A stretch of DNA of 64,000 nucleotides from positions 6,176,001 to 6,240,000 of the forward strand of contig OY762069.1 of assembly GCA_963665095.1 (NCBI GenBank). Reading direction: 5' to 3'. The notes beneath the pieces were generated by a model. That model saw only the letters and a program-made list of their open reading frames with translations, had not been told where the DNA came from and searched no databases. The stretch's first letter is position 1. Each line of letters begins with the position of its first letter. This DNA comes from an uncultured Desulfobacter sp. GTDB lineage: Bacteria; Desulfobacterota; Desulfobacteria; Desulfobacterales; Desulfobacteraceae. Below, piece by piece: positions 1-64,000 of this stretch. Made by a program: the position numbers and the translations under genes.

Positions 1-761
1 TTCTGCCCCGGATAGGTGCCGGCCGGAATCACATACCGGTTCCAGATGGGGTATTTTGCATCAATGGTATTAAGCTGGTCGTCTGTGAAATCAAGGACTT
101 TCATTTTTTTGTCACCCATCTGGGCAAACAGCTGGGTAATGGCGGCAGCAGGAACGCCGGCCGGGATGTTGCAGCCAAGGATGCGCTTGTCCATCATGGC
201 CTGGGCACTGGGGGTGTATCCCAAATATTCCAGTATCATATCCTTTTCAGGGTCAATGCCCAGCGCAGCAAGGATGGTTCTGCCGGAGCCTTCGGTGCCG
301 GAACCCCGTTTGCCAATGGAAAATTTTTCGCCCTGGATCTGGCCCAGGTCTGAAATGGTGCCGGTTTTAAGCGCCTTGGCGCTCAGGGCAAAGTGCTCCA
401 CATTTTCCCAGAGCATGGTGATGGAGCGAAAATCCGTAACAGGCTTGCCTTCATAAGGTCCCATGCCCTTATATGCATTCAGCCCGAAAAGGGACTGCAG
501 AATGGCCAGCTGGGCTTCCTTTTTCTTGAGCATCTGGATGTTCTCCCCGGAACCGGCGGAATTGATGGCTGTCACCGTGATCTGATGGCTTTTGGCCAGC
601 TTGATACTCGCAAGTGTGCCAATGGCAACCCCCACGGGATAATAGGTCCCACCAGTGGTGGCGGTGGCAAGGATCAGGCTTTCTCCGGCGGTCAGGGCCG
701 GGACATTGAAAGCAACTGCCATACACAGGGCGATCATCGAAATCCACAATTTTTTCAACAT
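1..761 (-). CDS. TAXI-family TRAP transporter solute-binding protein (runs off the left edge)
   Basis: Not in the ORF track. Manual translation from ATG 761 (SD AAGGAGG upstream): MLKKLWISMIALCMAVAFNVPALTAGESLILATATTGGTYYPVGVAIG...SAGSGENIQML...GKRGSGTEGS. Signal peptide plus the GGTYY and GSxEN TAXI motifs. Confidence 0.88.
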   Translation of the reverse strand, partial: MLKKLWISMIALCMAVAFNVPALTAGESLILATATTGGTYYPVGVAIGTLASIKLAKSHQITVTAINSAGSGENIQMLKKKEAQLAILQSLFGLNAYKGMGPYEGKPVTDFRSITMLWENVEHFALSAKALKTGTISDLGQIQGEKFSIGKRGSGTEGSGRTILAALGIDPEKDMILEYLGYTPSAQAMMDKRILGCNIPAGVPAAAITQLFAQMGDKKMKVLDFTDDQLNTIDAKYPIWNRYVIPAGTYPGQ

Positions 762-925
762 TTTAACCTCCTTCACACGTTTTGGGTATTGAAGTTAACT
801 ATTAGCCAAGTCTTTACTCAGCCTTCTTTTTTATGCTATTTCAAAACAAAAGTCAGATGTCAGACAACTGATTTACTAATCTGAACTTTTTGTGTTTGTC
901 AACAAAATTTATATCTGGATTGAAA

Positions 926-2212
926 ATGAGATACCCGGCATACCTTGAAGAAAAATTTAATTTCCCCGAATTTTACCGGGTTAGACTGGCCCCCCCCTCC
1001 ATGGCACTATCGGATCCGGCCGGCACCTTAAACGCGCAACTGGTCTTGGCCCTGGATCAGGCAGGGGTTGAACCCGGGCAGACCGTGGCCATTGGTGTGG
1101 GAAGCCGGGGTATCAACAGAATTCCGGAGCTTGTGGCGCAAATCTGCCGGAGCATCAGGGCAATGGGTGCCGATCCCGTGATCATCCCGGCCATGGGAAG
1201 CCACGGCAGTGCCACCCCTGAAGGCCAGGAAAAGACCCTTGCCAAACTCGGCATCACGTCAGGTGTCTGTGACGCCCCGGTTGAACCGGACATGGCCGCT
1301 GTCCAGGTTGGCACCGTGTTTGACAATGTCCCTGTCTATTTTTCAAAAAAAGCACTGCAGGCCGATCACAGCATCTGCATCAACCGCATCAAACCCCACA
1401 CCAAATTCAAAGGAAGTGTGGAGAGCGGGCTTTATAAAATGCTTGTGGTGGGCATGGGGAAACATACCGGGGCGCTTACCTACCATAATTTCGCACTGAA
1501 GCATGGATTTTATAAGTTGCTCAGGGTCATGGGTGACACCGTGATTGAGAAGACGAATTTTCGGCTGGGCATTGGTGTGGTGGAGGACGCCTATGATCAG
1601 GTAATGAATATTGAGGTGATTCCGGCAGCTCAGATCCGTGCCAGGGAACCCGGCCTTTTGGCCCAGGCCAAGTCCCATTTCCCCAGCCTGCCTTATAAAG
1701 AGCTGGATCTTCTGGTGGTTCAGCAGATCGGAAAGGAGATTTCAGGCTCGGGCATGGATCCCAATGTCACGGGCCGCACCTGTGATCTGATGGAAGATGA
1801 TTTTTCTAAAAGTCTTGATGTTAAGCGGGTGGTGATTCTGGGGCTTTCTCCAAACACCGCAGGCAATGCCATTGGTCTTGGCAATGCAGACATTATCACT
1901 GAAAAGGTGTTTGCGGGCATGGATTACCAGGCCACCCTCATGAATGCCCTGACTTCCATGTCCTTAAAAAAAGCATCCATTCCCATCCGGCTGCCCAGCG
2001 AAGAAAAAGCCATCCAGGCGGGATTTTTAACCATCGGCCCTGTGGCGGCTGAAGATGTGAGGGCCGTTATTATCAAAGATACCATGCACACCACTGATTT
2101 TTTGGTGAGTGCCGGCCTGGTTGCTGAGACAGAAAAATTGCCCCATCTCAAGGAGATAACGCCTTGTCCCGTCAATTTTCTTCCCTCCGGTGAATTACTG
2201 CCCTGGCCATAA
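926..2212 (+). CDS. LarA-like (DUF2088 / lactate racemase N-terminal domain) protein
   Basis: Motifs VAIGVGSRGI, IIPAMGSHG, INRIKPHT, ESGLYKMLVVGMGK, GKEISGSGMDPNV. ATG 926 preferred over TTG 890. Confidence 0.7.
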   Translation: MRYPAYLEEKFNFPEFYRVRLAPPSMALSDPAGTLNAQLVLALDQAGVEPGQTVAIGVGSRGINRIPELVAQICRSIRAMGADPVIIPAMGSHGSATPEGQEKTLAKLGITSGVCDAPVEPDMAAVQVGTVFDNVPVYFSKKALQADHSICINRIKPHTKFKGSVESGLYKMLVVGMGKHTGALTYHNFALKHGFYKLLRVMGDTVIEKTNFRLGIGVVEDAYDQVMNIEVIPAAQIRAREPGLLAQAKSHFPSLPYKELDLLVVQQIGKEISGSGMDPNVTGRTCDLMEDDFSKSLDVKRVVILGLSPNTAGNAIGLGNADIITEKVFAGMDYQATLMNALTSMSLKKASIPIRLPSEEKAIQAGFLTIGPVAAEDVRAVIIKDTMHTTDFLVSAGLVAETEKLPHLKEITPCPVNFLPSGELLPWP

Positions 2213-2347
2213 CCCTGACAGCCCCGCAGAATACCTGTGAATCCGGATTCCAGAACCTGTTTAAAATTTTTTTGAGGGTGATTCACACAGGCAATTATGA
2301 TAGAACAGGTGTGCGTTAACATGCATGATTTTTAAAGAGGAATACCA

Positions 2348-3391
2348 ATGTCCGGCACGCCACGCATCAACCGTTTTTTATTTGCCCTGACTCTTATTTC
2401 AGGAATAGTTCTATTTGCAGCCACAACTTTATCTGCAAGAGAAGCGTATCTTTTTACCGGCCGGACAATGGGCACCACCTATGCCATTCAGATCGTCTCT
2501 GCCAAACCATTGTTAAAATCATTATGGCAGGAAAAAATTGATCTGCGCCTGAAGCAGGTAAACGCCTGCCTCTCCATGTATCAGAAAGACAGTGAACTCT
2601 CCCGGTTTAATGTCCTCCCGGCTGACAGGCCTTTTACCGCCTCCCCGGACTTTTATCAGGTACTGGCCCAGTGCAAAGACCTTTATACCCTGACCCAGGG
2701 CGCCTGGGACGGCACTGTCAAACCCCTGGTGGATCTTTGGGGCTTCGGTACCAAAGGGCGCAGAACAACGCCTCCGGAGGCTGTCGAGATCGCTTCAGCC
2801 CTGGCACGCACCGGATTTGACAAACTTGACCTCTCAGGGCATACCCTGACCAAAACAACACCGGGGGTTACCCTGGATTTAGGCTCCATTGCCAAAGGGT
2901 TTGGTGTGGATGCGGTTGCCCGCCTGATCCATGACAGCGGGATTAAAAACTATCTTGTGGAGATTGGCGGAGAACTTGCGGGCCGGGGTAGAAACAGACA
3001 CAGAAAAGTCTGGACCGTGGGGATTTCAAAACCGGAAAAGGGCCAGCTATCTCCCGGGTTGTGTGATCGGCTTCACCTGGACAATATGGCCATTGCCACC
3101 AGCGGCAATTACAGAAACTATTTTGAAAAACAGGGCCAGGTATTCTCCCATATTATCCATCCCAAGACTGGATACCCTGTTAAAAATATCGTGATATCAG
3201 CTTCTGTCATTGCAGAGAACTGCACAAGGGCTGACGGGCTTGCCACTGCGTTGATGGTCATGGACCCGGACCACTCCCTGGACCTGATCAACGGCCTTGA
3301 AAATACCGAATGCCTGATTATTCGCCAGGACAACGGCAAGCGAACAGTATTGCGATCCTCTGGTTTTAAAACCTATGAAATGGGTCTGTAG
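2348..3391 (+). CDS. apbE: FAD:protein FMN transferase
   Basis: TMGTTY, DSELSRFN, LDLGSIAKGFGVD, EIGGE, ATSGNYRNYF, HIIHPKTG, ADGLATAL motifs; N-terminal signal-like segment. Confidence 0.92.
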   Translation: MSGTPRINRFLFALTLISGIVLFAATTLSAREAYLFTGRTMGTTYAIQIVSAKPLLKSLWQEKIDLRLKQVNACLSMYQKDSELSRFNVLPADRPFTASPDFYQVLAQCKDLYTLTQGAWDGTVKPLVDLWGFGTKGRRTTPPEAVEIASALARTGFDKLDLSGHTLTKTTPGVTLDLGSIAKGFGVDAVARLIHDSGIKNYLVEIGGELAGRGRNRHRKVWTVGISKPEKGQLSPGLCDRLHLDNMAIATSGNYRNYFEKQGQVFSHIIHPKTGYPVKNIVISASVIAENCTRADGLATALMVMDPDHSLDLINGLENTECLIIRQDNGKRTVLRSSGFKTYEMGL

Positions 3392-3730
3392 ACGCGCGTC
3401 ATGACCCATGGTGGCGGCTAAATAATAATTTGTCTTATAGGGTGGCTTTTACTATATTGGCAAAAAAATATCCAATTTGTTAAAAAAATTAAATAGTTGC
3501 GGAGTTGAAAGCCTGGATTAAGACATTTGAAAAAATGCTGGCAGACTTTCCAAAACTCTGGTTGCCGTCATTTGCGTTTGCTTTGGCCCGAATTGTCCTT
3601 CTGATTCCCTCCCCCCTGATTCCTGTGCTGTGTTTTGAGGTGGTATCCATGTTAATTTAACCCCTTTGCCAACGGGTCTGTGGGTAGAGTTATGAAAACA
3701 AATAACCATGAACAGCTTTTAAAGTACCAA

Positions 3731-5533
3731 TCAGGCGTACATGTCATCAATGAGGTCATTGTTGTTTTCAATGACTTTAAAGCGTTTCAGCTTTTGCAAA
3801 GCTGTGAGTTCTCCGTTTTCCTCGGTCAACGGTTCAGCGAGAATGGAGAATTTTTTTATCTGCTCCACCCTTGAAAATTTTTCATTTACCCGGGCAACAT
3901 GGGTATCTATTTCACGGGCGACAAGATCAAGTTCCAAAAGATCGGTATAGGTATCCACCTGCTCTCCCCGGTTGCCGGCCCAGGCTTTGCCGCCCTCAAG
4001 ACTTAAGGCCAGAAGCGCTGTGAGATATTTTTTGCCTTCCCCTACGACTACTGCATGTTCGATCAAAGGCGATCTCATCAGTTCCCCTTCTATTTTGGCC
4101 GGGGTGATGTTTTTGGCGCCGGAAGTGATGATGATGTCCTTTTTTCTGCCGGTGATAAACAGATATCCCTGTGAATCAATGAACCCTACATCTCCGGTAT
4201 AAAGCCATCCGTCTTTGAAGGTGGTTTCGTTGAGTTCAGGCTCATTATGGTACCCCGGAGAAACCATGTCGCTTTTGATCAGGATCTCACCGTCATCAGC
4301 GATTTTCACTTCTGAAAAAGGAAAGGCTTTGCCCACTGAGCCGAATTTAAGAAAATCCCTGGTTTCAGCAGATCCCATGCCCAGGGATTCGGTCTGGCCG
4401 TACACCTGGCAGATCCAGATGCCAATGGAGAAGAAAAAATCAATGACCTTCCTGGAAGAGACCGCTCCGCCGGTCATGATATGTCTGGCATCCTTAAAAC
4501 AGCCAAGTACGTCCAGCACCCTTGCAATCACCATGTCATAGGCTTTTTCGTACTCTTCTTTAAGCTGCGGGGATATGGCGGTCTTCTCATAAAGATGCAT
4601 ATTGTAGGTTTTGCCGGTACTAATAGCCTGGTCAAACACTTCCTGTTGTGCAGCAGGCATTTGGGCTTTGTAGGCCATAATGCCCTCATACATTTTTTCC
4701 CAGATTCTTGGCAGGGCCACCAGAATGGTTGGCTGTATCTGCTTTAAATCTTCCATGGCATTGCTCAGATCGCCGAAATAAACGCATGCCCCGGTTGAAA
4801 GGGGGGCGGTCATTGACAAATTGCGTTCAAAAACATGTGCCAAGGTTAAAAAGCAGATATGTTTAATCCGGGGGATGGTGGTGTCTTCCGTTAAAAATTT
4901 CTGCCAAAGGGAAACACTTTGAGCAGTTGCAAAATAATTTTTCTGGCTGAGAATCACCGCCTTAGGGTTGCCTGTGGTACCGGAGGTGTAAATATAGGTG
5001 GCAGCCATGTTTTCGGTGACACTGTTGCGGCATTGGGTTAATTCATCATCTGTGACGTTTTCGCATAATCTTTCAAATGAAGGCAGATCCGTAAGCATAT
5101 CGATGTCTGAAGGGGCGCTTCCATTCAGCAACACCACCTTTTCCAGGCCGGGCATTTTACTGATCACAGGCTCAATTCTCTGGAAATAGCTGATATCATC
5201 AACAAACAAAAGCCTTGCCCCGGAATGATTCACAATATAGGCGATCTGGTCACCACTGCTTGTAATATATATAGGCGCAACCACGGCACCCATGGTCATT
5301 GCAGACATATCAGTCACAAACCATTTGGGGGAACCCGGGCCGATCAAAGATATTTTGTCGCCTTGTTTTATGCCGTAGCCCATCAGGGCCTTAGATAAAC
5401 GGTTGATTTTGCGGCCATAGTCGCGCCAGGTCATTTCCTGCCAGGCCCCGTTTTCTTCCCGGAATTTTAAATAAACCTGATCCGGTGTGTCCTGAACCCG
5501 TTTGTCCAAAAGTGAACCCAGTGTTTTTTCCAT
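3731..5533 (-). CDS. Long-chain acyl-CoA synthetase (AMP-forming, FadD15-like)
   Basis: YTSGTTGNPK, VYGQTES, WLYTGDVG, TGRKKDIIITSGAKNITP, ELTALQKLKR. Confidence 0.9.
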   Translation of the reverse strand: MEKTLGSLLDKRVQDTPDQVYLKFREENGAWQEMTWRDYGRKINRLSKALMGYGIKQGDKISLIGPGSPKWFVTDMSAMTMGAVVAPIYITSSGDQIAYIVNHSGARLLFVDDISYFQRIEPVISKMPGLEKVVLLNGSAPSDIDMLTDLPSFERLCENVTDDELTQCRNSVTENMAATYIYTSGTTGNPKAVILSQKNYFATAQSVSLWQKFLTEDTTIPRIKHICFLTLAHVFERNLSMTAPLSTGACVYFGDLSNAMEDLKQIQPTILVALPRIWEKMYEGIMAYKAQMPAAQQEVFDQAISTGKTYNMHLYEKTAISPQLKEEYEKAYDMVIARVLDVLGCFKDARHIMTGGAVSSRKVIDFFFSIGIWICQVYGQTESLGMGSAETRDFLKFGSVGKAFPFSEVKIADDGEILIKSDMVSPGYHNEPELNETTFKDGWLYTGDVGFIDSQGYLFITGRKKDIIITSGAKNITPAKIEGELMRSPLIEHAVVVGEGKKYLTALLALSLEGGKAWAGNRGEQVDTYTDLLELDLVAREIDTHVARVNEKFSRVEQIKKFSILAEPLTEENGELTALQKLKRFKVIENNNDLIDDMYA

Positions 5534-5634
5534 AGTATCCCCCTTTATTGTCTAAATATGTCAGATTTTCATTTGATTTCCATAACAGGATCCGTCAGCC
5601 GGCCTTGCTTCACCATGCAGCCTCCAGGGTACCA

Positions 5635-5690
5635 ATAGTGAATATTATCTTAACGCAACTATAAAAAACAAAATCAGTAGTGAATACTAT
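5635..5690. promoter_or_regulatory. Two imperfect palindromic operator sites (ATAGTGAATATTAT 5635-5648; GTAGTGAATACTAT 5677-5690) upstream of the acyl-CoA synthetase
   Basis: The same motif recurs at 15713-15726 and 15851-15864. A minus-strand TTGACA (-35) lies at 5728-5733. Confidence 0.6.
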
Positions 5691-5996
5691 TCTTTTTCTA
5701 AAAACCACTATTTCTATTTTGATTATTTGTCAAGCTTTTTTTTAAAACTTCGCTTTTTGCCGCCTTTTTAAAATCATACCCACACTGGTATCAATGCCCT
5801 GGTCAGGGCCAATGCATGTAAAAACTAAGCTTAATCCCCAGTAATCTTTACTCCCCTCCCCCCAACGTGCTTCCTCGCTATCGGGATCGCTGTTGCTATC
5901 GAAAATATTTCAGTGCGCGGCACTGAAAACGAATATCCCGGAATTCATTCCCCCCCATTCCCCAAAGCCCCGGCATTAAAAGCCTTGGTTCAACCC

Positions 5997-6286
5997 GTTC
6001 CGGGTCGTGCACCTGCCGTTCGCTGAAATCCGTTTGCAGAATACCTAATTTGTATAGTTAAACGGCAAAAACTGCGGTCCAGTAGGTCCTCAAACAGGTG
6101 TAAGCATAGCTTCTCTTCGAGCGCCGTTCTTAACACTACGCGGCATTAAGAATTTGTAACAAACGAATTCCTGATGCTCTCTTGCAGGCACACGATTCTC
6201 CACTGGAAGATGGAAACAATATCACAGAAAATAAATATGCCATTGTCTTGGAAGTTGCCGGGGAGGCCTTAGGTGGGCTATTGTAG
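5997..6286 (+). repeat. Left copy of a ~105-bp imperfect direct repeat, interrupted by a 180-bp extra segment
   Basis: 5997-6025 and 6203-6286 align with 14648-14756, e.g. the shared CTGGAAGATGGAAACAATATCACAGAAAATAAATATGCCATTG. Confidence 0.85.
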
Positions 6287-6682
6287 ATCACGGTGAGAAT
6301 TGAAATTATCCCCGCAATATATCTACTATTGAATGCTGTTTTGAAATAGGCCTGGGGGGAGGATAAATAGGCAAAAGGCTCGCTTTCTCAGATGTCCACC
6401 AGAGGCAGGAGTATATATATAATTGATTCTTGAGAGTTGGGCCGAACCACAAGATATGGTATCTGAATTCAAATTGGGAACCTGGGCTTTAATACCATTA
6501 TGTTGCGAGCTGGCCTAACATGTTAAATTTAAAGGCGATTTTAGCTACCCATATTGCAAATCAATATTGCATTAAAATTCAACATGTTAACCCTCCTTTT
6601 TAAAATTTTAAAAATCAGTGGCAACATAATTTTTTGTTTTACTACATACCCCTCCAAAGATAGCAAAAGCTGCTTCAGTGGT

Positions 6683-7702
6683 TCATAAACTGTCAAGCCA
6701 GGCAAGGATTTCAGCACTATTTCCCCAGTCGATTAACTCATCAATTTTTTTGTCATGAGTTATTTTCGATTGCATGTATTCCATGAGCGTATTTTGGACT
6801 TCCCGTTTTTTTGACAGATCCAGCTGCAGATAGGTCATTGTTGATTCAATACTTTGATGACCAAGACGATTTTTGATATCCGATACCGGAGCACCTGAAC
6901 TGACCATGTTGACTGCGCACGAATGCCTGAAGCAGTGAGCCGGGCTCAGTCCTTTCAGCCTTTTTTCCGGCAAGGCCAAGGTCAAATATTTCCTGCAAAT
7001 CTTATTTATTCCGTGCCGAGTCATTTCCCGCTTCCGTTGATTGATAAACAGCCTATGGGCAAATAAAGGGATGGGATCTACCCTGTGATTGCTGATATAG
7101 TCCGAGATCAACGAGGCTGTTCTGGAGCATAGATTAATCAACCGGTATCGGTTTCCCTTTCCCAGGACCGCAATGGTTTCGTTTTCAGGATCAAAATAAT
7201 CAAATTCCAATGTGGCAATTTCACTGGCCCGGGCACCGGAGTCATAAAGCAGATGGAGAATGGTAAAGTCCCTCATGCCTTCTTTCTTTTTCAGATCTAC
7301 GGCACTAAAGACTTTCATGATTTCTTCGGGATATAAAAACCCCATCACCTTTTTTTGAGCTCTTTTCTGAGGGATGTTCAGGAGGCTCTCGGCAATTCTT
7401 TTTTTATCCGGATGCATGAAGCGGATCATCTTAGCCAAAGACTTGATCACAGCCAGGCGTTGGTTTCGAGTCTGCACGCTATTTTTTCGATTTTTTTCCA
7501 GATGCTGGAGAAAGGCAAGCACTGCATCCACCGTTAAGTGTTCTATTTTCAATGACTTGATTTTTATTGAGTGATGATTCGCCAAAAAATGCAGGAATAA
7601 AGACAGGCTCTGCCGGTAAGCTTGAACACTTTGTTTGCTCGTCCCTTTTATCGAGGGCAAGTATTCATAAAAATACTGGTGCAGGCAACTTGTCAATCTC
7701 AT
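6683..7702 (-). CDS. Tyrosine recombinase, RitC-like (third of trio)
   Basis: N-terminal SAM-like domain (YRQSLSLFL, RNQRLAVIKS); SGARASE, LGKGNRYR, HCFRHS, LGHQSIESTMTY. Confidence 0.92.
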   Translation of the reverse strand: MRLTSCLHQYFYEYLPSIKGTSKQSVQAYRQSLSLFLHFLANHHSIKIKSLKIEHLTVDAVLAFLQHLEKNRKNSVQTRNQRLAVIKSLAKMIRFMHPDKKRIAESLLNIPQKRAQKKVMGFLYPEEIMKVFSAVDLKKKEGMRDFTILHLLYDSGARASEIATLEFDYFDPENETIAVLGKGNRYRLINLCSRTASLISDYISNHRVDPIPLFAHRLFINQRKREMTRHGINKICRKYLTLALPEKRLKGLSPAHCFRHSCAVNMVSSGAPVSDIKNRLGHQSIESTMTYLQLDLSKKREVQNTLMEYMQSKITHDKKIDELIDWGNSAEILAWLDSL

Positions 7703-8673
7703 GCACCCTCGCTTTTTGATCTCGAGAAATCAAACAGTTGCCGACGGTGCTCAGCATCCAGTACCTTCAAATAATAGGTCGTGTATTTGTATTTGCTGTG
7801 CCCCATATAAGCCGCCAGTACAGGCAGGGCATTTTGGCAGGATTTTCCTCGCTGTTTTATCCTTTTCAGCGTGTTCACAGCAAACGAATGCCGCAGGGAA
7901 TGATGAGAAGGCTGGCTGAAGTTTGTAGTACCGATTATTTTCCTGGAGTGATCAAGATTAATATCTGTGAGTGCCTGTTTAAATCTGCGATTTATAAACA
8001 TACGTACTAGTTTTTTCCCTTTCACCTTTACCAGCAAAAAAGGGCTGTCATCCTCATCAGGGAATAACCGGCGAACTTTTAGCAGGTTGTTGATTTCATG
8101 GGCTACGGCTTTGGGTATAGGGATCAATCGATCTTTTCTAAATTTTGTCTTTTCAATATAGATTGTTCTTTCTTCGGGCCTGTAATGGGTTTTCAATAAA
8201 TTAATGGTCTCCGAGGTTCTAAGTCCGCACCGGGCCATCAACAAAAAGGCAATATAAGCGCTGAAATCTGACACATAGAATCTTTGACTTGTCCGCAGCG
8301 ACTTGACTGCAGCCTTGAGAAAACGGTCAGTTTCTTCCGGAGAAAATATAAAAGGAATAACGAGATTTTCCTGTAGCTCAGTGATTTCCTGTAACGGATT
8401 TTCCAGGATCACATCCTTGCGTATAAGATAATTGAAAAAGATCTTGAGCATTCTAAAAATCGTATTTATGGACCGGGGTTCAAGATCAAGTTCTGCTCTG
8501 AACCGGATAAAAAACAGCGGATCAAAGGATGCCCAAGTCACTTGTTTTTCAGATACATATCGATCAAGCACCCTAAGACCGTATATCATTGAGGTGTTTG
8601 AGTACCCCAGTTGAAAACGATATTCGAGGAAATCCTCCATTGGTTCAGCCAAAAAACTTTTAAAACGTTTCAT
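7699..8673 (-). CDS. Tyrosine recombinase, RitB-like (second of trio)
   Basis: CGLRTSE, KTKFRKDRLIP, HSLRHSFAVNTL, LPVLAAYMGH...TTYYL. Stop overlaps the next start (ATGA); SD GGGAGG. Confidence 0.92.
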   Translation of the reverse strand: MKRFKSFLAEPMEDFLEYRFQLGYSNTSMIYGLRVLDRYVSEKQVTWASFDPLFFIRFRAELDLEPRSINTIFRMLKIFFNYLIRKDVILENPLQEITELQENLVIPFIFSPEETDRFLKAAVKSLRTSQRFYVSDFSAYIAFLLMARCGLRTSETINLLKTHYRPEERTIYIEKTKFRKDRLIPIPKAVAHEINNLLKVRRLFPDEDDSPFLLVKVKGKKLVRMFINRRFKQALTDINLDHSRKIIGTTNFSQPSHHSLRHSFAVNTLKRIKQRGKSCQNALPVLAAYMGHSKYKYTTYYLKVLDAEHRRQLFDFSRSKSEGA

Positions 8674-9547
8674 CAAGAATAACCTCCCGCATCAGGCCGA
8701 TATGAATACTCAGATACTTTTTGGTCGAATCGAGGCTTTTATGTCCCATCATTTCTTTGATTTCATAGATGGACATACCGGATTCCAACATATTCTGGGC
8801 AAACGAATGCCGCAGCCAGTATGTACTTGATCCAAGATTCTTTTTCGTCATGCATTCTTTTATATCTCGGGGGATATCGCTCCTGTTGGCCGGTTTATAA
8901 GGTGGTGTCAACTGTAAAAATAGAACTCGGGATTGGGTTTCAGGTCTCCCGCCCACAATATAGGCAGTGATCGCTTTGATGATGTTGTCGGGAAGGGGAA
9001 GATGGGCAGGATTGCAATTTTTTCTTGAACGGATAAAAATTTCTTTCTGTCTGAATGAGATGTCATCCAGGGTTAGCAACCTGATTTCTTTGGGTCTCAA
9101 TCCCAGGTAATACGCCAGGTGTATGGCGGCATTCGTGCGAAGATCTTTTGCTGTTGATAGACCCAGACTGTCAAACAGTTTTTGAACTTCATGGGAGCGT
9201 AAAAATTTGAGTGGCTTTAGTTGTCCGAACTCCGGAGGGCTTACTATCAAAGGGGCGAGATCTTTTTTGATATATTGTTCCAGATAAAGATATCTCAAAA
9301 ACTGCCTGAGATATGACCGGTTCGATTTAGCGGTCCCTATGGAATAATTGGTATTGTACAGGGCTAAAAATTGATCAACCTTCTGGATGGATATCTCATT
9401 CAGGGGGACGCCTGATTTTTGCAGATAAATATCCAAACCTGTCAATATCCGCTGCATTCCTCTGACGCTTTGCTGACCACGAACTTGATGACTATAATAA
9501 TCCAGATACCGCTGACAGATTTCCGGCAATATATGATCAGGTGTCAT
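8660..9547 (-). CDS. Tyrosine recombinase, RitA-like (first of trio)
   Basis: LRQFLRYLY, LGLRPKE, YWLRHSFA, MGHKSLDSTKKYL; overlaps both neighbours. Confidence 0.9.
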   Translation of the reverse strand: MTPDHILPEICQRYLDYYSHQVRGQQSVRGMQRILTGLDIYLQKSGVPLNEISIQKVDQFLALYNTNYSIGTAKSNRSYLRQFLRYLYLEQYIKKDLAPLIVSPPEFGQLKPLKFLRSHEVQKLFDSLGLSTAKDLRTNAAIHLAYYLGLRPKEIRLLTLDDISFRQKEIFIRSRKNCNPAHLPLPDNIIKAITAYIVGGRPETQSRVLFLQLTPPYKPANRSDIPRDIKECMTKKNLGSSTYWLRHSFAQNMLESGMSIYEIKEMMGHKSLDSTKKYLSIHIGLMREVILDETF

Positions 9548-9845
9548 GACCGGATTCCCTTGCGGTTAAAATCGTCTGCAGATATTTTACGCTGCTGACA
9601 AAATCGGTGTTGCGGCAGATCATTACCATATCGATGGTGTTAAAATTTCTTTCGCATCGAAAGCACCGGCTCAAATTCGTTCTGGGATTAACCGCGGTCT
9701 GGAACTCGTTGCACAAGGGGCACAGAAAACGGAAAACCCCTTCACTGATTTTGGCCGGGATACCCAGCTGTGCTTCGATCAGTACATGAATGGGTATTGA
9801 ATTTCGTAAGTTATAAAGTTCCTTTGAAGAAAATAGTTTGCCCAT
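9537..9845 (-). CDS. Small CHC2-like (primase-type) zinc-finger protein
   Basis: FLCPLCNE...RCFRCERNFNTIDMVM...DFVSSVKYL resembles the DnaG zinc-binding domain; SD GAGG. Confidence 0.75.
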   Translation of the reverse strand: MGKLFSSKELYNLRNSIPIHVLIEAQLGIPAKISEGVFRFLCPLCNEFQTAVNPRTNLSRCFRCERNFNTIDMVMICRNTDFVSSVKYLQTILTARESGHDT

Positions 9846-10350
9846 GTTGACACCTCTTCTTTTTGGTCAGTTCTTTCAGAATATCTGGCGTCAACTTTAC
9901 CGTTTCCTGGTCCGTGGCATCAATAATCTCTTGTAACGCATTTTTATTAAGAAGGGTGTCAAATCCAATAAAGACAAGGGTCTTGGTCGATATTAAATCT
10001 TGTAACGGTATTTGAATTAAATCCGTCGAAGAGCCTTTACCAGTAATGCTTTTGCCGGTTTTCATCTCTTGTAACGCATCTTCAGTTAAGAATGGTCTTT
10101 TGCGGGGCTTTTTTCGCTTCCAGTAACCTGGATTGGTTTGACGCCACTCCTGAACACGGGCAACATTCTCAGGACCTGAGAAATAATCCTGATTTTTGGG
10201 TTGATTCAGCCATTTTTGCTGGCTGTGTTTTTTACTGGCAATTTTACATTCTGGTTTGTCGCAAAATCTTTGCCGCTTCAAATGCCGGGGATCTGGTTTG
10301 AATAAATTTTGGCAGTTTTTACACCTGCGCTGTCGGATTTGTTTTTTCAT
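9811..10350 (-). CDS. Hypothetical zinc-finger protein (CxxC...CxxxxC, PGYW motif, repeated LQ[ED])
   Basis: Strong SD AAGGAGG; RRCKNCQNLFKPDPR...FCDKPECK...WRQTNPGYWKR; overlaps the CHC2 gene. Confidence 0.7.
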   Translation of the reverse strand: MKKQIRQRRCKNCQNLFKPDPRHLKRQRFCDKPECKIASKKHSQQKWLNQPKNQDYFSGPENVARVQEWRQTNPGYWKRKKPRKRPFLTEDALQEMKTGKSITGKGSSTDLIQIPLQDLISTKTLVFIGFDTLLNKNALQEIIDATDQETVKLTPDILKELTKKKRCQHGQTIFFKGTL

Positions 10351-10902
10351 AGACCTGATACCTCCTTAGGTCTATGATCGGACGAATGATGGCGGGGTAG
10401 TATTTTTTCAAAATATGGCGGGGTCTTGCAGGGTCCGGCTGGATCGGGCGGGGTAAAACACGCAACAAAAAAAACTCGCTACATAAATACCATAAGTGCT
10501 TAGTCAATTTTATCCCGGATTAATAAGATTTTTATCCAAGGTCGAATGGAGTAATTTTTTATCAATCTAATTTGACACTTAGTCTTTTTATCCTTATTTT
10601 CATTTTGATAATGTTTTTAGATTAGTGAATATCGCTAAGATTACGAGTCTAAACCAATTACTTGATGCAATGTTGATAACAGGAAGCCTATTTTTACTAT
10701 CTTTAATTAAACCAGCATTTAATTTAGTGACACGAAGAGTTAAACCCTTCCTGATGGAGGCAATGCCTATGGTTATCAATATATCGAATGAATTCGTTGT
10801 TAATCTCACAGCTTTTTGTATCAATGTCATCGCAACAGGGCGGACTCCACTAATCTAAGAACATTATTCGTTTAGTTCGTGGTAAGGAGCACGCACTCTG
10901 GA

Positions 10903-11145
10903 ATGAGTATAAATATAAAGCTTGTTGAATTCCGTAAAAAAATTAGAAAGAATCAAAAGAAAATTATAGATTCAATTATTGAAAATCACACAAAAAATAT
11001 TTGTATCTTTTGCGGAGAATCTGAGAACCTGACTAAAGAACATGTGATTCCCCAATGGGTTTATGACCATTGCACTAAGCGGGCTTTTGTTACTACAATA
11101 AATAACAAGTCGCAAACTTATCACATGGCAACGCTTCCATGTTGA
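10903..11145 (+). pseudogene. N-terminal fragment of an HNH-like endonuclease
   Basis: CIFCGESENLTKEHVIPQW...TLPC, then a stop where IS1634-derived sequence begins. Confidence 0.6.
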
Positions 11146-12063
11146 TTAGCCGGCAATCGGCTCAGGAAACGAATCCCGTTTCTCTGTGCAGCTATAAGGT
11201 TATCTGTGGTTACAAAGGCTGAATCTGCGACATAAATGGATGCTCCCGGCTTGAATCCATGTTCAGCCATGTGTGATGAAATATGAGATAACAGCTCATT
11301 GTTCAGGGTCTTGTCTGAAGCATTCCCGTTCTGGGTTTTTCCTATGATCGGAATATTTCGGTCTACACACAACATGGACACCATGAATTGCTTCAAATCC
11401 GGTCGTTTATCCTTGCTGTAACCGTAGGTGATATTCAATGGCGTATCGGGGTAATCTTCGTAAGCACCAAAAACGGAAACAGAGGTAGTATCAAAGTGGT
11501 GATGGCGCGTATCCAGTTTAAAACAACCGATGGCATTTTGGGAAATCTGGGAAAATATCTTTTGAGTTCCCGTCTCAAAAAGCTTGTCCAATACCCGCCC
11601 GAGATTTGTGTCGTTAAATTTATCAGGACTAATGGGTTTGCCAAAAAGCAACTCGGTATCCATCTCGTCGAAAGCCTCTTCGAGTCGGTACAAAGGAGTC
11701 CTTCCGGAGACAGTATCCATAATCATCCCAAGGACTGCATCGCCTGGCGATAGTTCCATTTTGCTATCTGTCATGGTATTGATCGTTTCAACCAGGTTGA
11801 TACGTTTAGCGTACTCTTTGAAAATCGGAAGAAATTTTACATCTGTGAAATTCCATTCCTCGGTACCTGGAATGTTCATATTTTGCCCCCCTCGGTTTTG
11901 AGTTTTTTTGGGGAGCACCATAGACTAAATATTTGTGTTTGCATAGACAAACATTTTTTATTTATTTGATTTTTATGAAATGTTTGAAAACCAAGTTAAC
12001 CTACTTATTTTAAATAATTTTAAATTGTAGGCGCTTTATCACTTGAAGGTGAGGAAAATACGA
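11145..12063 (-). mobile_element. Truncated IS1634-family element (N-terminal half of transposase, ORF 11121-11921)
   Basis: HFDTTSVSVFG, GYSKDKRPDLKQF, GNASDK, VADSA, FLSRLP; the third catalytic E region is absent. Candidate left end near 12048-12063. Confidence 0.8.
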
Positions 12064-12131
12064 TAAGTGATCCCTTCAATAATATTTTCAAAAACCGAAA
12101 TTAATATCATAGAAGTCCTTTAAAATCTAAT

Positions 12132-12160
12132 TTGACAATGCATTGTCAAGTTGTTACCAT
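12132..12160 (+). promoter_or_regulatory. Sigma70-type promoter overlapped by a perfect 18-bp palindrome (probable MarR operator)
   Basis: TTGACAATGCATTGTCAA at 12132-12149; -35 TTGACA, 17-bp spacer, TGn-TACCAT -10 at 12155-12160. Confidence 0.75.
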
Positions 12161-12166
12161 GTTGTC

Positions 12167-12607
12167 ATGGATAACGACAAACAGACACAAACGGCAGATA
12201 TTTTCATCGAGCTTGTTCTTGAGACCTTTAAATTCAACGGACTCCTTATAGCTTCAGGTGACAAATTAACTCATGAATTAGGCCTCACAAGTGCATTGTG
12301 GCAGGTTTTAGGTGCTATTCAAGAAGCATCAATCCCCATGGCTCAAATTGCAAGGAATATGGGATTAAGCAGGCAAGGGGTAAGAAGATCAACTAATGTT
12401 TTGGTGGATAAAGGACTTGTTAGATTTGAGGATAACCCTGACCACAAGCGTGCAAAGCTTGTCGTTCCAACTAAAAAAGGCCGGGAAGTACTCGAGCAAC
12501 TCGAGAAAATCCAGATAGTTTGGGCAAATGCTGTTTCGAAAGAATTCAACAATGTCGATTTAAAAAGAGCCGTACACACAATGAAAGCTTTGGGTGAAAA
12601 ATTATAA
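12167..12607 (+). CDS. MarR-family transcriptional regulator
   Basis: GLTSALWQVLGAI, QIARNMGLSRQGV, NPDHKRAKLVVPTKKG winged helix. Confidence 0.88.
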   Translation: MDNDKQTQTADIFIELVLETFKFNGLLIASGDKLTHELGLTSALWQVLGAIQEASIPMAQIARNMGLSRQGVRRSTNVLVDKGLVRFEDNPDHKRAKLVVPTKKGREVLEQLEKIQIVWANAVSKEFNNVDLKRAVHTMKALGEKL

Positions 12608-12623
12608 TTTTTAAGAGAGAAAC

Positions 12624-13160
12624 ATGAAAACACTTAATCGATCTCAGCAAAATTTTTTAAAGACATTCCATTTTATCTCAGCAGGCATTTGGATGACAGG
12701 TGTTATTATCTTGATGCTAATGCCGTTGATTTCAAAAAATATCACAATAGGTGATGAGTTATATATGTATGATCGCATATATCATTTTATTGATATAAAG
12801 ATTCTCACACCAGCCGCTGTGTTTACTCTAATAACTGGCCTGATATTTTCTGTTTTTACTAAGTGGGGATTTTTTAAACATGGCTGGCTGATATACAAAT
12901 GGGCAATTACAATGGTGATAATTCTAACGGGGACATTTTACCTGGGACCGATGGTAAAAAATATGCTTGAAATTTCAAACGTTCAACGAATTTCAGCTTT
13001 AGGTGACCCTAACTACCAAGCAGGATTGGTCATTGGGTTTTGGGCATCAATTATTAATTCAATATTACTGATAATTGCGGTCGTCGTTTCAGTTTACAAA
13101 CCTTGGAAGAATATTTCAAAATCTATTCAAATAAAACAAGGAAAGAATGATGAAGGGTAA
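12624..13160 (+). CDS. Integral membrane protein (DUF2269-like)
   Basis: Four hydrophobic segments; H near the N-terminus, TKWGFFKHGWLIYKW, SVYKPW. Confidence 0.7.
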   Translation: MKTLNRSQQNFLKTFHFISAGIWMTGVIILMLMPLISKNITIGDELYMYDRIYHFIDIKILTPAAVFTLITGLIFSVFTKWGFFKHGWLIYKWAITMVIILTGTFYLGPMVKNMLEISNVQRISALGDPNYQAGLVIGFWASIINSILLIIAVVVSVYKPWKNISKSIQIKQGKNDEG

Positions 13161-13590
13161 AATCCATCTTGTTGCTGCCACTTTGGCAACTTTATGCATA
13201 GCCACATTTTTTACATCAACGATACTCGTAGAGTTGTTTGGCTCTCCCAATTGGATTTCAACTGTAAAAGGTTTGATAGTAATGCCAGGTTTAATAATTC
13301 TCGTTATAGCCATTGCTATAACTGGAGGAACCGGGTTTGCTCTTTCAAAAAAAAGAAAGGGCAAATTGGTAGCTAACAAAAAAAGACGTATGCCAATCAT
13401 TGGCGCAAATGGTTTATTGGTGTTGATTCCAGCAGCCATATTTCTCAACCAATGGGCAACTGTACATTCTTTTGATATGAAATTTTATATCGTTCAAGGG
13501 TTGGAGTTATTAGCAGGAGCATTGAATTTATTTTTAATGGGGATGAACATGCGCGATGGCTTAAAAATGACAGGGAAAATTCGAATTTGA
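13147..13590 (+). CDS. Hypothetical 4-TM membrane protein
   Basis: Hydrophobic helices; KKRRMPIIGANGLLVLIP, NMRDGL; overlaps the upstream gene. Confidence 0.7.
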   Translation: MMKGKIHLVAATLATLCIATFFTSTILVELFGSPNWISTVKGLIVMPGLIILVIAIAITGGTGFALSKKRKGKLVANKKRRMPIIGANGLLVLIPAAIFLNQWATVHSFDMKFYIVQGLELLAGALNLFLMGMNMRDGLKMTGKIRI

Positions 13591-13824
13591 TTGAATGAAA
13601 TATAGCGAGCCCTATGTCTATTTAGTCCTGTTTTTTTTGTAAAACGGTTCACCCCTATATGTTGTGCCTGCTTTGAAAAGCCCAGAATCAATTTAATAGA
13701 ACATTATCCTGTTTTTCCGGAAACCTTTCGCCTCCAATCTTCGCCCCGCACATAGTTCCATTCCCTTTTATGGGAACTTTTTACACTTGAGCTTTACGCT
13801 AAATTAACGTAATTATAAATTATC

Positions 13825-14097
13825 ATGAATTTGGTCATTTTACACAGAAAAGCTGAGAAACAGCTAAAGAAGATTCCGACCTATATTAGAATTAATTTTC
13901 AAATTTGGGTTCAAGATGTTGAGGCAAACGGAATTGAAAATACAAGAACTGTTCCGGGATATCATGATGCGCCGTTAAAGGGACAGCGATCTGGTCAACG
14001 ATCAATAAGACTATCAAGAGCCTACAGGGCAATATATGTTGAGCATGAGGATAATATAATTATTGAAGTCATAGAGGTGAATAAACATGAGTATTAA
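13825..14097 (+). CDS. RelE/HigB-type toxin
   Basis: 90 aa; GYHDAPLKGQRSGQRSIRLSRAYRAIY; lies upstream of and overlaps an HTH gene. Confidence 0.82.
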   Translation: MNLVILHRKAEKQLKKIPTYIRINFQIWVQDVEANGIENTRTVPGYHDAPLKGQRSGQRSIRLSRAYRAIYVEHEDNIIIEVIEVNKHEY

Positions 14098-14386
14098 AGA
14101 AACACTTTCCGCAAAATTGGAAAAAGAATATGGGCCTGTCACTTTTGGCCGTGCGCTCTGGGCGTATCGGAAGGGTGAAGAAATGACTCAGACCGAATTA
14201 GCACATACCTTGGGTATATCATCTTCAAGTCTCTGTGATTTAGAAAAAGGACGTACTATACCCACTGTTCGCCGAGCCGCTAAGCTTGCTAAACAGTTAG
14301 GACAATCTGAAAAAATGTGGGTCCAGTTGGCTGTTCAGGATTCTTTTGACGACGCTGGATTGAATTATAGAATTTCCTTGGCATAA
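14087..14386 (+). CDS. HigA-type XRE HTH antitoxin
   Basis: EMTQTELAHTLGISSSSLCDLEKGR; toxin-first gene order. Confidence 0.82.
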   Translation: MSIKETLSAKLEKEYGPVTFGRALWAYRKGEEMTQTELAHTLGISSSSLCDLEKGRTIPTVRRAAKLAKQLGQSEKMWVQLAVQDSFDDAGLNYRISLA

Positions 14387-14647
14387 TTTTATAAAACAAA
14401 AAATTGAACAAGCACTAATGGTATCAAGGGTCAACCCTAACCCGAATATTTCATGACTTTTTGAGTGATTACGCAAAATGCATTATCATCACAGATTGTT
14501 ACATTAAATATTAAGATATTTTTAAACATACAAATTGTCATCCTCCGGGCGAAGTGAAATATCCGGGCTAAATCCCTATCGGCAAGGAATAGCGAAAGTA
14601 GTAAACGACTTTATTACCAATGGTTTCGGCCATAATTCATAGACATA

Positions 14648-14756
14648 GTTCCGGGCCGTGCGTCTGCCGTTCGCTGGAAGATGGAAACAATATCACAGAA
14701 AATAAATATGCCATTGCCCTGGAAGTTGCCGGGGAGGCCTTGGGTGGCTGTTGTGG
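14648..14756 (+). repeat. Right, uninterrupted copy of the ~105-bp direct repeat
   Basis: GTTCCGGGCCGTGCGTCTGCCGTTCGCTGGAAGATGG...GGGAGGCCTTGGGTGG matches 5997-6025 plus 6203-6286. Confidence 0.85.
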
Positions 14757-15043
14757 AGTGTTAAAATCTTTGCGTGCGGAACAACAGCCTGCCCAAGGCC
14801 GGATTTGGATGTGGCAGAGGGAATCGGGAACCATAGGAGTATAAGGGTAAGGGGTGTCGATAGCGGCTGGAAAGGCGGAGCCAAATTGGGTAAAGTTTAT
14901 ACTTTAAATTCTGTAATTAGATTACATGCGTTAGCCCTGGTGAAAAACAATACATTTGGAGAAATAGGTTTGACAAAAAAAATAGTGCATGCTACCCCTG
15001 TTTTAAGTAGCCAATATTAATTTCACGAGAGAGGTAAAACAGT

Positions 15044-15658
15044 TTGAATATAGTTGATAAATCAAGGGAAAAACTGCTGCTGTATGAAAACAGACATCAG
15101 ACCATACTGGATAATTCCATCCGGATTTTTAACAGCAGGGGATACAAGGCTGCGACAACTGCAATGATTGCAAGAGAATCCAATATTTCAGAGCCCACGT
15201 TGTATAAACACTTTAAAAATAAAAAACAGTTGTTTCTTGCCTGTTTCCAGTCCATTATCGGGCAGCTCTCCGTTGAAAACAAAGCGATTCTGCAAAAATA
15301 TAAAAACGATGAAATCGCCTGCATTGAAGCCATTTGCAAAGCGTATTTTGATTTTGTGGACCGCAATCCGGATAAATCCATGTTCCTTGTCCATATGCTC
15401 AGTTACAAAGATGACACCGATTTTAACACAGCCTTTGAAACCGCCATGAACAGGCAGAAAGACAGCATTGAGAAGGTGCTTGGTTCAGCTGTCAGGAAAG
15501 GAAAAGTCGACAAAAGCCTGAACTTAAAATTTTTCTCTTCCTTTTTTTGTTATCAATATTTTTGTGTGGTTGGCATGAAAGAAGATCTTGAAGATAAAAA
15601 TTTTCAATATGATCATTACTTTGACATTATTGAAAAAATTTTAGCCCACACTGCCTGA
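15044..15658 (+). CDS. TetR/AcrR-family regulator
   Basis: GYKAATTAMIARESNISEPTLYKHFKNKKQLF; TTG start with SD GAGG; TTGACA at 14970. Confidence 0.9.
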   Translation: MNIVDKSREKLLLYENRHQTILDNSIRIFNSRGYKAATTAMIARESNISEPTLYKHFKNKKQLFLACFQSIIGQLSVENKAILQKYKNDEIACIEAICKAYFDFVDRNPDKSMFLVHMLSYKDDTDFNTAFETAMNRQKDSIEKVLGSAVRKGKVDKSLNLKFFSSFFCYQYFCVVGMKEDLEDKNFQYDHYFDIIEKILAHTA

Positions 15659-15693
15659 TCCCCCTTTGCGGGGCGGCAAATGAAAAAAAAGTA

Positions 15694-15864
15694 TTGACAT
15701 GTTCATTTTTCAATAGTACTCACTATCATAAAGATTGCAGAAACTATATAAATCGATTGACTCTATTAGAAAGGGTATGGTTATCATGATCCTGAAGCAA
15801 TAGAACAAAACCAGACAGAAGTTGAGCTGTTCTTTTTTTTGTCCAATGAGTTAGTAAATACTAT
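15694..15864 (+). promoter_or_regulatory. Promoter (-35 TTGACA 15694-15699) with operators ATAGTACTCACTAT (15713-15726) and TTAGTAAATACTAT (15851-15864)
   Basis: Palindromic ATAGT-N4-ACTAT motif over the -10 region; same motif upstream of the 5533 gene. Confidence 0.6.
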
Positions 15865-15953
15865 TTAGTGTGTACTGTTCAATAACTTCGCAATAATTAA
15901 AGCTTTTGTCGCGGCTCTGAGAATTGAACCGGAAAAGGAGGCAAACCAGCACC

Positions 15954-16409
15954 ATGATTAATAAAGATCTTATAGGAAAAAAGATACTTGAATTTCAAAT
16001 GCCCGTTGAAAGGGGCAAAATTCGGGAATTTGCAAACGCTGTCACGGATAAAAGCAAAATCTATTCAGACCCGGATTATGCGGCATCCAAGGGTTTTCCA
16101 GGCGTTCCCATGCCGCCGACATTCCCGGTTACCAACGGATTTCATATTGAATCGGATAACTATGTGATGGAGATGACCCAAAAGCTTGGGATGAATGTTG
16201 CCACAAGTGTCCATGGAGAAGTTGAGTTCATTTATGAGCGGGCCGTTTGTGCCGGCGAAACCCTGCGCGGGGAAATCCATGTGGGCGATATCTATGAAAA
16301 GCAAAACGGCAATGGAAAAACCATGACATTTGTTGAGATGAAAAACCTGTTTTTCGACCGTGACAATGAACTGGTGATCACGGTGAACAATCTTTTTATT
16401 GAACGGTAA
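15954..16409 (+). CDS. MaoC-family dehydratase N-terminal-domain protein (hot-dog fold)
   Basis: PVERGKIREFANAV, PMPPTF, VHGEVEFIYERAVCAGE. Confidence 0.85.
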   Translation: MINKDLIGKKILEFQMPVERGKIREFANAVTDKSKIYSDPDYAASKGFPGVPMPPTFPVTNGFHIESDNYVMEMTQKLGMNVATSVHGEVEFIYERAVCAGETLRGEIHVGDIYEKQNGNGKTMTFVEMKNLFFDRDNELVITVNNLFIER

Positions 16410-16495
16410 ACCAGGACCATGGAAACAAACAGAAATTTTTGGGCGCCATCAGTGGATTTTACCATTTCCATGCCCCTTAAACAGCAGGAGATATC

Positions 16496-16924
16496 ATGGC
16501 TGAGTATGCATTAAAACAATTTGAAAGTGTGAAGGAAAATGAAGAACTGCCGTCATTTGACCTTAAGGTGACCCGGACTCACATCATTAAATATGTTGGT
16601 GCCGGAGGTGATTTCCAACCCATTCACCATGATGAAGCATATGCTGTGGCAAGCGGGTTGCCCTCTATTTTCGCCAACGGTCTGATGCACGGCGGCATGC
16701 TTGCAAAAGTGGTGACCAACTGGGCCGGTTACGGGGTGCTAAAGCAATATAAAATACGGTTTACTGGGATTGTATGGCCCGAAGATACCTTGCATTTTTC
16801 CGGTCATGTTGTCCGCAAAGAGCAAAAGGACAGTCAAAATCTGGCATTACTGGAGCTCAAAGTAGTCAACCAGAACAATGAAGCCGTCATAACCGGGGAG
16901 GCAACGGTCTGCCTTCCTTCATAG
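16496..16924 (+). CDS. MaoC-family (R)-hydratase
   Basis: YVGAGGDFQPIHHD hydratase motif (D-x4-H), RFTGIVWPED. Confidence 0.88.
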   Translation: MAEYALKQFESVKENEELPSFDLKVTRTHIIKYVGAGGDFQPIHHDEAYAVASGLPSIFANGLMHGGMLAKVVTNWAGYGVLKQYKIRFTGIVWPEDTLHFSGHVVRKEQKDSQNLALLELKVVNQNNEAVITGEATVCLPS

Positions 16925-16973
16925 CCGCAAACTATTTTAGCCGTACTGAAATCTGAATACAGGAGACAGAATA

Positions 16974-18119
16974 ATGGATTTTTCCCTGAGCAAAGAACAG
17001 GAGATGTTCCGCAAATCCGTGGAGGAATTTGCCAGAAAGGAGTTGCGTCCCGGAGTGGACGAACGCGCACTGACATCAGGATTTTCCCGTCTGGTATGGG
17101 AAAAACTTGGACAACTGGGCCTGACCGGCCTGAGTATCCCCGAAGATTTCGGCGGAGACGGTGAAGGGGCTGTAACCACTGTAACGGCATTGATGGCCCT
17201 TGCCAGGGCAAGCGGGGATTCAGGTCTGCTGGTGGTGCTGGCAAGCCATCTTTTGCTTACGGCCATGCCCATTGCCGAGCTGGGAACCAAAGCCCAAAAA
17301 GAGAAATACCTTCCCAAAATGGCTTCCGGCGAATTAATAGGAGCCTTTGCCCTGACCGAACCGGATGCAGGTTCCGATGCCACAAGCATGAAAACCACTG
17401 CCCGGAAAGAGGAGGGCTTCTATGTGCTGAACGGTTCCAAAACTTTTATTTCCAATGCCCCCATAGCAGATGTGTTTGTGGTGTTTGCCTCCACTGACCC
17501 GGGTGCAAGGGGAAAAGGATTATCCATGTTTATTGTGGATAAAGATACACCCGGGCTTACCACAGGCAACCCTCTTGAAAAATACAGCAACCATGATGCT
17601 CCCACAGGGGAGCTGTTTTTTGACAGCTGCCGGGTACCGGAAGAAAATCTTTTAGGCAATGAGAATCAGGGCTTTGCCCAGATGCTGTTTTCCCTGGGAT
17701 GGGAAAGAATCGCCTTTGCCCCTTATGTGGGCTTTATGGAAAATGATCTGAAGCAAAGTATTGAATACGCCAAAACCAGGGAGCAGTTCGGCCGGCCCGT
17801 GGGGAAATTTCAACTGGTCCAGGCAATGATAGCAGAGATGAAAATCGACATTGAAGCCTCCCGCCACCTGGTTTACCACCTGGCCTGGAAAAAAGACCAG
17901 GGCCAGGACATCAGCCTGGATGCAGCCGTTGCAAAGACCTTTATCACGGAAGCTGCATTCCGGGTGGCAGATAAGGCAATCCAGATCCACGGAGGCAACG
18001 GATGCATGGTGGAATACCCTGTGGGGCGAAGTCTTTGGAGCGCTAAAATGGGGATGATCGGCGGAGGCACCTCCCAGATGCAGCGAACCATTATCGGACG
18101 TATGGTCTTAGGAATCTAA
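16974..18119 (+). CDS. Acyl-CoA dehydrogenase
   Basis: FALTEPDAGSDA, NGSKTFISN, REQFGRPVGKFQ, IQIHGGNG, IGGGTSQMQR. Confidence 0.93.
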   Translation: MDFSLSKEQEMFRKSVEEFARKELRPGVDERALTSGFSRLVWEKLGQLGLTGLSIPEDFGGDGEGAVTTVTALMALARASGDSGLLVVLASHLLLTAMPIAELGTKAQKEKYLPKMASGELIGAFALTEPDAGSDATSMKTTARKEEGFYVLNGSKTFISNAPIADVFVVFASTDPGARGKGLSMFIVDKDTPGLTTGNPLEKYSNHDAPTGELFFDSCRVPEENLLGNENQGFAQMLFSLGWERIAFAPYVGFMENDLKQSIEYAKTREQFGRPVGKFQLVQAMIAEMKIDIEASRHLVYHLAWKKDQGQDISLDAAVAKTFITEAAFRVADKAIQIHGGNGCMVEYPVGRSLWSAKMGMIGGGTSQMQRTIIGRMVLGI

Positions 18120-18148
18120 ATGTGTAAACGCGAAAGGAGTTATAAATC

Positions 18149-19339
18149 ATGACACAGGACACTATTCGGGGCAAAGCTGCCATTGTGGGCATCGGAGAAG
18201 TCCCCACAGGTCTTTTTCCGGACCGGTCATTTATAAGCGCTGCCGTGGATGTCTGCGATATGGCGATCAAAGATGCAGGCATACCCAAGGATGAAATAGA
18301 CACGGTGATTCCCATAGGGGTTGTGGGCAATTCTTTGGACAATGCCAATATGATTTGCTCATGGATGATTGAGGAGCTGGGGATGACCAAAACAGCCAAA
18401 GCCAATTTTCAGGTGATGTCAGGCGGCTCCAGTTCTGCAAACTCTTTGAAAGTGGCAACAGCCCTTGTGTGCACCGGACTTTCCAAGGCGGTTCTGGTGG
18501 TCCATTGCGACCGCATGGGCACAGGGGTTTGTCTTGAAAATGCCATAACCCAGTTTTCCAAGGTTTCTGTGAACCAGGAATATGAAACTCCTTACGGGTT
18601 CAGTCAGCTTGCTTTAGGCGGTCTGCTACAGCAGCGGTACATGCATGATACCGGCACCACGGAAAACCAGGTTGCAGCGGTTGTGTCGTCTTTAAGAAAA
18701 TGGGCGGCCTTAAATCCAAATGCCTTTTTAAGAAAACCTAAAAGCGTGGAGGAAATTGTCTCCTCCAAAGTCATTTCATCCCCGGTGCGAAAAAAGATGA
18801 TGAACATTCTTTGTGACGGAGCGGCTGCATTTATCGTCACCACCGCCCAAAGGGCCAGGCAATTGAGCGAACAACCCGCATATATACTGGGGATGTCCTC
18901 AAGAAGCACCAATTTTACCGTTACCCATCAGCCCAAAAATTTTGCCAAATCCTGGGGGCCGGCTGTCACCGAAGCATACCAGATGGCAGGAATCAGCCCA
19001 AAGGATGTTGATGTGGCTGAGATTTATGATGCCTTTCCCTCTTTTGTGCTCATGTCCATGGAGCTGCTTGGGCTGTGTGAAAGGGGCAGGGCAGGGCAGC
19101 TTGTAGAACAGGGGCACACCAGTCCCGGAGGAAAACTTCCGGTATCAACCAACGGTGCCATGATGGCCCAGGGACACACCGGGGCCGGGGGCGGCATCGC
19201 CATTCTGGTGGAAGCGGCCCGGCAGGTCATGGGAAAAGCAGGCGACCGCCAGGTGGAAAAGGCTGATATCGTTGTGGAAACCGCGTCAGGAGGCGTTGGT
19301 ATGGATTTTCATGTGGGTGTACTGGGAAGGGAGGTGTAA
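18149..19339 (+). CDS. Thiolase-superfamily (SCP-x type) protein
   Basis: AAIVGIGE, ALNPNAF, DGAAAFIV, AEIYDAF, PVSTNGAMMAQGH. Confidence 0.88.
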   Translation: MTQDTIRGKAAIVGIGEVPTGLFPDRSFISAAVDVCDMAIKDAGIPKDEIDTVIPIGVVGNSLDNANMICSWMIEELGMTKTAKANFQVMSGGSSSANSLKVATALVCTGLSKAVLVVHCDRMGTGVCLENAITQFSKVSVNQEYETPYGFSQLALGGLLQQRYMHDTGTTENQVAAVVSSLRKWAALNPNAFLRKPKSVEEIVSSKVISSPVRKKMMNILCDGAAAFIVTTAQRARQLSEQPAYILGMSSRSTNFTVTHQPKNFAKSWGPAVTEAYQMAGISPKDVDVAEIYDAFPSFVLMSMELLGLCERGRAGQLVEQGHTSPGGKLPVSTNGAMMAQGHTGAGGGIAILVEAARQVMGKAGDRQVEKADIVVETASGGVGMDFHVGVLGREV

Positions 19340-19341
19340 CA

Positions 19342-19752
19342 ATGGCTGAATATACCAAACCACTGCCGGTAATGACCGAGTTAAGCAGGCAGTTTTATGA
19401 TGGATGCAAAAACAATCAACTGCTGTACCAGAAATGCGAAGATTGCGGGGAGGTGATTTTTTTTCCAAAGCTGCTCTGCTCCAACTGCATGGGCCGCAAC
19501 CTGAGCTGGCAAAAGTCCTCGGGCAGGGGCAAAATTTTCTCATTCACGGTCACCTATGATGCGGCCCCGCCGGAATTCATGCCCTATGTACCCTTTGTGC
19601 TTGCCGTGGTCACCCTGGAAGAAGGGTTCAATATCCTGACCAATATTGAGGATTGTGAATTTGATGATATCTGCTGCGATATGCCGGTACAGGTGAAGTT
19701 TGACCCGGTCACCCCGGAAGTGACCCTGCCCAAATTTATTCCCGCCGGATAA
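19342..19752 (+). CDS. DUF35 zinc-ribbon/OB-fold protein
   Basis: QKCEDCG...PKLLCSNC, SGRGKIFSFTV, VTLEEG, LPKF. Confidence 0.9.
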   Translation: MAEYTKPLPVMTELSRQFYDGCKNNQLLYQKCEDCGEVIFFPKLLCSNCMGRNLSWQKSSGRGKIFSFTVTYDAAPPEFMPYVPFVLAVVTLEEGFNILTNIEDCEFDDICCDMPVQVKFDPVTPEVTLPKFIPAG

Positions 19753-19927
19753 GCAGTTCAGGCTTACGTTCAAAATCAACACTTCCAAAGATGCACAGGA
19801 TTTTGGCTGCAAGCCTTATAAAAAAATACGGGAAAAACAGTAATGCCGCATATCTGTTTTTCCCCATGTACCTTAAGAATCCGCATCTGAAAAATGTATC
19901 ACCATTTTTATATAAGGAGGAGGCTCT

Positions 19928-20190
19928 ATGAGTTCAGCCGCATAAAAAACCGAAGACTAAAGCCTGATTTTTGAACCCGTCACCATTGGCAATGTGGGAA
20001 TTAAAAATTAGGGTTGCCATAGCACCAATGAACATGAATTACACTGGTCCGGACCGCCAGGTATGAGCAGTATGTGGATGAATATGCCCGCAGCCTCATT
20101 CTTCCCATTAAAAAAAGGGTGTGGCAGGCCCTTTCGGAAATCGGCACAGAGCCAAGTATGCCCATGGATATAGGACCGGAAGACGTTTGA
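19928..20190 (+). pseudogene. Collapsed NADH:flavin oxidoreductase (Old Yellow Enzyme family) remnant
   Basis: Strong SD (AAGGAGGAGG) and ATG; LIFEPVTIGNVGIKN / frameshift / RVAIAPMNMNYTGPD is an OYE N-terminus, joined to a short C-terminal-like segment ending in TGA 20190. Confidence 0.65.
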
Positions 20191-20283
20191 ATCATCCCTG
20201 TCGCCGACGTGAAACGGCGAAATCTTTATAACCAGTTTAAGAAATATAAACCGATCAAATAAAACTGTAAGGGAGATTTTAAT

Positions 20284-21216
20284 ATGAAGATTTATGATAC
20301 CCATGTTCATCTGTTCAGTGAAGAGAGCATTCCTGAGGCCTATAAAATGGGAATGGCCAGAACCATGCGACTGGTATTGAAAAACAAGCACAACATGGAC
20401 ATGTCCCTGGAAGAGGCAAGGAACAACCTGATTCCCGGCATGTATGATCCTGACGGCCAGAAATTTCTGGCCCAGATGGACAGTGCCGGCATTGATAAAG
20501 CCGTTATATTCGGATCGGATTTTGGCCGGGAACTTGGGGACCCGCCGCTGCATCCCTTTGAGATCAACCATCATTATGCCCGGCTTGCCAAAAGCCATCC
20601 GGACCGATTTCTTGCGCTTTGCGCCCTTGATCCCAGGCGGCCCAAAGCCTTGGCCCATGCGGAACAATGCATTGAAGAGCTGGGAATGGGCGGGTTCAAG
20701 CTCCATACGGCCGCAGGCTTTTATCCAACCGATGAAATCATGTACCCCCTTTATGAAAAATGCGCCCAATGGAATGTCCCCCTGGTGTTTCATACCGGTG
20801 CCCAGCCGGCAGCACCAGTGCACTTAGATACCCAGCGCTCTTTATTTTTAGCTGAAGCTGCCACCCGGTTTCCGGACACCAAATTCATCATGGCCCATGT
20901 GGCAATGGATCTGTGGGAGGAGGCGGTGATGTACGGCAAACTGATCCCCAACCTCTATTTTGATCTTTCCTACCACCAGTTTAATTTTCATACCTGGGGA
21001 ACAAAAAAATTTTATAATTGGCTCAGATTCCTGATTGATGAATGCGGTGCATCAAGGCTGATGTGGGCCACGGATGCACCTTTGCCCTGCACCATGATGT
21101 CTCCGGAAGAGTGGGTCAAGGTGTTTACCAAGCCCGATTCCGACATCACCTTTACCCAAGAGGAGATTGAAATGATCATGTCGGGCACAGCATCTTCGGT
21201 ATTTCAACTGGATTGA
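20284..21216 (+). CDS. Amidohydrolase_2-family metalloenzyme
   Basis: DTHVH, GFKLH, PLVFHTG, FIMAH, LMWATDAP. Confidence 0.88.
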   Translation: MKIYDTHVHLFSEESIPEAYKMGMARTMRLVLKNKHNMDMSLEEARNNLIPGMYDPDGQKFLAQMDSAGIDKAVIFGSDFGRELGDPPLHPFEINHHYARLAKSHPDRFLALCALDPRRPKALAHAEQCIEELGMGGFKLHTAAGFYPTDEIMYPLYEKCAQWNVPLVFHTGAQPAAPVHLDTQRSLFLAEAATRFPDTKFIMAHVAMDLWEEAVMYGKLIPNLYFDLSYHQFNFHTWGTKKFYNWLRFLIDECGASRLMWATDAPLPCTMMSPEEWVKVFTKPDSDITFTQEEIEMIMSGTASSVFQLD

Positions 21217-21254
21217 TCCGGATTTTCACCCTTTGTAAAGGAGGTAGTATTCCC

Positions 21255-23135
21255 ATGGCAGATACAGATTTGATACGAGATATAAATGATATCCTGGAAA
21301 TTGAAAAAACACCTGTTTCCCGGCGTCTGGACGTTAAAAGCACCCTGGCAGCCCTTGAAAAGGGGGCAGGCGTCAACCCAGGGGCCCCGGCACTGCATTT
21401 TCTTCAAACAGGAGAGGATTACAACGCCCCTGTAACCATTTCCTATAAAGACTTTCTGGCCAATGTCTACCGGACAGCCAATATGCTCCATGACCTGGGC
21501 GTGGGCCCCAATGATGTGGTAAGCTACATGCTGCCCAATCTTCCCCAGACCCATTACGTCCTTTGGGGGGCGGAAGCTGCAGGAATCGTCAACCCCATAA
21601 ACCCCATGCTGGAACCTAAAGCCATCACAGATATTTGCACGGCAGCCGGAACCAAAGTGCTTGTGGCGTTAGGACCCACCCCGGGCACCGACATCTGGGA
21701 AAAGGTCCAAGCCGTGAAAAAGGATCTGCCGGCCCTGGAACATGTGATTTGCGTGTCACAACAGCCGGTTGAGGGAAAAGGTGTATTGGCATTCAACGAT
21801 GAGATCAAAAAATACAGCGCAAACGGGCTTGCCTTTACCCGGGACATCGCACCCCACGACATTGCCTCCATTTACCACACCGGCGGTACCACAGGCAGGC
21901 CCAAGCTTGCAAAGCGAACCCACTATAATGAAATTATAATGGCCTGGATTATTAAAAAAATGGTTGGGTTTACCAAGGACTCCACCCTGCTTTGCGGTTT
22001 GCCTTTGTTCCATTGCAACGGCACCATTGTCACAGGGCTTGCCCCGTTTACAGTGGGGGCAGCCGTGGTACTGCTGTCTCCTGCCGGATACCGGAATCCT
22101 TTGGTTATCAAACATTTTTATAAAATTGTTGAAGCCTTTGGTGCCAATTTCTTTTCTGCGGTTCCCACGGTGTTGTCCATGCTTCTGGATACACCGGTAA
22201 AAAATACGGATATATCCTCACTCCAGTACGCCATTTGCGGGGCTGCCCCCTTAAGCAGGGAGCTTTTCAAGCGGTTTGAGGCCCACACCGGCATAAAACT
22301 GCTTGAAGGATACGGATTAACCGAAGGCGGAGTGGCGTCTGCCCTGAATCCCAAGGATGGAGAAAGAAAGGTCGGCAGTATTGGCATCCGCATGCCCTAC
22401 CAGGATGTAAAGCTTATGGCCACCGATGAGAAAGGAAACTTTCTTGGCCCGGCCAAAGCCGGTCAAATCGGCGTCATTGCCGTAAAAGGCCCCAATATTT
22501 TTAAAGGATATGTGGAAGATATTCATAACAAGGGCATCTGGTTTCCCGACGGGTATTATAATACCGGGGACCTTGGCAGAATGGATGAAGACGGATATTT
22601 ATGGCTCACCGGAAGAAAAAAGGAGCTGATCATCAGAGGGGGCCACAATATTGATCCGGCAACCATTGAAGAGGTGTTGTACAACATGCCGGAAATACAA
22701 ACCGCAGCAGCTGTGCCATGGCCGGATAAACATGCAGGAGAGGTACCTGTGGCCTATGTTCAGCTGTCAAAGGATGCCACCCTTAATGAAGCACAGATCC
22801 TTGAGTATGCCAAAACCCATATTGGTGAAAGAGCAGCCATACCCAAAAAGATCATAATCATTGATGAAATACCCCTTACCACCGTGGGCAAAATTTTTAA
22901 GCCCGCCCTGCGAAGGGATGCAATTAAACAAGCGGTTGAACAGGAACTTGACCCCATAAAAACAGATTTTAAAGATATCCGGGTTGCGGTCAAAGAAGAT
23001 AAAAAATATGGAGAACTTGTAACAATAACGGTTAGGGCCCAAAATGAAAACAATTTTGAACAGGCAAAAAACCAGATCAATAAAACACTGAGCCAGTATA
23101 CTGTGGCCATGGAAGTTATAATGCCAGTCAAATGA
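21255..23135 (+). CDS. Acyl-CoA synthetase (AMP-forming)
   Basis: YHTGGTTGRPK, LPLFHCNG, EGYGLTE, YNTGDLG, IRGGHNIDP, TTVGKIFK; SD GGAGG before ATG 21255. Confidence 0.9.
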   Translation: MADTDLIRDINDILEIEKTPVSRRLDVKSTLAALEKGAGVNPGAPALHFLQTGEDYNAPVTISYKDFLANVYRTANMLHDLGVGPNDVVSYMLPNLPQTHYVLWGAEAAGIVNPINPMLEPKAITDICTAAGTKVLVALGPTPGTDIWEKVQAVKKDLPALEHVICVSQQPVEGKGVLAFNDEIKKYSANGLAFTRDIAPHDIASIYHTGGTTGRPKLAKRTHYNEIIMAWIIKKMVGFTKDSTLLCGLPLFHCNGTIVTGLAPFTVGAAVVLLSPAGYRNPLVIKHFYKIVEAFGANFFSAVPTVLSMLLDTPVKNTDISSLQYAICGAAPLSRELFKRFEAHTGIKLLEGYGLTEGGVASALNPKDGERKVGSIGIRMPYQDVKLMATDEKGNFLGPAKAGQIGVIAVKGPNIFKGYVEDIHNKGIWFPDGYYNTGDLGRMDEDGYLWLTGRKKELIIRGGHNIDPATIEEVLYNMPEIQTAAAVPWPDKHAGEVPVAYVQLSKDATLNEAQILEYAKTHIGERAAIPKKIIIIDEIPLTTVGKIFKPALRRDAIKQAVEQELDPIKTDFKDIRVAVKEDKKYGELVTITVRAQNENNFEQAKNQINKTLSQYTVAMEVIMPVK

Positions 23136-23162
23136 CTTGATATTTATATTAACTTCATGTGG

Positions 23163-23356
23163 TATAGTCGATTCGAAGTTTGTCCAGAATCAAGAGCACA
23201 ACTATGGCCCAAGGCAAAGCACTTACGCCGGAAGTGAAAAAAGCAATAGTGGCTCTAAAATAATATTTTGACCGTACAGCAAATGATATAGAGGAACAGG
23301 AAGCATAACGTCCAAAGGGTAGTAAATGCCCTTGGGTTTGGTTTTGCAACAGTAAG
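23163..23356 (+). pseudogene. Degenerate transposase N-terminal remnant (possibly IS630-like), cut by IS1634
   Basis: From ATG 23204: MAQGKALTPEVKKAIVALK*YFDR...; in another frame KRVVNALGFGFATV (HTH-like). Contains stops and a frameshift; preceded by TATAGTCGATTCGAA. Confidence 0.4.
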
Positions 23357-25248
23357 CTCCTGTTCGACAGTCATAGGTTTACAAAAACTCAAAAACAGCG
23401 CAAATAAAGGGATACGGCGATCGGCAAAAATGGCGTAGTGCCTACAAATTTAGGGGGTGGCTTGAATGGATGTGACCATTTTATGAGGTGATATCTTCAA
23501 TTTTTTGAATATGTTGCGCTGATTTGGAGTCAATTCTGTGTACTGTAGTATACGTCCATCTTTATGCAAAAATTTCCCCAGATGCAGGCGCTCGAGCTCG
23601 GCCCGCACCCGCGGCCAGGTCATGCCGACCTCAAGTTCCGCGATCCTTACCAGCAGCAGGGCAAGCCAGCATAGCAGGACATGGGATCTGATGCGGTCGT
23701 CCTTGGTATGATAGACCGGCCTGAGGGACAGGGTTGATTTCAGTGTACGGAAAGCCCGCTCAACCTCCATTAGCTGTTTATAGCCAAGGGCTACGTCTTC
23801 AGCAGACAAACTTTTGTCGCTGGTGCTTAAAAGATACTTGCCATCCAGCTTTTCGTATTGCCTGACCTTGGCTTTGTCCACAGCGAACTTCCCGGATTTC
23901 AACTCCTTGAGATACCTGCCCATGGACCGGTGGGCAAGCAGGGCATATTTTGCCTTGAGAAGGGATTTTTCCTGTAGCGTACCCATAGCTTCCAGTTCAG
24001 CCTTGATCCGTTCCAGATTTCTTTCACGGACATGCTTGTCGTGTTCAGCCTGCTCTGGATTGTACGCAACAACAAATCGGCGTTTCCCGCTACCCTCTCC
24101 GACATAGACCGCATTAATATGAAGGTTCTCTTTGATCACCTTAAAGCGTCCACCCCGGTTCAGGGCTTCTTCGTTCAGATTAGGCCCCCTGAGCTTTTCC
24201 CCCAGGATATACTGCCCGCCGGCTTTCTGCAGAATTTTACGGTTCTCTTCGCTGGTTATCCCCCGATCCATGGCCCAGATTACATGACCCAGTCTCCAGT
24301 CATTCATATCACGCTGGATCTGCTCCACGCATTTTGCATCGTTCTGATTGCCGGGCATTGCCCGGCATCGTACCGGAATGCCTTCCCGTGTTACGGCTAA
24401 ACCGATGGTGACCTGAGGACTGTCCTCCCGTTTGTGTTTGGATTTCCCGAATGCCAGTAACTCCGAGTCTCCAGGATCATCCATCTCAAAATAGGTATTT
24501 GTGGTGTCAAAAAAAATCAGATCAACCGTAAGGTTGAGCAAATTGGCAGTCGCCCGGAAAACCTTTTCCTGAATGACAGCTTCATGCTTGAGCAGGAAAT
24601 CCATGCTGCGGTAGAGATGCTGAACCTGAAGAGGGTCTTCAATGCCCAGGTGCACGTCCTTGGCTGCCCATTCTTCAACGGCAAGTTTCGAACAAGGTGC
24701 CAGTGCCCTGTTTGCAACCAGGGCAAAGATGGCGTCCGCAATGGGGGCGGTAAAGGCCCTGTCCGTCAACGCCTGGGCAAGGCACTTGTCTATGCCGATA
24801 CGGTTCCACAGGCCTTTGAGCAGGAGCGCCCCTCCTGCCGGGCGACTGGATTCAAACTTCAATCCCTGCCCCTGCGCTTCTAATGCCTGCGCATCTTCCG
24901 GGCTTATAAACCGGCTAAGACTGCTGACGAGGCGCTTAAGGGCTTCCACATCAAGCTGGTCTCGCCGTCCGAAGGAGTGGATGACCTCGGCCCGGGAATA
25001 GCCTTTTTCGGGGTGCCGGGCATTGTGGGCCAACTGAACGTACTCAACCTCAGATCCATCCTTGTTCTTTCGTTTTATTGTGCGCACATACATGCCTATA
25101 TATAAAGCATGAATTCACTAATATGTCATTCTATATAATCAGAGTCGTGTGCCTACACGTTTTGGCGCCGAGAACTACATTTTTGCTGAAATTATTGGAA
25201 ATCCTGACAAAATTTCGAAAAAATGAACCTACAACTGTCGAACAGGAG
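23357..25248 (-). mobile_element. Complete IS1634-family insertion sequence (~1.9 kb)
   Basis: Perfect 15-bp terminal IR CTCCTGTTCGACAGT (23357-23371 / 25234-25248); subterminal GTGCCTACA repeats near both ends. Confidence 0.9.
23450..25093 (-). CDS. IS1634-family DDE transposase
   Basis: FFDTTNTYF (D), AMDRG (D), VERAFRTLKS (E), LRPVYH...RIRSHV. Confidence 0.93.
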   Translation of the reverse strand: MYVRTIKRKNKDGSEVEYVQLAHNARHPEKGYSRAEVIHSFGRRDQLDVEALKRLVSSLSRFISPEDAQALEAQGQGLKFESSRPAGGALLLKGLWNRIGIDKCLAQALTDRAFTAPIADAIFALVANRALAPCSKLAVEEWAAKDVHLGIEDPLQVQHLYRSMDFLLKHEAVIQEKVFRATANLLNLTVDLIFFDTTNTYFEMDDPGDSELLAFGKSKHKREDSPQVTIGLAVTREGIPVRCRAMPGNQNDAKCVEQIQRDMNDWRLGHVIWAMDRGITSEENRKILQKAGGQYILGEKLRGPNLNEEALNRGGRFKVIKENLHINAVYVGEGSGKRRFVVAYNPEQAEHDKHVRERNLERIKAELEAMGTLQEKSLLKAKYALLAHRSMGRYLKELKSGKFAVDKAKVRQYEKLDGKYLLSTSDKSLSAEDVALGYKQLMEVERAFRTLKSTLSLRPVYHTKDDRIRSHVLLCWLALLLVRIAELEVGMTWPRVRAELERLHLGKFLHKDGRILQYTELTPNQRNIFKKLKISPHKMVTSIQATP

Positions 25249-25644
25249 ATTATCATTGAAAAAGAGTATGAACCAAATTTGCCTGAGATTTTATGTGAGG
25301 GAACGAAAATTCAGCAGGTGCTGCTGAACATTTTGACCAACGGAGCCCAGGCCATGGCTGCCAGTCCGCCGGGGACACAGCCTAAATTTATTATCAGGCT
25401 TTCCCATGATACACAGAAGCGCATGCTCTGCATGGAGATCGAAGACAATGGTCCGGGCATAGAGCTTGATGTGAAAAAACGAATCTTTGAACCATTTTTT
25501 ACCACCAAACCTGTGGGGGTGGGCACAGGGCTTGGCCTGTCCGTTTCCTACTTCATTATTACGAAAAATCACAACGGTACCCTGGAGGTTGAGTCCCAGC
25601 CCGGTCAGGGAGCCCGGTTTATCATTCGCCTGCCGCGGATTTAG
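25249..25644 (+). pseudogene. C-terminal HATPase fragment of a sensor histidine kinase
   Basis: QQVLLNILTNGAQA (N box), EDNGPGI, FEPFFTTK, GTGLGL; no H-box or sensor domain, with IS sequence immediately upstream. Confidence 0.8.
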
Positions 25645-25682
25645 TTTCGGAATCAAATATATGGTTTCATGTTTACGGCTGC

Positions 25683-26345
25683 TCAGGCTACCCTGCACCC
25701 CCTGCTTTCAGATTTCCCAACACCTGTTGTAAGCATTCCCTGTGCCCCGTAATAGGTAAGCATGATCCATAAACTTGAATTTGGAATGGGTGACATAAAC
25801 CGGGAAACCGCAATCATGGCATCGGAAAATATAAACAGACAGGCCCCTGCAATGACCAGCCAGTGATTGTAACGGCCCAGGCAGGCTGAAACACCCATGG
25901 CAAGTATGATTGCAAGATAAACAATAATGGGGATTTTCATAGGTCCGAGGTGGGGCAATAACAGCCAGGCCAGGCCCAGACCGGCAAAGACCATGGCACC
26001 CATGATGAAGCCTTTTGTCAAGCGCCATTCAGGCCGGCGTTTAAAAAGAAAAATATAGCAGATGTGGGCCAGGATAAAAGCCCCCATGCCAGCTTCAAAC
26101 AGACCCGGACCGGTCATCTCCAGCAGGATATCTCCCAGGGCGGAAAACAGCAGACCGGCCCCCATAAGGCGCTTGGGAGCCGGTTGGAAATTTAGATATG
26201 CGATTCCGGCCAGACACAGAACAGGAACGGTCTTGACCAGCCAGCTTAAGGGGTAAGGCCTTGCCCCAAGACTGAACAAAAAACCGATCCCGAAAAGAAA
26301 GAAGCCTGCCACCAATATTAAATTTATTAACTGTCGGCGATCCAT
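25683..26345 (-). CDS. YhhN/lysoplasmalogenase-family membrane protein
   Basis: KTVP, SALGDILL, FILAHICYI, FIFSDAMIA, LTYYGAQ. Confidence 0.88.
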   Translation of the reverse strand: MDRRQLINLILVAGFFLFGIGFLFSLGARPYPLSWLVKTVPVLCLAGIAYLNFQPAPKRLMGAGLLFSALGDILLEMTGPGLFEAGMGAFILAHICYIFLFKRRPEWRLTKGFIMGAMVFAGLGLAWLLLPHLGPMKIPIIVYLAIILAMGVSACLGRYNHWLVIAGACLFIFSDAMIAVSRFMSPIPNSSLWIMLTYYGAQGMLTTGVGKSESRGCRVA

Positions 26346-26357
26346 ATCCTGTCCCCT

Positions 26358-27287
26358 TCAGGTAAAATGCCGGCCCTGGTACGAGTCCCTCTCTTCCAGG
26401 CAGTGCTGGATCATATTAAAGGTCTCTCTGTACCGGGCCGCCCATAACGGGGCCACAAGCTCATTGGCATGGGGGTCCCCGGTGATCCGCTGGATAATCA
26501 TTGTTTTTGGCAGTCGCTCCAGATAGTCGCAGACCAGGTTCACATATTCCTGCTGGTCCAGCGGGGTGTATTGCCCCTTGGCGTACATCCGGTCCAGTGC
26601 CGTTCCCTTCACCACATAGAGTAAATGGATCTTTACCCCGTTCACGCCCAGGTCAGCCAGCACCCTGGCGCTTTCCAGCATCATCTGCCTTGATTCTCCG
26701 GGCAGGCCCAGAATAATATGGGCGCATATATAAAGCTTTTTTTTCTGAGCGGTCAGTGCCATTGCTTTTTCAAAGGTGCTGAAGTCGTGCCCCCGGTTGA
26801 TCAGGGTCAGGGTTTTGTCATATACCGACTGAAGCCCGTATTCCAGCCAGATCAGAAAATTTTGGGTATAGGAGTCCAGCAGATCAATTTTTTCCTTGTC
26901 CACGCAATCAGGCCTGGTCCCCACAGCCATGCCCACCACTCCGTCACAGGAAAGTGCCTCGTCATACAATGCCTTAAGGTGGGCCACCGGGGCATAGGTA
27001 TTGGTGAAAGACTGGAAATACGCCAGAAATTTTTTGGCTTTGTATTTTTTTATGGCGCCGATTTTTCCGGCATCAATCTGCTGGGAAACGGACAACCCCC
27101 TGGCAAAGGCACCGGTGCCGGAGCCCTTTGAATTGCAATATATGCATCCTGCATGGGACAGGGTGCCATCCCGGTTGGGGCAGGTCATGCCGGCATCCAC
27201 TGAAATTTTCTGTACCCGTTCTCCAAACAGGTTTCGAAGGTAGGCATTATAATCCGAATACCGCTTGGGCCTGTCTACATCTGCCAA
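26358..27287 (-). CDS. TIGR01212-family radical SAM protein (YhcC/YtqA-like)
   Basis: GMTCPNRDGT...GCIYC, YFQSFTNTYA, GTRPDC, VKIHLLYV, RITGD. TTG 27287 follows SD GGAGG; ORF track start is 27380. Confidence 0.88.
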   Translation of the reverse strand: MADVDRPKRYSDYNAYLRNLFGERVQKISVDAGMTCPNRDGTLSHAGCIYCNSKGSGTGAFARGLSVSQQIDAGKIGAIKKYKAKKFLAYFQSFTNTYAPVAHLKALYDEALSCDGVVGMAVGTRPDCVDKEKIDLLDSYTQNFLIWLEYGLQSVYDKTLTLINRGHDFSTFEKAMALTAQKKKLYICAHIILGLPGESRQMMLESARVLADLGVNGVKIHLLYVVKGTALDRMYAKGQYTPLDQQEYVNLVCDYLERLPKTMIIQRITGDPHANELVAPLWAARYRETFNMIQHCLEERDSYQGRHFT

Positions 27288-27482
27288 ATTGCGCCTCCAG
27301 TTCCTAACACAGTGTCCCTGGGGAACATCCTTATAGCTATACGTATATGAGGTAAATCCATCTCGGGTCTTCTCGTCCATATGGTTTTAAAGGCATTCAG
27401 TTTACAGATTCCATCATGGTTTGCCAACCTGTGACAGTCGAATCTTGACCAAAACTCTGAAACTATAGTATTTTAGGCCGCC

Positions 27483-29360
27483 ATGAACTTATTTAAAAAC
27501 AGATATGATGTCATTGTGGTGGGCGCCGGTCATGCCGGTTGTGAGGCGGCCCTGGCCGCGGCCCGCATGGGGTGTGATACCCTGCTTTTAACCATTGATA
27601 TGGATAAGATTGCCGCCATGCCCTGCAGTCCTTCCATCGGCGGGACTGCCAAAGGCCAGCTGGTCAAGGAGATTGATGCCCTTGGCGGCTGGATGGCCAA
27701 AGTGTCTGATTCATCCGCCATTCAGTACAGAACCCTGAACACGCGTAAGGGCCCGGCTGTTCAATCCACCCGGACCCAGAATGATAAAAACATGTATTCC
27801 AGGAATATGAAGCTGGTCCTGGAAAAGGCCCGGAACCTGGACCTCAAACAGGCCATGGTGGAGTCTTTGCTCGTTGAAGACAATCAGATAAAAGGGCTGA
27901 CCGATAACACCGGGTTTGAGTATCTTTCCCCCTGCGTGGTGATTACCACAGGGACTTTTCTGCGGGGCACCGTGCATATCGGTGCCTCCAGGATAAATGC
28001 CGGCAGGGCAGGGGAGTTTGCCTCCATCGGTCTCGGGCAGAGCCTTGAATCCATGGGGCTTGAGATGGGACGGATGAAAACCGGTACCCCGCCAAGACTT
28101 CATGCCGATTCCATTGATTTTTCTCAATTCAATCTGCATGGATCCGATGAGGTCATCAAACCTTTTTCCTATTCCACCACGGAAGTCACTACCCCCATGC
28201 TGCCCAGTTTTATGGGCCAGACAAATCCGGGCACCCATGCCATCATCCGGGACAATCTGAAATACTCAGCCCTCTACGGTGGCCATATCAAAGGGCAGTC
28301 TGCCCGGTACTGCCCCTCGTTTGAGGACAAGGTGGTCAAATTCCCTGACCGGGATTCCCACCATGTTATTCTGGAGTATGAAGGCATTGATTCCAAGGAG
28401 ATCTATGCCTCAGGTCTGGGCAACAGCCTGCCCCTTGAGATCCAGTACCGGGTGGTACGTTCGGTCAAAGGGCTGGAGCAGGCACAGATCATGCGTCCGG
28501 CCTATGCCATTGAATATGATTACATTTCCCCGCTTGAGCTGACACCGGCACTGGAAGTTAAAAAGGTAAAAGGGCTCTTTCTGGCCGGCCAGATCAACGG
28601 CACATCCGGATATGAGGAAGCCGGTGCCCAGGGGCTCTGGGCCGGGGTCAATGCGGGGGCAAAGGTGACGGGCAGACCGCCTTTTCTCCTGGACCGGTCC
28701 CAGGCCTATGTGGGGGTGATGGTGGACGACCTGGTTACCCGGGGTACAAAAGAGCCCTATCGCATGTTTACTTCCAGAGCGGAATACCGTCTGCTGCTCA
28801 GAGAGGACAATGCTGATCTTCGCCTGGCTAAGATTGCCTATGAATACGGACTGATAGATAAAGAGCGCCTGGACCAGGTATCCGCTATCAAGGCAGCGGC
28901 CGAAAAAGAGATTGAGCGGGTCCGGCAGGAGGTGGTCCGACCCACTGATGAAACCAATATTTTTCTTACCAGTCACCACTCCAATGCCATTGACACCGGT
29001 GTGAGGCTGGAACAGCTGCTTAAACGGGCAGAATTGAATTATGAACTGCTCAGTCAGATCGCACCGGCACCGGATCCGGTCAGTGTCCGTGTGGCCCGCC
29101 AGGTAGAGATTGAAATTAAATATGAGGGCTATATCCAGCGTCAGTACAAAGAGATAAAAAAATTTGAGGATCTGGAAAGAATTAAGATTCCGCCGGATTT
29201 TTCCTTTGATATGGCCCACGGCCTGTCTAATGAAATCAGAGAAAAGCTGGTCCGGGTCTGCCCGGCGTCGCTTGGCCAGGCCTCCCGCATTGACGGGATG
29301 ACACCGGCGGCCATCTCGGTTCTCATGGTCGCCATTTCAGCATTTCATCAGCGTTCTTGA
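27483..29360 (+). CDS. mnmG: tRNA U34 carboxymethylaminomethyl modification enzyme
   Basis: GAGHAGCEAA, KTGTPPR, RYCPSFEDK, AGQINGTSGYEEA, EPYRMFTSRAEYRL. Confidence 0.97.
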   Translation: MNLFKNRYDVIVVGAGHAGCEAALAAARMGCDTLLLTIDMDKIAAMPCSPSIGGTAKGQLVKEIDALGGWMAKVSDSSAIQYRTLNTRKGPAVQSTRTQNDKNMYSRNMKLVLEKARNLDLKQAMVESLLVEDNQIKGLTDNTGFEYLSPCVVITTGTFLRGTVHIGASRINAGRAGEFASIGLGQSLESMGLEMGRMKTGTPPRLHADSIDFSQFNLHGSDEVIKPFSYSTTEVTTPMLPSFMGQTNPGTHAIIRDNLKYSALYGGHIKGQSARYCPSFEDKVVKFPDRDSHHVILEYEGIDSKEIYASGLGNSLPLEIQYRVVRSVKGLEQAQIMRPAYAIEYDYISPLELTPALEVKKVKGLFLAGQINGTSGYEEAGAQGLWAGVNAGAKVTGRPPFLLDRSQAYVGVMVDDLVTRGTKEPYRMFTSRAEYRLLLREDNADLRLAKIAYEYGLIDKERLDQVSAIKAAAEKEIERVRQEVVRPTDETNIFLTSHHSNAIDTGVRLEQLLKRAELNYELLSQIAPAPDPVSVRVARQVEIEIKYEGYIQRQYKEIKKFEDLERIKIPPDFSFDMAHGLSNEIREKLVRVCPASLGQASRIDGMTPAAISVLMVAISAFHQRS

Positions 29361-29465
29361 AAGGCCATCTGTCTCCCTTGACTTAAGACGGTCAACGCTT
29401 ATTTTTATTACACAATTGTTTATAAATAATAACCAGAGAGTTAAAAGTGAAGGATATATAAGAAG

Positions 29466-30422
29466 ATGGCGCAAGATTACTACAAGATTCTGGGCGTTGA
29501 TAAAACAGCATCTGCTGATGAAATTAAAAAAGCATACAGAAAACTTGCCCTCAAATACCATCCGGATAAAACCCAAGGGGACAAGGCCCTGGAAGATAAA
29601 TTCAAGACCATTTCAGAGGCCTATGCAGTTTTAAGTGATTCGGAGAAGAAAAAACAATACGATACTTACGGGTCTGCTGATTTCCAGCAAAGATTCTCCC
29701 AGGAGGATATTTTCCGGAATTTTGATTTGGGCGATATTCTCAAGGAGTTTGGATTTGGCGGCGGTGGCGGATTCAAGCGGGCCGGCGGGTTCAGCAACTC
29801 CTTCGGGCAGGGTGGCGGCCATTCAGGGTTTTCCGGGGGCAATCCTTTTTTTCAGAACATGGGTGGCGGAGGCGGTTCATACGGCCGAAGAGCTCCTGTT
29901 CAGGGTAAAGATCTGGAATATGAAATTCCGCTAACCCTGGATGAACTGATGCACGGTGGCAGCAAAACCATTACCATCTCACAGAGCGGACAGGCAAAAG
30001 CCATTGAGGTAAAAATTCCAAAAGGCCTGACCCAGGGTAAAAAAATCAGGCTCGCCGGCAAAGGGGAACCCTCTCCCGGCGGTGGTCCTGCAGGGAACCT
30101 CTATATTAAATCCAGCCCTCATCTGCCAAAGGGCATTACCGTTGAAGGCAATGATATCCTGATGACAGAGGATGTGCGCCTGACCCAGGCACTTCTCGGG
30201 GATAAAGTCGAGGTGACTACCCCTGCAGGGAAGACCATAAATCTTACCCTGCCGCCTGGAACCGGACACAAGGCAAAAATGCGGTTGCCCGGCATGGGAA
30301 TTCCCCATATGAAAGGAAATGGTTGCGGAGATCTTTATGTTGTGATTAATATAGTGATGCCTAAAGATTTGAACAAAAAACAACAGAGCCTGATCGAAAA
30401 ACTTAAGGAAACAGGATTATAA
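29466..30422 (+). CDS. DnaJ-class chaperone lacking the zinc finger (CbpA-like)
   Basis: J-domain with HPD, G/F-rich linker, DnaJ_C; no CxxCxGxG repeats. Confidence 0.9.
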   Translation: MAQDYYKILGVDKTASADEIKKAYRKLALKYHPDKTQGDKALEDKFKTISEAYAVLSDSEKKKQYDTYGSADFQQRFSQEDIFRNFDLGDILKEFGFGGGGGFKRAGGFSNSFGQGGGHSGFSGGNPFFQNMGGGGGSYGRRAPVQGKDLEYEIPLTLDELMHGGSKTITISQSGQAKAIEVKIPKGLTQGKKIRLAGKGEPSPGGGPAGNLYIKSSPHLPKGITVEGNDILMTEDVRLTQALLGDKVEVTTPAGKTINLTLPPGTGHKAKMRLPGMGIPHMKGNGCGDLYVVINIVMPKDLNKKQQSLIEKLKETGL

Positions 30423-30428
30423 CGTAAC

Positions 30429-30944
30429 ATGCCCGAATTCATCCCTCTGATTTCCAAAGAGGAAATCCAGGAAAAGACCCGGGAGACAGGACAAAAAATA
30501 GCTCAGGATTATAAAGATCTGGATCTCGTGGTTGTAGGGGTGCTCAAGGGGTCTTTTATTTTTCTTGCAGATCTTGTCCGGCAGATCCCCATTGATCATG
30601 AAATTGACCTGGTGGGGGCCTCATCTTACGAAGGCACGTCATCTACCGGACAGATCGTGTTTACAAAACAGCCGGATCTTGAACTCAAAGGCCGTGATGT
30701 GCTTCTTGTGGAGGATATTGTGGACACCGGCCGGACCTTGGCTAAAATTGTCGAGTTTATGCAGCTTTTAAATCCCCGGTCTATTAAAATATGCTCACTG
30801 ATTGACAAAATCGAACGTCGTGAAGCCAATATTAATGTGGATTATTCATGCTTCAATCTTGATAAAGGGTTCATCGTGGGGTATGGACTGGATTATAATG
30901 AGAAATACAGGAATCTGCCTGCAATCTTTGATTTAAAATTATAG
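30429..30944 (+). CDS. hpt: Hypoxanthine phosphoribosyltransferase
   Basis: GVLKGSFIFLADL, VLLVEDIVDTGRT, FIVGYGLDYNEKYRNLP. Confidence 0.95.
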   Translation: MPEFIPLISKEEIQEKTRETGQKIAQDYKDLDLVVVGVLKGSFIFLADLVRQIPIDHEIDLVGASSYEGTSSTGQIVFTKQPDLELKGRDVLLVEDIVDTGRTLAKIVEFMQLLNPRSIKICSLIDKIERREANINVDYSCFNLDKGFIVGYGLDYNEKYRNLPAIFDLKL

Positions 30945-30976
30945 ATGTAAATTTATACAATCTAAGGGGATGCGCA

Positions 30977-33181
30977 ATGATAATTACCTGCGAAGAGTGC
31001 TCAACCCGATTTGTCCTTGATGACTCTTTGATAAAGCCCAATGGCTCAAAGGTCCGGTGCAGCAAGTGTCGGCATGTATTTACCGCTATTCTGCCGGAGC
31101 CCCAGGATGAATCTTTATCCCCAGCATCTGCGATTCCGTTGCCTGAAGAACCGCGGCCATCTGATCAACCCGTTCCGGAAGCTGAAGAAGACCTGGCCCT
31201 CTCTTTTGATGCACAGGAAGCAGAAGAAGACGATTCCGACTCTGATTTTTCCGAAGAAGACGATTTTAGTCTGGACAGTGATGCCGGTGATCCGGACCTG
31301 GGCGATGACGAACTTGATTTTTCAGGGATTGAGACGGAGGAACCTGAACCAGCATTAAGCAGTTTTAAAGATCTGCCGGACATTGAAGACGAATCTCCTG
31401 CAGATCCGGTGACGATTGATGCGCCAGCTCAGGAATCAATACCTCAGGATCCGGCACCTCTTTCCACAGGGGGGGCGGGGGGGGCAGATATCGTGCCTGA
31501 ACAAGCTGAAATTCCTGAATTTACTGACAAAGAGCCGGAACAGGCGCTGGGTGAACCAACATTCCCGGAACCGGAAACAGAGCCGGAAATTTCTTTTGAT
31601 TCACAGGATGCGGAAAACGATTTAGGCATGGATGATTTCTCCCTGGAAAGCGATTCCGGGGATCTGGATCAGGATGATGAAGGTATTGATTTCGGAGACA
31701 TTGATGCTGACATTGATATGAATGACGCCGATCTGGATAAAGATGAAGCGGAGTCAGACGACTCTGAATCTTCGCCTCCTGCTGATTCAGATACACAGGA
31801 TGATTTCAGGCTTGACGTGCCGGATCAGGATTCTGCGGATGTTGATTCTGAACTTGATGTCGCTGATTTTGACATGGATGAGCCGGAGCTTGATTTCCAG
31901 GAAGATACGCTTGAACTGGAAGCCCAGGATTTCGAATTTGAAGAGATCCAGGAGGATGATGATTTGTCTGCAAGCCTTGCTCCCGCAGGCCAGGACGACA
32001 GCATGGCCGACATTGAAATCAGTTTTGACCAGGATGATGATACAGGGCTTGAGCTGGAAGAACTACCCCTTGAAATGGATGAGACAACAATTGATGATGC
32101 ACCCATTGATGACCTTGAATTTGACATCGAAGAAGATGATGAAAAAGATTCGGACATAGAGCTTAAAGATGATCCTGACGCTGATCTGGTTATCGAGGAT
32201 GACGGCCAGGATCTCGCTCTTGAACTGGATGGGGCTTCGGAGGATGCTTTTGGCTCTGGTATGCAGACAGCTGATCCGGAAAAACCTGACGATCAGGACG
32301 GGGGCGACGATTTAAAGCTGGTGCTTGATGAAGATGATGATACGGATGCCCAAGGTCCGGATACTGATGGAAAGATTCAGGCGTCTGTCTCAGAGCAGGA
32401 AAAATTCGCAGAATACGACAAAGTCCTGGAACAGGAGACCGAGCCGGATGAGGCCGGTCTGACTATCCCTGATCCTGAGGTGGAAGAAGATAATTATATG
32501 CCGGCTGACCAGACTGAAGAATCTGGAGTGCCCATTGCCGCGGCCAGTATCGCTGAGGAAAGAAAGCCGCTAATCCCACCGCCCACGGCCCAGAGTGTTC
32601 GCCAGAAACGCAGGGCAAGAAAGAAAGGTTTAAGTCTGCCTGTAAAAATTCTGCTTGTCCTGCTTGTGCTTATTATGGCTGCGTATGTGGCAATTATCCG
32701 TCTTGGCCTGAACATTCCGGTGGTATCTGATATTCAGATTCCTTTTATTACTGAGGCGATCCAGCCCAAAAAGGTATCACAGGCGCCTTTGAAGCCTGTA
32801 CCCAATGAAACAAGCATTAACGGCAGATTTATATCCAATAAAAGTGCCGGAGAGTTGTTTATTGTCACAGGCCGGATTGAAAATCCATCAAACAAAGCAG
32901 TCAGCTATATTCAGGTCAAAGGGACCCTGCTGACAAAAGGCAACAAGCCAGCCGGAACCCAGGCGGCCTATTGCGGAAATATTATTTCCGAAGATGCTTT
33001 GAAGACAATGAACATCTCTGATATCACCAAACAGATGGGCGTAAGGGAGGGAACCCAGAACACTAACGTTAACATCAAGCCGGGTGGATCAGTCATGTTT
33101 ATGCTGGTTTTTTCAAACCTGCCCGAGAACCTGACTAACTTCACAGTGTCTGTTCAGGGATTTGAACCAGCTAAAAAATAA
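30977..33181 (+). CDS. MJ0042-type zinc-ribbon / acidic linker / TM / DUF3426-like protein
   Basis: MIITCEECSTRF...KVRCSKCRHVF; very long D/E-rich region; basic patch and one TM helix; beta-rich C-terminal domain. Confidence 0.8.
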   Translation: MIITCEECSTRFVLDDSLIKPNGSKVRCSKCRHVFTAILPEPQDESLSPASAIPLPEEPRPSDQPVPEAEEDLALSFDAQEAEEDDSDSDFSEEDDFSLDSDAGDPDLGDDELDFSGIETEEPEPALSSFKDLPDIEDESPADPVTIDAPAQESIPQDPAPLSTGGAGGADIVPEQAEIPEFTDKEPEQALGEPTFPEPETEPEISFDSQDAENDLGMDDFSLESDSGDLDQDDEGIDFGDIDADIDMNDADLDKDEAESDDSESSPPADSDTQDDFRLDVPDQDSADVDSELDVADFDMDEPELDFQEDTLELEAQDFEFEEIQEDDDLSASLAPAGQDDSMADIEISFDQDDDTGLELEELPLEMDETTIDDAPIDDLEFDIEEDDEKDSDIELKDDPDADLVIEDDGQDLALELDGASEDAFGSGMQTADPEKPDDQDGGDDLKLVLDEDDDTDAQGPDTDGKIQASVSEQEKFAEYDKVLEQETEPDEAGLTIPDPEVEEDNYMPADQTEESGVPIAAASIAEERKPLIPPPTAQSVRQKRRARKKGLSLPVKILLVLLVLIMAAYVAIIRLGLNIPVVSDIQIPFITEAIQPKKVSQAPLKPVPNETSINGRFISNKSAGELFIVTGRIENPSNKAVSYIQVKGTLLTKGNKPAGTQAAYCGNIISEDALKTMNISDITKQMGVREGTQNTNVNIKPGGSVMFMLVFSNLPENLTNFTVSVQGFEPAKK

Positions 33182-33231
33182 ATTTTATTTGACACAGGCC
33201 TCACCCCTGTGATATTAATCCCAGGTTTTTT

Positions 33232-33308
33232 GGCGACGTAGCTCAGATGGTCAGAGCATGCGGCTCATATCCGCAGTGTCCGGGGTTCAATTCCCTGCGT
33301 CGCTACCA
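33232..33308 (+). tRNA. tRNA-Met(CAT), elongator-like
   Basis: GGCGACG/CGTCGCT acceptor stem, anticodon arm TGCGG-CTCATAT-CCGCA, GGTTCAATTCC T-loop, encoded CCA; TTGACA promoter upstream. Confidence 0.93.
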
Positions 33309-33320
33309 GAATTTACAATG

Positions 33321-33346
33321 GCCCCTGTTCTTTCAGGGGCTTTTTT
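33321..33346 (+). terminator. Intrinsic terminator after the tRNA
   Basis: GCCCCTG-N6-CAGGGGC followed by T6. Confidence 0.8.
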
Positions 33347-33379
33347 GTTCCTATAGGTCTTCAAATTAAGGTTTTCAAA

Positions 33380-33994
33380 TTAGATGGATAATATCGCCCA
33401 GAGCCCAAAAATGATCAGGATAATGCCGGTCAGGCTGTTTATCTTATTTTGAAAATTTAAGGAAAGATGACGTTTCAGCAGCGCTGTTCCTGCAGAAAGG
33501 GTTACCCACCAAAGGGCAGACCCTGAAAATACGCCTGCTACCAGAGTTGCTGCCTGGGTATATCCGTTGTTTTCAGTTCCGATGCCAAGACCGGCAAATA
33601 TTCCCATGAAGGCCATGATGGTCATGGGATTGGTTAACGTCAGAAACAGCGTGGAAACATAAGACAGATAATAGCCTTTGAATTCATGATTCCGGCTGTT
33701 AAGGTCTGCGTTCTTTTTTTTCAATGTCTGACAGCCCAGAAACACTAGAAAAATTCCACCGATAATATGAAATTCTGTTTTCATATTCAGCAGCAGCCCT
33801 GTGATAAAGGTCAGGCCGAATCCTGCGACAAACCCGTAACATGCATCAGCCGTGGCCGCACCCAATCCGGTTGCCAACCCTGCCATGGGGCCGTGGGCCA
33901 GAGTCCTTTTAATGCATAAAAGTCCGATGGGGCCTACGGGGGCGGCAATGGAAAAGCCGATGATAATGCCTTTGAGCAGGTATTTAATTTCCAT
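33380..33994 (-). CDS. LysE-family amino-acid exporter
   Basis: GFSIAAPVGPIG, GLGAATADACYG, LTLTNPMTI. Confidence 0.9.
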   Translation of the reverse strand: MEIKYLLKGIIIGFSIAAPVGPIGLLCIKRTLAHGPMAGLATGLGAATADACYGFVAGFGLTFITGLLLNMKTEFHIIGGIFLVFLGCQTLKKKNADLNSRNHEFKGYYLSYVSTLFLTLTNPMTIMAFMGIFAGLGIGTENNGYTQAATLVAGVFSGSALWWVTLSAGTALLKRHLSLNFQNKINSLTGIILIIFGLWAILSI

Positions 33995-34111
33995 GTGGAT
34001 CATCCTTGTGATATTGTTTCAGCTTATGTTACAGGACATGTGCCCGGGAAATACATGGGCATTTCATTGTTTTTTAAACGCTCAACTTATTTTTTTAAAG
34101 AAAGGCAGGGT

Positions 34112-34579
34112 GTGGACAATAAATTTGAAACCCTGATGGATAATCTTGGGAAAAATATTGTCAAAGAGCTGGAAAAAAATGCCCGGATCAGTTTCAGTGA
34201 ACTGGGCCGAAAGGTGGGGCTGTCCAGCCCGGCCGTTGCAGAGCGGATTCGGAAAATGGAAGAAGCCGGTATTATCAGAGGATACCGGGCCGTTATTGAT
34301 GTGGAAGGGGACAGCCCAAAAATCCTGGCGTTTATCTCCATGACTACCCTTGCCCAACACTATAAAAAAATTCGACAAATCCTTGGAGACCATCCTGGTA
34401 CCCTGGAATGCCACCACTTGAGTGGGGAAGAGTCGCTGATGATCAAAGTGTGCGTGAAGAATATACACGAACTGGATGGCCTGGTTGAGATGTTGGGTGC
34501 CTATGGTAAAACCCGGACCTCCATTGTTTTATCTTCCTTTGTGGATAGACCCGATGCCATATTTACCCACGGCAGGTAG
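34112..34579 (+). CDS. Lrp/AsnC-family regulator
   Basis: LEKNARISFSELGRKVGLSSPAVAERIRKMEEAGII; divergent from LysE; start uncertain (GTG 34112 or ATG 34136). Confidence 0.9.
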   Translation: MDNKFETLMDNLGKNIVKELEKNARISFSELGRKVGLSSPAVAERIRKMEEAGIIRGYRAVIDVEGDSPKILAFISMTTLAQHYKKIRQILGDHPGTLECHHLSGEESLMIKVCVKNIHELDGLVEMLGAYGKTRTSIVLSSFVDRPDAIFTHGR

Positions 34580-34673
34580 ATTCCCTGCCATTTGTAATCT
34601 TGGGTAATGATTCCAGCACTCGGATATGGATCAGATATAAGAAAAAACGCAAAAAATTTAAGGACGCTGTCAT

Positions 34674-35750
34674 ATGTCAGAAAATTTGATGATTCTTGCC
34701 GGAAAAACCGCTTTCAAACATATAAAGGAAAACGGACTTGCTCCGGATGATATTGACGCCATGCTCGGGGCGTCAGGTGCAGCCAAATGGCTCTCCATTT
34801 ATGGGCTTGACGCAACTATTTTTTCCCGCTGGTTTTCCGGGCGTCGTCGTCCGCTTCATTTGCTGGGAACCTCCATCGGGGCCTGGAAATTTGCCGCAGC
34901 CGCCCAGAATGACTGCCTTAGAGCTTTTGATCGTCTCAAACGGGCCTATACCCACCAGCATTACAAAGGCAATGTTTCAGCCGCCCAGGTATCACAGGAG
35001 ACCCGGAGAATTATGGACGAGTTTCTTACCCCCAGAGCTGTGGACGAGATTTTACGCCATCCCTGGCTGCGCATCGGGTTTTCAGCTGTCAGGTGCAAAG
35101 GATTTATGGCTTCGGATGCCACTTCTGTCCAGTGTTTGGGTATCGGGATTGCCTATTCTTTGAATGCCATGGCAAGAAGTCTTCAGGGATTGTGTTTTGA
35201 ACGTATTTTTTTTCATGACCCCAGATATGATACCGGCGTGTGGGAAACCGGAGATTTTCCTACCACGCGGATTCCCCTTGACCGGAAAAATTTTACCAAA
35301 GCCCTGCTGGCCTCCGGATCCATTCCTGTAGTCATGAAAGGGGTGCATCAGATCCCGGGTATGGCTGACGGCACCTTTCGGGACGGGGGGCTTCTGGATT
35401 ATCACCCAGCCTTTTCCCTGGGGCCGGATCAGAACGGGTTTGTCCTCTATCCTCATTTTTACCCGTCACTCACCCTTGGGTGGTTTGATAAAAATATTCC
35501 CGGCCGGAAAGCCAGGGGCAGGATTGTGGACCGGATCATTCTTCTTGCGCCTTCACCGGAACTTGTGTCAGCACTGCCCCTTGGACGAATTCCGGATCGC
35601 CGGGATTTTATCACTTTGATGGGGCGGGATGGCGAAAGGATTTTAGCCTGGAACAAAGCTGCAGATATGTGCCGGGTTCTGGGTGACGAATTTATGGACG
35701 CCGTGGAAAGCGGCCGCATCAGAAATAAGGTCCGGCAATTACCGGATTAA
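34674..35750 (+). CDS. Patatin-like phospholipase family protein
   Basis: GASGAAKW, GTSIG nucleophile motif, ASGSIP, DGG. Confidence 0.8.
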   Translation: MSENLMILAGKTAFKHIKENGLAPDDIDAMLGASGAAKWLSIYGLDATIFSRWFSGRRRPLHLLGTSIGAWKFAAAAQNDCLRAFDRLKRAYTHQHYKGNVSAAQVSQETRRIMDEFLTPRAVDEILRHPWLRIGFSAVRCKGFMASDATSVQCLGIGIAYSLNAMARSLQGLCFERIFFHDPRYDTGVWETGDFPTTRIPLDRKNFTKALLASGSIPVVMKGVHQIPGMADGTFRDGGLLDYHPAFSLGPDQNGFVLYPHFYPSLTLGWFDKNIPGRKARGRIVDRIILLAPSPELVSALPLGRIPDRRDFITLMGRDGERILAWNKAADMCRVLGDEFMDAVESGRIRNKVRQLPD

Positions 35751-36649
35751 GCGCTTTCTGCTTTATTTGCCTTTAATATGATCAGAATTTCGTCAATTTT
35801 TTCCTGGGCATTTTGGGCATCAAGGGTACATCCACCGGCCCCAAAATGGCCGCCGCCACCAAAACAGGCCAGCATGGCACCTACATTTACCTTGCACTGG
35901 GGATTGAAGATGCTGTGCCCCACACTGACCAGCACCTGTTTTTTATCAGGCCCGGCATATCGGATTTTCACACTGGCCATGGAGTCAGGAAACAGGGAAT
36001 AGGTCAGAAAACGGTTGCCGGACGGCACTTTTTCAAGGGATCTGAAATCGGTCACGGAGATATGTTCCACGACGGTGGTGAAATCCTGCAAATATTCCCT
36101 GAACGCCTCGTTTTCCCTGACCACTTCCCTGCAGCGACGCGCCACATCCGGATCTTTTAATATGGTGTCAATACTGTGGGCCCGCAGCATCTCCACCAGG
36201 CTGTTCCAGTAAGGGATATCTTTGAAGCCATTGTTTTTAATGGTCATGGATAAGAGCAGATAGGGATAATCTTCCGGAGCCCGCACCTGTTCTTTTGTCA
36301 GATCAGCCGAATCAATCATGTCCGTCTGTGCCACCAGTTCGTCAAACCTTTTATCCAGAAGGTTTTTGGACTGATAATACCCATAAATAACCCCTGCTGC
36401 AGAGGGCGCAACAGCAAAGGCACCGGGAACATCCTTATCCGGTTTATTGGAAATATGATGGTCAAACCATAGATGGGCATTGGCATGCCAGGGCAGGTTG
36501 GCCAGAATATCTCCGGTTTGAATGTCAGCCGTGCCGGACTGAATTGCATTGGGCTCTGTCCAGTATATATCCAGCAAAGGTGCCACGGCTTCCCGCAAAA
36601 GCGCGGCACAGACAATACCGTCAAAATCGGGCCGGGTAACAATTCTCAT
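35747..36649 (-). CDS. DHH-family phosphoesterase (exopolyphosphatase/nanoRNase-like)
   Basis: TRPDFDG, FDHH, GGGGHFGAGGC. Confidence 0.85.
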   Translation of the reverse strand: MRIVTRPDFDGIVCAALLREAVAPLLDIYWTEPNAIQSGTADIQTGDILANLPWHANAHLWFDHHISNKPDKDVPGAFAVAPSAAGVIYGYYQSKNLLDKRFDELVAQTDMIDSADLTKEQVRAPEDYPYLLLSMTIKNNGFKDIPYWNSLVEMLRAHSIDTILKDPDVARRCREVVRENEAFREYLQDFTTVVEHISVTDFRSLEKVPSGNRFLTYSLFPDSMASVKIRYAGPDKKQVLVSVGHSIFNPQCKVNVGAMLACFGGGGHFGAGGCTLDAQNAQEKIDEILIILKANKAESA

Positions 36650-36741
36650 GATGTTGTCCTCTTTATAATGATATTTCTGTGTTTTTTTTTGGTTTTTGAT
36701 TAAAGGCGATTTTCGTATTTATATTATGCATGTCCTGGTGT

Positions 36742-37572
36742 TTATTTCAACCGGCCGGCAACATGTGTAACTATCCGGTTCATTTTTTCTGCTGCCTGTT
36801 GAGCTGTTTCCACCACTGCTTCCAGGGTTGTTTCCTTAGGGGCATCCGGATCATTGATATTGGTGATCAGGGAGAGTCCCAGGATTTTCATGCCGGCCTG
36901 GACGCCTGCAATGGCCTCCATTACGGTTGAGAAACCCACTGCATCTGCACCAATTATTTTTAAGAATCGGGTTTCAGCACAGGTTTCGAGGCTTGGCCCC
37001 AATAGCCCGGCATAGACGCCGCTGTGCAAAAGGATCCCTTCCTGATCGGCTGCAGACAGGGCCATTTGCCCAAGATGGGTATCATACACACCGGTCATAT
37101 CCGGAAACCGGATACCCCATGCCGGTTCATGGGGGCCGGCAAGGGGATTCTGGCCGGTGAGGTTGATATGGTCCTGGATCAGCATGAGATCTCCGGCATT
37201 GAAATTCAGGTTGATGCCGCCAGCCGCATTGGTGAGAATGAGCACCGGCACCCCGAGCGACTGAAGCAGCCTGACAGGAAAAGTGACCACTTCAGGGGAA
37301 TACCCCTCATAAAGATGGATCCGGCCCTGAAAAACAGCGATTTCCTTACCGTTCAGTGTGCCCAGGGTGAGACATCCCCTGTGGCTGTCCACGGTTGCCG
37401 CAGGAAAGTGGGGCAGGTCCGTATAAGGGAAGATCTGGCGGACCTTGAGTGCCGTTAAGGTATCAGAAAGGCCGGTCCCGGTAATCATTCCCATGACAGG
37501 CGGTTTCTGCATCCCTTGTTTGATAAATTGTGCACACGCCCTGACGTTGCTGAAAAATTCTGTCATCGGCAA
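36742..37572 (-). CDS. Purine nucleoside phosphorylase (trimeric type)
   Basis: QGRIHLYEGY, TNAAGGIN, RFPDM, GPSLET, ADAVGFSTVME. Confidence 0.92.
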   Translation of the reverse strand: MPMTEFFSNVRACAQFIKQGMQKPPVMGMITGTGLSDTLTALKVRQIFPYTDLPHFPAATVDSHRGCLTLGTLNGKEIAVFQGRIHLYEGYSPEVVTFPVRLLQSLGVPVLILTNAAGGINLNFNAGDLMLIQDHINLTGQNPLAGPHEPAWGIRFPDMTGVYDTHLGQMALSAADQEGILLHSGVYAGLLGPSLETCAETRFLKIIGADAVGFSTVMEAIAGVQAGMKILGLSLITNINDPDAPKETTLEAVVETAQQAAEKMNRIVTHVAGRLK

Positions 37573-37573
37573 C

Positions 37574-38233
37574 TTATCCCTGAGCCCCTGAACCAGGGAT
37601 GGTTACATGCTGTTTCATCACCCAGCCATAGGTATTGTCCGGCAGATGAACATAATACCAGTCAGGGGCACTGCCCTGGACAATCAGTATATTGCCCATA
37701 TATGTCTGGGTCAGAATTGAATGGCTCAGGCCCGGGCCGGATCTTACATTAAGGATTTTTGCGGTGACCACCACCTGGGTGCCGGAAGCGGCTGTTTCCA
37801 CAGGTGCTGCGATTGTTGTTGCCGGGGGTGTCTGCACAATGGTGGTCGTCTGGGTAGGCGTTTCAACCACCTGGTAACCCGACGGCACTCTTTTGTAAAA
37901 AATGTTGTCAAACATGTAATAGGTCATGCCGGCGATCAGCATGGTGGTGGCTGCGGACGGCAGGCTGTATGTAACGATTCCCACAGGAGGGGGTACCATA
38001 AAGTAGCCGCCCCTGCCATGACGGTAGCAGTGGCCCCTGTGGAAAAAGTACTCCCTGTCCTTGTGCCGGACCAGGTGGCCCCCCGGGGGAACATGTTGGA
38101 ATGCCGGATTATTCCCTGGCCCGGGGCCGGGTTGTGGTGGCGGGCCGGCCAGGGCTGCCGCCGGCAGCACCACAGTCAAAGAAAAACAGATAAGAATAAC
38201 CAGGATTATGGCGTTTAAGCATTGGGTTTTCAT
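37574..38233 (-). CDS. Exported protein with C-terminal SH3b domain
   Basis: Signal peptide; Y/G-rich repeats; LNVRSGPG...WYYV...GWV SH3b motif. Confidence 0.75.
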   Translation of the reverse strand: MKTQCLNAIILVILICFSLTVVLPAAALAGPPPQPGPGPGNNPAFQHVPPGGHLVRHKDREYFFHRGHCYRHGRGGYFMVPPPVGIVTYSLPSAATTMLIAGMTYYMFDNIFYKRVPSGYQVVETPTQTTTIVQTPPATTIAAPVETAASGTQVVVTAKILNVRSGPGLSHSILTQTYMGNILIVQGSAPDWYYVHLPDNTYGWVMKQHVTIPGSGAQG

Positions 38234-38496
38234 TTTATCCTCCTCAATGGGTTAAGCCTTGCTTCTAATCTTTATATTGTACTCCTCATGGCGGGTATAA
38301 GGCAAGGAGCATACCATAAATGCCCTTGCAAAATGCCCAACATAATTTTATGGTAATGTATTATCTTACGGGCCGTGCAGTTGAAACTGGGCCCTAAGAT
38401 CCACCCTTACGAAGAGGTCTTGTGAAGAAGACGAGCCTCGACTCTGGCAGAACACAGGAAAATTAGGCAAAATTACAATAAAAGGCCGACGCGACA

Positions 38497-40632
38497 TTGT
38501 TTGACCGATTTTTTTACATACTGGCATGGCTGGAAAGAAGGCCTATTTTTATCGTGGTTCAGCGCAGCCTTTTTATTGTTTTGCCGCTTATTCTGGTGGG
38601 GGCTTTTGCCCTGTCTCTCCGGCATTTCCCCTCCACGGTTTTCACAGCCTTTCTTGACCACGTGTTTGGGGCGGAATGGACTGGCTTTCTGGACGGGTTG
38701 GTTTCCGGGACTTTCGGAATTGTCTCCCTGGCAGTCGTGTGCACCTTCAGCGGCTCCATGGCCCGGATCATGAACCAGACAAAATCCGGCGCATCTGTCT
38801 CTCCTATTATGGCAATCGTGGTGGTCCTTTCCTGCTTTTTTGTGATCTGTGCGCCATGGGACAACAACTCCTGGGATGTTGTGTTTTCCAATGGCAGAGG
38901 GCTTCTGCCCTCCCTTTTAATTGCTGTTACCGGGTGTCTGCTTTTCCTGTATCTGGCCCGGCTGAGATTTTTACAATGGTCCATGGGCGCGGTGGGGCAT
39001 GATCCTGCTGTCCGGGATATTCTAACCGTATTTCCGGCTGCAGCGGCCACCATTATCATTGCCGCCCTGTTTCGTCAGACCATTGAGTGCTTAGGGGTTA
39101 CGGATTTTCATGCCTATGTGTGTGATGTCGCGTTTAAGCCCTTTTCCAACACGGGAAATAACCTTGGGTTCAGCCTGAGCTATACGGCGATATCTCAAAT
39201 TTTCTGGATATTGGGCGCCCATGGTCCCAATCTGTTATTCGGTGTTGAAGAAAATATTCTGGTGCCGGCCGTCTATGCCAATCAGGCTGCCATTGCCCAG
39301 GGCCTGCAGCCTTCGCTTGTGTTCACCAAACCTTTTTTTGATCTGTATACCCGGATCGGAGGGTCCGGTTCCACCATCTGCCTGATTATGGCGCTGCTGA
39401 TTCGAAGTCGCAACCAGGGGGTCCGGAAGCTGTGCCTGTTTGCCATGATACCGGCACTGTGCAATGTTAATGAACCCCTGCTATACGGCATACCCCTGGT
39501 GTTGAACCCAATATATGTTATCCCCTTTATTGTGACGCCCCTGCTGCAAACCGTCACTGCATACATTGCAACCATCACCGGGCTTGTACCCTACACCTCT
39601 GATACGGTTTTCTGGACAACCCCGGTCCTCATCAGCGGCTTTGTTTCAACCGGCAGCATCAGTGGCCCTGTGCTGCAGATTGTCAATGTGCTTATGGGCA
39701 TTGCATGTTACATTCCCTTTGTTCAGCTGGCAGACAAGTTAAGAGAGCGCAGTGGAGAATTCATGCTTGAAAATCTGAAAGCAGCTGCCGTGAACATGGG
39801 ATTTAAATCAAAAGGCATATCAATCCTTGATATTCCGGGAGAGACCGGCCGCTTTGCCAAAGCCCTGGCAGGCGATCTTTCGGCCGCCATGAAAAAAGGC
39901 CGGCAGCTCTACCTGGTGTACCAGCCCCAGGTATCTGAAGGCGGCCGCCATCTTTCCGGTGTTGAAGCACTTTTGCGATGGAAACATCCCGTATACGGCA
40001 ATGTATCCCCGGAAATAATTGTCACCATTGCTGAAGAGATCGGTGCCGTGGACAGACTTGGGCTTCTGGTAATGGACAGGGCATGCCGGCAGCGGGCTGC
40101 CTGGAAAAACATCGTCCGGGAGGCCTTTACCATGTCTGTCAATGTCCTTCCCCGTCAGTTAACGGACTTAAGTTTCAGTCCGAGGGTTTTTGACATTCTG
40201 CAGGCCAACGGCCTGACCCCGGATATGATAGAAATTGAAATCACGGAATCCAGCGTACTGGAGCCTGACGAAAATACGCTTAAATCCATGGAGATTCTCC
40301 ATAAAGAGGGCATCCGGATCGCCATTGATGATTTTGGCATGGGGCACTCTTCCCTGCATTATCTACGATCATTTCCCATCTCCACCATAAAAATTGACCG
40401 CTCCCTGACTCTGGGCGACAAACGGCATGTCAACAGGCAGATTGTAAAAAGTGTGCTTGAACTGAGCCGGACACTTAACATCGAAACCATTGTTGAAGGG
40501 GTTGAAACCATAGAACAGCTGAACCGGTTCAGGGATATCGGATATATGACCTTCCAGGGAAACCTTTTCAGCCGGCCTTTGACAGGAGAATGCTGTACGG
40601 CTTTTATCCTTGAGTTTAGCAGGAATAATTGA
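38497..40632 (+). CDS. PTS IIC (cellobiose/chitobiose family) - EAL phosphodiesterase fusion
   Basis: N-part: WILGAHG, GGSGST, NVNEPLLYGIP, WTTP. C-part: YQPQ, EALLRW, EITES, DDFGMG, KIDRS, EGVET, FQG. Confidence 0.88.
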   Translation: MFDRFFYILAWLERRPIFIVVQRSLFIVLPLILVGAFALSLRHFPSTVFTAFLDHVFGAEWTGFLDGLVSGTFGIVSLAVVCTFSGSMARIMNQTKSGASVSPIMAIVVVLSCFFVICAPWDNNSWDVVFSNGRGLLPSLLIAVTGCLLFLYLARLRFLQWSMGAVGHDPAVRDILTVFPAAAATIIIAALFRQTIECLGVTDFHAYVCDVAFKPFSNTGNNLGFSLSYTAISQIFWILGAHGPNLLFGVEENILVPAVYANQAAIAQGLQPSLVFTKPFFDLYTRIGGSGSTICLIMALLIRSRNQGVRKLCLFAMIPALCNVNEPLLYGIPLVLNPIYVIPFIVTPLLQTVTAYIATITGLVPYTSDTVFWTTPVLISGFVSTGSISGPVLQIVNVLMGIACYIPFVQLADKLRERSGEFMLENLKAAAVNMGFKSKGISILDIPGETGRFAKALAGDLSAAMKKGRQLYLVYQPQVSEGGRHLSGVEALLRWKHPVYGNVSPEIIVTIAEEIGAVDRLGLLVMDRACRQRAAWKNIVREAFTMSVNVLPRQLTDLSFSPRVFDILQANGLTPDMIEIEITESSVLEPDENTLKSMEILHKEGIRIAIDDFGMGHSSLHYLRSFPISTIKIDRSLTLGDKRHVNRQIVKSVLELSRTLNIETIVEGVETIEQLNRFRDIGYMTFQGNLFSRPLTGECCTAFILEFSRNN

Positions 40633-40729
40633 AATCCGGCCATTGTTTCAAGTAGGCCTTTCCATAACATGAATCCTTCCCCCGTTCAAAAAATTCTCAG
40701 AAAAGGGGTTTGTAGGGACTCCTGCCGGG

Positions 40730-41629
40730 CTAAGACCGCTGGAGAGGGGCGGGGTGTTTGAATTCCCGGTATTTCTGGATCCCGATTCCGGCAAGAATAA
40801 GAAAGAGGCCGCCCCATGTCCGGGCGGCAATATCTTCTCCAAGCACGAAATGGATAAATATCATTGATATAAAAGGCGTTAAGAAAACCAGATTGGCCAC
40901 CTGACCTGTGTTTCCTGACAGTTTCAGGGCTGTGATCCAGGCAATGAAGGCAAACCCGAATTCAAAACATCCAATCCAGGCCGCCCATAAAAGCCCTCTG
41001 GCATCTGCCACAGAAACCGAGGAGAAAATTAGGCAGAAGAGAAGGGCAAGGGGAATACTGAAAAGAAAATTTAAAAAGATTGCCACCACCGGATCCTGAC
41101 GGGATCTGATGTTAAAAATCCAGTAAAGTGCCCAGATCAGGGTACAGCCAACGGCAAGAAATACCCCAAAGTAATTTACAGGCTCCCCTGCGCCTCTATT
41201 CACCTGCATGGATATAAAGACCACACCGGCATAGCTGATAAGGGTGGCCATCATTTGTACCTTTCCCAGCCGCTGTTTGAGCAGGGGAACGGATAAAAGG
41301 GACAGGGTGATGATCCAGGTGTAGTTGATGGGCTGGACAATCTGTGCCGGCAGCAGGTCGTAAGCCTTGATCACCATCCAGTAATACAAAAGCGGGTTCA
41401 TGCAGCCCAGCCCTAAGTAGAATCCATATTCTTTGGGCGTCAGCTTGAAGGCATTGACGAACTTCCCGTTTATCTGTAAAAATCCGGCAAAAATTACCGT
41501 GGATGTGATGATGGCGTAGAAAAGTACCTGGAATACATCCAGATAACGCAATGCAAGCTTAAAGGCTGTTGCTGACGTAGACCAGCACAGGACAGTGACC
41601 AGACCCAGAATATACTCTTTTTTCATCAT
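40730..41629 (-). CDS. EamA/DMT-family transporter
   Basis: About 10 TM helices; QPINYTW, PLLKQ, LGE motifs. Confidence 0.88.
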   Translation of the reverse strand: MMKKEYILGLVTVLCWSTSATAFKLALRYLDVFQVLFYAIITSTVIFAGFLQINGKFVNAFKLTPKEYGFYLGLGCMNPLLYYWMVIKAYDLLPAQIVQPINYTWIITLSLLSVPLLKQRLGKVQMMATLISYAGVVFISMQVNRGAGEPVNYFGVFLAVGCTLIWALYWIFNIRSRQDPVVAIFLNFLFSIPLALLFCLIFSSVSVADARGLLWAAWIGCFEFGFAFIAWITALKLSGNTGQVANLVFLTPFISMIFIHFVLGEDIAARTWGGLFLILAGIGIQKYREFKHPAPLQRS

Positions 41630-41712
41630 CCGGCTTTTTTATCTGAAAACGCCGGAAAAGTCATCCGGATTTACCATCGGGATATAATTTGCAGAATGCG
41701 TCCCCCGGGCTT

Positions 41713-42747
41713 TCATGCGCCCAGAATCTGCCTGTATACCCGTTTAAAATTTCCGCCTAGGATGGCAATAACCTGATCATCTGTATACCCCCGGCAAATC
41801 AGTGCTTCAGTAAATTCGGCCAGTTTACCGTGGTGTGCAATAATGTCATAGGCGGGCAGGGGACTGTCAAGCTGCAGATAGTTACCGATGCTGTGGCAGA
41901 TATCAAAACCTAAACCCACATGATCAATACCCCCGAGTTCGGCTATATGGTCAACATGGTTGACCATGTCGCTGACCCCTGCATTGTCTTTGGCCGGGGC
42001 CGTTAGCTGGCTGACGGAGTTCATGCCGATCACGCCGCCGTTTTTAATAATGGCGGTAATCTGTTCATCGGAGAGGTTGCGCATGGTACCTGTCAGGCTG
42101 CGGCAGTTGGAATGGGAGGCAATTACCGGCTTTGAGGCAATATCCATGAGATCCCAGAACCCTTCGTCATTGAGATGGCTGACATCAATAAACATGCCCA
42201 GTTGCTCTGCCTTTTCCACCAGGGCAACCCCAAAGGGTGTCAGCCCGCCCTTGCGGCCCTCTTTTGTGTTTGCGAAGAAAGCGCCATCTGCCGCATAATT
42301 TCTCCGGCTCCATACAAGCCCCAGTCCCCTGACCCCAAGTTCATAGAAAATGCGCAAAAGGCCCGGATCATTCTGCAGGGGATCAGCCCCTTCCAGAGAG
42401 AGGAAAAGGGCAACTTCTCCATCTGCCTTTGCTGCCTGTGCCTCGGCCACGGTGCGGCAAAGGCGGAACTGTCCGGGTGACTCCGCAATCTCATCGTGAA
42501 GAAAACTGATCTGGTCAAGGGCTTTTCTTAAGCCCATTTCCGGCAGAAAATAATCGTGAACAAAAATAGCCGACACAACCAGGTCAAAACCGCCTTCCCT
42601 GAACGGTGTCATGTAGTTTGTCTCAATGACTTTTTTTTCTCCCCGTTCCCTGCGGTATGACAGGTCATAGGTGAGATCGAAATGGGCGTCAATGGTAAAT
42701 GCTTTCTGGTGGAGATCCGCAATATGCGCTTTATGATTCATTATCAA
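41713..42747 (-). CDS. Membrane-type dipeptidase (M19 family)
   Basis: DAHFD, SLEG, DVSHL, ASHSN, RNLSDEQ, HVGLGFD, GGNF. Confidence 0.9.
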   Translation of the reverse strand: MIMNHKAHIADLHQKAFTIDAHFDLTYDLSYRRERGEKKVIETNYMTPFREGGFDLVVSAIFVHDYFLPEMGLRKALDQISFLHDEIAESPGQFRLCRTVAEAQAAKADGEVALFLSLEGADPLQNDPGLLRIFYELGVRGLGLVWSRRNYAADGAFFANTKEGRKGGLTPFGVALVEKAEQLGMFIDVSHLNDEGFWDLMDIASKPVIASHSNCRSLTGTMRNLSDEQITAIIKNGGVIGMNSVSQLTAPAKDNAGVSDMVNHVDHIAELGGIDHVGLGFDICHSIGNYLQLDSPLPAYDIIAHHGKLAEFTEALICRGYTDDQVIAILGGNFKRVYRQILGA

Positions 42748-42835
42748 TTTCCCGGTATGCCGGCAGCACAGCCTGGCCGTTTAAAACGGCAACAGGTACG
42801 CGCTGGCTGCACAGCTGTATTTTTTTGTTATGGGT

Positions 42836-43912
42836 TCATTTAAACTTGAGGGATCTGATGCCAAGGCCTGGTGCTTCCGGCAGAACCACCCTGGGCCCCT
42901 GGTATGATATGCCCCCCTGGCCCGGATGACGGCTGAAGAACAGCGGGGCATCGAGGTCAAAAGAGGTGATAATACTTCTGGCAGCTGCCAGATGGGCCGC
43001 AGCCGTTACACTGACATTGCATTCCATCATGGAACCGATCATGCAAGGGATGCCGGCAGTCTCTGCAATGGCTGCAATCTTCAGGGCATTATAAATTCCA
43101 CCGCACTTCATCAGCTTGATGTTGATGCCGTCCACCGCCTTCATCTGAATCAGTTCCAGGGCGTCGGCCGCAGAAAATATGCTCTCGTCTGCATATACCG
43201 GCTGGGGGATGTTCTGCCGTACAAAAGCCATGCCGGCAAAGTTTTCAGCCGCGACGGGCTGCTCCATGAGGTCAATGGGAATATTTTTTTGTTCCAGTGT
43301 TTTACCGACAAACACAGCCTCCTTCGGGTTCCAGCCCTGGTTGGCATCAATCCTCAGGGTCACCTTCCCCTTTGCCGCCTTATGCACTTCAGTCAGTCTT
43401 TCAATATCCAGGGCAACATCTCCCCCTACTTTAATTTTGAGGACTTTGAACCCCTCGTCTATTTTCTTTTGGGCCTGGTCCACCATCCTGGGTGTCTCAT
43501 CCAGGCTGATGGTCATGTCGGTTTCCACTGCATGGGCCTCACCGCCGAGCAGACGGAACAGGGGCACGCCCACGGATTTGGCAAGAATGTCAAATATGGC
43601 CATGTCCACGGCTGCTTTGGCCGAATTGTTTCCCACCATACAGCGGTTCAACTGCTGGAAAAGCAGCTCGTGGTTTTTTATGTCCATGCCAATGATACAG
43701 TCCCGGATATGCGCGATGGCCCCGGTAATGGATGCAATGGTCTCTCCGGTGATCACAGCGGTGGGTGCCGCACTGCCAAAACCGATCAGGGAGGCATCCG
43801 TGAACATGGTGACAAGAATATTTTCCACAGCATCCACGGTGCGAAGTGCTGTTTTAAACACGGTGTTTAAAGGCGTGGTTAACACGTGAGTTTTGATGTC
43901 GGTAATTTTCAC
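42836..43912 (-). CDS. Dipeptide (L-Ala-D/L-Glu) epimerase, enolase superfamily
   Basis: KIKVG, DANQGW, EQP, ADES, NIKLMKCGG, DLD. Confidence 0.9.
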   Translation of the reverse strand: MKITDIKTHVLTTPLNTVFKTALRTVDAVENILVTMFTDASLIGFGSAAPTAVITGETIASITGAIAHIRDCIIGMDIKNHELLFQQLNRCMVGNNSAKAAVDMAIFDILAKSVGVPLFRLLGGEAHAVETDMTISLDETPRMVDQAQKKIDEGFKVLKIKVGGDVALDIERLTEVHKAAKGKVTLRIDANQGWNPKEAVFVGKTLEQKNIPIDLMEQPVAAENFAGMAFVRQNIPQPVYADESIFSAADALELIQMKAVDGINIKLMKCGGIYNALKIAAIAETAGIPCMIGSMMECNVSVTAAAHLAAARSIITSFDLDAPLFFSRHPGQGGISYQGPRVVLPEAPGLGIRSLKFK

Positions 43913-44706
43913 GATGTCTCCTTTGCAAGTGGATAACGGTTGACACTGATGAATTTTTTAACATGTTCCGGGCTGAAATTGTCATCTGCCTTTGAAAAAC
44001 TGTTGGTCCGGATCCAGCCGCTGGCGTGAATGAATCGCTGGTTTCCCAGACAGATGCCCACATGGGTCACTTTGTCAGGGGTTTTTCCAAAGAAAAGCAG
44101 ATCCCCGGGTTCTGCATCCTGAAAGTTGTGCGACAGCAAATGGTTTTCCTGCTGCTGCCGGGAATCCCTTGGCAGCTGGATATCGAGAAGACCAAAAACT
44201 GTCTGTACAAAACCGGAGCAGTCAAATCCCTTGGGCGTTCTCCCCCCCCACAGGTACTGGTAGCCTATAAACTCTTTGGCAAGGGCCAGGATGTTCTCAG
44301 GTGTGGCAGAAGGAAAGGGGGTGAAATGTTTTTTTTCAGCCCAGCCGGTCCGGTTCCCGGGCAGACTGATCCGGTACCAGCCATTCTCTTTGGCCGCGGC
44401 CATCAGCCGACTGCCGATGACAGCCTCGCCAATCCCTGCCGCCTGCCTGGATGGTTCTTTAAAAATGCGGATAAAATGGTCTCGGACCACCACCGGCTCC
44501 CCCTCGGGCGGGTCACAGGCCAGCACCTGGTCGGAGTCAGCCCAGCTGGTATACCCGTCCGCCTGGCGGATTTTAGTGAACACCGGCCGGGGATCCAGAA
44601 TCTGCACCCGCTCTCCCAGAATTCCCTGGGTCACCACCTCGCTGGCGTAGGATGGCTCTTTGTAATGGCTGCTGACACTGACAATGATGGATGCATTGGG
44701 TGTCAT
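43909..44706 (-). CDS. SH3-NlpC/P60 (C40) peptidase, YkfC-like
   Basis: YLWGG, DCSGF, PRDSRQQ, GDLLFF, HVG, FIHAS; no signal peptide. Confidence 0.88.
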   Translation of the reverse strand: MTPNASIIVSVSSHYKEPSYASEVVTQGILGERVQILDPRPVFTKIRQADGYTSWADSDQVLACDPPEGEPVVVRDHFIRIFKEPSRQAAGIGEAVIGSRLMAAAKENGWYRISLPGNRTGWAEKKHFTPFPSATPENILALAKEFIGYQYLWGGRTPKGFDCSGFVQTVFGLLDIQLPRDSRQQQENHLLSHNFQDAEPGDLLFFGKTPDKVTHVGICLGNQRFIHASGWIRTNSFSKADDNFSPEHVKKFISVNRYPLAKETS

Positions 44707-45479
44707 TGGAAATCCTGAAACTGGTCTATGGCTGCCCGGTTATATCCCTTCCCGGCAACGAGAAGCTGCCGGGTGTACTTCTCGCGTAGCTCCCCGTTTT
44801 TAAGCTGTTTCCGGGTAATGGTCTCCACTGTTTTTCCCCGGTTCATCACCAGAATAGCATGGCACATATGGGAGACCACGGCAAGGTCATGGCTGACAAG
44901 AATATAGGTGAGCTGCCTTTCCCGACGGATGTCCTGGAGCAGGTTGAGGACCTCTGCCTGGATGGAGACATCCAGGGCTGAGGTGGGTTCGTCCAGCAAA
45001 AGGATTTGGGGTTCAAGAATAAGCGCCCTGGCCACGGCAACCCGCTGGCGCTGGCCACCGGAGAGCTGGTGGGGATAACGGAACCTGAATTTGGGTCCAA
45101 GTCCCACCTCATCCAGGACACGTTCCACCCGGCGGTTGGCATCTTTGAGTTGATGTATGGCCACCGGTTCCTTTAATGTTCTGTCAACAGTATGCCGGGG
45201 ATGAAGGGACCCATAGGGATCCTGAAACACCATCTGAACCTTGCGGAAAAAGGGCAGATCCCTTCGTCTGCCAAGTTTTATCCCGTCAACTTCAATGATA
45301 CCTTTCCAGTTGGTCAAAAGTCCTGCAATGCAGTTGAGAACCGTTGATTTTCCTGAGCCTGATTCTCCCACAAGGCCAAAGCTCTCCCCCCTGTCCACAG
45401 AAAAGCTCACATCCTTGACCGCATGGTTGCGGGCGGCTCCATGGCCGAAAAACAGATTGAGATGGTCAATGGTAATCAT
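44703..45479 (-). CDS. Peptide ABC transporter ATPase (DppF-like)
   Basis: GESGSGKST, LSGGQRQR, DEPTSALD. Confidence 0.92.
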   Translation of the reverse strand: MITIDHLNLFFGHGAARNHAVKDVSFSVDRGESFGLVGESGSGKSTVLNCIAGLLTNWKGIIEVDGIKLGRRRDLPFFRKVQMVFQDPYGSLHPRHTVDRTLKEPVAIHQLKDANRRVERVLDEVGLGPKFRFRYPHQLSGGQRQRVAVARALILEPQILLLDEPTSALDVSIQAEVLNLLQDIRRERQLTYILVSHDLAVVSHMCHAILVMNRGKTVETITRKQLKNGELREKYTRQLLVAGKGYNRAAIDQFQDFQ

Positions 45480-46351
45480 GCATCATCTCCTGTAGTCTGC
45501 GAAAAATCAGGTCTGAGCCATGCCTCGTCCCGGACAAGGGTGGGCAGATGTGTCTGGTTACCATCAATTTTGGGCAGACAGTTGAGAAGGCCTCTGGTGT
45601 AAGGATGAGTGGATTTATGAAGGTCACAGGCATCCAGCACCTCCATGATGCGTCCGCCGTACATGATGATCACCCGGTCGCAGAAGGATGCCACAAGTTC
45701 CAGGTCATGGGAGATAAAAATAAGGCCCATGCCCCGCTGACTCACGAGATCATCCAGTATGGAAAGCACCTGGAGCTGTACCGTGACATCCAGGGCTGAT
45801 GTGGGTTCATCTGCAATGAGAAGACTTGGTTCAGGAATCAGCATCATGGCGATCATGATGCGCTGGCCCATGCCGCCGGAGACCTCATGGGGATAAAGGC
45901 CGTATACCTGCTCGGGATTCCTGATCCGCACGGCTTCCAGCATCTCCAACGTCTTCTGCCGGGCCTGTTTTTTACCGGCTTTGTGGTGGATGGCGTAAGC
46001 TTCCCGGATTTGCTGGCCCACGGTTCTAACCGGATTCAGGGAGTATTTGGGATCCTGCATCACCATGGAGATTTCGCGTCCCCTGATCTGCCGCATCTGT
46101 TTTTCAGAAAAACTAAGAAGATTTCTGCCTTTGAATGTGATCTCATCGGCCTGGATACGGGCATAGGATGGCAGAAGGCGCAGGATAGATCTTCCGGTTA
46201 CGGATTTTCCCGATCCTGACTCCCCCACAATGCCGATTTTTTCTTTACCCATGGAAAAGCCCACCTGCTTTATGGCGCGGACATCCCCCTTGGGTGACGG
46301 GAAGGTCACGGACAGATTTTTTACCGTGAGCAGGGTGTCGTTGGTATTCAT
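45476..46351 (-). CDS. Peptide ABC transporter ATPase (DppD-like)
   Basis: GESGSGKS, VSGGMGQR, DEPTSALD, HPYT. Confidence 0.92.
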   Translation of the reverse strand: MNTNDTLLTVKNLSVTFPSPKGDVRAIKQVGFSMGKEKIGIVGESGSGKSVTGRSILRLLPSYARIQADEITFKGRNLLSFSEKQMRQIRGREISMVMQDPKYSLNPVRTVGQQIREAYAIHHKAGKKQARQKTLEMLEAVRIRNPEQVYGLYPHEVSGGMGQRIMIAMMLIPEPSLLIADEPTSALDVTVQLQVLSILDDLVSQRGMGLIFISHDLELVASFCDRVIIMYGGRIMEVLDACDLHKSTHPYTRGLLNCLPKIDGNQTHLPTLVRDEAWLRPDFSQTTGDDA

Positions 46352-47271
46352 CAGCTGTCACTCTTGGGGTCAAGGACTTCACGCAGCCCGTCTCCGAGCA
46401 GGTTAAAGGCCAGACTGACCACGAAAATGGCCGTGCCCGGCATGGTGATCAGCCACCAGTGGTCCAGGATATAGGCCCTGCCGCTGGAGGTCATGGCCCC
46501 CCACTCCGGGGAGGGCGGCTGGGCACCAAGGCCTAAAAAGCCTAAGCCTGCGGCTGTCAGGATAATCCCCGCCATGTCCAGTGTAACCCGGACAATAAGG
46601 GAGGAGAGACACAGCGGCATGATGTGCCCGGTGATGATCCGCAGGGCGCCTGCCCCCTGGAGCCGGATGGCCTTGATAAAATCGGAATTTCTGATGGTAA
46701 TGGTTTCGGCCCTGGCAATTCTTGCATAGGGGGGCCAGGAGGTAATGGATATGGCAATGATGGCATTCTCAATACCGGGCCCCAGGGCCGAGACAAAGGC
46801 CAGGGCCAGGATCAGCTTGGGAAAGGCCAGAAAAATGTCTGTGATCCGCATGAGCAGGGTGTCAATGGCTCCGCCGAAAAAACCTGCCACCGTGCCCACC
46901 AGAATGCCCACGGGTGCTGCGATAATGGCCACAAGTCCCACCACGTATAGGGTCAGCCGTGACCCCCAGATGATGCGGCTGAAGATATCCCGGCCGATCT
47001 CATCCGTGCCGAAATAATGCGTCATGGAAAGCGGCTGAAGGCGGTTGGCGATGTCGGTCTCAACCGGATCATAGGGGGCAAGCACCGGTGCGAACACGGC
47101 AACAGCAACAAGTGCCACAATCACCAGCAGCCCCAGAACCGCCAGCCGGTTCTTCATGAAGGTCAGAAGGCCCAGGTAGGCCCTGCCTGCAGAGGCCTGG
47201 AACGCGGAATCCGGCGTATCCGCCAGAAGCCATTGTTTCATGCCGCTGTTTATTTCGTTATTATTTTTCAT
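46351..47271 (-). CDS. Peptide ABC permease (DppC-like)
   Basis: FGTDEIGRDIFSR, LGLGAQPPSPEWG, GDGLREVLDP; ATG 47271 chosen as start. Confidence 0.9.
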   Translation of the reverse strand: MKNNNEINSGMKQWLLADTPDSAFQASAGRAYLGLLTFMKNRLAVLGLLVIVALVAVAVFAPVLAPYDPVETDIANRLQPLSMTHYFGTDEIGRDIFSRIIWGSRLTLYVVGLVAIIAAPVGILVGTVAGFFGGAIDTLLMRITDIFLAFPKLILALAFVSALGPGIENAIIAISITSWPPYARIARAETITIRNSDFIKAIRLQGAGALRIITGHIMPLCLSSLIVRVTLDMAGIILTAAGLGFLGLGAQPPSPEWGAMTSSGRAYILDHWWLITMPGTAIFVVSLAFNLLGDGLREVLDPKSDS

Positions 47272-47296
47272 ATCTTTGACATCATATGAGATGGAA

Positions 47297-48334
47297 TTAA
47301 CGGGCCCTTGGGTCCAGCACCTTATACAGGAAGTCTGAAAAAAGATTGACGCACAAAAAGATGGCGCCCACCACAATGGTGCTTCCCAGTACAGCGTTCA
47401 TGTCGGCGTTGAGCAGGGAGTTGGTCAGATACTGCCCCAAACCGGGCCATGCAAATACGGTTTCTGTCAGTACAGAGCCTTCAAGCAGATTGCCGAAGCT
47501 TAACGCAATCACGGTGATCAGCGGAATGGCGCAGTTGCCTAACGCATGTCCCCAGATCACCTTCCACTCCTTCACCCCTTTGACCCGGGCCGTGAGAATA
47601 TACTCCTGCCGGAGCTGTTCAATCATGAATGAGCGGGTCATTCGTGACAGATAGGCCATGGAGTAATACCCGAGCAGGGATGCCGGCAGGATCAGATGAT
47701 AGAGGGCGTTTTTAAAAATATCCCACTCCCCGGCAATGATGCTGTCTATGACCAGACTGCCCGTCACCGGCTGGACAATACCCTCGTAGAAGACATCCAC
47801 CCGGCCCGGGCCGGGGAGCAGGTCAAAGCGAGCATAAAAGAGCATTAATGCCATTAACCCCAGCCAGAAAATGGGTAAAGAGTAGCCGAAAAGTCCTATG
47901 ACCCGGGTGATATGGTCTAAAATGCTTCCCCGTTTGACCGCTGAAAAAATGCCTATAGGGATACCCACCAGAATACCGATTATTGTGGCGGTGATGGAGA
48001 GTTCAAAGGTGGCGGGAAAGACCCTTAAAATATCTTCCACCACAGAGTTGGCCGTGAGTACGGAGGTGCCGAAGTCTCCCCTGAGCACGTTGCCGATATA
48101 GATGAGGAACTGCTTCCACAAAGGCAGGTTCAGTCCCAGGGCAATGCGGGCTTTCTCGTATACTTCCGGAGATGCTTTGTCTCCCACCACGGCGAGTACC
48201 GGGTCAATGGGAACCACCCGGCCGATGAGAAAGGTGACCAGAAGCAGCCCTATAAAGGTAGTCAGCACCATCAGTACCACTTTGACTGCCTGCCGGGTCC
48301 TTTTGACTGCCTTTTTTGCTATGGGTGTTGTCAT
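47297..48334 (-). CDS. Peptide ABC permease (DppB-like)
   Basis: GDFGTS, PATFEL, TARVKG, ETVFAWPGLG, LDPR. Confidence 0.92.
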   Translation of the reverse strand: MTTPIAKKAVKRTRQAVKVVLMVLTTFIGLLLVTFLIGRVVPIDPVLAVVGDKASPEVYEKARIALGLNLPLWKQFLIYIGNVLRGDFGTSVLTANSVVEDILRVFPATFELSITATIIGILVGIPIGIFSAVKRGSILDHITRVIGLFGYSLPIFWLGLMALMLFYARFDLLPGPGRVDVFYEGIVQPVTGSLVIDSIIAGEWDIFKNALYHLILPASLLGYYSMAYLSRMTRSFMIEQLRQEYILTARVKGVKEWKVIWGHALGNCAIPLITVIALSFGNLLEGSVLTETVFAWPGLGQYLTNSLLNADMNAVLGSTIVVGAIFLCVNLFSDFLYKVLDPRAR

Positions 48335-48381
48335 GAATACAATTCGCCGGGGTTATCTGTAGGCTTCAGGTGCGTTAGATG

Positions 48382-48430
48382 CCATGGGCACCCTGGATTT
48401 CCATATGCCGGATCTCCATGATGCCCATGG
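48382..48430 (-). other. Intercistronic stem-loop after the binding-protein gene
   Basis: CCATGGGCA (48382-48390) / TGCCCATGG (48422-48430); typical position for an mRNA-stabilising hairpin. Confidence 0.5.
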
Positions 48431-48445
48431 GAAAACAGATGCAGA

Positions 48446-50026
48446 TTATTTGGTTGTATACTGGTAAAAGTTACTGTCAAAACTGGGGCCTAAAATGAAG
48501 TTTTTAACGTTGGCCTTTTCAGCCACAACTTCGATATCCTGGAACATGATCACAAAGGGAGAGACCTGCTGGTGTTCCCGTTGGAGATCCAGGTACATCT
48601 GGGCGCGTTTGGCTGTATCCCTTTCCAGGACGGCAGCATCCGCCTTTTTGGTCATCTCAGGGATATCCCATGCATTTCTCCAGGCCAGGGGCTTGGATTT
48701 TGCGTCGTCTGAGTTGTCCGGGTTCCGGGCAAAGGTGTCTGCATTGGTGTGCGGGTCCATGTAGTCCGGTCCCCAGCGGCCAATGTAGATGTCATGCTGG
48801 CGGGCCCGGTATTTGGTCAGAGTCTGCTTGCCGTCTCCGGGGATAATCTCAAGCTTGATATTGGCTTTGGCAAAGGTGGACTGGATGGAAAGTGCCATGG
48901 AGGTGATGGGCTCTGAGTTCCTTGTGTCCATGGTCACGGTAAACCCTTTTTCAAGACCAGCTTCCTTTAGAAGTGCTTTTGCTTTTTCAATATCAAGGGA
49001 AAAAGGCGTCTCTTCCAGGGCGCCCAGGAAGCCCTTTGGCAAAAAGGCCTGGTGAATCGTGGCCTTGCCGCTGAGGATGGTCTCTTCCACGCCTTTGTAA
49101 TCAATGAGATACTTCAGGGCCTGGCGTACCTGGGGAATCTTGAGGTACTGATTTTTCTGGTTCAGGCCCAGGTAATATACAGCCCCTTTGGCCCTTGTCT
49201 GAATCTTGATATCTTTTTTCTTTTCCAGGCTTTTAATGTCATCGGCAGTCAGATTCCTTGCCATATCAATGTCGCCTTTTTCAAGCAGCATGCGCTGGCT
49301 GGAGGATTCGGTGATATGCCGCATGATGATACGCTTCAGTTTAGGCGCATCCCCCCAGTAATTGGGGTTGGCATCAAGCATCATGATTTCCGATGCTTTC
49401 CAGGTTCTTAATGTATAGGGCCCGGAGCCGGCATATCCGGTCTTAAGAAAGTTATACCCGAGGTCCCCGTCTTTTTCATGGGCCATGACCTCTTTTTTAT
49501 CCACCACAGAACCTGCTGTTGAGGTCAGGCAGTAAAGAAAAAAGGTAGGGGCATAGGCTTGATCCACAATGATCTTTACCGTGTAATCGTCCACCTTGGT
49601 GATGGTTTTTTCCACGTTTTCAGGGGTAAATCCAAACTGGGTCAGGATAAAGGCGGGAGATTTATCAAGAATGACAACGCGACGCAGGGAGAAAACAACA
49701 TCGTCTGCGGACAGCTTGTTTCCCGAGGCAAATGTGACGCCTTTCCTGATTTTAAATGTGTAGGTCAGGCCGTCATCCGAGGTGGTCCAGCTTTCAGCAA
49801 TACCCGGGTAGATATCGCTGACATTGTCTACATCATAGTTAATCAGACGGTCGTATGCGTTGGCCGCATATTCAGCGCTGGCAAATTCAAAGATCTCCGC
49901 CGGGTCCAGTGAGATAATCTCATCTATATTGAACGCCATGACAAGAGTGTCTTTGGGTGTTGATGCCTGGACTGTCTGTATCGCAAATAAAGACAGCGCT
50001 AACGCAATCAGAAACAGTTTTTTCAT
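48446..50026 (-). CDS. Peptide ABC substrate-binding protein (DppA-like, family 5)
   Basis: Signal peptide MKKLFLIALA..., SLDPA, YTFKIRKGVTF, GSGPY; SD GAGGAGG before ATG 50026. Confidence 0.92.
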   Translation of the reverse strand: MKKLFLIALALSLFAIQTVQASTPKDTLVMAFNIDEIISLDPAEIFEFASAEYAANAYDRLINYDVDNVSDIYPGIAESWTTSDDGLTYTFKIRKGVTFASGNKLSADDVVFSLRRVVILDKSPAFILTQFGFTPENVEKTITKVDDYTVKIIVDQAYAPTFFLYCLTSTAGSVVDKKEVMAHEKDGDLGYNFLKTGYAGSGPYTLRTWKASEIMMLDANPNYWGDAPKLKRIIMRHITESSSQRMLLEKGDIDMARNLTADDIKSLEKKKDIKIQTRAKGAVYYLGLNQKNQYLKIPQVRQALKYLIDYKGVEETILSGKATIHQAFLPKGFLGALEETPFSLDIEKAKALLKEAGLEKGFTVTMDTRNSEPITSMALSIQSTFAKANIKLEIIPGDGKQTLTKYRARQHDIYIGRWGPDYMDPHTNADTFARNPDNSDDAKSKPLAWRNAWDIPEMTKKADAAVLERDTAKRAQMYLDLQREHQQVSPFVIMFQDIEVVAEKANVKNFILGPSFDSNFYQYTTK

Positions 50027-50375
50027 TCCTTCCTCCTCATAATTGTCTCGGATTTCTGCTTTGGTTGCAGAAGGTCCGGGTGTCCGGCATCTTACCGGGA
50101 TATTCTGGTCTGTGGCGGAATCATTCCTGTCGTTGGTGTCTGCAACTGGTTCATGCAGGCAGTTAAGGCCTGAATTTCTGCCAATGCTCTTTGACAATGG
50201 ATAATCTAAGGGTTTGGTGCCTTTGTCAAGAAAAATGTAGATGCCCCGCAGCCTGCGTATTGTCAGTGTTCAGGGGCAATGGGAATCAGGGCCGCATGCC
50301 TTCCAGCCGTCCTGGGAAAAGTGGGATCGGAAAACCAATACCTCTGAATTTTAGGAAAACAGCTCTATGGCAATA

Positions 50376-51836
50376 TCAGGTCTGGTCTGGGGAGCCTGCA
50401 TCCATAGCCTGATTTTCTAAAAGGCTGGAGAGCTGCTCGTAAAACATACCTGCATTCAGGGCAACGGCTAAGCGTTCTGCCGCTGATTCAAGAAAATCGA
50501 TCTGAATAGCGGTGAAGATTTCCATGGTGCCGAGTTCGAGCAGGCCTTTGACCTCTCCTTCGTATATCAACGGAATAACAATAATGGTTTTTGGCGAGAC
50601 ATCGAATAAAGAGGATTCAATGCGCATATAGTTATCGGGAACATTGTCTATGATAATCGTCCTTTTTTCCGTCACGGCCTGTCCGGTCAGCCCCTCCCCG
50701 GGTTTAAACCGGTGTTCAAATAACTCGCATTCCGTGAGCGCATAGCTGCCGGCCAGGCAGAATTCCGCTGTGGCCTGATCAAGGGCGAAAATGGTTCCTG
50801 TAATGGCGCCGGCATATTCTGCGATAAACCCAACCGCTTTACCGGCCAGCCGGGAGATATTCTGCTCTCCTCCGATCATATTGTTCAGTTCGGCCTGTCC
50901 GTCCTTGAGCCAGTTCTGGTCCTTTTTGGCAATATCGGCTGTCTCCAGGGTTTCCAGGATTTTATTCAACGCAACGCTGAGTTCATCATCCAGGACCAAA
51001 GATACTGTCCTGTGCGAGAAGTCTTCAGTGTCCACTGCCTCCTGCAGCGTTGTAAAATAATCAGTAAACCTGAACAGACTCTCCTCAAGTTCCATCTGAA
51101 GCTGTTGGCTTTCCTCTTCTTTGAGCTTGAGCTGCTCAATCATATCCACAACGCCGTTAAACAGAATCCCGATCTCATCGTGGCGTCTTTTCTTTTTGAA
51201 TGTTCCTGACAGGTCTTTTGTTTTGGCCAGTCTTTCAGCAATATGTGCCAGTTCTATGATGGGCCTGTTGAAATTGGTTACTGCCAGAAAAACAACAAGA
51301 ATAATAAACAGTCCCATCAGGATCAACGCAGTCAAAAGTTTGTTGTTAAATCTTGCCACAGCATCTTCAATAAGCTTTTCAGAATAAAACAGTTCATATC
51401 TGCCCATCACATCTTCATTTCTTACAATTTTACCTGAGATCTTTTTTATATGGGTACTGCTTTCAGGCGGGGAATAGGGCGCTTTTAGATCACTGACCAC
51501 TAACTTTTCATCTGAGATATTTTCCCTGTCTTTTTTGGCCGCACCTTTGACAAATCCTTTCATGTCAAAGACATTGACGCCCACAATGAGTTCGTTTTTT
51601 AAAATTACCTTGTTGAGCCGGCTGACTTCGTCATAGTCAAAAAGCCAGAGGGGCTGGGCATATACAAACTCAGAGAAATTGACGGCATTTGACAAAGAGA
51701 TATTCAAATATTCCGTCAGGCTGCCCTTACTGTCCCTGGCCATGAATATAATGACAGCAATACTGGCGATGACCACAGAAAGCGCAATAATGCCGGCTAA
51801 CTTGAGTGCCACCTTTTGTTTCATCCGGGACAGCAT
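50376..51836 (-). CDS. Membrane sensor with HAMP and GAF domains, no output domain
   Basis: Two TMs, DEIGILFNGVVDM HAMP, WLKDGQ...GEGLTGQA...GLLELGT GAF; ends soon after the GAF domain. Confidence 0.75.
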   Translation of the reverse strand: MLSRMKQKVALKLAGIIALSVVIASIAVIIFMARDSKGSLTEYLNISLSNAVNFSEFVYAQPLWLFDYDEVSRLNKVILKNELIVGVNVFDMKGFVKGAAKKDRENISDEKLVVSDLKAPYSPPESSTHIKKISGKIVRNEDVMGRYELFYSEKLIEDAVARFNNKLLTALILMGLFIILVVFLAVTNFNRPIIELAHIAERLAKTKDLSGTFKKKRRHDEIGILFNGVVDMIEQLKLKEEESQQLQMELEESLFRFTDYFTTLQEAVDTEDFSHRTVSLVLDDELSVALNKILETLETADIAKKDQNWLKDGQAELNNMIGGEQNISRLAGKAVGFIAEYAGAITGTIFALDQATAEFCLAGSYALTECELFEHRFKPGEGLTGQAVTEKRTIIIDNVPDNYMRIESSLFDVSPKTIIVIPLIYEGEVKGLLELGTMEIFTAIQIDFLESAAERLAVALNAGMFYEQLSSLLENQAMDAGSPDQT

Positions 51837-52216
51837 AAATTCACCTTTAGACGAAATTGATGCATAAATTTAACGTATTGAAGTCTTAGGCGATCATTCT
51901 CAGGTGATCATTGTGAAAAATAATCAATAAACGATGCGTTTATTTATACAATGCCGGCACTGTTTATTCAATGATGAAAACTTAAACACCTAAAAAAAAT
52001 CGTTGTTCTGGTCTTAATGGTGCTTGTTTAATCTTAAAAATATTTATATATTAACACTATCCACAGCCACTGAAAGGCAGCCTCTTTTATTTTCAGGCAT
52101 TGCGAAATTAACATAACGACACGGGTTGGCCGGAAGGCAGTCTTTCATCTCCACACACCCAGAGCTTCCCGTCTGAAATTATAGAAATAGATAATTAAAT
52201 CTGTAAGGATCAAATC

Positions 52217-52987
52217 ATGGAGAACTTCATTTTTAAAACATCGCTGAGGTATGTGACTCTTTTTTTATTGATTTCTGTCTTTGCTACACCCGTTTGCTGT
52301 TCCAGGGAGATTATTGTGGCATTTACCGACGACATTCCGCCCTTCGTCATGAATAATGCCAGTGAGGGCCTTGAGGTGGACATCCTTCGAGAGGCACTTA
52401 AATACAAAGACCATACCTTCAGAGTAATGCAGTGCTCCTACAAGCGGCTGGCGGTGGCCGTCGCTGAAATGGGTATTGATGCGGCAGCCGCCGTCAGGAC
52501 GACGGATGACGGTACCTATTACTCTGACAGTTTTATTGCCTTTGAAAATTATGCCATCACCAAAAAACAATCCGGAATTACCCTGCAAAGCATCGGTGAT
52601 CTGAAGGGCCATACCATTTTCACCTGGCAGAATGCATACCGGGATCTTGGGCCGGAATTTGAAGCATTGTTTTCCCCGAGCGTCAAGGAACCCCATATAA
52701 GAAAATATCATGAAATCGGAATTCAGAAAGGGCAGGTCCAGATGTTCTGGAGAGACCCGGAATCAGTTATCATTATAGATAAATCAATTTTTATCTGGTT
52801 TACAAAACAGTTTCAACCGGATGCTCTTGCCGGCGACCAGATTGTATATAATGAAATTTTCCCCATTCCCACGCAGTTTCAGGTAAACTTTAAAAGTAAA
52901 GCCATGAGGGATGATTTTAATCAGGGGCTTAAATACATTCGGGACAGTGGTATTTATCAGGGCGTATTTGACACGTACCTGAAATAA
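52217..52987 (+). CDS. Family-3 periplasmic substrate-binding protein
   Basis: Signal peptide; IPPFV, GLEVDIL, DLKGH, FNQGL...SGIY. Confidence 0.8.
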   Translation: MENFIFKTSLRYVTLFLLISVFATPVCCSREIIVAFTDDIPPFVMNNASEGLEVDILREALKYKDHTFRVMQCSYKRLAVAVAEMGIDAAAAVRTTDDGTYYSDSFIAFENYAITKKQSGITLQSIGDLKGHTIFTWQNAYRDLGPEFEALFSPSVKEPHIRKYHEIGIQKGQVQMFWRDPESVIIIDKSIFIWFTKQFQPDALAGDQIVYNEIFPIPTQFQVNFKSKAMRDDFNQGLKYIRDSGIYQGVFDTYLK

Positions 52988-53087
52988 CATCCCGCGGGAA
53001 ACGGAGGTAACGCCCACCTGAGAGGACGCGCTATTATGATGGCCAGGGTGCTTTCTTTTCAATGAAATATGTATTATATCCTGAGCC

Positions 53088-53732
53088 ATGAATCAGGATA
53101 CCCATACCCCAGTTTTTTATTCGGTAGGCCGTTCTTTGACCGATCCTGTACGGCAGTGGGAAATCAAGATCAAACGGTCGGTGTTTATATGCCGTTTAAG
53201 TTACGCTGATACCATCGAGTGTGCCAAAGAGTTTATCTCCAGAGTGTCCAAGGAACATAAAACCGCTACCCATAACTGCTGGGCCTACGTCGTGGGGGAC
53301 CACGGAGAGATCAGCCATTGTTCAGATGCGGGCGAGCCTCCGGGAACAGCCGGCAAGCCCATGCTGAATGCCCTTATGTCCTGTGATATGACCTGCACTG
53401 CAGCAGTGGTGACCCGATATTACGGCGGGGTTAAGCTTGGCGTCAGGGGGTTGATCGAAGCCTATTCTCAGGCTGTGGCCGAAACCATTGAGCAGGCCCC
53501 GCTGGTCCGCCTGGTGAAAACGATGTCATTCAGTGTCAGGCTGGATTACAGCCTGAACGATACTTTTTTAAACCGGATCAGCGCGTTTAAAATCATCATT
53601 GCCGGAACAGATTATAAAGAGCAGGTTTCCCATGACCTGGCTGTGGAACTGACCGATCTTGGCGCCTTTGAAGCCATGCTGGTGCAGTACGAGCGCCAGG
53701 GGTTACTGAATTACACAAAAGAACCCGGTTGA
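53088..53732 (+). CDS. YigZ/IMPACT-family protein
   Basis: IKRSVF, ATHNCWAY, DAGEPPGTAGKPML, VTRYYGGVKLGVRGL. Confidence 0.9.
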   Translation: MNQDTHTPVFYSVGRSLTDPVRQWEIKIKRSVFICRLSYADTIECAKEFISRVSKEHKTATHNCWAYVVGDHGEISHCSDAGEPPGTAGKPMLNALMSCDMTCTAAVVTRYYGGVKLGVRGLIEAYSQAVAETIEQAPLVRLVKTMSFSVRLDYSLNDTFLNRISAFKIIIAGTDYKEQVSHDLAVELTDLGAFEAMLVQYERQGLLNYTKEPG

Positions 53733-53790
53733 TTTTTTTCCCTTTGACTCGTCATCTTCATTTTTATCCCCCCATCTTCATTTAAAAGTA

Positions 53791-53845
53791 TTGACACTGG
53801 GGAAAAATTCAGTATTTTTAAATTAGTGTTAACAATACTGAATTT
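53791..53845 (+). promoter_or_regulatory. Promoter with a 12-bp inverted repeat (probable XRE operator)
   Basis: TTGACA 53791-53796; AAATTCAGTATT (53805-53816) / AATACTGAATTT (53834-53845). Confidence 0.6.
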
Positions 53846-53854
53846 GGTGAGTAT

Positions 53855-54439
53855 ATGAAAATCAAGCTGGGCCCGTTGCTGAGGGCCATTCGAAATTCTC
53901 GGCACCTGACCATTAAGGACGTGGCTTCAAAGGCCGGGGTCAGTTCCAGCCTGTTGTCCCAGATAGAACGCAACCGTATCTCTCCGTCCCTGGACACCCT
54001 GCTGCAACTGCTGGAGGTCTACGGGGTTCCCCCTGAAAAATTTTTTAAAGATTATGAAACCATGAACCGGGTGGAGATTGTAAAAAAAGATCAGCGCCGG
54101 ATTTATCAGCGCAAAGGTTTTAAATATGAGACCCTGTGCGGTGAAAGCCAGGCCAAAGGCAACCACTCCTTTTCTGCTTTTTTTCTGGAACTTTCACCCG
54201 GGCAGCAACGGGGGGATAAAAAAGACGGCCACCTTGGCCGGGAACTCGGTATTGTGATGAAAGGTCAGGGACAGTTGATTTACGGCGGGGAAGTGTACGA
54301 TATCAGTACCGGCGATACCCTGTCGTTTTCTTCGCAGATTCCACATGTGATTAAAAATACCGGTGATGATCTGTTTCAAGCGTATTGGATCGTTACGCCG
54401 GCGGATGGGGAAGACTATTTTGGCGAAAAAAATAATTAA
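53855..54439 (+). CDS. XRE-cupin transcriptional regulator
   Basis: LTIKDVASKAGVSSSLLSQIERNRISPSL HTH; cupin H-x-G-x-E...PH. Confidence 0.9.
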   Translation: MKIKLGPLLRAIRNSRHLTIKDVASKAGVSSSLLSQIERNRISPSLDTLLQLLEVYGVPPEKFFKDYETMNRVEIVKKDQRRIYQRKGFKYETLCGESQAKGNHSFSAFFLELSPGQQRGDKKDGHLGRELGIVMKGQGQLIYGGEVYDISTGDTLSFSSQIPHVIKNTGDDLFQAYWIVTPADGEDYFGEKNN

Positions 54440-54450
54440 TGGAGCGTGTC

Positions 54451-55737
54451 ATGGGAAAGACAATTGCTGAAAAAATTTTTGATGCCCATCTGGTGGATAC
54501 ACCTTTTGGTGATGTCAATGTATTGCGGCTGGACCGGGTGTTCTGTCATGAGATCACCACACCCACTGCCATTCAGGATCTGATGGACAGAGGCAAGGAC
54601 CGGGTCTTTGATCCGGACAAAATCAAGGCGGTGATTGACCATGTCACACCGGCCAAGGATTCCAAAACCGCCAGGCAGGGAAAAATTCTTCGGGACTGGG
54701 CTGTGCGTCACGGTATCAGGGATTTCTTTGATATCGGCCGCAACGGTGTCTGTCATGCCCTGTTTCCTGAAAAAGGGTTTGTCCGGCCCGGGTTCACCAT
54801 TATTATGGGCGATTCCCATACCTGTACTCACGGGGCCTTTGGGGCATTTGCCGCAGGTGTCGGCACCACTGATCTGGAGGTGGGTATTCTAAAAGGTGTG
54901 TGTGCCTTTAAAAAACCTGAAACATTTAAAATAGAGATTACAGGGAGCCTTCAGCCCGGGGTCTATGCCAAGGATATTATCCTGGAAGTGATCCGGCGGA
55001 TTTCAGTGAACGGTGCCACCAACATGATTATTGAGTTCTCAGGGCCTGTGGTGGATGCCATGAACATGGACCAGCGCATGACATTGTCCAATATGGCGGT
55101 GGAGGCCGGTGCTACCTCCGGCATTTGTGCGCCGGACATGGCAACGGTGGAATACCTGTGGCCCTTTATTAAATATGAATATAAAAACCGGGAAGCGGCT
55201 CTGGCTGAATACAGCCACTTTTGTTCAGATGCGGATGCCGTGTATGCAAAGACAATAACCATTGATGTCAGCGATCTTGTCCCGTTAACCACGTTCGGTT
55301 TTAAGCCGGACAATGTTAAACCGGTATCGGAGATGGGAAACACTCCTGTGGATCAGGTGTACATCGGCTCCTGCACCAACGGTCGCCTGGAAGATTTGCG
55401 GGAAGCAGCCAGGGTCTTAAAAGGAAAAACGATCAGCCCTGCAGTCCGGGGGATTGTGTCGCCTGCCACCCCGAATATTTTTTCACAAGCCCTGGAGGAG
55501 GGCCTGATAAAGATTTTTATGGAGGCGGGCTTTTGTGTCACCAATCCCACCTGCGGGGCCTGCTTAGGTATGAGCAACGGGGTCCTGGCCGAAGGTGAAG
55601 TGGCGGCCTCCACCACCAACAGGAATTTTAACGGGCGCATGGGCAAAGGCGGAATGGTCCATTTGATGAGTCCGGCCACCGCTGCGGCAACAGCTGTTGC
55701 CGGCCGTATCTCTAACTCTGAGATTTTCAGTAATTAA
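54451..55737 (+). CDS. leuC: 3-isopropylmalate dehydratase-type large subunit
   Basis: DSHTCTHGAFG, GSCTNGR, CGACLG, STTNRNF, MSPATAAA. Confidence 0.85.
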   Translation: MGKTIAEKIFDAHLVDTPFGDVNVLRLDRVFCHEITTPTAIQDLMDRGKDRVFDPDKIKAVIDHVTPAKDSKTARQGKILRDWAVRHGIRDFFDIGRNGVCHALFPEKGFVRPGFTIIMGDSHTCTHGAFGAFAAGVGTTDLEVGILKGVCAFKKPETFKIEITGSLQPGVYAKDIILEVIRRISVNGATNMIIEFSGPVVDAMNMDQRMTLSNMAVEAGATSGICAPDMATVEYLWPFIKYEYKNREAALAEYSHFCSDADAVYAKTITIDVSDLVPLTTFGFKPDNVKPVSEMGNTPVDQVYIGSCTNGRLEDLREAARVLKGKTISPAVRGIVSPATPNIFSQALEEGLIKIFMEAGFCVTNPTCGACLGMSNGVLAEGEVAASTTNRNFNGRMGKGGMVHLMSPATAAATAVAGRISNSEIFSN

Positions 55738-55752
55738 TACTTTGGAGGAGTG

Positions 55753-56280
55753 ATGAAAACTTTTGAAGGAAAGATACTCTGCCTGGACCGGACAGATATC
55801 AATACAGACGAGATAATACCTGCCAAATATCTGACGGAAATCGAAAAAGCCGCCATGAAGCCCCATCTGCTGGAGGACCTGAAGTTAGATGGGTTTAGTC
55901 CCCGGAAGGATCTTGACGGTGTCAAAGTTATCGTGACCCGCGAAAATTTCGGGTGCGGTTCGTCAAGGGAGCACGCGCCCTGGGCTTTGGAAGTTAATGG
56001 TATTCATGTGGTGATTGCCCCAAGTTTTGCCCGGATTTTCCGGCAGAATATGTTCAACTGCGGGATGATGGCCATTGAACTGTCTGCGGATCAGGTCCAG
56101 GAACTATTTGATCTTGATGCTGATGGGGGGGCATGGCTTCGCGCGGATGCCGATAAAGGGGTCATTACCGCCGGCAACAGCAGGGGAAAGGAATGGTCCT
56201 GTAAATTTACTGTTTCTGAGTTTGACAAAACTCTGGTTAAAACCGGGGGCTGGGTGGAATTCGCGGATAAACAGTATTAA
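55753..56280 (+). CDS. leuD: 3-isopropylmalate dehydratase-type small subunit
   Basis: DINTDEIIPA, NFGCGSSREHA, SFARIFRQN. Confidence 0.85.
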   Translation: MKTFEGKILCLDRTDINTDEIIPAKYLTEIEKAAMKPHLLEDLKLDGFSPRKDLDGVKVIVTRENFGCGSSREHAPWALEVNGIHVVIAPSFARIFRQNMFNCGMMAIELSADQVQELFDLDADGGAWLRADADKGVITAGNSRGKEWSCKFTVSEFDKTLVKTGGWVEFADKQY

Positions 56281-56286
56281 AAAATT

Positions 56287-56309
56287 AAGGGGGCCAGAAC
56301 AGCCCCTTT
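56287..56309 (+). terminator. Possible terminator hairpin after leuD
   Basis: AAGGGGGC-N7-GCCCCTTT; short U tract. Confidence 0.45.
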
Positions 56310-56471
56310 AAAGCTTGAACGCATGTGCCGCAAAAAAAAGTTCCACGGCCGGCATCGCATCTCCCTGTACCTATTAGGCCGATTTTACTTGACTTCTCCT
56401 AAGTCCTGTGAAACGTAGTATTCGTTATTTAAAGGCTGATCACATTTTGTTTCTAAAAGAGGAGATGCGCT

Positions 56472-57980
56472 ATGGGGAAGAAAGTGGATTCCGGGTTGAT
56501 CGCAAGGCACCAGAAGGGACAGTATCTGGATCTGGCAAAACGGTCGTTGACGTCAGTGGTAGCTCATTTTGTGCTATATGGTTTTATTGCTGCCATTACG
56601 CCAATGAAGACAGACCATCCCATGATTATATGGGGGCTAGGTATTTTAATTTTCGTTATTTCTGCGTTTAGAATGCTTTTGTCAGCCCGCCTGCCACAAC
56701 TCTATGATAAATCCCCTGGCGTCAATAAAACCCTATTCAATGGTTTGAACCTTATGGCAGGGCTATTGTGGGGAGTTCTGGCACTGCTTGTCGCTGTTTT
56801 CTATCCTCTGGAATGGCCTTTTTTCTTTACCCTGACCATCTGTATGGGACTGGCTGCCGGAGCCACCTCTTCACTGGGACCTCATCTGGGATTGTCCAGG
56901 AATTTTACCTTGTCCATTATTTTGCCGGTCACTGTCTGGAGTTTCTGGTACGGTACACCGCTGGGGTATGGTATGGGATTTCTGGCAGCTTTTTCCATGT
57001 TCATGTATATCCGGATGGCTGGTGATAATTATGTCTGGTACTGGGATACAGTTGCTTCCAGAGAGGAGGTGGCCGCCAATTCAAAGACCATGGAACGAAT
57101 TGTCCAGGGGGCGGATGCCAATGCTGAACAGTTGCGAACAACCGCTACACACCTGGGAGATGCATCAAAACAGATGATCCAGAGTGCATCTGTCATGACA
57201 ACCTATCTTTCCAAGGTCGCCGGTGTCACCGGGCAAATAAAAAATAATTCCCATGAGATGGTCTCCATGATGGAACAGACCATGAGTCATTTTGGAAATA
57301 TTTCTGCCGCCAGTGAAGAGATGACCGCCACGGTTTCGGAAATTTCACAGAATGCGGACAGAGCACGTTCAGTGACCCATCAGGCCGTTTCCCAGACCGA
57401 GTCTGCCATGACCCAGATGGCAGGCCTTTCAGAGGCAGCCGCCGCTATCAACAGGATTACCGAAGCCATTGGGGAAATTTCCGAGCACATCAATCTTTTG
57501 TCCCTGAATGCCACCATAGAAGCAGCCAGAGCAGGGGAAGCGGGCAAAGGGTTTGCCGTTGTTGCCTCTGAAATTAAGGATCTGGCATTGCAGACCTCCA
57601 AATCTGCAGAAGAGATTAATCTGCAGGTCAAAGAGATTCAGGATGCCACGCAGCGGACTGCCGGAGAGATGGAACAGATACTTGCCATTGTTAAAGATGC
57701 GGACTCAAGTGTAGAGAGCATGGCTTTGGCCATGGAGGAGCAGTCCGGGGCCACTGCCGAGGTGGCAAAAAATATCCATGAGGCGTCGGACGAGGTATCA
57801 AGAGCAGAGAAGATGACGGGTGAAAACCACCAGGACTTGGCCGAAGTGAGCAATGAGATCCTTGAGCTTGAGAAAAGGGCCGGGGATGTGGAATCAGGGG
57901 CAGGAGAGGTGGATGCCCAGGCCCAAAATCTGGATCGACTGGCATCGGAACTGATGGCGCTTGTCTCAAAAAACGGTTAG
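56472..57980 (+). CDS. Methyl-accepting chemotaxis protein with multi-TM sensor
   Basis: 5-6 TM N-terminus; [29 protein letters not shown]. Confidence 0.92.
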
Positions 57981-58807
57981 CTTCTGCCGCCGCTCCAGTG
58001 CAGACGTGTTTTTAATACCTTAAAGTAGGAGTGTTCCTCAAAGGAGATCATTTTTAGATTATATCTGCTCTTTTCAATGAGGATGGTGTCACTGGGATCC
58101 ATATCATAGCCCGCCTGGCCGTCCAGGGTGAGAATCATGTCTTCGGGGCTTCCTGCCAGGCAGATTTGCACCCGGATATGGTCAGGGATGAGTAATGGCC
58201 GGTTGGTCAGGGTAAAGGGGCAGATCGGGGTGAGGATGGTGGACGACACTGAAGGGTGGACCACAGGACCGCCTGCAGCCAGGGAATAGGCTGTGGAGCC
58301 TGTGGGGGTTGCCACAATCAGACCGTCGGCCCGATAGGTGGTCAGATAGGTGTCGTCCAGGTAAACGGCGCATGAGGCCAGCCGGGACAGGGCTGCCTTA
58401 TTGATTACGGCATCGTTGAGTACATCTTCATCAACAATGCACCGGTTATTCCGGATTACCCGGATATTTAAGCGCTGGCGCTCCCTGATGATGTAATCCT
58501 CTCTGAACACGGCATCCACGGCATTAAACAGGTGGTCTTCAATGGTTTCGGCAAGAAAACCGACTTCACCGAATTTAATCCCTATCAAAGGGATATCGCG
58601 GCTCCCCATGTATCGGGCCACACTCAGAAAAGTGCCGTCTCCACCAAGTACAACAATGCAGATAAGATCGTCAGGTATCGTCTGGGGTTCTGCACCCTGT
58701 GTATCAATGACCAGACATCGGTCTTTCAGGTGCCGGATCAGTTCCCGGGCCTTGTTCTGGGCATGTTCTTCGTTTTTTATGACAAGCCCGATACGCTGCT
58801 TTTTCAC
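57977..58807 (-). CDS. nadK: NAD kinase
   Basis: [34 protein letters not shown]. Confidence 0.95.
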
Positions 58808-58855
58808 ATTTGGTCCTTTTATTCTGTTTAATTTTCCTGCACTGCTTGCCGGGCA

Positions 58856-61540
58856 TTAATGTTCCGCATCGGCCCAACTTTTTCCCGCTCCAAAGTTCAC
58901 TTTCAACGGGACCTTAAGCGGTGTGACATTTTCCATAATATCCCTGGCCAGGTCCACCAGGGCCTCTTTTTCTTCCACAGGGGCTTCGAATATAATTTCA
59001 TCATGTACGGAGAGCAGCATTTTTGAGGCCATCTCTTTTTTCTTAAGGGCTGCCTCCATCTTGATCATAGCAAGTTTAATCAGGTCCGCAGCGCTGCCCT
59101 GAATGGGCGTATTCACGGCAGCCCGCTGGGCAAAGTTCCTCAGGTTGGCGTTGGATGAGCGAATATCATCCAGGCGCCGTTTTCTGCCAAACAGGGTGGA
59201 TACCTCGCAGGTGTCCCGGGTCTGTTTGATGGTTTTGTCAATGAATGCCTTTACCCCGGCATAGCGTTTGAAATAGCTGTTGATATAGGTCTCAGCCATT
59301 TTGCGGCTGATTTTTAGCTCATTGGAGAGGCGGAATGCACTCATGCCGTATACAATACCAAAATTAATGGCTTTGGCCTGGCTTCGCATGTCATCGGTGA
59401 CCATGCCGGGCAATATTTCAAAGACCTCCAGGGCGGTACGGGTATGGATATCTTCATCATTGTTAAATGATTCAATGAGGATAGGATCCTGGGCGCAGTG
59501 GGCCAGCAGCCGCAATTCTATCTGGGAGTAATCTGCAGAAATAAGGACACAGCCGTCCGCCGGGATAAATGCCTGGCGGATTTTTTTGCCCTCGGGCTTG
59601 CGTATGGGGATGTTCTGCAGGTTGGGATTGGAGGATGACAACCGCCCGGTCACAGTAATGGTCTGGTTAAAAGAGGTATGTATTCGCCCTGTGCCCGGAT
59701 TTGTCAGGGCCGCCAGGGCATCCACATAGGTGGATTTCAGCTTGCCAAGGGTTCTGAAACGCAACAGTTTTTCCGGCAGCTCATGGGTGTCAGCCAGGGT
59801 TGTCAGCACCTGGACATCTGTGGAGTATCCGGTTCTCTTTTTTGTTTTTTTTACGGTTTTCAGCCCCAGCTTTTCAAACAGGATGACGCCAAGCTGCTGG
59901 GAGGAGTTGATGTTGAACTCTTCTCCGGCCAGCTCATAAATGTTCTGTTCCAGGCTTTTAAGCTCGGTTTCAAATTCCTTTGACATCTGGCCCAGCACAT
60001 CAGTATCCACTCGGATACCAGCCATTTCCATTTTGGCCAGAACGGTTATCAGGGGCACCTCAATGGTCTCCATCAGCGGCATCAGGCCCTTGTCTTCGAT
60101 CTGTTTTTTCAGCGCTGCACAGGCCATGAAAGTCAGATCTGCATCTTCGGCCGCATAGTCTGCGGCCAGATCCAGGGGCACTTCCTGAAATCCAATCTGG
60201 TCCTTTCCCTTGCCGGTCACCTCTTCGTAGGCAATCATTTTGTATCCGAAAAGGTTCATGGCAATGCGGTCCAGACTGTGTCCCCGGGTACCGGGATTGA
60301 GCAGGTGGGAGGCGATCATGGTGTCAAATACAATGCCCTGAATGTCAATGCCGTATCGGGCCAGGACTATGAGATCATATTTGATATTCTGGCCCACCTT
60401 GCCGATGTCCGGGTTCTCAAGCAGGGGCTTGAAAATGCGCAGGATCTCATCTTTTTCAGGCATGGCTGTCACACCCGTGTTGGTGTGCGCCACCGGGATA
60501 TAAAATCCTGAATCATCCATGTAGGAAAAAGAGAGCCCCACCAGGTCCGCTGCCATGGGATCAATGCCGGTGGTCTCCGTATCCACGGCAAACAGTCCCT
60601 TGTTTTCAAGCACTGAGGCCAGCTTTTCCATCTCATTGACGGATGTGATCAGCTTGTATATTTTTTGGGATTTATCCGCCTTGTCTGCGAACTCCGTAGC
60701 AAGCGTTTTAAATTCAAAGGCCTGGAAGAGTTCAAATGCCTTGTGGGTATCAAAAGGGGCAAGCTTGAATGCATCCAGTTCCAAATTCACCTCCACATGG
60801 CGGTCAATGGCGGCCAACTTCCGGCTCAATGTAACAATCTGCCTGGCACCTGACAGGCTTTCATGCAGTTTCTTCTTTTTTTTCAGGCTGTCCAGGTTGT
60901 CATAGATGTTTTGGATGGAGCCGAATTCAGCAATCAGTTTTATGGCTGTTTTGGGACCGACTCCTTTTACCCCGGGAATATTGTCGGCTGTGTCTCCGGC
61001 AAGTCCCAGCACATCAATGAACTGTTCAGGCTCAATACCCATCTCCTCTTTGACGCCTGTCCGGTCTGTGACCGTGTCCTTCATGGGGTCCCACAGGGAA
61101 CAGTCATCCGTAATGAGCTGGATAAAATCCTTGTCCCCTGTGACCATGACCACTTTAAAACCATTCTCCTGCGCAATCCGGGCATAGGTGCCCACAAGAT
61201 CGTCTGCCTCATATCCGGTTTTCTGGATGATAGGGATGTTCAAGGCCTTGACCACTGATTTGATATCCGGGATCTGGAGGGCCAGCTCTTCGGGCATGGG
61301 CGGCCGGTTTGCCTTGTACTCGTCATACATTTTATGTCGGAAAGTCGGCCCTTTGACATCAAAAAACACACCGGCATAGGCGGGATTTTTTTCCCTGAGC
61401 AGCTTAAGCAGAATTCGTGTGAATCCAAATGTGGCATTGGTGGGATGCCCGTCAGATGTAGAGAGGCTGCGAATAGCGTGAAATGCCCGGTAAAGAAATG
61501 CACTGCCGTCAATCAGATAAATGGTGCCTGGTGCCGCCAT
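58856..61540 (-). CDS. polA: DNA polymerase I
   Basis: 5'-exonuclease (IDGSAFLYRAFHA, EADD), 3'-exonuclease (DTET), polymerase motifs (ADYSQIELR, KAINFGIVYG, VHDE). Confidence 0.97.
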   Translation of the reverse strand: MAAPGTIYLIDGSAFLYRAFHAIRSLSTSDGHPTNATFGFTRILLKLLREKNPAYAGVFFDVKGPTFRHKMYDEYKANRPPMPEELALQIPDIKSVVKALNIPIIQKTGYEADDLVGTYARIAQENGFKVVMVTGDKDFIQLITDDCSLWDPMKDTVTDRTGVKEEMGIEPEQFIDVLGLAGDTADNIPGVKGVGPKTAIKLIAEFGSIQNIYDNLDSLKKKKKLHESLSGARQIVTLSRKLAAIDRHVEVNLELDAFKLAPFDTHKAFELFQAFEFKTLATEFADKADKSQKIYKLITSVNEMEKLASVLENKGLFAVDTETTGIDPMAADLVGLSFSYMDDSGFYIPVAHTNTGVTAMPEKDEILRIFKPLLENPDIGKVGQNIKYDLIVLARYGIDIQGIVFDTMIASHLLNPGTRGHSLDRIAMNLFGYKMIAYEEVTGKGKDQIGFQEVPLDLAADYAAEDADLTFMACAALKKQIEDKGLMPLMETIEVPLITVLAKMEMAGIRVDTDVLGQMSKEFETELKSLEQNIYELAGEEFNINSSQQLGVILFEKLGLKTVKKTKKRTGYSTDVQVLTTLADTHELPEKLLRFRTLGKLKSTYVDALAALTNPGTGRIHTSFNQTITVTGRLSSSNPNLQNIPIRKPEGKKIRQAFIPADGCVLISADYSQIELRLLAHCAQDPILIESFNNDEDIHTRTALEVFEILPGMVTDDMRSQAKAINFGIVYGMSAFRLSNELKISRKMAETYINSYFKRYAGVKAFIDKTIKQTRDTCEVSTLFGRKRRLDDIRSSNANLRNFAQRAAVNTPIQGSAADLIKLAMIKMEAALKKKEMASKMLLSVHDEIIFEAPVEEKEALVDLARDIMENVTPLKVPLKVNFGAGKSWADAEH

Positions 61541-61625
61541 GATATAATCCCTTTGGAAAAAGTCTATTGAATTATTCTTTAATCAGCGGCATATATACTA
61601 TCTTTTAAAGGAAAGGAGAAGGATT

Positions 61626-61856
61626 ATGTCCCAAGAGGCACCTGCAGTCGCTCTTACCGGGAAAGCCAGACGCCGCAACAGGCGGGTTAAAATTTGCCAT
61701 TGCTGCGGTACTGAAGTCATGTTCTGCTGGCAGTGCCGGTGCGGGTTTGCCATTTGTCAGTCATGTATGTATGAGAATCAGTGGGGGATGACCTGCAACG
61801 GGATTACCTGGTACTGTCCGGATTGCGGCGGACAGAACGGATACGGCAACCAATAG
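61626..61856 (+). CDS. Small Cys-rich putative zinc-binding protein
   Basis: SD AGGAG/AAGGA; CHCC...CWQCRC...CQSC...CNG...CPDC; 15 bp upstream of purN. Confidence 0.7.
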   Translation: MSQEAPAVALTGKARRRNRRVKICHCCGTEVMFCWQCRCGFAICQSCMYENQWGMTCNGITWYCPDCGGQNGYGNQ

Positions 61857-61871
61857 GAAAGGGGAAAGAAA

Positions 61872-62597
61872 ATGGCAGAAAAACTAAAGGTCGGGACTCT
61901 GATTTCCGGGGGCGGCACCAATCTGCAGGCTATCATTGATGCCTGCAGCCAAGGCTGTATTGATGCCCGGATTAGTTTTACCGGGTCTGACGTGGCCGGG
62001 GTCAAAGGGCTTGAACGGGCCGAAAAAGCCGGGATCAGTACCTTTGTGGTAGACTATGCCCAGATTATTTCTTCCTGCCGCTCCGATAATGAGGCGCTGG
62101 ATGCCCGTTTGCCGGCAGATTTCAACCTGGAGGACATTTTAAAGAAGCAGCGGCTGGTGGATCCTGATAAAGACCGGGAAAAAGCGCTTTTCTTTTTGAA
62201 GACCCGGGCTGTTGCCGAACGAATGCTTCTTGAAAATATGGCAGATTATGAAATGGATTTTCTCGTATTGGCCGGGTTCATGCGGGTGCTGACTCCGTAT
62301 TTTATTGACCGGATCAACACAGAGAAGACCGGACTGAGAATCATCAACATTCATCCGGCCCTGCTGCCGGCATTTCCCGGTACGGACGGATATGGGGACA
62401 CCTTCCGGTATGGCTGCAAAGTAGGCGGATGCACAGTCCATTTTGTCGATTACGGAGAGGACACAGGACCCATTATCGGCCAGAAGTCATTTGAAATTCA
62501 GGATACCGACACCCTGGATGATGTCAAAAGAAAAGGTCTGGAAAAAGAGTGGGAGCTCTATCCTGCCTGTATCCAGAAGATTGCGCAGTCCCGGTAA
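61872..62597 (+). CDS. purN: Phosphoribosylglycinamide formyltransferase
   Basis: ISGGGTNLQAII, LAGFMRVL, NIHPALLPAFPG, GCTVHFVD...DTGPII. Confidence 0.93.
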   Translation: MAEKLKVGTLISGGGTNLQAIIDACSQGCIDARISFTGSDVAGVKGLERAEKAGISTFVVDYAQIISSCRSDNEALDARLPADFNLEDILKKQRLVDPDKDREKALFFLKTRAVAERMLLENMADYEMDFLVLAGFMRVLTPYFIDRINTEKTGLRIINIHPALLPAFPGTDGYGDTFRYGCKVGGCTVHFVDYGEDTGPIIGQKSFEIQDTDTLDDVKRKGLEKEWELYPACIQKIAQSR

Positions 62598-62637
62598 TTT
62601 TTTCAGGGCATAGAAAAACAGCCTGACAGGCCTTTTT

Positions 62638-63858
62638 CTATGCTTCAGAGAAAAAGGAATCTGCCATTTTTAATGCATCCAGGTAAAATGCGGGTAGTTT
62701 TTTTATCAATTTGGAATCTTCGGCTGCCTGAAACCGGGTATGGGACCATTTCCCCTGCTTGAAACTAGTGATCAGGTCGTTGAGTTGGCTAAATACTTTA
62801 TCTTTTCCTAACAGAGCGTCCTTGATTTTTTCGGATAAAGTTATTTTTTCAAGAATATCCTTCATGGGCATGTCTATAATGGCATCCATGGTGGAGAACA
62901 GTCCAACAGTAAACAGCTCCTCCGGTGAAAATTGGGTTTTAATGACCTGCCCGCATTGTTCACACATTCTGGCCTTTATGACAGAAGAACGGACCAGTTC
63001 GTTGGGTTTGTCCGGGTTCATATCTGACACCACCACCACGCTGACAAATTTTTTCAACTCCTGAAGACCGAGGAACGTGATGGCATCCTTAATTGTGTCA
63101 ACAGCCGTGGGGCGCTGGAAATAAGCAGAGTTGATAAAGCTTAACAGTTTGAAAGAGATGGCCACATCGTTTTTAATTAAATCCTCAATGACTTTAAGAT
63201 CCGGCTCTTCGCGTGTGACCTCATTTAACAGCTTCAGGTTGGTTACCTGGTTTGCGCTCAGCCCTTTGCGGGACAGTACCTCCGGTTTTGAAAAGAAATA
63301 GCCCTGGAAAAGCTGAAAGCCCATTCCTTTTGCCTGTTCAAACTCTTCATAGGTCTCCACCTTTTCACAAAGCAGAGTGATGTGGCTTAATTCCTTCTCA
63401 ATTCTGGACAGAACCGGTCCCAAGGTATCCAGAGGCGTGGCCATGATATCAAATTTAATCATATCACACAGGCTGATCATCTCATCAAATTTCTGGTCGT
63501 ACACAAAATCATCCAGGGCAATGCGGAATCCATTATCTTTAAAGGTGTTAAGCGCATCAATGACTGCCGGTTCCGGTTCAATATTTTCTAAAACTTCAAT
63601 GATGATGTGTTCTTTAGGAAACAGCAGCGGTGTCTGTTTAACTAAAAGATCCTGGGTAAAGTTGATCAACCCTGGTTTGCCGGACAGAATGTCATTTAGA
63701 CCAAAGGAGAAAAAGGTGTTGGACAATACGCCGGATGTAGCGGTTGATCCGTCAATATTCGGAAATACATTGTCAAGGCCGAGCCTGAATAAAAGCTCAT
63801 AACCGAAAATCTTCTTCTTTGGGGTAAATACAGGCTGGCGGGCAACAAAAATATCCAT
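62638..63858 (-). CDS. EAL-HDOD domain protein (YuxH/PdeH-like)
   Basis: FVARQP, YELLFR, IEVLE, ALDDF, EKVET, FQGYFF, followed by a HDOD-like region (LLSFINSA). Confidence 0.88.
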   Translation of the reverse strand: MDIFVARQPVFTPKKKIFGYELLFRLGLDNVFPNIDGSTATSGVLSNTFFSFGLNDILSGKPGLINFTQDLLVKQTPLLFPKEHIIIEVLENIEPEPAVIDALNTFKDNGFRIALDDFVYDQKFDEMISLCDMIKFDIMATPLDTLGPVLSRIEKELSHITLLCEKVETYEEFEQAKGMGFQLFQGYFFSKPEVLSRKGLSANQVTNLKLLNEVTREEPDLKVIEDLIKNDVAISFKLLSFINSAYFQRPTAVDTIKDAITFLGLQELKKFVSVVVVSDMNPDKPNELVRSSVIKARMCEQCGQVIKTQFSPEELFTVGLFSTMDAIIDMPMKDILEKITLSEKIKDALLGKDKVFSQLNDLITSFKQGKWSHTRFQAAEDSKLIKKLPAFYLDALKMADSFFSEA

Positions 63859-64000
63859 TGAGCTGAAAACTCCCTGAGTTAAACTTATTACATATTGCTG
63901 TCATGGTTGGGCCTGATTTTTTGTCCAGGGGGTGCCATGATAGAATAAGTAATATTTTATTGTTGTTATAGGTTAAACCAATAAAAAACAAGTAGGTAAA

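Follow-up and report, generated by a model that had tools for sequence, protein, structure and literature searches.

The described elements closest to the one analyzed here are the RITs, which carry three genes between terminal inverted repeats of 28-34 bp (PMC3414803, PMC10214605) and whose RitA has two core-binding domains (PMC8138268). RIT movement is described as untested in the literature consulted (PMC3414803, PMC8138268, PMC5737581, PMC10214605, PMC2864759, PMC5385486). Likewise, Table 1 of a 2023 paper (PMC10214605) gives the movement of RITs, their target specificity and the formation of empty sites as untested. For SEs, a circular intermediate is described, as are imperfect inverted ends separated by a spacer of 6 bp (PMC10214605, PMC5385486).

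The window, the whole stretch of 64,000 nucleotides analyzed here from an uncultured Desulfobacter sp. (GCA_963665095.1 OY762069.1:6176001-6240000), holds a related 4-kb element of five genes, which belongs to sulfate-reducing bacteria. To judge from sequence comparison, it is real and recently active, and represents a new RIT variant of five genes, whose 6-bp core and target are defined from genomes and whose two accessory genes have a presumed role. The first-pass annotation had described five intact, overlapping open reading frames in one direction; all five indeed lie on the minus strand, and each is preceded by a purine run resembling a ribosome-binding site. The GC content of the element is 42%, against 48% for the window. 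Its features are as follows.

6492..6497, no strand: ritC-end 6-bp core, ATACCA, which reads TGGTAT along the genes
6498..6509, no strand: ritC-end terminal arm of 12 bp, where a recombinase is predicted to bind, CAACATAA
6516..6528, minus strand: IHF-like box 1, at most two mismatches in 33/39 distinct ends
6577..6589, plus strand: IHF-like box 2, inverted to box 1, found in 37/39 ends
6620..6629, plus strand: inner inverted arm motif GGCAACATAA, with TTATGT in 39/39 ends
6683..7702, minus strand: ritC, tyrosine recombinase of 339 aa (PF00589)
7699..8676, minus strand: ritB, tyrosine recombinase of 325 aa
8660..9547, minus strand: ritA, tyrosine recombinase of 295 aa with a single core-binding domain
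9537..9845, minus strand: orf2, 102 aa, DnaG-type zinc ribbon with four cysteines (PF01807, E 1.5e-6, over the cut-off)
9811..10350, minus strand: orf1, 179 aa, with a basic CxxC..CxxxxC N-terminal domain
10461..10470, no strand: second, directly repeated arm motif at the ritA end
10475..10486, no strand: terminal 12-bp arm at the ritA end
10487..10492, no strand: 6-bp core at the ritA end, ATACCA
10493..10499, no strand: half-site of the target, lying in the flank; on the minus strand, in the direction of the core, it reads GCAnTnA

As in RITs, three adjacent, overlapping tyrosine recombinase genes stand in fixed A-B-C order, and alignments and the RitC tree identify their products as orthologues of RitA, RitB and RitC that form a clade of their own. 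Each has its best match in the protein of the same position in all four canonical trios compared (E 6e-55 between RitC and the third gene), and all three score best on XerD/XerC models, below the cut-off in every case. The catalytic motif with its tyrosine is kept in the three enzymes: its R, K and R are invariant in 48 RitA, 44 RitB and 38 RitC distinct proteins, and the later H and Y are absent or fall in a gap in three rows at most. In RitA, Y243 stands for the first His of HxxR (giving YxxR), and so it does in 48/48 RitA proteins. By alignment, which runs to the last residue of three canonical RitC proteins, RitC has the C-terminal extension seen in RITs, presumably a helix. In the RitC tree, the five-gene family (38 proteins) groups as a single clade (100/99), and the four canonical RitC, which have unreliable long branches, fall outside it. 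RitA has one core-binding domain rather than the two of RITs, and it aligns only from about residue 100-140 of three canonical RitA proteins of 400 aa. Deeper members of the five-gene clade have a RitA of about 390 aa, and the canonical trio of the window's genome (G000) itself likewise has a short one. Apart from the element's trio, a second, divergent one in that genome (2,749,123-2,755,519) has no clear terminal motifs and adjoins a DUF6431-like ORF, a DDE-like integrase and an AAA ATPase.

The element's ends were also placed correctly in the first-pass annotation, as homologues stop at the same bases, and the window copy has the inverted arms and the 8-bp repeat (AATACCAT at 6491-6498 and 10486-10493) described there. 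The annotation's division of the joined ends into 11-8-11, however, proved wrong. Among 42 distinct insertions (duplicates removed, both ends present), the inner 6 bp are identical at both ends in 37, while the 8-bp repeat occurs in only 12. Because the conserved repeat is the inner 6 bp, the joined ends read 12-6-12, and the crossover core is, on this comparison, 6 bp with 12-bp arms. A loxP-like core of 8 bp between 11-bp arms would suit the window copy and those 12 insertions; it is refuted by the 30 of the 42 that lack the repeat, and the empty alleles of one locus (L018) differ from the element arms at both outer positions, so that this parse retains practically no probability. The outer A and T of the 8-bp repeat are arm letters, and the 12-bp arms are complementary at 11 of 12 positions. 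The circle size of 3,995 bp given earlier was reproduced by computation and is unchanged by the re-parsing (the distance between the cores is 3,989 bp); the letters of the predicted junction also stand, and only their division into arms and core differs. Chance would produce such an end structure at about 6e-10 per position pair, or about 1e-4 over 500x500 positions.

The core sequence is fixed per lineage (TGGTAT in 21 insertions, GTCTAT in six, and six further cores in one or two insertions each), and its identity tracks the RitC tree. Five of the 42 insertions have unequal cores, and the pair TGGCAT/TACTAT, found in one of them, fits no simple heteroduplex outcome. The two ends are asymmetric. 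Only the ritA end has a double motif, two direct repeats 16-17 bp apart, while the ritC end combines a single arm, invariant in 21/21 aligned ends, with the IHF-like boxes and an inner arm. Box 1, at -31, was scored in 33/39 ends (shuffled mean 6.6, maximum 15) and box 2, at -92, in 37/39 (mean 15.7, maximum 27), a significance that the shuffle control overstates because the ends are related. The scoring used what we take to be the IHF consensus. The window's genome carries IHF/HU-family genes. The TTATGT of the inner motif lies at -131 to -134 in all 39 ends.

Outside the element, ritA-side flanks in the TGGTAT lineage share a short half-site. Of 26 such flanks, all have A at -1, and 25 each have T at -3 and A at -5; the consensus is weaker on the ritC side of the core. 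The window's genome has 74 sites with the minimal target pattern and 30 with a longer one. Since this half-site differs from the element arm, it suggests that a different recombinase subunit may read it. Two other features lie near the insertion: CCACAAGATATGGT in the flank (6446-6459), which is conserved in four other genomes and presumably resembles an NrdR box, and an HNH-like fragment (E 0.004, below the cut-off) that adjoins a truncated IS1634 transposase at 10879-11921.

A RitA query found 73 loci, mostly Desulfobacterota by record title; records assigned to other phyla come for the most part from short MAG contigs, which may have been binned wrongly. With the element DNA as query, 63 of 150 other genomes of the family gave a match, usually a partial one. 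RitC at E <= 1e-90 was found in only one of 300 other genomes sampled across the phylum, and the family is therefore patchy. The window's genome has one full copy and two end remnants about 2.5 Mb apart, which share 6 bp (ATAGAC), not 8 bp, beside the arm. In relatives, as in RITs, near-identical copies occur within one genome: three groups of such copies show 99.9-100% identity and a fourth 90-100%, and the flanks differ.

Forty-one empty sites were rebuilt and searched against the retrieved loci and the window's genome. One of them (L011) has a 99.8% match over 506 bp, with a single core, in the window's genome, where the core lies in frame inside an intact 377-aa gene. Three more have homologues of 78-81% with the same single core, two of these being repeat-flank matches rather than clear orthologues. 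At L018 the interrupted sequence is a repeat with 11 copies in its own genome; of the six fetched, the element interrupts one, and the other five run through with one GTCTAT each. Contigs of sample S19 with 0 differences from the window element continue past the core into other flanks, two of which, on the ritC side and only 19 and 21 letters long, match letter for letter two sites of the window's genome that have a single core, at positions 325,654 and 19,375. At the window locus, homologues of the ritC-side flank run into different DNA at the core in two genomes, and no empty form was found with the other flank (10494-11120), which matched none of 24 other genomes of the genus.

Two mappings of assembled contigs, which drop rare forms, contained neither the circle junction nor the empty-site joint that the first-pass annotation had predicted. 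A scan for joined ends yielded 39 genome and 85 metagenome loci, many of them trio ends of canonical type in other phyla. Two loci (L177, L184) hold head-to-tail arm-core-arm joins of the five-gene family with 6 bp between the arms, and are not whole circles. Of the annotation's possibly active, expanded RIT subtype much has held: RitA/B/C orthology, a separate clade, near-identical copies, empty alleles and alternative flanks indicate an element that is recently active, while its excision as a circle is only the likely route. In recombinase trios of other phyla (L126-L249, for example L161 and L175/L176), the end consists of a double motif followed by a spacer of 6 bp, a palindrome of 20 bp and then the spacer again in reverse complement. 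A contig of 3.3 kb among them carries this block at either end, with the small segment inverted, which is what assembling a circle or a tandem array would produce.

Derivatives without rit genes also occur. One is a non-autonomous mini-element of 328 bp with both ends (L122, 567-895), and another is a 2.7-kb non-autonomous derivative with both ends and an unrelated ORF (L123, 574-3248). An IS110-like element (482-aa ORF, family judged by eye) that begins with ATACC, at 1,703,275 onward in the window's genome and in L119 and L122, inserts at the same core motif, once at the end of a mini-RIT.

Sequence comparison thus documents the ends, the 6-bp core and its lineage-fixed sequence, a short target consensus, empty alleles, intact catalytic motifs and mobility. 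This is a RIT-family element whose near-identical copies in relatives sit at unrelated sites between 6-bp cores already present once in the empty target, and we consider it probable that it moves by conservative site-specific recombination. RitA, RitB and RitC would excise it as a 3,995-bp circle, which would re-integrate conservatively at a target holding one core. IHF would bend the ritC end, with its arm, two IHF-like boxes and inner arm, into a complex resembling attP; the element arms and the differing target half-site would be divided among the three recombinases; and strand exchange would require a matching 6-bp core. The two accessory proteins would form a DNA-binding control or assembly module independent of the strand-exchange chemistry.

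The absence of an excised donor from the two contig mappings, and the five unequal core pairs, would also be expected if the element were copied out as in SE elements and Tn554, with a strand-biased circle, a donor that is not emptied and 6 bp carried along as a footprint. Consistent with copying, orf2 and its winged-helix substitute resemble replication-protein domains, and SEs use a 6-bp spacer with an auxiliary protein (PMC10214605). However, the enzymes here are RitA/B/C, and the unequal cores that a donor-carried footprint would leave are not the rule. Because the cores are equal in 37 of 42 insertions and the empty targets already hold the core of the lineage, there is no free footprint, and we regard such copying as unlikely; a form with a homology-dependent integration step may apply. 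The equal cores could alternatively be a target-site duplication made by a staggered cut at a strict target, since a duplication would likewise leave a single core in the empty allele and a pair in the filled one, and filled and empty pairs alone cannot separate such a strict 6-bp duplication from a recombination core. Yet tyrosine recombinases are the only transposition enzymes encoded, the arms of joined ends in assemblies stay 6 bp apart, and unequal cores occur, which makes duplication very improbable. Conservative recombination at a 6-bp core is accordingly the reading we prefer.

The two genes upstream of ritA set the family apart. The four cysteines of orf1 are invariant in 47 rows, and it has no match in Pfam, NCBIfam, PHROG or PDB folds; orf2 overlaps the start of ritA. 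Two ORFs precede ritA in all 38 left ends that remain distinct at 97% identity (of 61 in total): slot 1 holds a cysteine-rich ORF of several types and slot 2 either a zinc ribbon (14) or a winged helix (24), a protein whose predicted model has weak matches, including to RepA-type initiators. These pairs are interleaved on the RitC tree and are swapped even between RitC proteins 99% identical. In the window element's lineage, ten pairwise comparisons gave dN/dS of 0.13-0.25 for orf1; for orf2 the nine values obtained were 0.04-0.16. The recombinases have similar ratios, which indicates purifying selection on the pair and selection on all five genes.

The same pair families occur elsewhere. Of 244 orf1 loci, the best 80 divide into 53 that run on into a winged helix and IstA, most also into IstB, 18 that run on into a zinc ribbon and a RIT, and nine that are short or other; an IS21 identity of the pair-carrying element was confirmed over the cut-off. 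The 79 orf2 loci comprise 34 at the head of a RIT, 35 at the head of a third element, and ten that are other or short. That third element encodes proteins of about 190 aa and 570 aa and an AAA_22 ATPase; its 570-aa protein has no family over the cut-off. It is multicopy at L353, L358 and L366, in the order cysteine-rich ORF, zinc ribbon, ~190-aa protein, ~570-aa protein and AAA_22 ATPase, and a degraded copy lies at about 95,000-97,400 of the window's genome. An IS21 element of 3.35 kb with two extra upstream ORFs (L410; 321,080-324,431 of the window's genome) has at least 13 near-identical whole or interrupted copies. On these occurrences, the accessory genes are an interchangeable module common to RIT, IS21 and AAA-ATPase elements, a point absent from the first-pass annotation. 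Given that the same families serve tyrosine and DDE chemistry, DNA binding that controls or assembles the reaction is the most likely role of the accessory proteins.

The prevalence of orf1 homologues before istAB and the swapping of pairs between nearly identical RitC proteins would also fit passengers, picked up from the left ends of IS21-like or other elements, with no role in RIT movement; three canonical plasmid RITs have no such pair annotated beside ritA. That both slots are kept in 38/38 distinct left ends despite differing occupants, that dN/dS within RIT copies is 0.04-0.25, and that orf2 overlaps ritA all speak against passengers, an explanation we rate as somewhat less likely still than copying out. 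A functional module is thus the reading retained here.

Core sites without an element were found that have one flank in common but not the other. In the window's genome, two copies of a 3.3-kb segment that carries an 808-aa ORF are 99.8% identical (19,369-22,690 and 877,480-880,799), one breakpoint falling exactly at a TGGTAT core and the other at GTCTAT, with no RIT beside it. Such shared-flank sites and the duplication may be scars of RIT-driven rearrangement; a genome-wide control in the window's genome gave no clear enrichment. It is a tentative and rather doubtful extension of these observations that the accessory pair is a general plug-in coupling the movement of tyrosine-recombinase, IS21 and AAA-ATPase elements to host replication, or controlling it, and that the recombinases of five-gene RITs reshuffle chromosomal cassettes between dispersed 6-bp core sites.

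A five-gene RIT or a shared accessory pair appears in no title or abstract of the literature searched; as most subscription journals and transposon databases lay outside that search, an earlier description is possible. In this family the ends are exact, a 6-bp core and a target consensus are at hand, filled and empty alleles occur naturally and the lineages differ in their cores, so that the need for three recombinases becomes directly testable. The accessory pair, in turn, is common to chemically unrelated transposons.

Compared with known systems, the element resembles RITs in its three overlapping tyrosine recombinases in A-B-C order, its multicopy habit and its TTATG-type terminal motifs. 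It differs in having two conserved accessory genes upstream of ritA, five ORFs and a size of about 4.0-4.8 kb in the family rather than three coding regions and about 3.5 kb, and a RitA without the first core-binding domain and with Tyr for the first His, in a clade of its own. Only 12 bp are inverted and the ends are asymmetric, unlike the symmetric double-motif repeats of canonical L324, and we therefore regard it as a variant rather than a canonical RIT. SE, GInt and Tn554 elements likewise combine several recombinase-fold genes with a small auxiliary gene. The enzyme set here is different, with no Tfp- or GinC-like non-catalytic subunit and with R and Y kept in all three recombinases; the accessory genes lie upstream and are of zinc-finger or winged-helix types, the target sites are many, and the cores are nearly always equal at both ends. 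This comparison is one of described features. IS21 elements share the two upstream ORFs inside the ends, an orf1 homologue (41% identity) and a winged-helix ORF, but have a DDE transposase IstA, an ATPase IstB and other ends. XerCD/dif-type sites have a 6-bp spacer between inverted arms, as the five-gene RIT does, whereas here the enzymes are encoded by the element and the targets are dispersed, with a half-site unlike the element arm.

Follow-up and report, generated by a model that had tools for sequence, protein, structure and literature searches.

A portable two-gene leader with repeat arrays in a variant RIT element of Desulfobacter: a candidate switch for recombinase expression

The recombinase trio of a RIT element in an uncultured Desulfobacter sp. 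is headed by two genes encoding zinc-binding proteins and by two arrays of direct repeats. As read from the sequence, the layout is left end, array 1, gene 1 (enclosing array 2 and the promoter-like P2), gene 2 and ritABC, and comparison of loci indicates that this cassette is exchanged between RIT, IS21 and DDE/AAA elements. The cassette is real, selected, mobile and apparently undescribed: a literature search found no description of it, with ISfinder, the original RIT paper (Ricker et al. 2013) and supplements, which may list the ORFs, lying outside its scope. We regard it as moderately probable that both genes and both arrays constitute a portable two-gene feedback switch controlling the expression of the recombinases. 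The window referred to below is the whole analysed stretch of 64,000 nucleotides of contig OY762069.1.

A five-gene variant of the RIT element

The element is 4.0 kb long and carries five genes between exact ends at 6492 and 10492 (Table 1); DNA similarity to independent insertions breaks off at about 6492 and 10493, and uninterrupted five-gene elements of its clade measure 3,991-4,069 bp. The right arm is an inverted copy of the left at 11 of 12 bp. The repeat finder returned no terminal repeat of 28-34 bp, the length of the terminal inverted repeats in the available portions of the published RIT accounts (PMC3414803, PMC10214605, PMC8138268); the 12-bp arms are clear and adjoin a 6-bp direct core, and this core is identical at both ends in 27 of the 29 elements having both ends.

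All three recombinases score above the PF00589 cutoff, are encoded by genes overlapping by 17 and 4 bp, and contain the catalytic motifs R, RH, H and Y, with Trp in RitA at the place of the usual first His of HxxR. A search of GTDB contigs with gene 1 returned 16 loci, and 14 of them have the five-gene order, either complete or interrupted by an insertion or the end of a contig. Near-identical copies of the element occupy different sites in two complete genomes, 4 in one and 6 in the other. Three adjacent overlapping tyrosine recombinases with these motifs, inverted ends and several near-identical copies per genome likewise characterize RITs in the same portions of those accounts, and the trio, its motifs and its copies therefore identify the element as a RIT. 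Unlike the published RITs, which are about 3.5 kb long and for which the portions available describe RitA, RitB and RitC only, the 4.0-kb window element and its 4.7-kb sister type exceed the canonical three-gene form; the window element has two extra genes and two repeat arrays inside its left end, and its ends are dif-like, with 12-bp arms and a 6-bp core. RitA yields one SAM-like match only, its deeper relatives measuring 382-430 aa, and the two core-binding domains attributed to RitA in the available part of PMC8138268 are not found in the 295-aa protein. Departing from both the 3.5-kb three-gene form and the two-domain RitA, the element is thus a variant RIT.

Two contigs of run X1 span 6492-10492 without any difference, one contig of that run ends at 10492, and depth is zero over the flank 10509-11000. 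The identical element is therefore present there without the right-hand flank, and both leader genes travel inside the element.

Target sites are semi-specific. The 6-bp core varies by lineage, with three main types (loci L001-L148), the targets appear dif-like by eye, and some copies adjoin sequence resembling their own left arm (L001, L108, L116). An empty site at 14404-14438 of the window resembles the target consensus, has the same 6-bp core and lies directly behind a ParE-type toxin/HTH antitoxin pair at 13825-14386. No circle junction was found in viral contigs, this genome, the fetched loci or the contig joints of four runs, contigs being a form of assembly from which rare forms get dropped.

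Relics of the RIT family are scattered over contig C1 of G000: the end of gene 1 with gene 2 (4194222-4194523), the end of ritC with the right end (5632415-5633190) and a left end alone (3111903-3111963). A second, distant recombinase trio of about 28% identity occupies C1:2749123-2751975, and a multi-copy IS lies immediately upstream of it. In the window, 20-bp inverted repeats (95%) spaced 220 bp apart follow shortly beyond the left end (10608-10867), possibly a miniature element. A truncated IS1634-family transposase (11121-11921, minus strand) abuts an HNH-like ORF fragment (10879-11145), and a stretch 90% identical to this region (10879-11921) is located at C1:4172936-4173860. A repeat family with about ten genome copies is represented at 5967-6287 and again near 14670-14760.

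Table 1. Features of the RIT element and its leader (window coordinates)
Feature	Position	Strand	Remarks
Left end of RIT	10475..10492	-	6-bp core 10487-10492; 12-bp arm 10475-10486
Array 1, ACCCCGCC-type direct repeats	10392..10454	-	10448-10454, 10418-10424, 10392-10398; variant 10428-10434
P1, candidate -10 box, GATCAT	10374..10379	-	weak, by eye; TATCAT/TATTAT in some relatives
Shine-Dalgarno of gene 1, AAGGAGGT	10360..10367	-	read from sequence
Gene 1 ('Z'), 179 aa	9811..10350	-	C4 zinc finger and two basic helices; candidate DNA-binding regulator
Array 2, three CGTTACAAGA repeats inside gene 1	9929..10076	-	10067-10076, 9998-10007, 9929-9938
P2, predicted intragenic sigma-70-type promoter	9894..9923	-	directly behind repeat 3; -35 TTGATG (9918-9923), 18-bp spacer, -10 TAAAGT (9894-9899)
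Gene 2, 102 aa	9537..9845	-	stand-alone primase-type zinc-binding domain, four Cys ligands; SD 9851-9856
ritA-position tyrosine recombinase, 295 aa	8660..9547	-	ORF, Pfam scan
ritB-position tyrosine recombinase, 325 aa	7699..8676	-	ORF, Pfam scan
ritC-position tyrosine recombinase, 339 aa	6683..7702	-	ORF, Pfam scan
Right end of RIT	6492..6509	-	12-bp arm 6498-6509; 6-bp core 6492-6497

The leader genes and their exchange between elements

The original prediction described a 179-aa CxxC/CxxxxC protein with a strong Shine-Dalgarno sequence, followed by a stand-alone primase-type zinc finger of 102 aa, with overlaps of 35 bp between the two genes and 11 bp between gene 2 and ritA. Both ORFs, the Shine-Dalgarno sequence and the cysteine pattern are all present, both overlaps are as described, and matches to CHC2 and 1d0q agree on the primase type. 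Residues C10, C13, C30 and C35 of gene 1 are invariant or nearly so among 54 homologues. The first 80 residues are modelled confidently (pLDDT 80-96) as a small zinc knuckle with two helices and have a median pairwise dN/dS of 0.16; the model of the C-terminal half is of low confidence, dN/dS rises to 0.46 over residues 81-168, and the repeated ALQD/E peptide is the DNA repeat of array 2. The family is large, comprising 3,943 representatives at 50% identity in a profile search, and gene 1 has matches in 32 of 401 genomes of the phylum. No Pfam family scores above cutoff, Pfam has no model for this family, and the fold and family searches gave nothing significant and no match to a known regulator, a result that does not by itself make the fold a new one. 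None of the 54 family members matches Ogr_Delta at E 0.1, and two match the zf-CGNR treble-clef finger weakly (best E 0.0034), with no matching solved chain. We infer that the gene 1 protein is a DNA-binding regulator, which offers a likely function for a large unannotated protein family.

The gene 2 protein exceeds the Pfam CHC2 gathering score (28.3 against 24.9). Among solved structures it matches the DnaG zinc domain best, and the predicted structure (pLDDT 89.5) superimposes on the DnaG zinc-binding domain 1d0q with TM 0.72 and E 1.4e-4. It shares fold and Pfam family (PF01807) with DnaG primase and differs from it in being stand-alone, in co-varying with a repeat array at the element end, in having four invariant Cys ligands (C42, C45, C61, C64) rather than Cys-His-Cys-Cys, and in possessing no polymerase: the Toprim domain is absent, and the dnaG model scores 19 bits against a cutoff of 284. 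These properties suggest that a primase zinc domain can act alone as a sequence-specific binder. The gene has matches in 3 of 301 genomes, mostly inside a multi-copy DDE/AAA element.

Selection on the leader resembles that on the recombinases, the median pairwise dN/dS being 0.11 for gene 2 (31 sequences) against 0.22, 0.19 and 0.10 for RitA, RitB and RitC. Of 30 distinct loci, 12 have gene 2 and ritA overlapping by 11 bp, and in the other 18 a gap of 1-12 bp separates the two genes; an accidental origin of the overlap through shortening of RitA was rejected, tight coupling being conserved in 30 of 30 loci. Loci were also chosen by RitA alone (the best 80 of 246), and 79 of these have a leader. 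Together with the purifying selection, this upholds the earlier view of the two genes as functional parts rather than cargo.

The leader is not constant. Among the best 80 RitA loci, 37 have the present pair and 36 a different one; one combines another gene 1 clade with a winged helix, in five only the second gene is visible, mostly near contig ends, and one, with 5 bp of flank, has nothing. The different pair belongs to the 4.7-kb sister type and consists of a 202-aa DUF6431-like Cys protein (Pfam E 0.095 only), which was not found in the 301 genomes searched, and a winged helix with weak matches to HTH_36, DnaD_N and phage initiators. Leader labels change 10 times on the RitC tree, 10 on RitA and 14 on RitB, of which supported branches force at least 5, 5 and 8. 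The trees are quick IQ-TREE and FastTree reconstructions with identical rows merged and incomplete genes dropped, and the swap counts may be inflated by chimeric metagenome contigs. The same caution applies to single swap pairs: L115/L116 (95.5%) and L146/L147 (93.4%) share their trios and differ in sequence upstream from the ritA start. The same core types are found with both leaders.

Outside RITs, gene 1 heads other elements. In this genome, 13 IS21 copies begin with a 41%-identical gene 1, containing the same triplet of repeats, and a winged helix. Among 29 gene 1 loci outside this genome, istA lies downstream in 17, with a winged helix between in 14; the others comprise one with the winged helix only, two with an IS481-like transposase, one with HTH and excisionase-like genes, and eight relics or contig ends. 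A third gene 1 clade occurs in 24 of 251 genomes at 30 loci, namely RIT with winged helix (7), DDE/AAA with zinc domain (15), IS21-like (1) and relics (7). In the DDE/AAA element the order is gene 1, zinc domain, a 185-aa protein, a transposase-like gene and an AAA ATPase. Across these loci, the clade of gene 1, the type of gene 2 and the type of recombinase are crossed. The proposal that the zinc-finger genes are hard-wired to the trio therefore does not hold, with at least five leader changes per recombinase tree and the same genes heading IS21 and DDE/AAA elements; tabulation of neighbourhoods, suggested along with it, places the homologues mostly on mobile elements, hence not unlinked from them.

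Several of these loci merit separate description. The DDE/AAA element is about 4.5 kb long (L015, L050, L054, L184, L185), encodes a transposase-like protein of 560-580 aa with no Pfam DDE match, and is possibly an unnamed IS group; there are 15 copies in G206, 3 in G264 and a relic at G000 C1:95059-97751. At L046:3-1728 a gene 1 homologue heads an HTH gene and an excisionase-like HTH_17 gene, followed by a further ORF that we take to resemble a plasmid replication initiator. A plasmid of D. autotrophicum HRM2 (L187:311-4531) carries an IS21-like element with gene 1, a ParB-annotated gene, a transposase and an ATPase, in which the zinc-domain gene is terminal and CCCGC repeats occur at both ends. 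One IS21 copy (G000 C1:947471-951011) is interrupted by a 3.5-kb IS of about 13 copies, which encodes a Cys-rich protein, a DDE transposase and an ATPase.

Repeat arrays and predicted promoters

The three CGTTACAAGA repeats of array 2 are spaced by exactly 69 bp in the window. Synonymous sites within the motif are fixed, which indicates that array 2 is conserved as DNA: in 26 genes the Leu codon is TTA in 76 of 76 cases in the motif against 168 of 370 (45%) elsewhere in the same genes, the Gln codon CAA in 76 of 76 against 179 of 306 (58%), and the Ala codon GCG in 63 of 63 against 7 of 112 (6%). Of 49 exact genomic matches to CGTTACAAGA, 42 fall in 14 triplets spaced 69/69. Other gene 1 clades have triplets of GCAAAGATGGAC, of TTT(T/C)AAGA(G/C), which lies largely outside the gene 1 ORF and still keeps a spacing of 69-70 bp, or of GAGATACAAG at 64-66 bp. 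The motif tracks the gene 1 clade, even within one genome, and not the partner gene or the recombinase. It is present in 2-3 copies in 37 of 37 pair-bearing loci against 0 of 36 sister RITs without gene 1; for 17 of these 36, a search that assumed no motif likewise gave no triplet. A held-out betaproteobacterial (Caballeronia) IS21 has an exact 69/69 triplet, with a promoter score of 6/12. The arrays and their spacing are retained in 33 distinct RIT copies. Gene 1 is physically linked to array 2, and co-inheritance is therefore expected whatever binds the array.

P2 points toward gene 2 and ritABC. Behind repeat 3, a sigma-70 score of 8/12 or more is reached in 33/33, 7/7, 7/7, 1/6 and 2/6 arrays of five groups, the weaker last two being IS21 groups, as against 0/59 after repeat 1, 2/59 after repeat 2 and 1-4% at random places; the scoring gave all positions equal freedom, the offsets were chosen after some sequences had been viewed by eye, and the 33 RIT rows are kin. 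A plain consensus scan of the window did not list P2, which scores 8/12 at fixed offsets. The second and sixth bases of its -10 box are invariant in 33 of 33 RIT arrays, and the residues encoded there vary among K, E, P, I, N and L, S. Conserved repeats and an intragenic promoter together point to transcription control.

Other properties of array 2 were considered. The idea of a guide RNA, in which inter-repeat segments specify the target, was rejected because the segments are unchanged across core types, and it is also contradicted by the folding of array RNA, which is no better than that of shuffles (z -0.62); the segments have no match in Rfam. Helical phasing was likewise set aside, since 189 of 238 protein spacings are 23 aa, the rest lean to +/-3-4 aa, and alpha-helix periodicity yields an identical spacing pattern. 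No E. coli IHF consensus with up to one mismatch lies between the repeats of the window or of two DDE leaders, and such matches, scattered elsewhere, amount to resemblance only.

Array 1 starts some 30 bp from the left core. Although gene 1 lies between the two, the array follows the type of gene 2. With duplicates and rows having less than 120 bp of upstream sequence left out, at least two CCCGC occur in 36 of 36 zinc-domain leaders (27/27 RIT, 8/8 DDE, 1/1 further) against 1 of 29 winged-helix leaders (0/5, 0/6, 0/5, 1/13), and at least two TTCTT/TTCCT in none of the 36 against 25 of the 29. The genomic backgrounds are 0.9% for CCCGC and 7.8% for TTCTT/TTCCT, and part of the TTCTT count in sister RITs arises from codons of a reverse-strand ORF. 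This ORF lies near the left end in 22 of 36 sister-type loci (e.g. L082:55-600), making a three-gene leader, and has a Cys motif that we take to be SEC-C-like. The prediction that CCCGC would accompany a zinc domain behind istB in IS21-like elements held in L187, with four copies farther upstream than the 170-bp span of the count and three more, inverted, at the right end; it failed in L179 and L180, which look degenerate. Given this co-variation, array 1 is probably the site of the 102-aa protein, and a regulatory role is suggested for both leader proteins. The consensus scan did not find the candidate box P1.

In the proposed switch, the zinc finger and helix of gene 1 would bind the three array 2 sites and most likely activate P2, a weak promoter with an 18-bp spacer and sites upstream, so that gene 2 and the recombinase genes are switched on. 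In this scheme the protein encoded by gene 2 is a primase zinc domain put to new use in sequence-specific binding, with a winged helix taking its place in sister cassettes; it would bind array 1 before gene 1 and feed back on gene 1, and recombinases might then be produced only as a pulse or in a few cells. The leader works with tyrosine and DDE chemistry alike, lies always upstream and in line, and has its promoter behind an array; a control unit is therefore the simplest reading.

Alternative roles, related systems and implications

The main alternative is possible, if distinctly less probable: the leader proteins may assist recombination or replication in copy-out movement. Bound to array 1, as double- or single-stranded DNA near the left core, gene 2 would bring in host primase, helicase or restart proteins to copy out the strand-transfer intermediate, and array 2 with gene 1 bound would serve as an enhancer or accessory site. 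For the 102-aa protein, the earlier suggestion of an adaptor to forks or single-stranded DNA survives here as the chief competing reading. Each of the two alternative second genes encodes an isolated N-terminal domain of a replication-initiation protein, array 1 lies close to the left core, the 4-6 near-identical copies per genome are as expected from replicative movement, and the inverted CCCGC at the right end of L187 fits an end-processing role better than a switch. Essential helpers have precedents in GinD, Srap and TnpC, in the available portions of PMC5385486 and PMC10214605. Copy-out leaves unexplained, however, why a promoter follows repeat 3 at a constant offset; the array is missing from the right ends of RITs (CCCGC occurs at least once in only 2 of 21), the distance from the end to array 2 varies with element type, and the second gene is absent from 3 of 17 IS21 loci. 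The two readings can be combined.

Control of P2 by a host factor bound to the repeats, with the two proteins doing other work such as RNA binding or inhibition of a host protein, is improbable. The AAG(A) core common to all array 2 variants would suit such a factor, and binding by gene 1 is argued from linkage and co-absence; against it, only 7 of the 49 genomic matches fall outside triplets, and the motif changes with gene 1 clade in one genome yet is identical in a betaproteobacterium. The folding of array RNA also speaks against this reading. More doubtful still is the directionality factor or target selector dedicated to this trio that the original prediction offered, since these proteins accompany tyrosine and DDE chemistry alike. 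Coupling to ritA in all 30 loci and the semi-specific targets would fit it; unrelated leaders stand on trios 93-96% identical, both leaders occur with the same core types, and neither leader protein matches an excisionase or winged-helix (Xis-type) family. That the leader hitch-hiked in with the left end of a captured IS and does nothing for the RIT is hardly credible, since the prevalence of gene 1 homologues in IS21 (17 of 29 loci) and the weak constraint on its C-terminal half are outweighed by dN/dS of 0.11 and 0.16 for gene 2 and the gene 1 N-terminal half inside RITs, by arrays kept in 33 distinct copies and by leaders at 79 of 80 RitA loci.

By analogy, the cassette appears to work most like IS605 with Arc or like a phage zinc-finger activator; it belongs to neither family. 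Ogr of phage P2 and Delta of phage P4 are small four-Cys proteins acting on sites just upstream of the -35 box, and the Mu operator/enhancer O1-O3 has three sites with A/T-rich spacers. Both differ from the present case, with its direct repeats at 69 bp in transposons rather than phages. Ogr is labelled a transcriptional activator in the available part of PMC3091744. Arc of the IS605 family, as far as the available part of its account goes (bioRxiv 10.64898/2026.09.24.754181), is a small IS accessory gene that controls the promoter of the element and is likewise found with diverse mobile elements; it is one ribbon-helix-helix repressor, whereas the present cassette combines two genes with two arrays and an intragenic promoter, and probably includes an activator. 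GInt (GinABCD), SE (IntA-Tfp-IntB-Srap) and Tn554 (TnpABC) resemble the window element in combining several recombinases with small accessory genes and in the 6-bp spacer that separates inverted motifs (PMC5385486; PMC10214605, in the portions available). Compared by description, each of those families has one accessory gene of its own with a helical or coiled-coil product, whereas the trio here is preceded by two zinc-binding genes that DDE elements also have; GInt and SE also have a non-catalytic GinC/Tfp, whereas all three recombinases here have the catalytic Tyr motif. IS21 (IstA/IstB) is described with two essential proteins only, and a two-gene leader is unmentioned in the available part of PMC11208146.

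More speculatively, and with tentative confidence, the mix-and-match circuit might be a general plug-in of mobile elements, in which the gene 1 family (about 3,900 clusters at 50% identity) would fire the intragenic promoter through three sites spaced 69 bp apart, and a replication-initiation domain freed from its enzyme, either the primase zinc domain or an initiator-type winged helix, would read an iteron-like array at the end of the element, closing the loop and recruiting host priming for copy-out. If this is true, one switch that ties expression to replication is common to RIT, IS21 and DDE/AAA elements, and the absence of a leader could explain why transposition of RITs has so far not been reproduced in the laboratory, as stated in the available part of PMC10214605. 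The crossed genes and arrays are ready-made cognate and non-cognate controls. IS21 and other elements reach further at the left end than transposase-centred annotation implies, and this clade, by supplying exact ends, a core, target-like sites and a predicted circuit, makes the mobility of RIT elements and its trigger testable.
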